DNA of 36,306 nt from an uncultured Clostridia bacterium (lineage in GTDB: Bacteria > Acidobacteriota > Aminicenantia > UBA2199). Position numbers and translations under genes: made by a program. Shown in pieces: positions 1-36,306 of the stretch; position 1 is the stretch's first letter; each line of letters begins with the position of its first letter. Location: the NCBI GenBank assembly GCA_964449545.1, contig CAYVBC010000001.1, forward strand, positions 1-36,306, written 5' to 3'. Under the pieces are notes generated by a model. That model saw nothing but the letters and a program-made list of their open reading frames with translations, did not search any database and was not told where the DNA came from.

Positions 1-888
1 GTTCCGGATCCGCAAGGTCCACCAGTCGCTTGTATCGGAAACCAACCCGGAAGGTTCCTGCCAGCGGTACAGGGGGTTCCCCCACAGCTGGCCCGTGGGG
101 CTGAAGTAATCGGGCGGAACGCCGGCTACTCGGTTGGGGGCTCGGGTGAGAGGGTCCAGGTCAAACACGGAGGGATTGGACCAGGTGTCGGCACTGTCCA
201 TATTCACGTAGATGGGTAGATCGCCGACAATCCGGATCCCTCTTTTCCCCGCCTGTTGTCGCAATCTGTTCCACTGCTGATCAAACAGAAACTGGAGAAA
301 GGCTTCGACTGAAATTTCATTGGCGAATTTCTTCCGGGCCCTGGTAATAGCGGATGGGTCGCGGAGACGCAGTTCTTCCGGCCATGAGGGCCAATACCCG
401 GTTTGGAAATGTCGGGAGAGTACCACAAAGAGGGCGTAGTCTTCAAGCCAGAATAATTGATCCCTCTGATACGTTTGGAATTTCTGCTGTTCTTCCGGAG
501 TCGCATGGTTGTTGAACCCTGCAAAAGCAAGTTGAAGGGCTTCCGTGGCTCGAATGGCCGCGGAAAAGTCCACGTGGTGGGATTCCGGTACGGAGAGGGA
601 CGCCAGATTCAGATCCGGGCACCAGGAGTTCGACTGGACGGCTTCCAGGTTGATAAAGAAGGGATTTCCGGCAAATGCGGATACAGCGGAGTATGGAGAA
701 TGGCCGAAAACCGGCGAGGTGGGTCCCAGGGGGAGAATCTGCCAGTAGCGCGCTTTACCCACCGTAAGCAGATCGAGAAAATCCTCGGCCTCCCGGCCCA
801 TGGTTCCGATACCAAATGGTCCGGGCAGGGAGGAGAGATGGGCCAGAACGCCCCAGGCCCTGGTGTACTTCTCGGGGTTCACGCTCAT
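1..888 (-). CDS. malQ: 4-alpha-glucanotransferase (amylomaltase, GH77), N-terminal 296 codons; the 3' end runs off the window
   Basis: This ORF is open to the window edge, so it is absent from the ORF track. My minus-strand translation from ATG 888 reads MSVNPEKYTRAWGVLAHLSSLPGPFGIGTMG...YWQILPLGPT...GIRIVGDLPIYVNMDSAD...PPDYFSPTGQLWGNPLY, which are typical MalQ motifs. Its ATG overlaps the htpG stop (ATGA at 885-888). Confidence 0.9.
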   Translation of the reverse strand, partial: MSVNPEKYTRAWGVLAHLSSLPGPFGIGTMGREAEDFLDLLTVGKARYWQILPLGPTSPVFGHSPYSAVSAFAGNPFFINLEAVQSNSWCPDLNLASLSVPESHHVDFSAAIRATEALQLAFAGFNNHATPEEQQKFQTYQRDQLFWLEDYALFVVLSRHFQTGYWPSWPEELRLRDPSAITRARKKFANEISVEAFLQFLFDQQWNRLRQQAGKRGIRIVGDLPIYVNMDSADTWSNPSVFDLDPLTRAPNRVAGVPPDYFSPTGQLWGNPLYRWQEPSGLVSDTSDWWTLRIRN

Positions 889-2750
889 TTTTTCCGGGCT
901 GCTTCCAGCATGATCGACTGGATACGGGGAATGACCTCATCCATGCCGTCGATCAGTCCCTCACGCATCATCTGGTTGTCCAGAAGGAGAAGGGAAAGGT
1001 CTTTCAACGTCGGACTGTCGGGCTCAGAGGTATGCATACGGACCATTTCCCGGATCAGGGCGTGCCCCGGATTGATCTCCAGGATGCGGCGTGAGAATTC
1101 GAATTTTTCGTTCATCATGCGCATAACCTTTTCCATCTGCGCGGATGGGCCGTCCCCTGAACGCACGAGGAGGCAGGGATGCTCCACCAGGCGTGAGGAC
1201 ACCCGCACATCCTCTACCCGTTTTCCAAAGATCGTTTTCAGGTACGCGGCAAATTTTTCCGTCAGGTCTTTGGTCTCAGGGTCCTCGGCTTCCGTTTCCG
1301 ATTCGTCCAGGTGGATGTCGGCGCTTTCGGCCAACTTGAACGCTTTGCCCTCGAATTCGCCCAGGCGGTCGAGAATGACCTCGTCCAACGGATCTGTCAG
1401 GAGCAGCACCTCAATCTCCTTGCGACGGAACGCTTCCAGGGCCGGATTCTTTTCCAGGGACTTCAAGTCGGTCCCGGTGATAAAGTAGATCTCCTTCTGC
1501 TCTTCGCCCATACGCTCGGTGTAGGTTTTCAGGTCCACCCATTCCGTTTCTCCGGTTCGGGTGGATCGGAACCACAGCAACGGGGAGAGCGCGTCTTTGT
1601 GCTCCGGGTCCATGGCAACGCCTTCACGCAGATGACGACCGAATCGATCCCAGATGGTCTGGTACTTTTCTCTGTCTTTGGCCTGAATTCCTTTCAAATG
1701 GCTGATCAGTTTTTTAACCAGGTGTTTGCGGATGCGGTCAATCCGTGCGTTATGCTGGATCGATTCCCGTGATATATTGAGGGGGATATCTTCAGAATCA
1801 ACGATACCCCGGACAAAACGAAAGTATTCAGGCAGGATATCCCTGCAGGATTTCTGAATTAATACCTTCCGGGAGAAGAGATCCACACCCGGTTCAGTGG
1901 TTTCCAGTCCCAGGGACTCCAGGGTGAATCCGGGAATAAAGAGCAGGGCGTTGAATTGAACGGGACCATCCGAAGATACATGAAGGTGTCCGAGAGGATC
2001 CTGGTCCGTGTTGTCAAAAAAGTGATAAAACTCATTGTATTGTTCGACTTTAAGGCTGGATTTCGGCTGGGTCCAGATGGCCGCGGCGCTTTCGAATTTT
2101 TCCTTCTCGAGAAAGATGGAAAAGGGGACGAACTGGGAGTGACGCTGTAGTACCTGGCGAATCCGCGTGGGATCCAGGAACGCTTCTTCCTCTTTCTTCA
2201 GCAGGAGTTCAATCCGGGTACCCCGCTCTTTTTTAACGGTCTCCTCGATGGTGTAAGCCGTGTCTCCCGTGGATTTCCACAACCATGCGGGTTCATCCTG
2301 TTTGAGAGAACGGGTGGTGACGAAAATCTCCCGGGCCACCATGAAGGCGGAGTAGAATCCGACACCGAATTTTCCAATCAGGTCTACCTTGTTGGCTGAT
2401 TCCGCTTCCGCAAGGCGGGAAAGAAATTCGGCGGTTCCGGAGTGTGCGATGGTCCCGAGGTTGCCAATCAACTCCTCACGGGTCATACCGATCCCATTGT
2501 CCTCAATAATGATCGATTTGCGGGATTTGTTAAAGGAGATATGGATTTCCAACTCCTTTTCCTGGTCCGGCATGCCCGGATGGGTCAACAATTCGAACTG
2601 GGCTTTATTCAGGGCGTCAACCGCGTTGGAGACCAGTTCCCGGACAAAAACTTCCTTGTTCTGATAGAGAGAGTAAACAAGGATATTTAGTAATTGCTGA
2701 ACTTCGGATTGAAACTCAAAGGATTCACTTTTGGCTTTTTCTTTGTTCAT
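885..2750 (-). CDS. htpG: Molecular chaperone HtpG (Hsp90 family)
   Basis: 621 aa. The N terminus FEFQSEVQQLLNILVYSLYQNKEVFVRELVSNAVDALNK and the motifs IIEDNGIGMT and GKFGVGFYSAFMVA match the GHKL ATPase of Hsp90. AAGGAG lies 6 nt upstream of the ATG. Confidence 0.97.
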   Translation of the reverse strand: MNKEKAKSESFEFQSEVQQLLNILVYSLYQNKEVFVRELVSNAVDALNKAQFELLTHPGMPDQEKELEIHISFNKSRKSIIIEDNGIGMTREELIGNLGTIAHSGTAEFLSRLAEAESANKVDLIGKFGVGFYSAFMVAREIFVTTRSLKQDEPAWLWKSTGDTAYTIEETVKKERGTRIELLLKKEEEAFLDPTRIRQVLQRHSQFVPFSIFLEKEKFESAAAIWTQPKSSLKVEQYNEFYHFFDNTDQDPLGHLHVSSDGPVQFNALLFIPGFTLESLGLETTEPGVDLFSRKVLIQKSCRDILPEYFRFVRGIVDSEDIPLNISRESIQHNARIDRIRKHLVKKLISHLKGIQAKDREKYQTIWDRFGRHLREGVAMDPEHKDALSPLLWFRSTRTGETEWVDLKTYTERMGEEQKEIYFITGTDLKSLEKNPALEAFRRKEIEVLLLTDPLDEVILDRLGEFEGKAFKLAESADIHLDESETEAEDPETKDLTEKFAAYLKTIFGKRVEDVRVSSRLVEHPCLLVRSGDGPSAQMEKVMRMMNEKFEFSRRILEINPGHALIREMVRMHTSEPDSPTLKDLSLLLLDNQMMREGLIDGMDEVIPRIQSIMLEAARKK

Positions 2751-2823
2751 CTTATCTCCTTTATGGGATTGCCTGAGACTGAAAAAATGGGTCTTTGGTT
2801 CAGTGATCGGGCGATGATTGGAT

Positions 2824-4017
2824 TCATTTCTCCAACAGTCGGGATACGGGGACGAATTGAACCCCCATGGCGCGAACAGCTGGGATCGTATCCCGGATCG
2901 CTTTCATGGTTGTGGGATATGGGTGTCCGATGGCCAGGGCATGTCCCCGCTTCCGGGCCATCTTTGCCACCTTGAGAATCTGGTTGCGGGTAAACTGGTA
3001 CGTGACGTTTCCGTTATTGATGTCCTCAAGGAATGTGTCTCTCTGGGCAGTGGGAATCTCCAGGCTGCGGGCCATGCGGTAGGCGATGGTGTCCGCGCTG
3101 GTCCGAGAGTCAACGAAGAACAGGTCTTCTTCCTTGAGAACCTTGAGGACCCGTTGCATGGTTTCTCTATCGCAGGTGGCCAGTGACCCCATGTGATTGT
3201 TCACGCCCTTGGCGTAAGGGACCTGGGTCTTTGCTCGCTGGATCAGGCTGCGGATGTGATTTGTGTCCGCGCCCTTCATGACAAAGTGGACGGGGTCGAC
3301 CTGCAGGTTCGGGTTCTGTGACTGCATGGGCAGATGGATGATCTGCTCAATTCCATACATATGCAGCTGCCTCGCCTCATCATAGGCATAGGTGGAGTTG
3401 GGAATGATGGCCGCGGTAATTGGGATACCCAGGTTTTTCAGTGTCAGGGCGCCACGTTCATTGTAGCCGATGTCGTCGATGATGATGGCCAGACGCCCTC
3501 GGCTGGCGGGTGCGGTGGGTGTGGCGGCCCTGGCCGCGGGAGAAGCTTTGCCTATGGTGATGAGGAAGAGGTGGGTGGCGGATTTTTCTTGACCTGATAT
3601 GGAGTAGAGATAAAGCTGTTCCTCACCCAGGTGCTGAATCTCTTCGGTTTTCCACTTGAGACCCTGTGACGTGGCCAGTTTTTTCAATGACTCGACCAGT
3701 GTTTTTCTCTGGGTGTTGTTTGCGTGAAACTTGAAATGATAGCGTTTCCGGGAATCACGGACCAGGTTGTAGGAGATCCCCGAAGCATCCATTGCGGAAA
3801 TCAGTTTATCGTGAAAGGACTCCACCTGAGGATGTCCGGCCGGTGTTTGCTTCAGTTCTTTTTTGGGCAGAATATGTGAAAGGAGAAAGGTGGGGCGTCC
3901 GTTGCGGTGGTCCATGTACTCCAGCAACAGGACGATGACCAGTGCCAGAACGGCAAAGACGAGCAGATATGCGACAAAGTTTCCGGAATTACGCGATTTC
4001 GCTCTGCGGCGGACCAT
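2824..4017 (-). CDS. Divergent polysaccharide deacetylase family protein (YibQ-like) with an N-terminal membrane anchor
   Basis: 397 aa. There is an N-terminal hydrophobic helix (FVAYLLVFAVLALVIVLLL). The C-terminal half (LAIIIDDIGYN...NNHMGS...AIGHPYP) resembles the YibQ/DUF610 fold. It sits in the conserved envC-ctp-yibQ position. Confidence 0.75.
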   Translation of the reverse strand: MVRRRAKSRNSGNFVAYLLVFAVLALVIVLLLEYMDHRNGRPTFLLSHILPKKELKQTPAGHPQVESFHDKLISAMDASGISYNLVRDSRKRYHFKFHANNTQRKTLVESLKKLATSQGLKWKTEEIQHLGEEQLYLYSISGQEKSATHLFLITIGKASPAARAATPTAPASRGRLAIIIDDIGYNERGALTLKNLGIPITAAIIPNSTYAYDEARQLHMYGIEQIIHLPMQSQNPNLQVDPVHFVMKGADTNHIRSLIQRAKTQVPYAKGVNNHMGSLATCDRETMQRVLKVLKEEDLFFVDSRTSADTIAYRMARSLEIPTAQRDTFLEDINNGNVTYQFTRNQILKVAKMARKRGHALAIGHPYPTTMKAIRDTIPAVRAMGVQFVPVSRLLEK

Positions 4018-5114
4018 TATGATTCCTCCAGGGCGCGAAGCGCAACATCCAAGGGATCCTGGTTTGGTTTCACCAGAAGTTGTGGCTGTACGGGCCGGTT
4101 TTGAATGGGTTTGCCTTTCCAGAAGAAGTGTCCGTCCGTAATCAGTGCGATTCCGCCGTCAGGAAGTGGGGCTCGCTTCAGATGGGCATTGTATCCCCCT
4201 GTGGCACTTCCAACGAGAATAACGCCGGACTCCTTCATGAGAGTGGCCAGTATCTCACCGTACATGATGGTGGTGGGTCCCACAAGAGCGGCAATATGTA
4301 ACGGAACCTTTTGATAAGAGCCTGGCCTGAGGCGCTGGCTTCCCATGCGGGTACGCAGCTCCAGCTGGTTTGTGGGAGAGAGCAGGAGGTCGGCAACGGA
4401 AAGGCAGGATGAAAGGTCGCCGGATTGATATCCCCTCAGGTCAATGATCCAGGAACGGGAACGCAACCGGGAGATATCGCGGGAAAGCAAGCGGGTGGAT
4501 TCGGCATCCATCCAGGCAAGGGAAAGGTATACCGCTTTGTTTTTCAGCAGGCGGGGTCCCCTTCCGGACCGGAGAATGGTTGCTGGAATGGAAAGCCGAC
4601 GGGAGCGTTGCTGGTCCCGGCTCAGAACGGTGAGCTTGAATTCACCGGGTGTGGCTGTGTATAGATGCAGCCTTGCAAGGTGGAATGTCAGACGGGTCAG
4701 ATTGAAACCATTCACACTTTCAATACGGTCTCCCACTTTCAGGGAACCTTGTCCCCTGTGAGAATCCGGTTCTAAACGGGCGACTTCAAAGTGCCGGTTT
4801 ATGGGGTGAATCCATATCCCGGCCCAATACCCCCGCCCCATGCGAAGATTTTTGTCTGTGATTTGATGATGGGGGGGGATGTAGGCGGAAAAACTGTCCA
4901 GTTCGCGCATGATGCCGTTGTAGGCTCCAGCGAAGGCCTTTTCCGGCTGTACCCAATCTACGTAGTTTTCACGGATCAAACTGGATACCCCAGGATAGAG
5001 TTGGCGTGCTTCAATCGATTCGCTGGAGGAGGAATGACTTCCCGGCTTGAACCAGAGTACCGCGGCCACAAGGACAAGGAGCAGCAACAGTAGTATTCGT
5101 CTTGGATTGCGCAT
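4017..5114 (-). CDS. S41 (C-terminal processing peptidase)-like protein with a signal peptide and PDZ domain; catalytic Ser and Lys appear substituted
   Basis: 365 aa. It has an N-terminal signal sequence (RRILLLLLLVLVAAVLW) and a PDZ-like segment (GSLKVGDRIESVNGFNL). The S41 core (ALVGPTTIMYGEILATLMKESGVILVGSATGGYNA...LPDGGIALITDGHFF) aligns by eye with xSASASEIxAGAL...VG..TFGKG. The stop overlaps the yibQ-like start by 1 nt (TAATG). Confidence 0.7.
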   Translation of the reverse strand: MRNPRRILLLLLLVLVAAVLWFKPGSHSSSSESIEARQLYPGVSSLIRENYVDWVQPEKAFAGAYNGIMRELDSFSAYIPPHHQITDKNLRMGRGYWAGIWIHPINRHFEVARLEPDSHRGQGSLKVGDRIESVNGFNLTRLTFHLARLHLYTATPGEFKLTVLSRDQQRSRRLSIPATILRSGRGPRLLKNKAVYLSLAWMDAESTRLLSRDISRLRSRSWIIDLRGYQSGDLSSCLSVADLLLSPTNQLELRTRMGSQRLRPGSYQKVPLHIAALVGPTTIMYGEILATLMKESGVILVGSATGGYNAHLKRAPLPDGGIALITDGHFFWKGKPIQNRPVQPQLLVKPNQDPLDVALRALEES

Positions 5115-5167
5115 TCAAATGATAGTTTATTCTACCGCAACAGACCGAATGCTTCAAGGTTGAAGCA

Positions 5168-6382
5168 TCATTTCCCCTTCAACCATTTCAGCGGGTCCCT
5201 GGGCTTCAGATCCGTGCGAATTTCAAAATATAGTGATCTTCCTGAGGTGGACCCACTCTCTCCGACAATGGCAATTGATTCCCCGCTTTTTACCCGGGCC
5301 CCTTTCTGCTTGAGAAAGCGATCGCAATGGCCATACAGAGAGTGCAGGTTTTTGGCGTGTTGAATGATAATCAGGTTGCCGTAGCCTTTAAAATAGTTGG
5401 AAAACACAATTTTCCCAGGGTAGACGGCGTGGATCCGATCCGAATCGGTGGGTTTGATTTCGATGCCGTTGTTCAGGATGTAGGTGTTAAACCGGGTGCT
5501 TCTCTGTCGGCCGAACCGAGAGACCACTTTTCCCTTCAGGGGCCATGGCAGTTGTCGACGCAATCCCTGCAGGTGACGAATGGGTGTGGTAGAATCGCCG
5601 CTTCCGGAGCGGTGGATCAGGTCTTCCAGCTCTCCCGCACGGGAACGCAATTCTTCCAGCAGGCGCAGGTAGGTGCCCCGGTCCCGATTGATCCGGGCCG
5701 CGGCCTGTTTCTGGTCCTGGCGCAGTGTCTGCAATCGATTCATGGTCTCGTTTTTCTCCCCTTTTTTCTGCAGAAGAGATTCTTCCTGCTTTTGCAGTTT
5801 AAGGGTGACGGCATCCACATGGGCGGTTTTTTTCCGGATTTCCCGGGTCTGCTGCGAGTGATATTGGATCAGGGACATGAACAGGTGGTAATTGCGAAAA
5901 AGCTGATCCAGAGAATCGACGCGGAGAAAGAGCTTCAGGTAGGATTGGCCGCCCAGTTTGTAGAGGTAGCGGGCGACCTGTCTGACTTTTCCCCGCTCCG
6001 TTTTCAGCTCCCGCAGAAGCTTTTCCCGGTGCTCCCGGTTTTTATGAACATCGCCCAGCAGTTGGCTGAGTTGGATGTCGATGCGACGAATTTCCAGTTT
6101 TTCGCGTTGCGCCTGAAGGTCCAGTCGAGCCAGCTGAGCTAGTATCGGTTGTCGAGCGGCATCCAGGGATTTCAGCCGATTGTTTACCTGACCCATCTGT
6201 TTCTGGATTGCGCTCAGTTCCTTGCGATGGTCTTGAGCGTAAAGAATAAGAGAGAGAGTTGCAATAGATATTAAAAACAGAAAACCCGGGAGCGAGCGCG
6301 CGCGCGATTGTCGTGGAATCCGGAGTGTACTGTCGCGTTTCCCGGTATTTTTCATGATCTCAATGACTTGATTATAGACCAT
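5168..6382 (-). CDS. envC: Murein hydrolase activator EnvC-like protein (coiled coil plus degenerate LytM/M23 domain)
   Basis: 404 aa with an N-terminal anchor, a long Q/L/R/K/E-rich coiled coil and a C-terminal LytM fold (GIEIKP...GYGNLIIIQHAKNLHSLYGHC...GESIAIVGESGSTSGRSLYFEIR). The metal-ligand positions look degenerate (NNGIE where HxGxD is expected, SLYFE where HLHFE is expected). An alternative start is ATG 6355. Confidence 0.8.
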   Translation of the reverse strand: MVYNQVIEIMKNTGKRDSTLRIPRQSRARSLPGFLFLISIATLSLILYAQDHRKELSAIQKQMGQVNNRLKSLDAARQPILAQLARLDLQAQREKLEIRRIDIQLSQLLGDVHKNREHREKLLRELKTERGKVRQVARYLYKLGGQSYLKLFLRVDSLDQLFRNYHLFMSLIQYHSQQTREIRKKTAHVDAVTLKLQKQEESLLQKKGEKNETMNRLQTLRQDQKQAAARINRDRGTYLRLLEELRSRAGELEDLIHRSGSGDSTTPIRHLQGLRRQLPWPLKGKVVSRFGRQRSTRFNTYILNNGIEIKPTDSDRIHAVYPGKIVFSNYFKGYGNLIIIQHAKNLHSLYGHCDRFLKQKGARVKSGESIAIVGESGSTSGRSLYFEIRTDLKPRDPLKWLKGK

Positions 6383-6416
6383 GATGTCAGGGGGGTAAAG
6401 GCGGCGTCCCGGAGAA

Positions 6417-7394
6417 TCAGGATTTGGGCGGACGATGGGTACGGTGAAACAGAAAAACCACTCCGCCCATCATGCCCACGAGGATTCGAAAACCCAGATC
6501 TAGAAATTCGGCGGCCAATGCGAAGGCCGGCGGAAAACGCATCAATGTCTGAAACCCGGCGGTGCGAACCCCAAGCCCGTTTATGGCCGGTATGGTCATG
6601 AGCAGGAAGATCATGATGGGTACATGAACAATGAATGAATGGATATCCGGAGTTTCGCCCAATGCGCGGGCGATACAATAGTAATACACCACCATGTTGG
6701 CCTGAAAAACAATGCTGATGCAGAGGCATCCGAGCAGGCTCGCCGGTTTGCGGTAGAAGGCCCACAGCGCAACCATGACCTGATGGACGCGCGGCCTGAG
6801 GCGTTTGGGCAACCTTTTCTGGATAAGGGGCAGCCAGTATGCGGATGGACGGGGATGAATCAGTACCGCGGACAGAATGGCCAGGGCGGCAAGAAGAACA
6901 ATTACAGAAAAAATAATCCGGTTCGGGCTGTTGCGGAAGGGGCCGTCAAGGAGCAATCCGATTGCAGAGATGATCATCAGGGCAGCCAGACCACTGAGTC
7001 GCTCAATCACCACGACCACAAGGGACATGGATCCCCGGGAGGTGTCGCTACGGCTCTTGACAACCCTCAGGGTGTCTCCTCCGATGGTGGAGGGCAGGAA
7101 CGTGTTAAAGAAGGTGGACATGAAGTAATAGAGAAGCAATCGTTTATAGGGGGCGGTGTGACCCTGGGCGGTAAGCAGAATCTTCCAGCGCAGGGTGAGT
7201 AGATTATATCCCAGAGCCATCAGGGCGGCCGCGGCCAGAAGCCACAGTGGGTTGGTGTGAGAGAAAACGGATATGAATTTTTCCCAGGCCGAAATGATGC
7301 CTCCGTGCCTGTGTGCCAGGGTTCGGACAAAGTAACCCACCAGAAGGGAGCTCACAAGAACGCGTACCAGCAGGGCCAGGTGTTTTCTTTTCAT
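6417..7394 (-). CDS. Flippase-like or lysylphosphatidylglycerol-synthase-TM-like integral membrane protein (UPF0104 family)
   Basis: 325 aa and polytopic, with about 8 hydrophobic segments. The motif [21 protein letters not shown] is typical of this family. Its ATG overlaps the xerC stop (ATGA at 7391-7394). Confidence 0.65.
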
Positions 7395-8275
7395 TTTGAT
7401 CGTGGGTGATACTGCCTGTATACACGCAAGAGATCTGCGTAATTCAGGGTTGTGTATTTCTGTGTGGTGGTCAGGTTGGCATGGCCGAGAAGTTCCTGGA
7501 TCATTCGCAGATTGGCGCCTCTCTGCAGCAAGTGGGTGGCGAAAGAGTGGCGGAAAAGGTGGGGGTATACCCGCTTTCTGCTTTGCATCATGGTCTGAAA
7601 AGAGGACTGCAGGATTCGTTCAATGGATCGCTCCGTTATGGCCTGACCGCGGGAATTTAGAAACACCCGTTCCGGCAGAGAAGGGAAACGTTTATTGGAT
7701 GCATTGATGTACTTTTTAAGCAGTTCACCGGAATGGCGGTTGAAGGGAACGATCCGTTCTTTTCTGCCCTTGCCCAATACGCGGACCAGGCCTTCCTGCA
7801 TGCGGATATTGTCATGAGTCAGTCCCGTTAATTCGGAAACGCGAAGGCCCGTGGCGTAGAGAAATTCAAAGATCGTCTTATTCCTCAACTCAAGATATGA
7901 AGACTCGGGGAGTCGGTTCAGAAAATCGAGCATCTCTTTCTCTGTTAGAATCTGAGGGATTTTTCTGTCGATTTTAGGAGATTGAATGCCTTCGAAAGGA
8001 TTAATTACGGTTTTCCCGCTCTGTATCTGAAAAGAATAGTAGGATCTGATGGCGTAGATCTTACGGGCCACCGTGGTCTTGTTTCCTGTCTGAAGAAATA
8101 TCCGGGAAATGAAATCTTTTGCCGCGCTACGATCGGGAGGAAATTGATTTTCCTTGAGAAATCGGAGAAACTGAAAGATATCCTGCCTGTAAGCGCGAAT
8201 GGTATGCTCGGAGAAATTCTTAATGTCCTTCAGGTAGGCCAGATAATCGGTTAAAAGTTTTCCTGATGGATCCAT
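7391..8275 (-). CDS. xerC: Site-specific tyrosine recombinase XerC/XerD family
   Basis: The C-terminal catalytic region reads [37 protein letters not shown], and [13 protein letters not shown] is also present. I place the start at ATG 8275 ([15 protein letters not shown]). The ORF-track start at 8410 would overlap trmFO by 160 nt. The position after trmFO matches the conserved topA-trmFO-xerC order. Confidence 0.88.
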
Positions 8276-9579
8276 TTTTCCATTGATTCGAGGGCTTTGC
8301 GTGCCTTGAGTTCCTTGCGCTGCTTTTTCGGGGGTTTGCGTTGTCCCCGAAGAAACTCCATGGGTGGCAGCAGGCCGAAAGTAAACTTGGTGGGCTTGAA
8401 GTTTTGCCATTCAGCGTGCGCGATATAGTGAAAAAGAGCCCCGCAGGCCGTCTCCCGCGGAAGGGGTGGGAGGCTTTGGTTCGAAAGCAATCTCATCATG
8501 TAGCGCCCGGCCAACAATCCGGAACAGATGGACTCCACGTACCCCTCAACGCCGCTGATCTGACCGGCAAAAAAGAGGTTGGGACGGTTGTGCGCCTTTC
8601 CGGTTTCACTGAGAATGAGCGGAGCATTGATATAGGTGTTGCGGTGCATCCTCCCGAAACGTTCAAATTCCGCATTTTCCAACCCTGGAAGGGTTCTGAA
8701 AATCCGTTTTTGCTCGCCCCATTTAAGGCGGGTTTGGAATCCCACAATCTGGTAAAAGTTCTCCTGAATATCATCCTGGCGCAATTGAATGACCGCGAAA
8801 GCCAATTTCCCGGTGTCCGGGTCTTCCAATCCTACCGGTTTCAGGGGGCCGAATGCCAGGGAAAGCGGCCCTCTGCGGGCGATCTCCTCCACGGGGAGGC
8901 AGGCCTCAAAAAGGTTCTTACTCTCAAAATCCCGAAACGAGACGGATTCCGCTTTCACAAGTTCGGAAACGAACTCATTGTACTGCGTCTCCGTTAACGG
9001 GATGTTGATGAAATCCGCTGTTCCCTTTCCATAGCGGGATCCCCGGAACACCTGCTTGAAATTGATGGAATCGGCGCGGATAATTGGGCTGGTGGCATCA
9101 AAAAAGAACAGGTGGCGACGCATGGTGAAGCGTGACAGGTCCTCTGCCAGTGTGCTTCCGGTCAATGGACCGGAGGCAATAATAGTGGGGGTCTCTTCAG
9201 GGGGGAGCTGCCGTACTTCCTCGCGGATGAACTCGATTTTGGGGTGTTCGGATAACGCTTTATCCACATCAGCCGCAAGCCGGATACGATCCACGGAAAG
9301 GCTGCTTCCCGCAGGAACGCGATTTCGGTTTGCGAATTCCAAAAAGCGCGATCCCAGCAGGGTCAACTCGGCTTTCAACAGTCCGGATGCCGAATGGTTT
9401 TCCACTGAGCCCAGGGAATTGGAGCATACCATCTCTCCTGCGTGAGCGGTTTCATGAGCCTCGGTGGGCGTTTCCGGGCGCATTTCGTACAGTTTCACGG
9501 CAATGTTCCGGTCCGCCAGTTGCAGGGCGGCTTCCGCTCCCGCCAATCCGGCCCCGACAATGGTTACAGTCGGTTTCAT
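8251..9579 (-). CDS. trmFO: Methylenetetrahydrofolate--tRNA-(uracil-5)-methyltransferase TrmFO (Gid)
   Basis: I place the start at ATG 9579 ([22 protein letters not shown], an FAD Rossmann motif). This forms an ATGA overlap with the topA stop. GxGxxG, MVCSNSLG and [12 protein letters not shown] are TrmFO-like. The track's 49-codon upstream extension lies inside topA. Confidence 0.93.
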
Positions 9580-11708
9580 TCTGATTCCCGGCTTTGATCC
9601 GCGGGTTTTTTTTCGGGAGCGCTTTTCTGGATATAGGTGCAATCCGGATATCCTGAGCACCCGATAAAGTAGCGCCGGGTTTTGCGTGAAAACCGCTTTC
9701 GCAACGGTTTCTGGCACAAGGGGCATTTCCCCAGATCCTCATTGCTTGCTTCGATATATCTGCACTCGGGGTATCCCGTACATCCGACGAAGTGCATTCG
9801 GGTTTTGGGTGAATACCGGCGTACAAGGGGTTTATTGCACTCCGGGCACTTTCTGTCCAGGGGCTCATCCTTGTGAGTGGACGCGGTTGCGTCGATCTTT
9901 TCCGTATGTTTGCATTCGGGGTATTGGGCACAACCGATGAACCAGCCACGGGTTTTATGTGAATACTTTCGAACCAGTTCCGCTCCGCATTTAGGGCATT
10001 TTCTGCCCACATTTATCGCGACTTTTTCCGTATTGCGGACTTTTTCGAGATTTTCTTCCAGCCTGCGATAAAAACGGTCAATCCCCTGGGTCCAGTTCAA
10101 CGTGCCTTCAGACACCCGGTCCAGTTGCTTTTCCAGTTCTGCCGTGAACGTATACTGCATCATATCTGAGAAGTGATTGTCGAGATATTCCGCCACCTTC
10201 GTGCCCAGTTGGGTGGGGACAAAGCGACGGTCTTCACTCGAGATGTAATCCCGCTTTCCCAGGGTGTCAATAATCTTCGCGTAGGTGGAAGGGCGGCCGA
10301 TACCTTTTTCTTCCAGAGTTTTCACAAGGCTGGCTTCCGTATAGCGCGGTGGCGGCTTGGTGAAGTTCTGTTTTGAAATCACGTCCAGAGGCTTCAGCTC
10401 TTCTCCCTTCATAAGCTCCGGAAGCTGGGGTGTTCCGCTGTCGGTGTTCCAGCATTTCAGGTGCCCATCAAAGCGGATCACCTCTCCCTTGATGGAAAAG
10501 AGGTAATCCCCGTTGGCGATATCTAAATTGGTGACATCAATCCGGGCCGCTTTCATCTGAGAAGCCAGGAACCGATCCCATATCAGGCGATACACCTTGT
10601 ATTGATCGGGGCTCAAGTGTGATTTGACGCTTTCCGGGGTGTGGAGGGGTGTGGTGGGACGGATGGCTTCATGGGCATCCTGGATCTTCCCTTTGCGGCC
10701 GAAGGTGTTGGGTTTGTCCGGGACATACTCATTGCCGAAAGTGGAACGGATGAATTCAGCCGCGGATGTCCGTGCGGACTCCGCGATTCGAAAGGAATCG
10801 GTACGCATGTAGGTGATCAGGCCGGTCTGTTCTTCGCCTTCCAGAGAGATGCCTTCGTATAAAGACTGGGCCACCTTCATGGTTTTTCTTACCGGAAAAC
10901 GGTGTTTTTTAAACGCTTCCTGCTGCAGAGTGGAGGTAATCAGCGGCGGCAATGGCTTGGGGCGTCGGGTTCTCTTCCGGATCTCTTTCAGGATGTAGGG
11001 ATTCCCTTCCAATGCGCTCAGGATGGATTGCGCGGTGGACCCGTCCGGAATGGTGATTTTCTTACCTTTGTGTTTTTCAAGTTTCACGGTGAACTGCGGA
11101 GGAACGGAGCCTTCCATGTTTACGGAGATGGTCCAGTATTCTTCGGGGTTAAATGCCAGGATTTCACTTTCCCGTTCCACAATGATCTTGAGTGCTATGG
11201 ACTGAACACGCCCGGCGGAAAGGGGCCCGCCGATTTTACGTTGCAGTACCGGGCTGATTTTATATCCGGCCAATCGATCCAGCAGGCGGCGCATCTGCTG
11301 AGAGTTGACCTTGTTCTGGTCGATTTCCGTGGGGTGGGAAATGGCATCCAGAATGGCCTGCTTGGTGATCTCATTGAAGTAGATCCGGAATATTTTTTTG
11401 TTTGAGTCTTTGAGGATTTCGTGAAGGTGATAGGCAATCGCTTCCCCTTCACGGTCCGGGTCCGGGGCAAGCAGAATTCGATCTGCTTTACGTGAGAGTC
11501 CCTGAAGCTCACGAATGATCTGCTTCTTGTCTTTCAGCTCTTCATAGTGGGGTTTATATTCATTTTTCACATCTATGCTGAGAATATGGGGGTTCAGGTC
11601 TCGAACGTGTCCCATGGATGAGCTGACGATAAAGTCTTTACCCAGATACTTCGAAATTGTCGATGACTTGGCGGGTGATTCAACGATAATCAGTGTTTTT
11701 TTTGGCAT
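9576..11708 (-). CDS. topA: DNA topoisomerase I with three C-terminal C4 zinc-ribbon repeats
   Basis: 710 aa. It has a TOPRIM N terminus (LIIVESPAKSSTISKYLG), the active-site region GLITYMRTDS and three tandem repeats of the form CPxC...GCxxYPxC (about 9600-9990). Confidence 0.97.
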   Translation of the reverse strand: MPKKTLIIVESPAKSSTISKYLGKDFIVSSSMGHVRDLNPHILSIDVKNEYKPHYEELKDKKQIIRELQGLSRKADRILLAPDPDREGEAIAYHLHEILKDSNKKIFRIYFNEITKQAILDAISHPTEIDQNKVNSQQMRRLLDRLAGYKISPVLQRKIGGPLSAGRVQSIALKIIVERESEILAFNPEEYWTISVNMEGSVPPQFTVKLEKHKGKKITIPDGSTAQSILSALEGNPYILKEIRKRTRRPKPLPPLITSTLQQEAFKKHRFPVRKTMKVAQSLYEGISLEGEEQTGLITYMRTDSFRIAESARTSAAEFIRSTFGNEYVPDKPNTFGRKGKIQDAHEAIRPTTPLHTPESVKSHLSPDQYKVYRLIWDRFLASQMKAARIDVTNLDIANGDYLFSIKGEVIRFDGHLKCWNTDSGTPQLPELMKGEELKPLDVISKQNFTKPPPRYTEASLVKTLEEKGIGRPSTYAKIIDTLGKRDYISSEDRRFVPTQLGTKVAEYLDNHFSDMMQYTFTAELEKQLDRVSEGTLNWTQGIDRFYRRLEENLEKVRNTEKVAINVGRKCPKCGAELVRKYSHKTRGWFIGCAQYPECKHTEKIDATASTHKDEPLDRKCPECNKPLVRRYSPKTRMHFVGCTGYPECRYIEASNEDLGKCPLCQKPLRKRFSRKTRRYFIGCSGYPDCTYIQKSAPEKKPADQSRESE

Positions 11709-12811
11709 ATCAATATACGGAATCCGTCTCCTTCCTCGCGGATGAGTCCCTTCATGGATAGCTCACGTAGAAGGGAAACCACAGCAGGAACCGGCAGGTT
11801 CAGCGTTTCCACGAAATCGTCTATACGTTTTACCGCATTTTCCTTGAGTAAGTCAAGTATGGCCCGTTCATGGGATGAAAGTCCTGCCAGCGTTGCCGAA
11901 TCTTCTCCGGGTGAGGTGAGTCCGTATTCCTCCAGGATGTCTTTGGTTCTCTGAACCAGTTTAGCTCCCTGCTGAATCAGGTGATGCGGCCCCTCGCTGA
12001 GAGGGGATTCAATGGGACCGGGTACTGCCATCAGGTCACGGTTCTGGTCCAGTGCCAGCCGGGCGGTGATCAGGGACCCGCTGCGCATGGCTCCCTGTAC
12101 GACCAGAACGGAACGGCTTAGTCCGGCGATCACACGGTTTCGGATGGGAAACAGGAAGGGAAGGGGGGGGGTACCCAAGGGCGGTTCACATACAATACAG
12201 CCATTCCGGATAATTCGGCTGAACAGGGCTTGGTTTCCCGTCGGATACAGATGGTCAATGCCGGATGCGTTGACGCCAATGGTAACGCCCCCTGAATTCA
12301 GCGCGGCCAGATGCGCCATGCTGTCAATTCCGTATGCCATTCCCGAGACAATGCTCAGTCCGGCCGCCACAGCGCCAGGGAGCAGTCGCAATATCATTTC
12401 CCGCCCATACCGGTCTCCCCGGCGTGAGCCCACTACGGCCAGATGGTTCCCCTGCAGTGCCCGGATATCCCCTCGAACATACAGGAATTCCGGGGGATGA
12501 AAAATCTCCCTGAGCAGCGGTGGATAATTTGGCGAATCCCTGAATACGATTGTGGCACCCAGTTGCCGGCAGGAGCGGATCTCTTTTTCCGTTAGATCCG
12601 CATAGTGTTTCTTAAATTTTCGGGTTTCAGGTTCGGGGAATCCCAGGTTGCGGATTTCCGCATGAGACAGGCCGAACAGGCTGGATGGGATCAGACCCTG
12701 TCTGAAAAGTCGTCTTCGGGGTTGAATATACCGCCACGTGAAAATGTGGGCGGCGACCGCACGAATCTGGTCTTCAGTCAGAGGAGGCTGCACCGTTGGC
12801 GGGCAATACAA
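11690..12811 (-). CDS. dprA: DNA-processing/protecting protein DprA (Smf)
   Basis: 373 aa. AVVGSRRGDRYG...SGMAYGIDSMAHLAAL...LFPIRNRVIAGLS are typical DprA Rossmann motifs, and there is a C-terminal winged-helix-like tail. The start is uncertain: ATG 12811 overlaps the USP gene by 38 nt, and GTG 12793 is an alternative. Confidence 0.88.
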   Translation of the reverse strand: MYCPPTVQPPLTEDQIRAVAAHIFTWRYIQPRRRLFRQGLIPSSLFGLSHAEIRNLGFPEPETRKFKKHYADLTEKEIRSCRQLGATIVFRDSPNYPPLLREIFHPPEFLYVRGDIRALQGNHLAVVGSRRGDRYGREMILRLLPGAVAAGLSIVSGMAYGIDSMAHLAALNSGGVTIGVNASGIDHLYPTGNQALFSRIIRNGCIVCEPPLGTPPLPFLFPIRNRVIAGLSRSVLVVQGAMRSGSLITARLALDQNRDLMAVPGPIESPLSEGPHHLIQQGAKLVQRTKDILEEYGLTSPGEDSATLAGLSSHERAILDLLKENAVKRIDDFVETLNLPVPAVVSLLRELSMKGLIREEGDGFRILICQKKH

Positions 12812-13664
12812 TGAGAGGGATGTCCGTAGCCAGCAGTACTTTCTGGGTAACGCTGCCTAAAAGAAATTTTTCCAGCCCCTTGCGCTGATTGGTTGCCATG
12901 ACCGCGACATCGATTTTCTGGTCCTGGATGATCTGCAGAATCTTATGAGCCGGTTCGCCGGTCTCATGAATGATATTTTCAATTCGGTAATCCAGCTTCT
13001 CGGCGACTTTGCTGATCTGTTGATTGATGCGTGCGATCAGTCGGTCACGTTTCAACATCGGGACTTTATAATTGTAAAACTCGGCCACATGGGCGACCAC
13101 AAGTTCAGCTTCCAACTGGCGCGCGAGGGATATGGAAAAACGCAATTCCAGCATGGAACTCTCGTTGAGATCGACCGGTGCCAGGATACGGTTGATTCGG
13201 GCTTTTCGCCTCTCCCGGGGAACAACAAAAACAGGCGTATGGGTATTGCGAATCAATCTCATGGTGGTGGAGCCCACAAGGATCTGCTCAATTTCAGTCA
13301 GCCCCCTGCGCCCGGAAAAGATCATATCCACGGATTGATCCGAGGCATAGTTGAGAATCTCTTCACTGGGGACTCCCTCCCGGGTGGCGATGGAGAATTT
13401 TATTTTTTTATTGGCACCAATCTCCTCAAGCTTGCTTGTTGATTTTTTGCGCGTGGATTCAATTTCCTGGTGCAGATCCTCCAGGGAAAAAAAGGCTGCG
13501 TCATACACCCAATCGGAGAAACGTGGAAGAACATATAACGCGTGGGGTTCCACCTTCATTTTTTGATGAAAAATTTCAATATAGGGAAGACAGGCCATAC
13601 TTTCCCGCGAAAAGTCGGTTGCCCAGAGGATTTTATGAATGACGGATATTTCCGATTTGTTCAT
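12774..13664 (-). CDS. Universal stress protein with two tandem UspA domains
   Basis: 296 aa with two repeats of the USP pattern (ILWATDFS...VDMIFSGRRGLT...GSTTMRLIRNTHTPVFVV and ILAPVDL...DVAVMATNQRKGLEKFLLGSVTQKVLLATDIPLIVL). Confidence 0.85.
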   Translation of the reverse strand: MNKSEISVIHKILWATDFSRESMACLPYIEIFHQKMKVEPHALYVLPRFSDWVYDAAFFSLEDLHQEIESTRKKSTSKLEEIGANKKIKFSIATREGVPSEEILNYASDQSVDMIFSGRRGLTEIEQILVGSTTMRLIRNTHTPVFVVPRERRKARINRILAPVDLNESSMLELRFSISLARQLEAELVVAHVAEFYNYKVPMLKRDRLIARINQQISKVAEKLDYRIENIIHETGEPAHKILQIIQDQKIDVAVMATNQRKGLEKFLLGSVTQKVLLATDIPLIVLPANGAASSD

Positions 13665-13943
13665 TTATTTGTCCGTTATGGATTGTTTGAGGTTCTTGGA
13701 GGGGATGAACTTGACGATTTTTTTTGAAGGGATGATCATGGGATTCTGTGTGTTTGGATTGATCACCCGTTTGTCTTCACGTTGAATGATTTTGAAAGTA
13801 CCGAAATTTGAAATCAGTACTTTCCGTCCTTTCTGCAATTGTTCCACCGTGACTTGAATAAGAAAGTCAATAAATTGATACGATTCGAATTTCTTGATCT
13901 GCAATTTGCGGGCCATGAGTTCTGAAATTTCTCGCTTATTCAT
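13665..13943 (-). CDS. HU/IHF-family nucleoid-associated DNA-binding protein
   Basis: 92 aa counted from ATG 13943 (MNKREISELMA...FGTFKIIQREDKRVINPNTQNPMIIPSKKIVKFIPSKNLK), which includes the HU beta-arm motif. AGGAG lies 6 nt upstream. The track's start at 13988 adds 15 unlikely residues. Confidence 0.85.
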   Translation of the reverse strand: MNKREISELMARKLQIKKFESYQFIDFLIQVTVEQLQKGRKVLISNFGTFKIIQREDKRVINPNTQNPMIIPSKKIVKFIPSKNLKQSITDK

Positions 13944-14040
13944 GCACGCTCCTGGCCATCCATTAACACAGGAAAAAAATATTGTCAAGAATAACCGTCA
14001 TTCCTACGACTTTTTTCATTTTTCCCCGGAAGCGGAAACG

Positions 14041-14069
14041 TTGACATCCAGTGTGGGAAGTCATATATT
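14041..14069 (+). promoter_or_regulatory. Sigma70-like promoter for the DUF1232 gene (TTGACA-17 nt-TATATT)
   Basis: TTGACA is at 14041-14046, followed by a 17-nt spacer and TATATT at 14064-14069, about 54 nt upstream of ATG 14123. A weaker divergent candidate for the HU gene reads TTGACA (13988-13983) -17- TAATGG on the minus strand. Confidence 0.45.
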
Positions 14070-14122
14070 AAATTTGGCTGAATCAGAATGCCGACCCGAT
14101 TTACAGGGGAGCGAGAACCGAG

Positions 14123-14611
14123 ATGATAAAATCCGTTGATATTCGAGAAAAAACACTGGAAGATGGGTATCGAAAGGTGCGGAAGCGTGTTGAGGCGTGG
14201 GTCTCTTCGAAACGTCTTCTGCGTCGGTCCGGGTTCTGGACGGACCATTTCCTTCAATACCTGCTGGTCTTGCCGGACCTGGCACACCTCACGGTTCGCC
14301 TGCTGCTGGATAGCCGTGTGGATCCCGCGATTAAAGGAAGGTTGCTCATGGGAATGTCCTACCTGATACTTCCGCTGGATTTCATTCCCGATTTTATTCC
14401 CTGTGTGGGCCTGATTGACGATCTGCTTGTACTGTCGGTGATCCTGAATAGAACCATCAATCAGGGTTCACCGGAATTGAAAGCAATGATTCAGGAGCAT
14501 TGGGCGGGTTCGAAAGATGTTTTTGATCAAGTCCGCAGGATCATTGCCGTCATGAATGAAGTTGCCGCACAGATTCCTCGTTCTCTGCTTGCGTATATTC
14601 GTGGGAAATAG
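14123..14611 (+). CDS. DUF1232 (YkvA-like) membrane protein
   Basis: 162 aa. The motif YLILPLDFIPDFIPCVGLIDDLLVLSVIL is the hallmark of DUF1232. Confidence 0.8.
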   Translation: MIKSVDIREKTLEDGYRKVRKRVEAWVSSKRLLRRSGFWTDHFLQYLLVLPDLAHLTVRLLLDSRVDPAIKGRLLMGMSYLILPLDFIPDFIPCVGLIDDLLVLSVILNRTINQGSPELKAMIQEHWAGSKDVFDQVRRIIAVMNEVAAQIPRSLLAYIRGK

Positions 14612-14614
14612 ATC

Positions 14615-15037
14615 CTACTCTTCTGGAATCGACTTATCGAAGTTGCGGTTAATGATGTCTGCCAGAGAGATGGACGCGAACCTCTTTTCAATGAGATCCA
14701 CCAGATAGTCCCATAAGGGGCGCGCTTTGCAGAAGTCGAACAGGGGGCAGATATCTCCATTCAGGCAGTGTGACAAGCGGATTTTTTCATCAAAGGCGTT
14801 GAAAAGCATCAGGATGGTGGTTTCTTCAGGAGGGTGTTCCAGTCGATATCCACCATAAATGCCCTGAACGCTGCTGATCAGCTGCGCTTTTTCCAGAGGG
14901 CCCGCGAGCTTGCGGAGGTACTTGGGAGAGACCTTCATGGTTTCACCAAGGTCCGCTGTACTGCGAACTTTTTCATTGCTTTCAGCAAGCTCCAGGAGCA
15001 TTCGTAATCCATATCTCAACTTGGTATTGATCTTCAT
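14615..15037 (-). CDS. Rrf2-family transcriptional regulator with a Cx5Cx5C (IscR/NsrR-type Fe-S ligand) pattern
   Basis: 140 aa counted from ATG 15037. MKINTKLRYGLRMLLELA is a typical Rrf2 wHTH N terminus. CLNGDICPLFDFC gives the Cx5Cx5C pattern. The track's 42-codon extension crosses a terminator and the promoter. Confidence 0.88.
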   Translation of the reverse strand: MKINTKLRYGLRMLLELAESNEKVRSTADLGETMKVSPKYLRKLAGPLEKAQLISSVQGIYGGYRLEHPPEETTILMLFNAFDEKIRLSHCLNGDICPLFDFCKARPLWDYLVDLIEKRFASISLADIINRNFDKSIPEE

Positions 15038-15043
15038 GTGGAT

Positions 15044-15072
15044 ACTATAATCAGGATCTATTTGGTTGTCAA
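15044..15072 (-). promoter_or_regulatory. Sigma70-like promoter of the Rrf2 gene (TTGACA-17-TATAGT) ending 6 nt before the ATG; predicts a leaderless mRNA
   Basis: The minus strand reads TTGACA (15072-15067), a 17-nt spacer, TATAGT (15049-15044), ATCCAC, then ATG (15037). There is no Shine-Dalgarno sequence. Confidence 0.55.
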
Positions 15073-15088
15073 TGCGTGTGGGTAGATG

Positions 15089-15120
15089 CAAAAAAAAACC
15101 CCGCGGATTGCTCCGCGGGG
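15089..15120 (-). terminator. Rho-independent terminator after the TPR lipoprotein gene
   Basis: The minus strand reads CCCCGCGGA-GCAA-TCCGCGGGG followed by a run of 9 T. The stem is at 15099-15107 and 15112-15120, and the A-run on the plus strand is at 15090-15098. It lies 24 nt downstream of the stop at 15144. Confidence 0.8.
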
Positions 15121-15143
15121 TTTGTATTGGATTATGGTTTTGT

Positions 15144-16397
15144 CTATCCGCCCAACTCTTCAAGCCGTTTCATTTTCTCTTCCAGAGCCAGTTTACGTTT
15201 TCTCAGGCGAGTGAACTTTTCAGCGTCTTCCTTGGCATTGGCGAGGAATTCGTCCTTCTTAAGGCTTTCCACCTTGATCATTTCGCGCCAGAGAAGGTTG
15301 CGGTACGCCCAGGGTTCCGGATAGGAAGGGTTCAGTTCGACGGCACGATCCAGGGCTTTGAAGCCGCGATCCACAACATTGCGTCTTTCCTGAGCGCTCA
15401 TCATGTCCGTCTGGGTCTGGAAACTTTTAAACCAGGCCGCGACGCCAAGGGAGTAATAGGCTTCGGAAAGCTTGATCTTTTTTTCCTCATCCATCTGATC
15501 CTGGATATCCTTCAAGCCTTCGACCTGGGCCGCTACGGCCTCACGTTTCTGGGCCAGCTGGGCTTCCAGCTCAGCCTTGTTTCCGATTTCCTGGATCTGA
15601 AGTTCTTTTTCCTGGATCATCTGAGTGCGTGAGTCCGCGGAAATTTTGCGGTTCTTCCGAACATGTTTGTCCAGATACTCTTCAATCTTGACGATCTGGT
15701 CCACCTTGGCGGCAAGCTGCTGGATCTCGCGCCGCTGTTCCTGAATTTCCGGTGCACTCATTACGATAATCCGTGTTTCAAATGCGTCCATGGCTTCATA
15801 CCATTTCCGCTTTGTTTGCAGGTACTGAGCGTAGTACAGATAACCTTCCGGGTCTTTCGGATCAAGGTTGATGCGTTTCTGATACATGGCATCAGCCTTA
15901 TCGTCCTGGTTGTACTTGGAATAGAAGTCCGCAAGAATGTAATATGACTTGTCGTTTTCCGGGTTGTTCTCTTGAATCTTGAGGAAATATTTTTCAGCTT
16001 CCTCCGCATTCTCCATCTTGTCGAAAATATCTCCCAATGCAAGAGAGATTTTTTCGTTTTCAGGATCCTGTTCTTCCGCCTTTTTCAAATATTCAATGGC
16101 TTTCATGCCATAGATCTTATTGCGTTCCGTATCACGCCCGGGGCGGTACAGAGCCGCATAAGCGGTTCCCACATGAAAAAGGATGGTATTCAGCTTCGGG
16201 TTCAACTCCAGGGCGGCTTCGTATTCCTTGACAGCCTTGGCGAACTTTTCATCCTGATAGTATCCGTTGGCTTTATTAAGGTGGTTGCTGGCCTTCAGGT
16301 TGTCAATTTTCAGCTTCTCGCAGCCTGTGAATGTAAAAGTGAACACCAGTAATGCAGAGAACATGCCGATTAGCAGAAGTGTCGACGTTTTTCTCAT
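15144..16397 (-). CDS. TPR-repeat protein, probable lipoprotein, with a central coiled-coil-like insertion
   Basis: 417 aa counted from ATG 16397. MRKTSTLLLIGMFSALLVFTFTFTGC looks like a signal peptide with a lipobox-like Cys. TPR-like repeats are present (AKAVKEYEAALELNPK..., YYILADFYSKYNQDDKADAMYQKRINLDPKDPEGY). GGAGGAG lies upstream of the ATG. Confidence 0.8.
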   Translation of the reverse strand: MRKTSTLLLIGMFSALLVFTFTFTGCEKLKIDNLKASNHLNKANGYYQDEKFAKAVKEYEAALELNPKLNTILFHVGTAYAALYRPGRDTERNKIYGMKAIEYLKKAEEQDPENEKISLALGDIFDKMENAEEAEKYFLKIQENNPENDKSYYILADFYSKYNQDDKADAMYQKRINLDPKDPEGYLYYAQYLQTKRKWYEAMDAFETRIIVMSAPEIQEQRREIQQLAAKVDQIVKIEEYLDKHVRKNRKISADSRTQMIQEKELQIQEIGNKAELEAQLAQKREAVAAQVEGLKDIQDQMDEEKKIKLSEAYYSLGVAAWFKSFQTQTDMMSAQERRNVVDRGFKALDRAVELNPSYPEPWAYRNLLWREMIKVESLKKDEFLANAKEDAEKFTRLRKRKLALEEKMKRLEELGG

Positions 16398-16418
16398 AAG
16401 AGCCTCCTCCAAGTCATC

Positions 16419-16447
16419 TTTATAATTAAATAGACTGTAAAAGTCAA
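16419..16447 (-). promoter_or_regulatory. Sigma70-like promoter for the TPR lipoprotein gene (TTGACT-17-TATAAA)
   Basis: The minus strand reads TTGACT (16447-16442), a 17-nt spacer, then TATAAA (16424-16419). A short leader containing GGAGGAG follows. Confidence 0.5.
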
Positions 16448-16478
16448 GTAAAATGTGTATGCCAGGCAGGAATTCGCA

Positions 16479-16823
16479 TCATCCCACCCGGTAGAACCAC
16501 ATCAGAAAAAGCCAGAGATCCTGGATGTATGGAATTCGCTTGTTGTTTATATAGATTTGTGTCGTCTCTGCGCTTTTTACAAGCTCAAAAAGGGTATATA
16601 GTTCATTGACCTGGTCCGGTGTGAAGCTGGCATAGACTTTGTAAAAATCGCCATCTCCCTCTTCCATGAAATGGGGGTTGCTTCGAGCCATCTCCAGAGC
16701 CTTTTCAAAATTCAAAGACATCTGTTTCTGAAAGCGGATGGTGATTTTAAAGATTCGGTTGGATTGCTTTGGATTCAGAATATTATCCAGCTTTTCCCTG
16801 CGGATGATTTCTTGAGCATTCAT
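16479..16823 (-). CDS. Hypothetical protein (about 114 aa) with no recognisable family
   Basis: The ORF is open from 17087, but that part overlaps the helicase gene. Plausible starts are ATG 16823 (MNAQEIIRREKL...) and ATG 16835. It is visibly more AT-rich than its neighbours. I recognise no motif. Confidence 0.4.
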   Translation of the reverse strand: MNAQEIIRREKLDNILNPKQSNRIFKITIRFQKQMSLNFEKALEMARSNPHFMEEGDGDFYKVYASFTPDQVNELYTLFELVKSAETTQIYINNKRIPYIQDLWLFLMWFYRVG

Positions 16824-16884
16824 GAGAGTGAACATTATAGTACAATTTGCTCGGAAAAAAAAGGGGTGTGCCCATGGATCCGCT

Positions 16885-18939
16885 TCATCGGGGTGACAGC
16901 GGGACAATGGATGTGTCGATGACTTTCTGCCCCCGATCGCCGAAATCCACCAGGAATTTGTGTTCGTCAATGCGTTTCTCAACACGGCCAGGCCCGAACA
17001 CCGGGTGTTCCACCTGCTGGCTGGGAGATTCCTCTTCCGGATGATTCGGAGAGGAGGATGCCGAAACTTCCTCGGGGGAGTGAACAAATCGGTACAGCTG
17101 TGATGGAACTGGAGTCAGGAATGGAGAAAGGCGGTCGGAGCCGGTGGACAGAATGAGGTGACGAATCGCACGAGTGGAGGCAACGTACAGCAGTCGCCGT
17201 TCCTCCTCCAGTTCATCGATCCCTTTTCGCAGGAAAAAGGGAAGGTAGGTGGCGTTGACTCCGGTCACCACCACGGAGTTGAACTCCAGCCCCTTGGCGT
17301 TGTGCATGGTGAGCAGATATGCGTCCACGGGTGAATGGGTGTTTTCGTCGTGGGAGTCCACACTGATGCGGTCCAGCAACTCATTGATACCGGAATGATT
17401 TTCAGTGGTTTCCCAGCGGCGGATGAATTCGATCAGTTCGGAGATATTCAATATACGATCATCGTCTCCCCGACGTTCCAGAACATCCAGGTAACCTGAG
17501 ATTTTTATAAGAGATTGCAGCAGGTCCGCGTAGCCGCCTGATGCCGGCTTCGGTTCGGTGACGGACAGTCGCTGCAGAAATGGCTTGACGCTGATTTTCC
17601 CGGGGAAAAAGCGGACCAGTGCGTCCCAGAGTGAAATTTCGTTGGCGCGGGCTTTCTCGTCCACTTGCTCCATGGTTCGCGCGCCGATCCCCAGTGGAAG
17701 GGCGTCCGCCATACGTCGAAATGAGAGGTTGTCGTTACGATTGACGGCCAGTCTCAGGATGGCCAGGCAGTCCCGGACTTCCTTGCGGTCAAAAAACCGT
17801 TGTCCTTTGAGGATGCGAAACGGGACCTGTCGCCGGGTGAAAGCGGTTTCCAGGGCGAGGGACTGGGAGTTGATGCGGTACAGAAATGCGATGGGCAGGC
17901 GTTCCGGGTGCCGGGTTTTCCATGATCGGACCAGATCCGCGGCTTTTCGAGCCTCATCCTCCTTGGAAACACTGTGCAGGATGTGTACGGGGGCCCCTTC
18001 CGTGTGTTCGGTCCACATCGATTTTCCCCTGCGTTGGCGGTTCATCCGGATAATGCTGTTTGCGAAATTCAGGATGGGGCGGGTGGAGCGGAAGTTCTGC
18101 TCCAGTTTGATTACCCGGGTACCCGGGAAATCCTGTTCAAAATCAGACAGGAAGCGTACATTGGCACCACGCCATGAATAGATGGCCTGATCATCGTCTC
18201 CCACCACGGTGATCGCCTGGTGCTCTCCGGCCAGCAAGCGGATCAGTTCGTACTGGTTTGGATTGGTGTCCTGGAATTCATCCACCACCACGTACTGAAA
18301 ACGGCTGCGGTAATGCGTGAGGAGGTCCGGATTTCCCTGAAGGAGTTTGACGGGAAGAGATACCAGGTCCTCATAGTCCCAGGCCTGGTTCTCCAATTGG
18401 AACTGCCAGTACTGCCGGAATATGTGGATCTCCTCGGGGGAGAAGCCCCGGTCTTCCAGCAAGTCGGGATTGTTGGGGTACAGAGAGTTCATTTTGGCGC
18501 TGTTCATCCGGCGGCGCAACTGGTCCCGCTGGTCACTGGTGTAATGGGACGCATGGCTTTTCAACAACCGTTCAATGGCTTTTCGTTGCTCGCCGTCGTC
18601 CATGACTTTCCAGTCGCCGCCGAAATCTCCGGCATCTCCATTTTCCCTCAAAATCCGCAATCCAAGGGAGTGAAAGGTGGAAATGGAAAACTCCCGGGAA
18701 TCAATACCGGTCAGCTCTTGAATCCGCTGCTTCATCTCACTGGCCGCTTTGTTGGTGAATGTAACGCCCAGTATGGATCGGGGAGAGAATTGCTTTTCCC
18801 CGACAAGGTAAGCGATTTTGTGGGTAATGACCCTGGTTTTCCCAGATCCGGCTCCGGCCACGATCAGCAGGGGAGAGTCAAAATGCAGGACGGCTTCCTT
18901 CTGCTCGGGGTTCATCCCCTTGGTCCATTCAGTTGGCAT
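16885..18939 (-). CDS. ATP-dependent DNA helicase, UvrD/PcrA/Rep family (SF1)
   Basis: 684 aa. It has Walker A (AGAGSGKTRVITHKIAYL), motif II (VVDEFQDTN) and the motifs VGDDDQAIYSWRGA, QNFRS, TMHNAKGLEF and LYVASTRA. An alternative start is ATG 18915. Confidence 0.95.
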   Translation of the reverse strand: MPTEWTKGMNPEQKEAVLHFDSPLLIVAGAGSGKTRVITHKIAYLVGEKQFSPRSILGVTFTNKAASEMKQRIQELTGIDSREFSISTFHSLGLRILRENGDAGDFGGDWKVMDDGEQRKAIERLLKSHASHYTSDQRDQLRRRMNSAKMNSLYPNNPDLLEDRGFSPEEIHIFRQYWQFQLENQAWDYEDLVSLPVKLLQGNPDLLTHYRSRFQYVVVDEFQDTNPNQYELIRLLAGEHQAITVVGDDDQAIYSWRGANVRFLSDFEQDFPGTRVIKLEQNFRSTRPILNFANSIIRMNRQRRGKSMWTEHTEGAPVHILHSVSKEDEARKAADLVRSWKTRHPERLPIAFLYRINSQSLALETAFTRRQVPFRILKGQRFFDRKEVRDCLAILRLAVNRNDNLSFRRMADALPLGIGARTMEQVDEKARANEISLWDALVRFFPGKISVKPFLQRLSVTEPKPASGGYADLLQSLIKISGYLDVLERRGDDDRILNISELIEFIRRWETTENHSGINELLDRISVDSHDENTHSPVDAYLLTMHNAKGLEFNSVVVTGVNATYLPFFLRKGIDELEEERRLLYVASTRAIRHLILSTGSDRLSPFLTPVPSQLYRFVHSPEEVSASSSPNHPEEESPSQQVEHPVFGPGRVEKRIDEHKFLVDFGDRGQKVIDTSIVPLSPR

Positions 18940-19636
18940 GATTGCGCCGGATCAGGGGGACAAACTGGACAGGAATAAGGTTGGTGCGTTTCAGGCGGCC
19001 GCTTTCGGTTTTTTCAATCAGGATCAGCTCCTGGACTTTCTGGGAAAAGCTGACCGGGATAACCATGCGTCCACCCACAGCCAGTTGACGGATCAACGGG
19101 GGAGGAATATGGTCCGGCGAACAGGTTACGATTATGCCGTCATAGGGCGCATGTTGTTCCCATCCCAGATATCCATCTCCGGTACGGAAGTGGATATTGC
19201 GATATCCCAGTGAACGGGTCAGGCGTTTCGCCTGTTCGGACAGCCTGGCCTTGATTTCTATGGTATACACTTCCTTGACCAGTTCCGCCAGGATTGCGGC
19301 CTGATATCCGGAACCGGTTCCGATTTCCAGCACTTTTTTATTAAAATCCGGAGCGATGATGGAGGTCATGATCGCAACCGTGTACGGCCTGTTGACGGTC
19401 TGGCCTTCATCAATGGGAAGTTCCTTGTCCTCATAGGCCCTGCTGCGCAGTGACGGATTCACGAAAAGGTGGCGAGCCACCTGCGTGAAGGCGTTCAGGA
19501 TGCGGGCCTCAACGATCCCCTTGGCGCGGATCTGTTCCTGCACCATCTGCCGGCGAAGGTTGGGAAAGTCCTGGGCATGAAGATTTCCCTGTGGTGCCAG
19601 GGCAGCCACAAGAAGCGTAATTGCGATTCTTTTCAT
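18929..19636 (-). CDS. pcm: Protein-L-isoaspartate O-methyltransferase with an N-terminal signal-peptide-like extension
   Basis: 235 aa counted from ATG 19636, which has GGGGAG directly upstream. The SAM-binding motif VLEIGTGSGYQAAILAELV, YDGIIVT and PPPLIRQLAVGGRMVIPV are all present. The first ~21 residues, MKRIAITLLVAALAPQGNLHA, look like a Sec signal. Confidence 0.88.
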   Translation of the reverse strand: MKRIAITLLVAALAPQGNLHAQDFPNLRRQMVQEQIRAKGIVEARILNAFTQVARHLFVNPSLRSRAYEDKELPIDEGQTVNRPYTVAIMTSIIAPDFNKKVLEIGTGSGYQAAILAELVKEVYTIEIKARLSEQAKRLTRSLGYRNIHFRTGDGYLGWEQHAPYDGIIVTCSPDHIPPPLIRQLAVGGRMVIPVSFSQKVQELILIEKTESGRLKRTNLIPVQFVPLIRRNHAN

Positions 19637-19683
19637 CTCCCCTATTCTAACAGAAAGTGCCATGGAGGCAAGGGGAAATTATC

Positions 19684-21237
19684 TCATTGATGCCTGAAGT
19701 CGGAGAACTTGATGTTATGTTGAGTGAGAGTTCCGCCAATGATCCGGTGGATCCGGGCAAGGGTCAGATTGTAGTTAATGGCGGACTGCAGGGCGTTGGA
19801 CTGGGCGCTGGCGAAATCCCGTTGATAACTCAACACCTGGTAGTTGGTGGACATTCCCACGGAGAGCTTTTTTTCTTCCGCTTTCAGTTTCTGTTCCTGG
19901 AGTTCCAGGGCGATCTGGTTGGATTCCACCAGCTTTCGGTTGGATTCCAGCTCCTTCAGGGCCTGCTTGAGTTCGGAGTAAATGGTGTTTTCCACTTTTT
20001 TCAGGTTGAGCATCGCTTTTTTCATGTTTATTTTGGCCTGAGCGAGCTGGGCTTTCTCCCTGGCGAAGCTCAATGGAATGGTGAGGCTGAGGCCGATGGA
20101 GTAGTTGCGATATTTGTTGCTGGCCAACTCATCGAGGGCATCCATTAGGTCTTTGCTGATCACCCCGATCACGGGACGGTTGAGGTCAAAGGGGGAGGAG
20201 TTCGGGTCAAAGATCAACTGATCACCACCACGACCGGTGGAGTAGTAAGTGGCTGTGAGCTGGAGGTCTGGCAGCATCTGGTTACGGGCATATCTTACGC
20301 GAATGCCGTAACTGTCCAGGTCCAGGCGGGCTTGAAGGATATCCGGACGATTTTCCAGCGCATCCTTTAGAAAGGTGTTGAAATCAGTTTCAAAGGGAGC
20401 GATCTCCGGTGCGTCCGTTGGCTTTAGTGCCGCGGCGGACTGGCTGATGTTGAGGATTTTTTTCAACTGTTCTTCCGCGGTCAGGATAGAATTTTCAGCC
20501 TGGATCAACTGGCTTTCGTAGGAGGCAACCTCGGCTTTGGCTTCCAGCACGTCGATCCGGGGGGCGGCTCCGACCCGAACTCTTTTTTCGTTCTGACGCA
20601 GCAGATCTTCGGCGCGTTGAAGAGACTTCTTCTGTGCTTCCAGGTTCTGGTGCGCGTATACCAGGTTCCAATACGCTTCTTCCACCTGGTAGATCAGGTT
20701 GATCAGGTTGTTTTTCAAGCTGAGGTCATTCTTACGGAAATCGTTGGCCGCAATGTAAATTTCCTGCTTGGTGGCCAGACTGCCGAATCCCTTCAGGAGT
20801 GGTTGATTGAGGGTTAGCTGAAGGGTGGAATACAATGCGGGATTGATGGTGCTGAATGCGCTGTTGCTGGATTGCCGGGAGTTGCTGAGCCTGACGCCCA
20901 GCGTTCCGCCCAGCGCGATCTGCTGGTTCAGAGATATATTCAGGCTTTCGCTTTCATTCTGCTGCACATCCGCGCCACTGAGGAAGTCACTGGATGGCCG
21001 GTTGGTTTCCTGCTTGCTTGCTTCAATGGTCAGGGAGGGAATGAAAATAGATTTGCTGGAGCGAAGGGATTCCCAGAAATAATCCCTGTTCTGAATCTCT
21101 ATTTTAAAGTCCAGGTTGTTTTCCAACGCGGTGACAATCGCGTTCTGCAACCCGAGCTCTTTGACTTCTTCCCCTGCGATCCCCATCTGGACAGATACCG
21201 CCAATAGTATGATCAGTGCGATTTTCAGTGCTTTCAT
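19684..21237 (-). CDS. TolC-family outer-membrane efflux protein
   Basis: 517 aa counted from ATG 21237, with GGAGGA upstream. It has a signal peptide (MKALKIALIILLAVSVQMGIAG), two repeated halves and typical TolC helices (LSLKNNLINLIYQVEEAYWNLVYAHQNLEAQKKSL...). Confidence 0.85.
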   Translation of the reverse strand: MKALKIALIILLAVSVQMGIAGEEVKELGLQNAIVTALENNLDFKIEIQNRDYFWESLRSSKSIFIPSLTIEASKQETNRPSSDFLSGADVQQNESESLNISLNQQIALGGTLGVRLSNSRQSSNSAFSTINPALYSTLQLTLNQPLLKGFGSLATKQEIYIAANDFRKNDLSLKNNLINLIYQVEEAYWNLVYAHQNLEAQKKSLQRAEDLLRQNEKRVRVGAAPRIDVLEAKAEVASYESQLIQAENSILTAEEQLKKILNISQSAAALKPTDAPEIAPFETDFNTFLKDALENRPDILQARLDLDSYGIRVRYARNQMLPDLQLTATYYSTGRGGDQLIFDPNSSPFDLNRPVIGVISKDLMDALDELASNKYRNYSIGLSLTIPLSFAREKAQLAQAKINMKKAMLNLKKVENTIYSELKQALKELESNRKLVESNQIALELQEQKLKAEEKKLSVGMSTNYQVLSYQRDFASAQSNALQSAINYNLTLARIHRIIGGTLTQHNIKFSDFRHQ

Positions 21238-21286
21238 CAATTCCTCCGTTATCACAAATTAATACGAATGGATAGGCAAAAAGTTC

Positions 21287-22165
21287 TCAACCAAATGAAA
21301 TCGGGAAGTGACCATTCCCGGTAATGATGCGGTTTGAAGCGACAGCGTCTGACAGGTGAACACCGTCCGTTACAATAACATTCCGTAAGCGGGAAGATCC
21401 GGAAATTTTCGCGCTGTCCCATACAATGCAGTGATCCAGCCGGGAAGAGGAGGACACCTGCGATTCCGGTGAAATCGCCGCGTCCGGGGGCAATCCCTTA
21501 CTTTTCAAGTAGGCGAATTGGGCCTCAAAATAATGGTGGGGAGTCCCCAGGTCCAGCCAGATGCCGGTGTATTCCAGGGTTTGGACATTCATTGTGGACT
21601 TTTTCAGAGACAGGAAAAAGCTCTCATCCTGAATGGCAGCCACCATTTTTTGTGAAAAGAGAGCCACGCCGCAATACATCAGCCCTCCGGGGCCGGGATG
21701 CGAACGGGTACCGGAAAACCGGTCCGCATCCGTCGTCACCTCATTGTATTCGCTACTGAGTCTCCGGCGTACCAGCAATACCCCGTCGCAATGGGTTTCA
21801 TTGAATGTCCGCAGCAGTTGCAGAACAGGAATTTCAAGAAAAACGTCCCCATTGACCACCAACAGAGGGTCATTGCCGGAATCCAGGGCTTTTCTCAGAA
21901 TACGGCTTCCACTTAAGTGCTTTTCCCGGAGATAGTGAATTTCCGTGTGGGATTTCAACGTCTCCTGAATTTCATTCCCCTTGTAATGCAGGTTGATGTA
22001 AGTGTTACGTACGCCCTCAATCTGTAACTGTTTCACCAGGAGACGGATCAGGGGGACACCGCCCAGGGGAAACAGGGGTTTTGGACGGACCCGACTCAAG
22101 GGCCTGGCGCGCAGTCCCAGACCTGCCGCCAGGATAAAGGTGTTCAGGGAAGCCCGACTATTCAT
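21287..22165 (-). CDS. Sugar-phosphate nucleotidyltransferase family protein (NDP-sugar pyrophosphorylase-like)
   Basis: I place the start at ATG 22165 (MNSRASLNTFILAAGLGLRARPLSRVRPKPLFPLGGVPLI, the G-x-G-x-R...PKP signature). The C-terminal part looks like a left-handed beta-helix. It overlaps the CYTH gene stop by 8 nt. Confidence 0.78.
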   Translation of the reverse strand: MNSRASLNTFILAAGLGLRARPLSRVRPKPLFPLGGVPLIRLLVKQLQIEGVRNTYINLHYKGNEIQETLKSHTEIHYLREKHLSGSRILRKALDSGNDPLLVVNGDVFLEIPVLQLLRTFNETHCDGVLLVRRRLSSEYNEVTTDADRFSGTRSHPGPGGLMYCGVALFSQKMVAAIQDESFFLSLKKSTMNVQTLEYTGIWLDLGTPHHYFEAQFAYLKSKGLPPDAAISPESQVSSSSRLDHCIVWDSAKISGSSRLRNVIVTDGVHLSDAVASNRIITGNGHFPISFG

Positions 22166-22733
22166 TTTCAGCGGGAAAACGCATGTCGCCATGCCCACCG
22201 GTTGCGATGAAGAGAGAACGATAATTGGCGGTAATGTACTGGTCCCGGGTGTAACCCAGTTCATGTGTCAGTGTGTCTATGGTCTTCGGGGAACCTTCGA
22301 TTTCCATGAAATTCCCCATCGGGGTTTCGTCCAGCATGGCCATGGCTTCTTCGAAAATGAGTATCTCCCTGAATTTTTCGTAGGTGAATATGACTTCATA
22401 GCCGATTTTTTCAAGTATGTCTCGCATGGTGTCAAAGTCGGCCACATGGACTTCTGTTTCCTCGCGAACTTTGTAAGCGGATTCGGATTTTTTTTGTTGA
22501 GGTGGCGTCTTGGCGGTGAGAATCACCCTGTCAGCCGCACTCCGGAGGCGCAACAGGCGACCGGATTTCCGTAGGTGGTGGTCCGGTGTGTCAAACACCA
22601 GGTTGAATTCGTGGTGGCGGGGAACCATGGTTCGAAATCCCTTCAAATGCAGCTTTTTTCTTAGTGTGCCTGGATCCTGGACGGGAAGTTTGATCTCGAT
22701 TTCCCGTTTCCGGGTGCCGGTTCCTTCTTTCAT
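22158..22733 (-). CDS. CYTH-domain protein (class IV adenylate cyclase / triphosphate tunnel metalloenzyme family)
   Basis: 191 aa. It carries the ExExK signature (EIEIKLPV), plus LRLRS...ILTAKTP...REETEV and MLDETPMGNFMEIEG, as in CyaB/ThTPase-like proteins. Confidence 0.82.
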   Translation of the reverse strand: MKEGTGTRKREIEIKLPVQDPGTLRKKLHLKGFRTMVPRHHEFNLVFDTPDHHLRKSGRLLRLRSAADRVILTAKTPPQQKKSESAYKVREETEVHVADFDTMRDILEKIGYEVIFTYEKFREILIFEEAMAMLDETPMGNFMEIEGSPKTIDTLTHELGYTRDQYITANYRSLFIATGGHGDMRFPAENE

Positions 22734-22751
22734 AGGATCCCTCTCCGATGG

Positions 22752-23693
22752 TCAGTAATCTCTGCTTTCAATGAATTCCACCAATTGATCCAGGGAGTCT
22801 CTGAATATGGATGGAGGGAGTGCGCGGAGGAACTGATGGCATTCCGATGCGTATTGATGGGTCATCTGCTTCATGTTTTCCAGGATTCCTCTCTCCCGCA
22901 TCAGAATGTCGATGGCCGGAAAATCCCTTTTTTTCAGAAGTTCTTCTCCAGTTTCGCGATTCTCCTCAAGAAGGAGAATCAGCGGCAGGGTGATCTTGCC
23001 TTCCATCAGGTCCCTGAAGCGATCTTTTCCCGACAGGGTGGAAAAAATGTCGATCAGGTCATCCTGCATTTGGAACAGTGTGCCGAAACTCATACCGAAG
23101 CGTTCATATTCTCCCGGATCGGCATCCAGGTTGGCATCCAGGTTGGCGACAATGCGCGCGATCCCTGCAAACAGGGATCCGGTTTTTTGACGGATGATGG
23201 ATAGATAGCTTTTCCGGGTGGTGGCAAGGTCATGTTGATGGTCCAGCTCAAGCATCTGGCCTTCAATCATCTGTACGGCCACATCCATGGCGGTCTGTAC
23301 CACGGGAGAGTGACCGATACGGTTCAGGGAACGGAATGCGCTGATGAATAGGTAATCTCCCCAGAGAATGGACATCTGGTTGCCTTCGTCCATGTTCAGC
23401 GATTTTCGTCCCCGACGCATCGTGGAATGGTCCATTACATCGTCATGAATCAGACTGGACAGGTGGATCAGCTCCAGTTCGGAAGCGATTGCCGGCAGCT
23501 GAGGGTCTGAGGACTCCCGTGCCCCGGCCAAAAGAAACATGAGGGTAGGACGGATTCTTTTGCCGCTTTGAATCGGGGTTTTTCCCATCATTCGCCGAAT
23601 TACGCCTTTATGGATCCGGAATTTTTCGCGCAGAAGATGATCCACGGCATCCAGCTGACGCTGAACCGGCGACTGAATTTTTTTTAACTCCAC
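22752..23693 (-). CDS. Polyprenyl diphosphate synthase (IspB-like trans-prenyltransferase)
   Basis: 313 aa with a GTG start at 23693. The first DDxxD motif is LIHDDVMD and the second is FQMQDDLID. The N terminus aligns by eye with IspB N termini. Confidence 0.9.
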   Translation of the reverse strand: MELKKIQSPVQRQLDAVDHLLREKFRIHKGVIRRMMGKTPIQSGKRIRPTLMFLLAGARESSDPQLPAIASELELIHLSSLIHDDVMDHSTMRRGRKSLNMDEGNQMSILWGDYLFISAFRSLNRIGHSPVVQTAMDVAVQMIEGQMLELDHQHDLATTRKSYLSIIRQKTGSLFAGIARIVANLDANLDADPGEYERFGMSFGTLFQMQDDLIDIFSTLSGKDRFRDLMEGKITLPLILLLEENRETGEELLKKRDFPAIDILMRERGILENMKQMTHQYASECHQFLRALPPSIFRDSLDQLVEFIESRDY

Positions 23694-23699
23694 CCGCCC

Positions 23700-23729
23700 A
23701 TTCTAGCACTGGCGATCAAAATTTGTAAA
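23700..23729 (-). promoter_or_regulatory. Sigma70-like promoter of the prenyl synthase gene (TTTACA-18-TAGAAT) ending 6 nt before the GTG start
   Basis: The minus strand reads TTTACA (23729-23724), an 18-nt spacer, TAGAAT (23705-23700), GGGCGG, then GTG (23693). Confidence 0.45.
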
Positions 23730-23751
23730 GCATCCGCATGATGGATATACT
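23723..23751 (+). promoter_or_regulatory. Sigma70-like promoter of yjbQ (TTGTAA-17-TATACT) ending 6 nt before the ATG; its -35 element overlaps that of the divergent promoter
   Basis: TTGTAA is at 23723-23728, followed by a 17-nt spacer, TATACT at 23746-23751, CAACAT, then ATG 23758. There is no Shine-Dalgarno sequence. Confidence 0.5.
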
Positions 23752-23757
23752 CAACAT

Positions 23758-24180
23758 ATGATTGAATATCGGGAAATCCGGATTTTAACGGACAACGATC
23801 GACGGTTGATCGATGTCACCGGAAAGATTCAACTCGAGCTTGAAGAATGTGGGATTGAAGACGGAATGGTGCTGCTTTTCGTTCCCGGGGCCACCGGGGC
23901 TTTGTCCACCATTGAGTATGAGCCCGGACTACAGCGGGATTTTCCGGAATTGATGGAGCGGTTGATTCCGGAAAAGAACGTTTATCATCACAATGAAACC
24001 TGGGGAGACGGCAATGGCCATTCCCATCTCCGTGCCACTTTGATCGGGCCCTCATTGACCGTTCCCATTCGGGATGGACAATTGGTGCTGGGGAGATGGC
24101 AGCAGATCATCTTCCTGGAGTTTGATAACCGTCCCAGGGATCGTCGACTGGTAGTTCAGTTCATGGGTGAGGAGCGGTAA
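23758..24180 (+). CDS. yjbQ: YjbQ/UPF0047 family protein (secondary thiamine-phosphate synthase enzyme)
   Basis: 140 aa. ALSTIEYEPGLQRDF...GNGHSHLRATLIGPSLTVPIRDGQLVLGRWQQIIFLEFD is the characteristic YjbQ pattern. Confidence 0.88.
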   Translation: MIEYREIRILTDNDRRLIDVTGKIQLELEECGIEDGMVLLFVPGATGALSTIEYEPGLQRDFPELMERLIPEKNVYHHNETWGDGNGHSHLRATLIGPSLTVPIRDGQLVLGRWQQIIFLEFDNRPRDRRLVVQFMGEER

Positions 24181-24197
24181 CGAACCCCGATCCACGC

Positions 24198-25301
24198 TTA
24201 CCTTTGACGCGGAGTGTCCAGAGAGTCTCCCTGTACGGAACGGACTTCCGTGGCCAGGTCGGCGGTCAGGCAGGAGTGGACTGGGAGAATGGCAAGGCAA
24301 TCTCCGGGTTTGAGGCTTTCCGCTTTTTCCCGGCCCACATGGACGATGCCGTGTTCCTGGCTGAGAGATCGTACTCGGGCGCCCGCCATGGGGGGCGCCC
24401 AGGAATTTTCCCCGGAGCAGGGTGCCACCAGACCAAATGCAGGTGTTCCATCCGGTTCGATAATGGCGTCGCCGGACAGGTGCACTTTTCCTCCCCGGAT
24501 CACCACTTCTCCCCGCCCGGGGTAGGTGCCGATTACCGGGCACAAGAGCCGTACCGCAATGTCATCGATACGGCAGCTGCCAAGCATGGTCTGCATGATA
24601 TCGTAATAAACGAAATTGCCACAGCGGACTTCCTGAATCCCGGTGAAGTCCACCGCATGACTGCAGGCGGGTGTATCTCCAATAGAGATTTCAAGACCCG
24701 GGAGTCCCTGCTTTTCCATCTGGTCACGCACCGATTTGAGCTGAATCATGCTCTCCTCGTGAATTCTCGTGATATCAGGAGGGTCGGATGCATGATAGGT
24801 ATGACCTGCATGAGTGAGAATCCCCCGCAATGAGAAATGGGTTTTACCCAGGATCTCTTTTCCCAGGTGGACAATCTGGTCTGGCCGGGATGCTTCCAGG
24901 CCGCATCTCCCATACCCCGTGTCGATTTTAATCCAGACATCCACGGGTCGTTTCAGCCGGGCGGCCGTGCTTCGAACGGCATGTGGGTGGTCGAACAGAA
25001 GATTCAGCCGGATTGAGGGGGGAAAATGGTTGATCTCTTCTGTTTCGCCCGGATTGAAGGGCATGGCGATCAGGATATCCCGCCACCCGTCAGAGGCGAA
25101 TCGCGCAGCCATATCTACCGAGGTGACGGTTATGTTCTGAATACCCTCATCGCGAAACCAGCGGCCCACGTCCAGAGATTGATGGGTTTTAAAATGGGGG
25201 CGAAAGCGTATGCCCATGGAGTGGAACTTGCGGGTCATTCGACGGATGTTGCGGATTGCGATATCCGAATTTATCAGCAGAGTCGGCCGGACAATGGTCA
25301 T
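24198..25301 (-). CDS. DSD1-like PLP-dependent enzyme (alanine racemase N-terminal fold; D-serine dehydratase / D-threonine aldolase family)
   Basis: 367 aa. The PLP-lysine region is RFRPHFKTHQS and LTHAGHTY is present, with a C-terminal beta-domain. GGAGG lies 4 nt upstream of the ATG. Confidence 0.75.
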   Translation of the reverse strand: MTIVRPTLLINSDIAIRNIRRMTRKFHSMGIRFRPHFKTHQSLDVGRWFRDEGIQNITVTSVDMAARFASDGWRDILIAMPFNPGETEEINHFPPSIRLNLLFDHPHAVRSTAARLKRPVDVWIKIDTGYGRCGLEASRPDQIVHLGKEILGKTHFSLRGILTHAGHTYHASDPPDITRIHEESMIQLKSVRDQMEKQGLPGLEISIGDTPACSHAVDFTGIQEVRCGNFVYYDIMQTMLGSCRIDDIAVRLLCPVIGTYPGRGEVVIRGGKVHLSGDAIIEPDGTPAFGLVAPCSGENSWAPPMAGARVRSLSQEHGIVHVGREKAESLKPGDCLAILPVHSCLTADLATEVRSVQGDSLDTPRQR

Positions 25302-25354
25302 GAAACCTCCAATGAGAAATATAGCATGAATGGCTTGGAGCGGGCAAAGCAGGA

Positions 25355-25383
25355 TTGCTTTTCTCTTTCCCCTTTTTTATAAT
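25355..25383 (+). promoter_or_regulatory. Sigma70-like promoter of the zinc-ribbon operon (TTGCTT-17-TATAAT)
   Basis: TTGCTT is at 25355-25360, followed by a 17-nt spacer and TATAAT at 25378-25383. AAGGAG at 25406-25411 lies 4 nt upstream of ATG 25416. A 6-bp inverted repeat (AAAGCA-GGAT-TGCTTT) overlaps the -35 element. Confidence 0.5.
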
Positions 25384-25415
25384 GGCAACTGAATCGAGGG
25401 CAAACAAGGAGATCC

Positions 25416-25931
25416 ATGGCGGATCAACAACAGAGCGGGTTTGATCAAATCCGGAGGCACATTCCTGAATTTCCCGGATATGCGGATCCCTTCTCCCGTA
25501 TTCATGCCGACACCATCCTCCGTGCGTATGTGGATGGGAAAATTTCCCATGTATTGGAGCGATTGCTTCTATTTATCCAATCATCCGCGACGGAAAAACG
25601 GCTGGATTTGCTGTCTGATTTTGAAGATATCCGGGAGAGCCTGAGCGCATTGTCCGGCAGGTTGGCATCAGATGTGGCCCATGAAAGCGAACCCTGGACG
25701 TCCGGGACCATTGAGGAAGAACCGCTTGCCCGGATTCATGAGAATGACGGGGAGCTGGTCGATGCGGTTCAGTCGGTTCTTGATCGGATCATCGGGATGA
25801 AAGGCCCTGTACCGGATCGCCCTGAAGTGCTGCTTCTTAAAAATGCGGTGGACCGACTGCTGGGTCGCTTTCAGGACCGGTGTACAGAGCTTGAGGAGTT
25901 GGGGCTTGTCGGGGAAACCACCTCCAGATAA
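25416..25931 (+). CDS. Hypothetical acidic, predicted all-helical protein (gene A of the zinc-ribbon operon)
   Basis: 171 aa with a strong RBS. The composition is rich in E/D/L/R with helix-like periodicity (ILRAYVDGKISHVLERLLLFIQ, VDAVQSVLDRIIG, LLLKNAVDRLLGRFQDRCTELEEL). It has no hydrophobic segment and I recognise no family. Confidence 0.6.
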   Translation: MADQQQSGFDQIRRHIPEFPGYADPFSRIHADTILRAYVDGKISHVLERLLLFIQSSATEKRLDLLSDFEDIRESLSALSGRLASDVAHESEPWTSGTIEEEPLARIHENDGELVDAVQSVLDRIIGMKGPVPDRPEVLLLKNAVDRLLGRFQDRCTELEELGLVGETTSR

Positions 25932-26670
25932 TCATCCCGGCCGGTCACTGGAAAATCCTATCGGAGGCGCCGGAGTCAGTTTCACCTGTCCCCAGTGCAA
26001 CGCACCGCTGGATCTTCATCAGCAGGATTGCTTTATGCACTGCGTTTTCTGTGGCAGTGCCCTTTATCTTGATCTGGAATCCATCACTCGAGTGATGTCG
26101 ATACCGATTCACATTTCAGCGGATGAAGCGCCATTGTTTGTGCGCCGTCATCTGAAATCCGTGGCATTTGATGAGCGAATCTCCATTGTGAGCCGGGAAC
26201 TGCTGCTGATCCCTTTCTGGAGGGACCGGGAGAAGAAATGGATGGCCCGGGCGAGTGGAGAATATTCCGAGCCGAAGACCATGATGCCCGCCGTACAGCC
26301 CGAGGGCTTTTTTCCGGAACAACTTCCTCCTGAAGCGGAAATTCTTCCGGTGACCACCCGCCCACTGGATGAGTTGAACCTGTTGCTTTATTACCTGCCT
26401 TTTTTCAAAATGACCGTCTCACTGGGTGAACAGAAATTCCGCTTGCTTTGCAATGCGGTTACCGGTGAGGTAACCGGAGAGCAGATCCCGGTTGAGACCG
26501 GCCCGCATATCTTCCGGGTATTCCGGACGTTTCTGTTGATCTTTTTTGCCATGTTGGCCGTGGATTTCCTTGTGGACAACAACTGGATCCTGCTGGTTCT
26601 GAACGGTGTATGCTTATTTCTGGCCCAGCAACTCTCCATACCCATGATTGAAAAGTGGTTGTATAAATGA
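25906..26670 (+). CDS. Hypothetical zinc-ribbon membrane protein (gene B, paralog of C and D)
   Basis: The zinc ribbon CPQC-x14-CVFC is at 25987-26052. Aromatic motifs LLIPFW and LYYLPFF are present, and two C-terminal hydrophobic helices follow (FRTFLLIFFAMLAVDFLV, WILLVLNGVCLFLAQQL). The start is uncertain: TTG 25906 has GAGGAG 7 nt upstream, and the first in-frame ATG is at 25843. Confidence 0.65.
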   Translation: MSGKPPPDNHPGRSLENPIGGAGVSFTCPQCNAPLDLHQQDCFMHCVFCGSALYLDLESITRVMSIPIHISADEAPLFVRRHLKSVAFDERISIVSRELLLIPFWRDREKKWMARASGEYSEPKTMMPAVQPEGFFPEQLPPEAEILPVTTRPLDELNLLLYYLPFFKMTVSLGEQKFRLLCNAVTGEVTGEQIPVETGPHIFRVFRTFLLIFFAMLAVDFLVDNNWILLVLNGVCLFLAQQLSIPMIEKWLYK

Positions 26671-27662
26671 ATCCCCAGGTCCTGAACTGTAAAAATTGTG
26701 GTGGCGCGCTTCACATTGTGCCGGGTCAATGTGTGATTCGCTGTCCCTTCTGCGGGAATCCGTACTGTCTGGACCAGGAGCTTCCCCCGGCCGTGGTACT
26801 GGCCGTTCAAGTGGATGAGGAGCAGGCAAGAGAAAGAATTTTAAAGGGACTGCGGGAACCGCGTATTGAGCCCGGATTTCTCAGAAGAACATTTTTTGAG
26901 CGTGCGACCCTGTATTACGTTCCCTTCTACGAGGTTCGCGGTGTTAAGGCGGGATGGAGTATGGGAGAGGGGGAAACGGACACGTATTCCCATGTTTCCT
27001 TTGAGTATCTTGAGCCGGCCAACGACCTGGAAACACTCTCCCTGAATGTCCTGGATCGAAGCCTTGTGGAAGCCGCGATTCTCAATGCATGTCAGGTCGC
27101 TTTCCGACCGGTGGAGATGCGCAGGCGGGGCGTTGTCCTTCCCGCGCAGCCTTTCCGAAAAAACAATGTGTCCACGGACCATGACGTACGCCATGTGGTG
27201 GAAACGCATCTTCGCCTGGTTTACTTCCCCATGTGGGAGGTGGCGTACAGTTACCGGGGCATGGTGTTCAGGAGCTACTGCTCCGCTGTGGATGGTTCAT
27301 TGATTACGGTGAAAGGGTTGCGAAATCACCGGCGCAAACTGGGGCTGGCGCTGCTGGGACTTTTTTCGCTGGCCCTGTTGTTGGGCCGCATGTTGAAACT
27401 GGTGTTCGTTATATTGTCGGGAGTGTCCGTCGGACCTGTCACGCTGCTGGCTGCGGCGGGAATCCTGGCTCTGGGTGGATTGATCTGGGGCGTTCTCTTT
27501 CCATACCTGTGGCGCCTGTATGCCTTCCGGGAAGAGATTGAGGTTTCCGGCGCCTTTATGGTCACCCGGCCCGTTAATTACAGAGAAGGCCGTCTGTTGC
27601 GTTTCAGCCGTGAATTTGTCCATCGGATTACTGGCGGCGAAAAATCCCGGGGAGAACCGTGA
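26667..27662 (+). CDS. Hypothetical zinc-ribbon membrane protein (gene C, paralog of B and D)
   Basis: 331 aa with an ATGA overlap with gene B. The zinc ribbon CKNC-x14-CPFC is at residues 8-29. Motifs LYYVPFY and LVYFPMW are present, and FRSYCSAVDGSL matches FRLLCNAVTGEV in B. A hydrophobic block of 2-3 helices lies at residues ~224-290. Confidence 0.72.
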   Translation: MNPQVLNCKNCGGALHIVPGQCVIRCPFCGNPYCLDQELPPAVVLAVQVDEEQARERILKGLREPRIEPGFLRRTFFERATLYYVPFYEVRGVKAGWSMGEGETDTYSHVSFEYLEPANDLETLSLNVLDRSLVEAAILNACQVAFRPVEMRRRGVVLPAQPFRKNNVSTDHDVRHVVETHLRLVYFPMWEVAYSYRGMVFRSYCSAVDGSLITVKGLRNHRRKLGLALLGLFSLALLLGRMLKLVFVILSGVSVGPVTLLAAAGILALGGLIWGVLFPYLWRLYAFREEIEVSGAFMVTRPVNYREGRLLRFSREFVHRITGGEKSRGEP

Positions 27663-28231
27663 AACTGTTAAGCCTCAAATGCCCGCGGTGCCGGAAAGAC
27701 CTGGAGGGAGACAATAACAGCCGGGTGTTTTTCTGCCGTGACTGCTGCCTGGGTGTGGACCTGAGCCGGGGAAAAGAATCTGAATATAAAGTGGAATGCG
27801 CGCAACCGAGGATTCAGAAAGAAGCGGAGATGGCGTATTTTCCATTCTGGAAATATAAAGGGCGGTATTGGGTGGTGTCCGACGAACACAGAGAGCCTGT
27901 TTCCCGTGAGTCCACTTTCTGGGTTCCGGCGTTTTTCATAAAAAGTATCAACTCCTTCGGGGATATCGGTCTGTATTACACGTCTCGAAAAGTCAGCCCC
28001 AATATGGAGCGGTGCCGTTCGATTCCCCTTTTTCCAGCGGATCGAGGCGAAGCGCATGCGGCGATCTACCCCATGGTTTATGCCGGTTGTCTGGAATCCG
28101 GTTCGGTGTCCCGGGTGGTGGAATTGAATGTCCTGCATGTAAATCTGGTTCATGTCCCCTTTTTCAGGATGGGGCGTGAATATATGGATTCCCAGCTGGG
28201 ATGGACCTACCCTTCCGGTGCCCTTATCTGA
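27659..28231 (+). CDS. Hypothetical soluble zinc-ribbon protein (gene D, paralog of B and C; no membrane segment)
   Basis: 190 aa with a GTG start in a GTGA overlap with gene C. The zinc ribbon CPRC-x14-CRDC is at residues 8-29, the same positions as in C. Motifs AYFPFW and LVHVPFF are present. I prefer it to the antisense ORF 27668-28309 because of this paralogy and the coupling. Confidence 0.68.
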   Translation: MKLLSLKCPRCRKDLEGDNNSRVFFCRDCCLGVDLSRGKESEYKVECAQPRIQKEAEMAYFPFWKYKGRYWVVSDEHREPVSRESTFWVPAFFIKSINSFGDIGLYYTSRKVSPNMERCRSIPLFPADRGEAHAAIYPMVYAGCLESGSVSRVVELNVLHVNLVHVPFFRMGREYMDSQLGWTYPSGALI

Positions 28232-28241
28232 TTGACGCCGG

Positions 28242-28270
28242 TTGACTTCCCGTCGGCCGTTGTCTAAAAT
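28242..28270 (+). promoter_or_regulatory. Sigma70-like promoter upstream of trxB (TTGACT-17-TAAAAT)
   Basis: TTGACT is at 28242-28247, followed by a 17-nt spacer and TAAAAT at 28265-28270, about 60 nt upstream of ATG 28330. Confidence 0.45.
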
Positions 28271-28329
28271 AAAAGGCGAAAATGCCATGTAGCAGGGCCT
28301 GATTCCCATTGAACACAGGAGTATTCATC

Positions 28330-29259
28330 ATGAATAAAAGACAGATCATCATTATCGGTTCTGGGCCGGCCGGCCTGACCGCTGCAATTTATACGGCCAG
28401 AGCTGGTTTAAAGCCGCTGGTTTTCGAGGGTTATCAGTCTGGTGGACAACTGATGATCACCACGGATGTGGAAAATTACCCGGGATTCAAGGAAGGGATC
28501 GCCGGTCCGGAACTGGTGGCCAACTCCCGGGCCCAGGCGGAACGTTTCGGAGCGGAACTGCGCAGTGTGGATGTGACCCGGGTCGAGTTTTCTCCCGGGA
28601 ATCATGGTGTGTGGGTTGAGGATGAGGAATTTCGCACTCCGGTGGTGATCGTCTCAACGGGCGCACGCGCCAACCTTCTGGGCCTGGAGAGCGAAAAGCG
28701 TTTGATGGGTCGGGGTGTCAGTGCCTGTGCCACCTGTGACGGTTTCTTTTTTCAGGAAAAGGCCGTGGCTGTAGTCGGAGGCGGAGACAGTGCCATGGAA
28801 GAAGCCCTCTTTCTGACTCGATTCGCATCTATTGTCCATGTGGTTCACAGGCGTGATGAATTCCGGGCATCCCGAATCATGGTGGAACGTGCCCGGGAGA
28901 ACAAAAAAATCACTTTTGTAATGAACGCCACGGTGGATGAAGTTCTGGGAGAGGATCGGGTGACCGGTATCCGTCTTCGGGATCCTCGAGACAATTCGGT
29001 GAAGGAACTTACTCTGGATGGTGTTTTCATGGCCATTGGGCACACGCCGAACACACTTCTGTTCCAGGGCCAGCTTGAGCTGGACGATAAGGGGTACATC
29101 CGTACCATGGCTGAGAAAAAAGGCCAGACCCGAACCAGTGTCCCTGGAGTTTTTGCTTGTGGAGATGTTCAGGATCCACATTATCGGCAGGCCATTACCG
29201 CAGCCGGAAGCGGCTGCATGGCTGCCTTGGATGCGGAACAATATCTGGACAGAATGTAA
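28330..29259 (+). CDS. trxB: Thioredoxin-disulfide reductase
   Basis: 309 aa counted from ATG 28330, with AGGAG 8 nt upstream. It has the FAD motif [19 protein letters not shown], the redox-active CATCDG, the NADPH motif [12 protein letters not shown] and GHTPNT...VFACGDV. Confidence 0.97.
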
Positions 29260-29314
29260 TCCTGCGTCTCCGAGGAAAGCCTTCTCAACGAGAGGTGAAT
29301 TCATTTTTGTGTCC

Positions 29315-32104
29315 ATGAGGATCAAAAACCCGACAGCCTTCGGAATTTTTCTGTCACTCCTCTTCATGATTTTTCTTTCGCCCAGTGCCTTCTCCCTGGA
29401 TCGGATTGCTCCAGGCACGGTTTGGTGGGAAAAATCGGGCCCGCGTTTTGTTGTCGTCTTTCCGGAAGGGTATTCGTCACTGGGAGATGAAGTGTATCGG
29501 ACCGCGGAACAGGTGTACGCGAACCTGACGGAATTCTGGCAGGAAAAAATCCGGGGGAAAATTCGGATCCTGGTGGTTCTTGATTCGGATGTGGGAAGCG
29601 GATTCGCGACCTTTTTCCCCTACAACACCATTCGGATTGATTTGGCACAGGCTCAACCGGATGAGATGTTTAGTGGCGGCAGGTCCTCCTGGCTGAAGAT
29701 GATACTGGTTCATGAGATGACCCATCTCCTGATCATGAACAAAAGCTCGGGTTTTTTTTACGCCCTCCGTCGATTATTCGGGCATATGCCCCTGGCCTTC
29801 CCCATGGTTCAGTATCCCACCTGGCTCCATGAGGGACTGTCGGTGTACAGTGAATCCAGACTTTGTGATTCCGGTCGGCTGAATACTCCGGATTATATTC
29901 AGATGATCAATTCGATTGCCCGGGCGGATGCGTTCAGGGGGTATCTGGCCATCCGGGGGAATTCCACTCAATGGCCCGGACCTCTGACACCCTACCTGTA
30001 CGGCGCGGAACTGGTCCGTTACCTGGTCGACAGGTTTGGAGAAGAATCCCTCCGGCTCTTGGTGGAGCACCTCCGCATGGTCCCTGTTTCCCTGGGGATC
30101 TCTCCCCGTTTTAAAAGGGTGTTCGGTATGGGAATCCGAAAGACTTGGCGGGATTTCCGTGATTCCGTCACTTCGCGGACCGCGAGCCCTCCGGATCACC
30201 TGAATTGGCTGACTGGAGACGGCTGGGGGAAGCGGTATCCCGTGACCCTCCCGGACGGCCGCATGGCTTATGCGTTCAACAACAGGCGTTCCCGTCCAGG
30301 AATCCGGGTTTTTGACCCTGGCACAGGAAAGAGCTCCTGGCTTCTGAGGCGGAGGCGGATCTCGGGACTGGCCTATGATCATCAGAATCGTCGTCTGGTG
30401 TTCTCCTCACTCAAAGTGTTTCGCTCTTTTTATCTGTTCTCCGATCTGTTCACCTTTCATGAGGGGGAAAGAAAATTGATTCGCTGGAGTCGGGGCGGGC
30501 GGTTTTCCGAGCCGACTCCGGTGGTGGGGAAGCCGGGGCTGGTCTGTGTGGCACGGAAGGGAAATCGGTATCAACTGGTGTATATGAATGAACCGTTTGC
30601 AGCTCCGGTCCCGATTTCAGAGAGTTTTGCCGGCCTGTCTCACCCCCGGATTTCTCCGGATGGATGCCTGCTGGTCGCGGCCGTGAAGTACCGTTCCCAT
30701 AACTGGGGGATCGGAATATTCAATTCTGATGGTAAATTAAAGAATGTGCTCCATGTTCCGGACGGTCGCTGCAGTGTCCCTTGTTGGAAAAACGACCGGG
30801 AGATCTATTTTATTCTGGAGAGAGAGAATCGATCCCTCCCGGCACGAATCCGGCTGCGGAATCGGCGGGTTTCCCTTCTCAACTGCGAGGGGCTGGCGGG
30901 GGTCAGGGATATGGAACCCGGGAGTGACGGCGGGTTGAACCTGGTGGTGTTGAACTCCGGGGGATATGACCTGGCCGGATTGCACCGGGATCGAGTCAAC
31001 TGGTCACCTCTGGACTCGACATGGAAAATTCCCCGGGAAACCAATGGGGTTGCCGATTCTCCTGAATCCCGGCCATACAAAATTTCCCGGGAACTGGGAC
31101 CCAAGTACCTGTCTCCCGATGTGGACTACCCGTCCGGAGAGGCAAGGATGGGAGTCCGGACGTCCGGGAGTGATCTTCCCGGCCACTACACTTACAATGC
31201 ACGTCTGTTGTATGGTTTTCGAACCGGAAAATGGAGTTCACAGCTGCAGGTCACAGTGAATCGTTTTCATCCCCTGTTGACCCTGACATTGCGCAGGGAA
31301 CATCTGTTCCTGGGCAGCCGAAGTTCTGGAAATTTCACATTGACCAACCGCTTCCTGAACCTGGTGGCCGCATTCCCTCTGGTGGCCAGGGAGACATTCC
31401 GCTGGGATCTGGAAGCGGGGTTTCATCTCAATCGTATCCAGGATCGAAGCCACCTTCATTCTGAGGGAGAAGCCGTTGAGTTGAACGGCATTTCTCTTTC
31501 TCTTTTCCTCCGGTCCGCGCGGAGATACTACGATGCCATATCCTATTCCGACGGGAGCCGCTTAAAATTGATGGCTTCCTTTGATATTGCCGGAATCGGG
31601 GGGTCCTCCTCCGCGCGTTCCCTGGCTCTGGATTGGCGGAAATATGTGGCCATTGTTCAGCCCAATGTTCTGGCGTTGCGGTTGGCGGTTGCTCATTCCT
31701 GGGGATATGCCCCCAGGCTGTTCTACCTGGGAGGGACCCGGTCACCCGAAGATGTCGGGCTTGTGGAAGGCGGCCTTTTTTCGTTATTGCGTGGATTTCC
31801 CGGGGGGGTTTCCGCTGGATTCGGTGGCTGGCAATTGAACCTGGAACTGCGGCTCCACTTTTTCAAAATTGAGCGTGCGTTTCCCATTGGACCGAGTTTT
31901 GATCGTGTTTACCTGACGCTTTTCTGTGACAGCGGGAATATGTGGAACCAGCGTTTGAAAATGGATCCCACATTGTCATGGGGTGCGGAAGTGAATCTCA
32001 TCATGCACCTGGGTGCTCCCGTACACCTGGCCATCGGCGTTGCGTTCTCCACCGGGCTGAACCGGGGGCCGGCCCTCTATTTACGAATCGGGGAATCTTT
32101 CTGA
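29315..32104 (+). CDS. Outer-membrane fusion protein: signal peptide, HExxH (MA-clan, gluzincin-like) peptidase domain, PD40/TolB-like beta-propeller region and C-terminal Omp85/surface-antigen-like beta-barrel
   Basis: 929 aa counted from ATG 29315 (MRIKNPTAFGIFLSLLFMIFLSPSAFS). HEMTH is at 29711-29725 with WLHEGLSVYSE 35 residues later. PD40-like segments are present (RISPDGCLLVAAV, DGRMAYAF). The C terminus has LRGF (loop-6 VRGF/Y-like, 31790-31798), FCDSGNMW, and a terminal ...LYLRIGESF ending in Phe. The track's start at 29018 overlaps trxB. Confidence 0.82.
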   Translation: MRIKNPTAFGIFLSLLFMIFLSPSAFSLDRIAPGTVWWEKSGPRFVVVFPEGYSSLGDEVYRTAEQVYANLTEFWQEKIRGKIRILVVLDSDVGSGFATFFPYNTIRIDLAQAQPDEMFSGGRSSWLKMILVHEMTHLLIMNKSSGFFYALRRLFGHMPLAFPMVQYPTWLHEGLSVYSESRLCDSGRLNTPDYIQMINSIARADAFRGYLAIRGNSTQWPGPLTPYLYGAELVRYLVDRFGEESLRLLVEHLRMVPVSLGISPRFKRVFGMGIRKTWRDFRDSVTSRTASPPDHLNWLTGDGWGKRYPVTLPDGRMAYAFNNRRSRPGIRVFDPGTGKSSWLLRRRRISGLAYDHQNRRLVFSSLKVFRSFYLFSDLFTFHEGERKLIRWSRGGRFSEPTPVVGKPGLVCVARKGNRYQLVYMNEPFAAPVPISESFAGLSHPRISPDGCLLVAAVKYRSHNWGIGIFNSDGKLKNVLHVPDGRCSVPCWKNDREIYFILERENRSLPARIRLRNRRVSLLNCEGLAGVRDMEPGSDGGLNLVVLNSGGYDLAGLHRDRVNWSPLDSTWKIPRETNGVADSPESRPYKISRELGPKYLSPDVDYPSGEARMGVRTSGSDLPGHYTYNARLLYGFRTGKWSSQLQVTVNRFHPLLTLTLRREHLFLGSRSSGNFTLTNRFLNLVAAFPLVARETFRWDLEAGFHLNRIQDRSHLHSEGEAVELNGISLSLFLRSARRYYDAISYSDGSRLKLMASFDIAGIGGSSSARSLALDWRKYVAIVQPNVLALRLAVAHSWGYAPRLFYLGGTRSPEDVGLVEGGLFSLLRGFPGGVSAGFGGWQLNLELRLHFFKIERAFPIGPSFDRVYLTLFCDSGNMWNQRLKMDPTLSWGAEVNLIMHLGAPVHLAIGVAFSTGLNRGPALYLRIGESF

Positions 32105-32110
32105 TCCGGC

Positions 32111-32902
32111 TCAGATACGCGGTTCAGACAAGACGTATTCCCGCCGGTTAAACACCCACAGAGAGATTGTCAGCAGGCCCACGGAAATCAGCAGCAGAAG
32201 GATTATGGAATGAGCGGTTGAGGAGGCCTGCAACTGAAACATCAGGAATCCGCCGCCCGTGGATGATTTGTATGGCAAAAGGGATTTAATATAGTGGCTG
32301 ATGGTCAGCCGCTGGGTGGATCCGGGGATGAACTGGACGATGTATTCCCATCCGAAGATGAAGATGACTCCAGCGATAACCGGTTTTTTCAACAATGTGC
32401 CGAACAGGACGAAAAGGCTGCTGTAGGCCAGTATGGTCAGTGCTCCGGTTCCCACATATGCCCCAAGCAGGGAAATTCCGTCTCGAGTCAGGGCTTCAGC
32501 CCCGAATCCCAGTCCCAGGGAAACCACGATGGCCAGTGTCAAAATCGGAATCGCCAAGGCAAGCAGGGCCGCGACTTTTCCCAGGAGAACCCATGGTTTG
32601 CCCGCGGGACGGGTGGTGAGGAAAGCCAGGGTATGGCCATCCAGTTCATCTCCCACGCAGGCGCTGCCGAAAAGGAGACTCAGCAGGGGCGCGAACAACT
32701 GAAAAAGGAAGGGAACCGCCATCTGTCGAAAAAGGACAGGCCCGGTAGAACTGTTGGGATTCCCCAATTGAACGAGTAGCACCACCAGCAGTATGATGGC
32801 GGGGATGAAGGCCGTGGCCATCAGCAGAAGTGTTCTCCTGTTGCGTATTCCGGTACGCAAAAAGAAACGGAAAATCGGGTATATGGATTTACTGGGGCTC
32901 AT
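32111..32902 (-). CDS. ABC-2-type transporter permease
   Basis: 263 aa counted from ATG 32902 (MSPSKSIYPIFRFFLRTGIRNRRTLL). It has about 6 hydrophobic helices. A TAATG overlap joins it to the upstream ATPase stop. Confidence 0.75.
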   Translation of the reverse strand: MSPSKSIYPIFRFFLRTGIRNRRTLLLMATAFIPAIILLVVLLVQLGNPNSSTGPVLFRQMAVPFLFQLFAPLLSLLFGSACVGDELDGHTLAFLTTRPAGKPWVLLGKVAALLALAIPILTLAIVVSLGLGFGAEALTRDGISLLGAYVGTGALTILAYSSLFVLFGTLLKKPVIAGVIFIFGWEYIVQFIPGSTQRLTISHYIKSLLPYKSSTGGGFLMFQLQASSTAHSIILLLLISVGLLTISLWVFNRREYVLSEPRI

Positions 32903-33831
32903 TATTTTCTCCCTACCAGGTAGTTGAATACGGCCTGCAGGTTGTCGTCCGGTGAAGTGATTTCGTCGATATGCCATTTCCGTTCCACGATCATGCGGTT
33001 CAGACGACCGAAAAAATGGTCCCGGTTGTCGGTTTTGAATACGACTTTCTTCGACTGGTTGACGAAGCTGGTGGTCAGTACATGGTCATCTCGGACAAAT
33101 TGTTCAGCAAGCCGGCGGAAATGGGGGCTTTTGATGGAGACCATGTGGGGATGTGAATCCAGCAGGCTGCGGATCTCCTGGATGTCTCCCTGGGCCAGAA
33201 TTTCTCCCTGGTGGATCAGAATGATGTGGTTGGTCATTGCCTCGATTTCGGGAAGGATGTGAGAGGAGACGATGACCGTCCGTCCCATCTCTTCGTACTC
33301 CCGGATCAGATTGATTATTTTTACCCGCCACAGAGGATCCACTCCCCGCAGGGGCTCATCCAGGATCAGCAGTTCGGGGTCATGAATCATTCCGGCAGTG
33401 AGCTTCAATCGTTGGCGCATTCCCAGGCTGTAGGCGGAGATCGACTTGTCCGCCACCTCTTCAAGGCCGACTTTTTCCAGGGCTTCCCGGGCCTTTTGCC
33501 GTGAGTTTTCCGGGGAGAATCCATGGAGTCGGGCACAGAAAAAGAGGTACTCTCCCCCACTGACTCCCGGGTAATAGGCGTCATTCTCCGGGCAGAAGCC
33601 GACACGCCTGAAGAGTCCGGGATTGCTGAATACCGGCTCGTTAAAGATTCGGATCCGCCCCCGGTTGGGGCGCAGCTGGCCGGACGCGATGCGCATGAAT
33701 GTGGTCTTCCCAGCGCCGTTCGGGCCCAGCAGTCCCTTGACTCCCGGGGTGATTTCCAGGCTGATATCACTGATACCGAGGATGTTGCCATACCATTTGG
33801 ACAGGCTGTCCGCCAAGAGTACAGGTTCCAT
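32902..33831 (-). CDS. ABC transporter ATP-binding protein
   Basis: 309 aa. It has Walker A (LLGPNGAGKTTFMR), the signature YSLGMRQRL, Walker B (LLILDEPLRGVD), the H-loop SSHIL and an extra C-terminal domain. Confidence 0.92.
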   Translation of the reverse strand: MEPVLLADSLSKWYGNILGISDISLEITPGVKGLLGPNGAGKTTFMRIASGQLRPNRGRIRIFNEPVFSNPGLFRRVGFCPENDAYYPGVSGGEYLFFCARLHGFSPENSRQKAREALEKVGLEEVADKSISAYSLGMRQRLKLTAGMIHDPELLILDEPLRGVDPLWRVKIINLIREYEEMGRTVIVSSHILPEIEAMTNHIILIHQGEILAQGDIQEIRSLLDSHPHMVSIKSPHFRRLAEQFVRDDHVLTTSFVNQSKKVVFKTDNRDHFFGRLNRMIVERKWHIDEITSPDDNLQAVFNYLVGRK

Positions 33832-34683
33832 TTACGCCTCCACCCGGTTGATCCGGAATTGGGTCCATGTCAGGGCCAGAAGAATCAGTGACAGGATCAC
33901 AATCGGAGAAAGCCAGGAAGGGATCTGCATGGGAGTGGGTTGACCAAAAAGCCAGGCGCTGAACTGGTTGATGTTCCGTTCCAATGAAATCAGTCCGAAA
34001 GCGGAGTTTTTAAAAACCGCCCGGGACAGAATGGCGGCCACCATGTTGGTGACAAAGTAAGCCCCCACATATGAGACGATGACGAAACGGGTGTTGGCAC
34101 TGAATGATGAAAAGAGAAGAATAAGAGAGGCAAGCAGGAAAGAAACCGCTATGGGCTGGATCAGGATGGCCAGAAATGTACCGGCGGAGAATGTCCATGC
34201 GCCACTGAAAAGTGTTTTAGCCAGAACCAGCAGCAGAGCGGGAACCAGTGAGAACATGAGAAGAAAGCTCATGATTATGGCCAGTTTTCCGATCAGGTAA
34301 TCGCTGCGGCGGAGTGGGCGGGAGAGGTAAAGTCCGATGGAATTGAACTTGAGGTCCGCGGAGATCAGGTCTGAACCCACATAGATACTCATCAGGATCA
34401 TGACGAACATCAATCCGCTGCGTGTAAAGAACAGGTTGAAGAGACTGGCGTTATCACCGATGACCCGGGTGATTTCCGTCATGAACTGCAGTTCCGGCTT
34501 GGAAGACACGTATACCGCGACCAGGAAAAACAGAAAGGGAAATGCGGAAAAGAAAAACAACAGTTTGGCGCGCCGCTTGGCCATGACCTGGCGGATGCCG
34601 TATCTCAGGATGGGTAGCCATTGAAAGCCTGAACTCTTCAGGGTACCGTCCCATCCATGATATCCTTTCTCCTTAACGGGCAT
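33832..34683 (-). CDS. ABC-2-type transporter permease-like membrane protein
   Basis: 283 aa and polytopic, with about 6 helices. Its stop abuts the next gene's start (TAAATG), and its start overlaps the upstream ATPase stop by 11 nt. Confidence 0.72.
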   Translation of the reverse strand: MPVKEKGYHGWDGTLKSSGFQWLPILRYGIRQVMAKRRAKLLFFFSAFPFLFFLVAVYVSSKPELQFMTEITRVIGDNASLFNLFFTRSGLMFVMILMSIYVGSDLISADLKFNSIGLYLSRPLRRSDYLIGKLAIIMSFLLMFSLVPALLLVLAKTLFSGAWTFSAGTFLAILIQPIAVSFLLASLILLFSSFSANTRFVIVSYVGAYFVTNMVAAILSRAVFKNSAFGLISLERNINQFSAWLFGQPTPMQIPSWLSPIVILSLILLALTWTQFRINRVEA

Positions 34684-35596
34684 TGGATTCTCCTATGGCG
34701 GTCACAAAGGCGTCTTCCAGGGTCACGCGGCTGGGGCGGAAGTGTCGGATCTGAACATTGGCTTCCATGGCAATTCTGAACAGATCCATGGGCGGCAGAT
34801 CCGGAGGAAGGTGAAGCCGCAGGTACCCTCTTCGGTCGGTCTCCGCTTGTATGCCGGGCAGAAGTCGGAGGAAACCGTCCACCTCTCCGTTAATCCGGAT
34901 CTCATATATGCTTGCGTCCGTGTGGTTGAAGTCCGCGGTACTCTGCTCGGAGACGATGCGGCCGGCATTCATGATCAGGACCTGGCGACAGGTGGTCTCA
35001 ATGTCCGCCAGTATATGTGAGGAGACAATCATGTTCATCCGTTCCTTGGATGCGATGTCACGAATCAATTCCAGCATCTCCTCTCTGCCCCGCGGGTCCA
35101 TCCCGGAGGTGGGTTCATCCAGGAACATGAGAACCGGGTCGTGAACCAGAGCAACGGCCAGTTTCAGCCTCTGCTTCATTCCGGACGAATAGGTGTCCGC
35201 AGCACGGTACCGCGACTCTTCCAGCCCCACATAATACAGGACTTCATGGGCCCGTTTGATCGCTTCCTGACGGGGCATTCCGCTGAGCTCTCCCATGTAG
35301 GCCGTCAACGTAACCGCGTCCATTCCCGGAATCAGGCAATGACTTTCGGGCATGTACCCGATTTTTCTTCTGACTTCCGCATGGCTGCCGGTAATATCGT
35401 ACCCCAGGATCCGGCCCTGCCCCGCCGCGGGCTGGAGATGGCCCAATATGATTCTCATCAGGGTGGTTTTCCCGGCCCCATTGGGACCCAGCAATCCGAA
35501 AACCCCGGCACCGATCTCCAGATCCACACCTTGGATGGCCTGAAAATCCCCAAAGGCGAATTCAATTCCTTTCAGTTGAATGATTGATTGGGTCAT
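34673..35596 (-). CDS. ABC transporter ATP-binding protein
   Basis: 307 aa counted from ATG 35596 (MTQSIIQLKGIEFAF...). It has Walker A (LLGPNGAGKTTLMR), the signature YSSGMKQRL, Walker B (VLMFLDEPTSGMD) and the H-loop SSHIL. The track's 60-codon upstream extension is implausible. Confidence 0.92.
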   Translation of the reverse strand: MTQSIIQLKGIEFAFGDFQAIQGVDLEIGAGVFGLLGPNGAGKTTLMRIILGHLQPAAGQGRILGYDITGSHAEVRRKIGYMPESHCLIPGMDAVTLTAYMGELSGMPRQEAIKRAHEVLYYVGLEESRYRAADTYSSGMKQRLKLAVALVHDPVLMFLDEPTSGMDPRGREEMLELIRDIASKERMNMIVSSHILADIETTCRQVLIMNAGRIVSEQSTADFNHTDASIYEIRINGEVDGFLRLLPGIQAETDRRGYLRLHLPPDLPPMDLFRIAMEANVQIRHFRPSRVTLEDAFVTAIGESNAR

Positions 35597-35708
35597 TCTA
35601 TTGATACGAAAAATCGCTTGGTTGGTTCCATTCAGGCGGGCAAGCACATATAATATAAATCTGACACCCGGCTGAAAGCCGGAGGGAATTCCCAGAGGAG
35701 GGGTGACC

Positions 35709-36306
35709 GTGAGGCGTGATACATTTGATGTTGTGATTCTGAATGGACGACCGGCCGCGGGTAAATCGGAGATCATCGACTTCCTGCATTCCGTTCCCCA
35801 AGAGGAGCGGATTCGCCGGTTTCACGTGGGTGAGTTCCGTGAGATTGATGATTTTCCCATATTGTGGGAGCAGTTTGAGGATGATGACCTGATCGAATCC
35901 ATGGGCAAACCCCGGGTTCTGACGGAAAGTACTTTTGAGCATGAAGGCCGGCGTCACCCCGGGTATTCGTTCAAGGAGCAGTGGTACTGGAATTTCCTGA
36001 TCCGCAAGCTTTCCCTTCAGTATGAACGTATGCTTCGAGATGATCCCGGTTTTCATGAACGGGGCGGAACGGTGTTTATCGAGTTTTCCCGCGGCGCGGA
36101 GCATGGTGGTTTCCGGGAAGCATACAACCATTTATCGCAAGCGGTCCTGGACCATGCGGTCACCCTGTATATTCAGGTTACCTGGGAAGAGTCTCTGCGC
36201 AAGAATCGGCGTCGATACAATCCGGACCGGCCGGACTCCATTCTGGAACACGGTCTTGAGGATCTGAAACTGGAAAAGCTGTATGGGAAATCGGACTGGC
36301 AGGATT
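35709..36306 (+). CDS. P-loop NTPase / kinase-like protein, N-terminal part; the 3' end runs off the window
   Basis: This ORF is open to the window edge and is not in the ORF track. GTG 35709 has GGAGG 7 nt upstream. The translation reads VRRDTFDVVILNGRPAAGKSEIIDFL... (Walker A GxxxxGKS) ...VFIEFSRG...LYIQVTWEESLRKNRRRYNP. I prefer it to the antisense ORF 35598-36131. Confidence 0.6.
   Translation, partial: MRRDTFDVVILNGRPAAGKSEIIDFLHSVPQEERIRRFHVGEFREIDDFPILWEQFEDDDLIESMGKPRVLTESTFEHEGRRHPGYSFKEQWYWNFLIRKLSLQYERMLRDDPGFHERGGTVFIEFSRGAEHGGFREAYNHLSQAVLDHAVTLYIQVTWEESLRKNRRRYNPDRPDSILEHGLEDLKLEKLYGKSDWQD

Follow-up and report, generated by a model that had tools for sequence, protein, structure and literature searches.

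A zinc-ribbon operon of an uncultured Aminicenantia bacterium and its likeness to the Bacillus subtilis pspA-ydjGHI system

In Bacillus subtilis, YdjG (SamG) and YdjH are needed to bring the soluble SPFH protein YdjI (SamI), and through YdjI also PspA, to the membrane (PMC8581546; bioRxiv 10.64898/2026.02.06.704340). YdjG has been described as a combination of zinc ribbons with a YpeB-related domain and a transmembrane (TM) segment, and Ravi et al. link the domain to YpeB (PMC11237479). SPFH proteins of the YdjI/SamI type and YdjG/SamG anchors have so far been studied only in B. subtilis, and the manner in which stress is sensed there is still unclear. Other SPFH scaffolds are likewise encoded together with a dedicated small membrane partner, as in the HflK/C-FtsH, QmcA-YbbJ/NfeD, and FloA/FloT systems, the last with partners of the YqiJ/YuaF type.

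Here, we describe a four-gene operon (genes A–D) in a window of 36,306 nucleotides, which is the whole stretch of DNA that was analyzed. Proteins B and C share with YdjG the ribbon, the subsequent module with two PFW/LLPVW hairpins, and the TM anchor. In related loci, an additional gene, S, encodes a homolog of YdjI/SamI with the same architecture. In these relatives, a soluble SPFH protein is encoded beside ribbon-bearing membrane proteins, as in the pspA-ydjGHI (pspA-samGHI) operon.

The locus differs from the B. subtilis operon in several respects. The SPFH gene is absent from the window locus. PspA is missing as well, and A is an unrelated helical bundle; a TPM-domain protein of the YdjH type is also missing. 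A shows no detectable relation to PspA and D none to YdjH; of the four B. subtilis components, two are without a counterpart here. In place of a single YdjG, the operon encodes two YdjG-like paralogs and the soluble protein D. YdjG has a pair of ribbons and ends in a single TM helix, whereas B and C each combine one ribbon with a TM hairpin of two helices. The operons of the relatives resemble the HflK/C, QmcA, and FloA/FloT systems in coupling an SPFH scaffold to small membrane partners, but A–D are unrelated to NfeD, YqiJ/YuaF, and FtsH. In contrast to these partner systems in general, S is a soluble protein of the Band_7_1 type without an anchor of its own.

Organization of the operon

The four ORFs of the operon, all on the forward strand, were confirmed from the ORF list and by reading the sequence, the start of B being uncertain. 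Gene A is preceded by a promoter-like element, TTGCTT-17-TATAAT (positions 25355–25383). TTGCTT begins at 25355 and is followed by a 17-nt spacer, TATAAT at 25378, and the Shine–Dalgarno sequence AAGGAG (25406–25411), which lies 4 nt upstream of the ATG at 25416. The −10 hexamer is perfect, but only three of the six −35 positions agree with the consensus. A consensus promoter scan did not call this element, the putative function of which is read from its resemblance to a promoter.

Further downstream, the start codon of C overlaps the stop codon of B in an ATGA at 26667, and the start codon of D overlaps the stop codon of C in a GTGA at 27659. These overlaps, the ribosome-binding site, and the promoter-like hexamers are all present where the initial annotation had placed them. 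Between the stop codon of A (25931) and the ribbon of B, no ATG, GTG, or TTG codon is found. The likely start of B is a TTG at 25906, located behind a GAGGAG and resulting in a 26-nt overlap with A; an ATG at 25843 is the alternative.

The boundary of the operon lies in the 77-nt gap between D and trxB. This gap contains a second promoter-like element (TTGACT-17-TAAAAT, 28242–28270, forward strand; 10 of 12 matches), suggesting separate transcription of trxB. A–D are real genes: conserved homologs exist for A, C, and D, and more than 20 loci repeat the gene order. The four genes are cotranscribed and probably translationally coupled, in agreement with the operon that had been proposed earlier.

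The ribbon proteins B, C, and D

Gene B (25906–26670) encodes a YdjG/SamG-family protein with a single zinc ribbon, a YpeB/PepSY-like module that is predicted to be cytoplasmic, and a pair of TM helices. The ribbon (CPQC-x14-CVFC) spans positions 25987–26052, and the C-terminal TM hairpin of two hydrophobic helices spans 26506–26649 (Kyte–Doolittle windows of ≥1.6). Gene C (26667–27662) encodes a YdjG/SamG-family paralog of 331 amino acids, as judged by its ORF, homologs, alignments, and HMM matches. C comprises a ribbon (CKNC-x14-CPFC, 26688–26753), a predicted cytoplasmic module larger than that of B, two TM helices (27336–27512), and a conserved, presumably cytoplasmic tail, WRLFAFREE. The TM hairpin of C was assigned by hydrophobicity and corresponds to helices 222–251 and 257–285 of an AF2 model with low overall confidence (pLDDT 57); a fold search with this poor model was uninformative. 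The two-helix hairpins of B and C would place both ends of each protein in the cytoplasm.

The ribbon cysteines are found at residues 8, 11, 26, and 29 in C and D, and B shows the same CxxC-x14-CxxC spacing. Every family alignment shows these four cysteines as invariant or almost so. The initial annotation had described these ribbons correctly, as well as an extra cysteine at linker position 11 of B and C, which is present in the window proteins and unconserved in their homologs. It had also counted two to three hydrophobic helices in B and C and none in D, consistent with the two helices that we find in each of B and C and the lack of any in D.

B and C had been considered to belong to no recognizable family, which is incorrect. 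YdjG of B. subtilis is found with E = 8.7e-30 by an HMM of the B/C family from which YdjG had been left out (HMM positions 4–253 against YdjG residues 52–333). The alignment runs from the second ribbon of YdjG to its TM segment, and the comparison of the B/C family with YdjG by hhalign yields a probability of 98.9%. In the reverse direction, an HMM of YdjG and five two-ribbon relatives finds both C (E = 3.2e-15, in two segments, 5–102 and 165–253) and B (E = 1.7e-10). The YdjG sequence used (341 amino acids) was taken from B. subtilis-type contigs, in which it is flanked by pspA, ydjH, and ydjI, and its identity was checked against published primers (N terminus MIISYKCPNC, C terminus MGGGF).

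The module that is homologous to YdjG follows the ribbon and comprises a helix, a first hairpin (xPFW), a variable insert, and a second hairpin (LLPVW...NGxTG). The TM segment of YdjG aligns with the first of the two hydrophobic helices of B and C. By these profile matches, B and C are full-length homologs of YdjG/SamG. A direct comparison of B and C by BLASTP (E = 4e-7 over 208 residues) marks them as solid paralogs.

Beyond the ribbon, A–D show no sequence match in Pfam, NCBIfam, or the PDB. Within the B/C family, PepSY (YpeB domain, PF03413) is the commonest non-ribbon Pfam match; of 20 members, 7 show it, with a best E of 0.0014 and in all cases below the gathering score. B and C of the window have no PepSY match in the Pfam search. 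The sub-threshold matches are in keeping with the way in which YdjG has been described (PMC11237479). The family segment LVYxPxWEVxYxYxGxxFxxxxxAVxGxx resembles the C-terminal pattern of PepSY (NTF2-like fold). However, classical PepSY domains are extracytoplasmic, whereas the module of B and C is predicted to be cytoplasmic.

Gene D (27659–28231) begins with the GTG that overlaps the stop codon of C and encodes a soluble protein of 190 amino acids with a zinc ribbon (CPRC-x14-CRDC, 27680–27745) and neither a TM helix nor a signal peptide. D possesses strongly conserved motifs of its own (FFIKN..FGDIG, FPADRG, and a C-terminal YPSGALI). In a set of 1.84 billion proteins, the D family has 136 representatives, some of which are two-module proteins of ∼410 amino acids, in which a B/C-like module without TM helices is followed by a C-terminal D-like module. 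These proteins support relatedness of context, not of fold, between D and B/C. Shallow profiles confined the alignment of D with B/C to the ribbon (34 columns, probability 89%). With deeper profiles, hhalign extended it to the first PFW hairpin (69 columns, probability 96.9%, E = 1.3e-10).

The intervening helix of B and C is missing from D, and the remainder of D, including the second motif, aligns with B/C at low confidence only. D appears to be a remote, TM-less paralog of B and C, with homology shown for the ribbon and the first hairpin. Of the three paralogs proposed initially, B and C stand, and D stands for these two elements, its second motif showing no demonstrable homology. An assignment of D as a TPM-domain protein of the YdjH/SamH type was rejected (hhalign probability 0.17%; no TM helix).

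Gene A and the SPFH gene of related loci

Gene A (25416–25931) encodes a soluble protein of 171 amino acids with a pI of 4.75 and no TM helix. At least 400 homologs were found, none of which is named or contains a Pfam domain. The AF2 model of A (pLDDT 89.3, pTM 0.86) is all-helical and consists of an N-terminal helix and four long helices, bearing out the earlier description of A as acidic and all-helical. A search of the PDB with this model gave no significant fold match (best match talin R10, E = 0.058) and no match to ESCRT-III or PspA. Comparison of the A family with B. subtilis PspA by hhalign resulted in a probability of 0.06%, and the PspA_IM30 Pfam signature is absent. Membership in the PspA/ESCRT-III group was rejected, because neither a sequence nor a fold relation is detectable. 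Judged by its model, A is a member of an unannotated family of the helical-bundle fold class.

Elsewhere, the A gene is located directly upstream of a Band_7_1 SPFH gene (S) as a standing neighbor. S is an SPFH protein of the YdjI/SamI type, in which a Band_7_1 domain is followed by a low-complexity linker and, at the C terminus, by a double zinc ribbon. The domain, the linker, and C-terminal ribbons are common to S and YdjI, which match each other by BLASTP with E = 2e-29.

The gene order across genomes, for which a check had been proposed, is conserved, with S located between A and B in most relatives. The order A-S-B-C-D is found in Aminicenantes and related MAGs (L005, L006, L011, L015, and L020–L023) and in one locus of the Methylomirabilales (L039); in L040, these four families are arranged differently. 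Five loci contain A-S without B-C-D (L034–L037 and the P0155 locus), and three contain B-C-D alone with a divergent upstream gene (L013, L016, and L018). YdjG-like genes without an SPFH neighbor are found in Fermentibacteria (L026–L030) and in two archaeal loci (L025 and L038). An apparent fusion of B and C in L012 is probably a homopolymer frameshift and therefore provides no evidence of a B–C interaction.

No homolog of S is encoded within the 36 kb of the window, and A remains joined to B-C-D although S is gone. The A sequences of the window clade lack an otherwise conserved loop, YADxGYSGFFD (GYSGFFD). Comparison with the relatives indicates that the window clade lost S from the locus. We consider it fairly likely that the window operon is a trimmed, SPFH-less derivative of a conserved five-gene system that consists of two modules, A + S and B-C-D.

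Proposed function and competing explanations

The product of the operon is most likely a submembrane scaffold or a stress-sensing complex, as suggested by comparison with the YdjG system. Because the window contains no SPFH, PspA, or TPM (YdjH-like) gene, this functional analogy rests on the relatives and on one model organism. By analogy with YdjG/SamG, B and C would form an integral-membrane platform, and D and A may dock onto the cytoplasmic ribbon domains of B and C. The role of the assembled proteins would be that of a scaffold or of a sensor for the state of the membrane or for envelope stress. In the window lineage, this complex would do without an SPFH protein or use one whose gene lies elsewhere in the genome. 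A, B, C, and D plausibly form one membrane-associated complex through presumed physical interactions. The initial annotation had proposed a membrane-anchored zinc or redox-cysteine complex. The two membrane-anchored paralogs with zinc ribbons, the soluble protein D with its ribbon, and the helical protein A are in line with this proposal, whereas the redox role finds no support, the conserved cysteines being those of a classical C4 ribbon.

More broadly, A, S, B/C, and D may together represent an SPFH machine that is independent of PspA, has so far not been described, and occurs in several uncultivated phyla (Aminicenantes/Acidobacteriota, Methylomirabilota, and others). We make this proposal tentatively and rate it at somewhat less than even. 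In that case, A would act on YdjI-type SPFH proteins as a helical-bundle effector or regulator of a new kind, and B-C-D would be a three-paralog membrane receptor of the YdjG type. If so, the window lineage would represent a receptor that persists and functions together with A after the loss of the SPFH scaffold. The YdjG-type anchor family is widespread, with members in Aminicenantes, Methylomirabilales, Fermentibacteria, and an archaeal MAG, and apparently can expand to the B-C-D triad. The SPFH protein appears to have a second conserved partner family, A, which takes the leading position in the operon instead of PspA. The loci suggest the partner pairs A–S, S–B/C, and D–B/C, and the three natural classes of loci (A-S only, B-C-D only, and A-B-C-D without S) could reveal the essential contacts. 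Four families that are now labeled only “hypothetical protein” gain a provisional annotation.

Alternatively, B-C-D might be an autonomous membrane complex unrelated to SPFH scaffolds, for example one that serves a different client as a zinc-ribbon receptor or adaptor, and the link to A-S would reflect two neighboring operons. The loci with B-C-D alone and those with A-S alone are in line with this explanation, as are the lack of S in cis in the window, the YdjG-like genes without SPFH neighbors in Fermentibacteria and archaea, and a ClpS gene after D in L005 and L006. However, the two modules are joined by short gaps or overlaps in at least nine loci across two phyla and recur in another order in L040. 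Moreover, YdjG, the only characterized member, is encoded in an operon with an SPFH protein and is needed for the recruitment of this protein to the membrane, and A has stayed with B-C-D in the window despite the loss of S. We regard an autonomous B-C-D complex as unlikely.

A role of B, C, and D as membrane-tethered nucleic acid-binding proteins or transcription regulators with TFIIB-like zinc ribbons is improbable. Popp et al. proposed a regulatory role of this kind for the YdjG ribbon, a ribbon type that has been noted as DNA-binding (PMC9239133), and the ribbons of the operon show sub-threshold matches to those of TFIIB, Rpo12/RPABC4, PriA, and YacG. These matches are limited to generic C4 knuckles of ∼30 residues, however, and none reaches the curated cutoff. 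Neither the operon nor its relatives encode a helix-turn-helix domain, a sigma factor, or an anti-sigma partner.

The genes trxB and an ORF of 936 amino acids follow the operon in the same direction in the window and its close relatives, and B, C, and D each contain several cysteines. Both observations could point to a new envelope complex, based on zinc or redox cysteines, that has thioredoxin reductase and the 936-residue HExxH protein as partners. Yet the two neighbors occur only in the close clade of the window (L001–L004, L009, and L010), in which the wider synteny is frozen. They are absent from all other loci, and the more distant ones contain ClpS, RlmN, or other genes after D. Together with the separate promoter-like element before trxB and the conservation of the four ribbon cysteines only, this neighborhood comparison largely refutes such a complex, which we consider very improbable. 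The adjacency is clade-specific synteny only; the link to trxB and an outer-membrane fusion, from which a possible envelope function had been drawn, is not conserved.

The small size of the operon, its unannotated proteins, zinc ribbons, and membrane anchors recall many defense candidates, but an anti-phage system or mobile-element cargo is hardly credible, as PADLOC gave no meaningful match (only a ribbon-level match to TniQ, E = 0.029), none of 50,697 phage and 72,556 plasmid records matched the operon proteins, the window flanks are housekeeping genes (HtpG, TopA, DprA, TrmFO-type, UvrD-type, and polyprenyl synthase), and the position of the operon is stable within the clade.

Zinc-ribbon proteins B, C, and D

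The zinc-ribbon proteins B and C, initially annotated with two or three hydrophobic helices, possess two each, and the helical-bundle protein A and the zinc-ribbon protein D possess none. The C4 ribbon (CxxC-x14-CxxC) is likewise present as described, with cysteines at residues 8, 11, 26, and 29 in C and in D and with identical spacing in B, and the proposed paralogy of B and C is borne out by BLASTP (E=4e-7 across 208 residues). The extra cysteine that B and C share at linker position 11 is not conserved in their homologs, and it is therefore dismissed as insignificant.

Scans of A–D against Pfam, NCBIfam, and PADLOC gave only sub-threshold ribbon matches, and PDB sequence searches with the A, B/C, and D profiles gave nothing more than generic ribbons and noise from helices. 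When one genome per GTDB species was scanned, 22 loci were recovered, most of them from Aminicenantes; more distant relatives occur as a single gene in Fermentibacteria and as a tandem pair in an archaeal MAG. The aligned loci have a common architecture that comprises the C4 ribbon, a helix, an xPFW hairpin, a variable insert, an LVYxPxWEVxYxYxGxxYxxxVxAxxGxV segment, and the TM helices. C additionally has a conserved tail, WRLFAFREE.

More distant Aminicenantes loci carry, between A and B, a gene whose product (S) is a Band_7_1 SPFH protein that has a double zinc ribbon at its C-terminus, and this resemblance pointed to the pspA-ydjGHI (pspA-samGHI) operon of Bacillus subtilis. An operon of this type was retrieved from metagenome contigs by a degenerate pattern from the published ydjG primer. 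The retrieved YdjG comprises 341 aa, starts with MIISYKCPNC and ends with MGGGF, matching the primers, and is encoded next to pspA, ydjH, and ydjI. An HMM of the B/C family, built with YdjG left out, matched YdjG with E=8.7e-30 (HMM positions 4–253 to YdjG residues 52–333), and hhalign of the family against YdjG gave a probability of 98.9%. Conversely, an HMM of YdjG and five two-ribbon relatives matched C with E=3.2e-15 and B with E=1.7e-10. These concordant tests argue that B and C, initially assigned to no recognisable family, very probably belong to the YdjG/SamG family, as members with one ribbon and two TM helices. This family is described in the literature, is without a Pfam model, and gains B and C as new members. 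Sub-threshold PepSY matches recur in 7 of 20 B/C-family members, in agreement with Ravi et al. (PMC11237479), who describe a YpeB-related domain in YdjG. An AlphaFold2 model of C, built on 12 aligned sequences, was poor (pLDDT 57); a Foldseek search with it was meaningless, and the model was used for the TM helices only.

D carries strongly conserved motifs of its own, as seen in the family alignment, among them FFIKN..FGDIG. Its family consists of soluble ribbon proteins of ∼200 aa and of ∼410-aa proteins in which a TM-less B/C-like module is linked with a D-like one. Approximately 50 clusters of the latter were seen (P0182, P0191, P0213, and P0264 in the representative library), in which the N-terminal B/C-like part contains the ribbon and two hairpins but no TM helix and the C-terminal part is D-like. 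With shallow profiles, the alignment of D to B/C was limited to the ribbon, whereas profiles of 46 and 20 sequences aligned the ribbon and the first aromatic hairpin (probability 96.9%, E=1.3e-10) and revealed that D lacks the intervening helix. The paralogy proposed for D is putative and remote and covers these two elements; the remainder of D has no demonstrable homology to B/C in the profile alignment. A relationship of D to YdjH was rejected, because D is not YdjH-like by profile comparison (hhalign).

Protein A and a probable SPFH partner

A is acidic (pI 4.75) and has at least 400 homologs, none of them annotated. The AlphaFold2 model of A (51 sequences) is confident (pLDDT 89.3, pTM 0.86) and predicts an all-helical protein, as initially proposed, with four long helices in addition to an N-terminal one and a conserved PGFxGY loop. 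Foldseek of this model against the PDB returned nothing significant and no ESCRT-III match. Together with a null hhalign comparison to PspA, this rules out A as PspA or ESCRT-III by sequence as well as by fold.

S and YdjI/SamI are homologs (E=2e-29) with a common architecture. When all of the fetched loci were annotated with HMMs, several arrangements emerged. The order A-S-B-C-D is found in L005, L006, L011, L015, L020–L023, and L039 (a contig with a protein that NCBI names Methylomirabilales), and the A, S, YdjG-like, and D families occur in a different order in L040. A-S stands alone in L034, L035, L036/L037, and the P0155 locus, and B-C-D stands alone with a divergent upstream gene in L013, L016, and L018. 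A-B-C-D without S is the arrangement of the window and of L001–L004, L009, L010, and L012; no S homolog was found across the entire 36-kb window. An SPFH association of the wider module is likely, and the window carries a reduced, SPFH-less variant of the YdjG/SamG-SPFH system.

A YADxGYSGFFD loop that is otherwise nearly invariant in the A family has been lost from A in the SPFH-less clade of the window, L001, L003, and L010 (A residues ∼80–100, about 25653–25715). This loss is consistent with the loop serving the SPFH partner and suggests that the two may be in contact. L012 also lacks S, yet its A retains the loop, which suggests that S may have been lost more than once.

Several loci show further peculiarities. 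L012 contains an apparent 563-aa B-C fusion ORF (2218–3909), which was rejected as Rosetta-stone evidence, because its reading frame changes in a T9 homopolymer close to the B 3′ end, probably by assembly error. In L023 (6312–8019, on a 1.28-Mb MAG contig), A, S, and D are intact, and both B and C are broken up into several short ORFs each; the splits reflect either long-read indel errors or pseudogenisation. L040 (5001–8655, on a high-GC contig) encodes, in this order, proteins that are YdjG-like (with two ribbons), D-like, A-like, and of the Band_7_1 type, has no B/C pair, and has several products that look frameshifted (Arg/Pro-rich tails). L025 (2769–4681 and 6493–7650, in a MAG labelled Thermofilaceae archaeon) holds tandem YdjG-like genes, which encode 323 and 314 aa and overlap in ATGA fashion, and, ∼1.8 kb downstream of the pair, a PrsW-family intramembrane protease that carries double zinc ribbons at its N-terminus; an SPFH gene is absent from its 10.7 kb.

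Proposed complex and alternative readings

Membrane recruitment of PspA and of YdjI, a soluble SPFH protein, depends in B. subtilis on two integral membrane proteins, YdjG and YdjH (PMC8581546); in a 2026 preprint, SamI is proposed to restrain signalling by a sensor complex of SamG and SamH (bioRxiv 10.64898/2026.02.06.704340). By analogy, the TM hairpins of B and C would form a membrane platform with cytoplasmic ribbon and PepSY-like domains, on which A and D may dock. In most relatives, a YdjI-type SPFH protein would join via A and/or the ribbons, whereas in the window lineage the complex would operate without an SPFH gene in cis. Such a complex of B-C-D and A likely acts as a sub-membrane scaffold or senses the state of the membrane or envelope, and for the window we lean toward this SPFH-less scaffold or sensor of YdjG/SamG type as the overall explanation.

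A B-C-D complex that is autonomous and has no connection with SPFH proteins would account for the triads that stand alone and for the SPFH-free YdjG-like genes of other phyla, but is rather unlikely, given that the two modules are repeatedly joined across phyla. It is quite improbable that B-C-D are membrane-tethered nucleic acid–binding regulators, a reading drawn solely from generic ribbon similarity. The redox complex with trxB suggested by the initial annotation is very improbable and largely refuted by the neighbourhood comparison. trxB, a 936-aa ORF, a D-threonine-aldolase-like gene, and yjbQ are neighbours only in the close clade of the window, and a promoter-like TTGACT-17-TAAAAT (28242–28270, 10 of 12 consensus matches) lies in the gap between D and trxB, which is probably a transcription unit of its own. 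The proposed functional link to trxB and the putative outer-membrane protein is therefore rejected as frozen, clade-specific synteny. Anti-phage defence is scarcely credible, as it finds support neither in PADLOC nor in the searches of phages and plasmids; the latter gave no matches, and a phage or plasmid origin of the operon was rejected.

The 936-aa ORF (29294–32104, forward strand), downstream of trxB and initially read as a putative outer-membrane peptidase-barrel fusion, contains an HExxH motif (VHEMTHLL), has no Pfam match at E≤1e-5, and is conserved only in the close clade of the window (L001–L004, L009, and L010). The downstream neighbour differs between clades: in the S-containing loci L005 (6036–8311) and L006 (5437–6453), D is followed by ClpS and then by a large gene truncated where the contig stops, and in L039 by RlmN.

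The operon, whose function we infer, is not a categorically new mechanism. The novelty initially claimed does not extend to B and C, which fall in a described family. No account of the A family, the D family, the A-SPFH dyad, or the B-C-D triad came up in the literature searched, which for the A family and the triad included Band_7_1, PF13421, and COG4260. The locus should be useful to SPFH and Psp specialists and for annotation.

Operon layout and start sites

The four-ORF layout was recovered as initially placed on the forward strand, with A at 25416–25931, C at 26667–27662, D at 27659–28231, and the frame of B ending at 26670. Both stop/start overlaps, ATGA (26667) and GTGA (27659), are found in the sequence. 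The proposed promoter, TTGCTT (25355)-17 nt-TATAAT (25378) followed by AAGGAG and ATG, is present as well, but its −35 hexamer matches only 3 of 6 consensus positions, and a consensus scanner made no call.

By homology, A–D are clearly real genes: orthologs of C are found at identities down to 43%, homologs of A number at least 400, and among 1.84 billion proteins the D family is represented by 136 clusters. The start of B is uncertain, and no ATG, GTG, or TTG occurs from the stop codon of A (25929–25931) to the zinc ribbon. The best candidate start appears to be TTG 25906, which is preceded by GAGGAG (25893–25898) and overlaps A by 26 nt; the alternative is ATG 25843, with an overlap of 89 nt. 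For the B ortholog of L001, gene callers are inconsistent, with 194 aa called although a 240-aa ORF exists.
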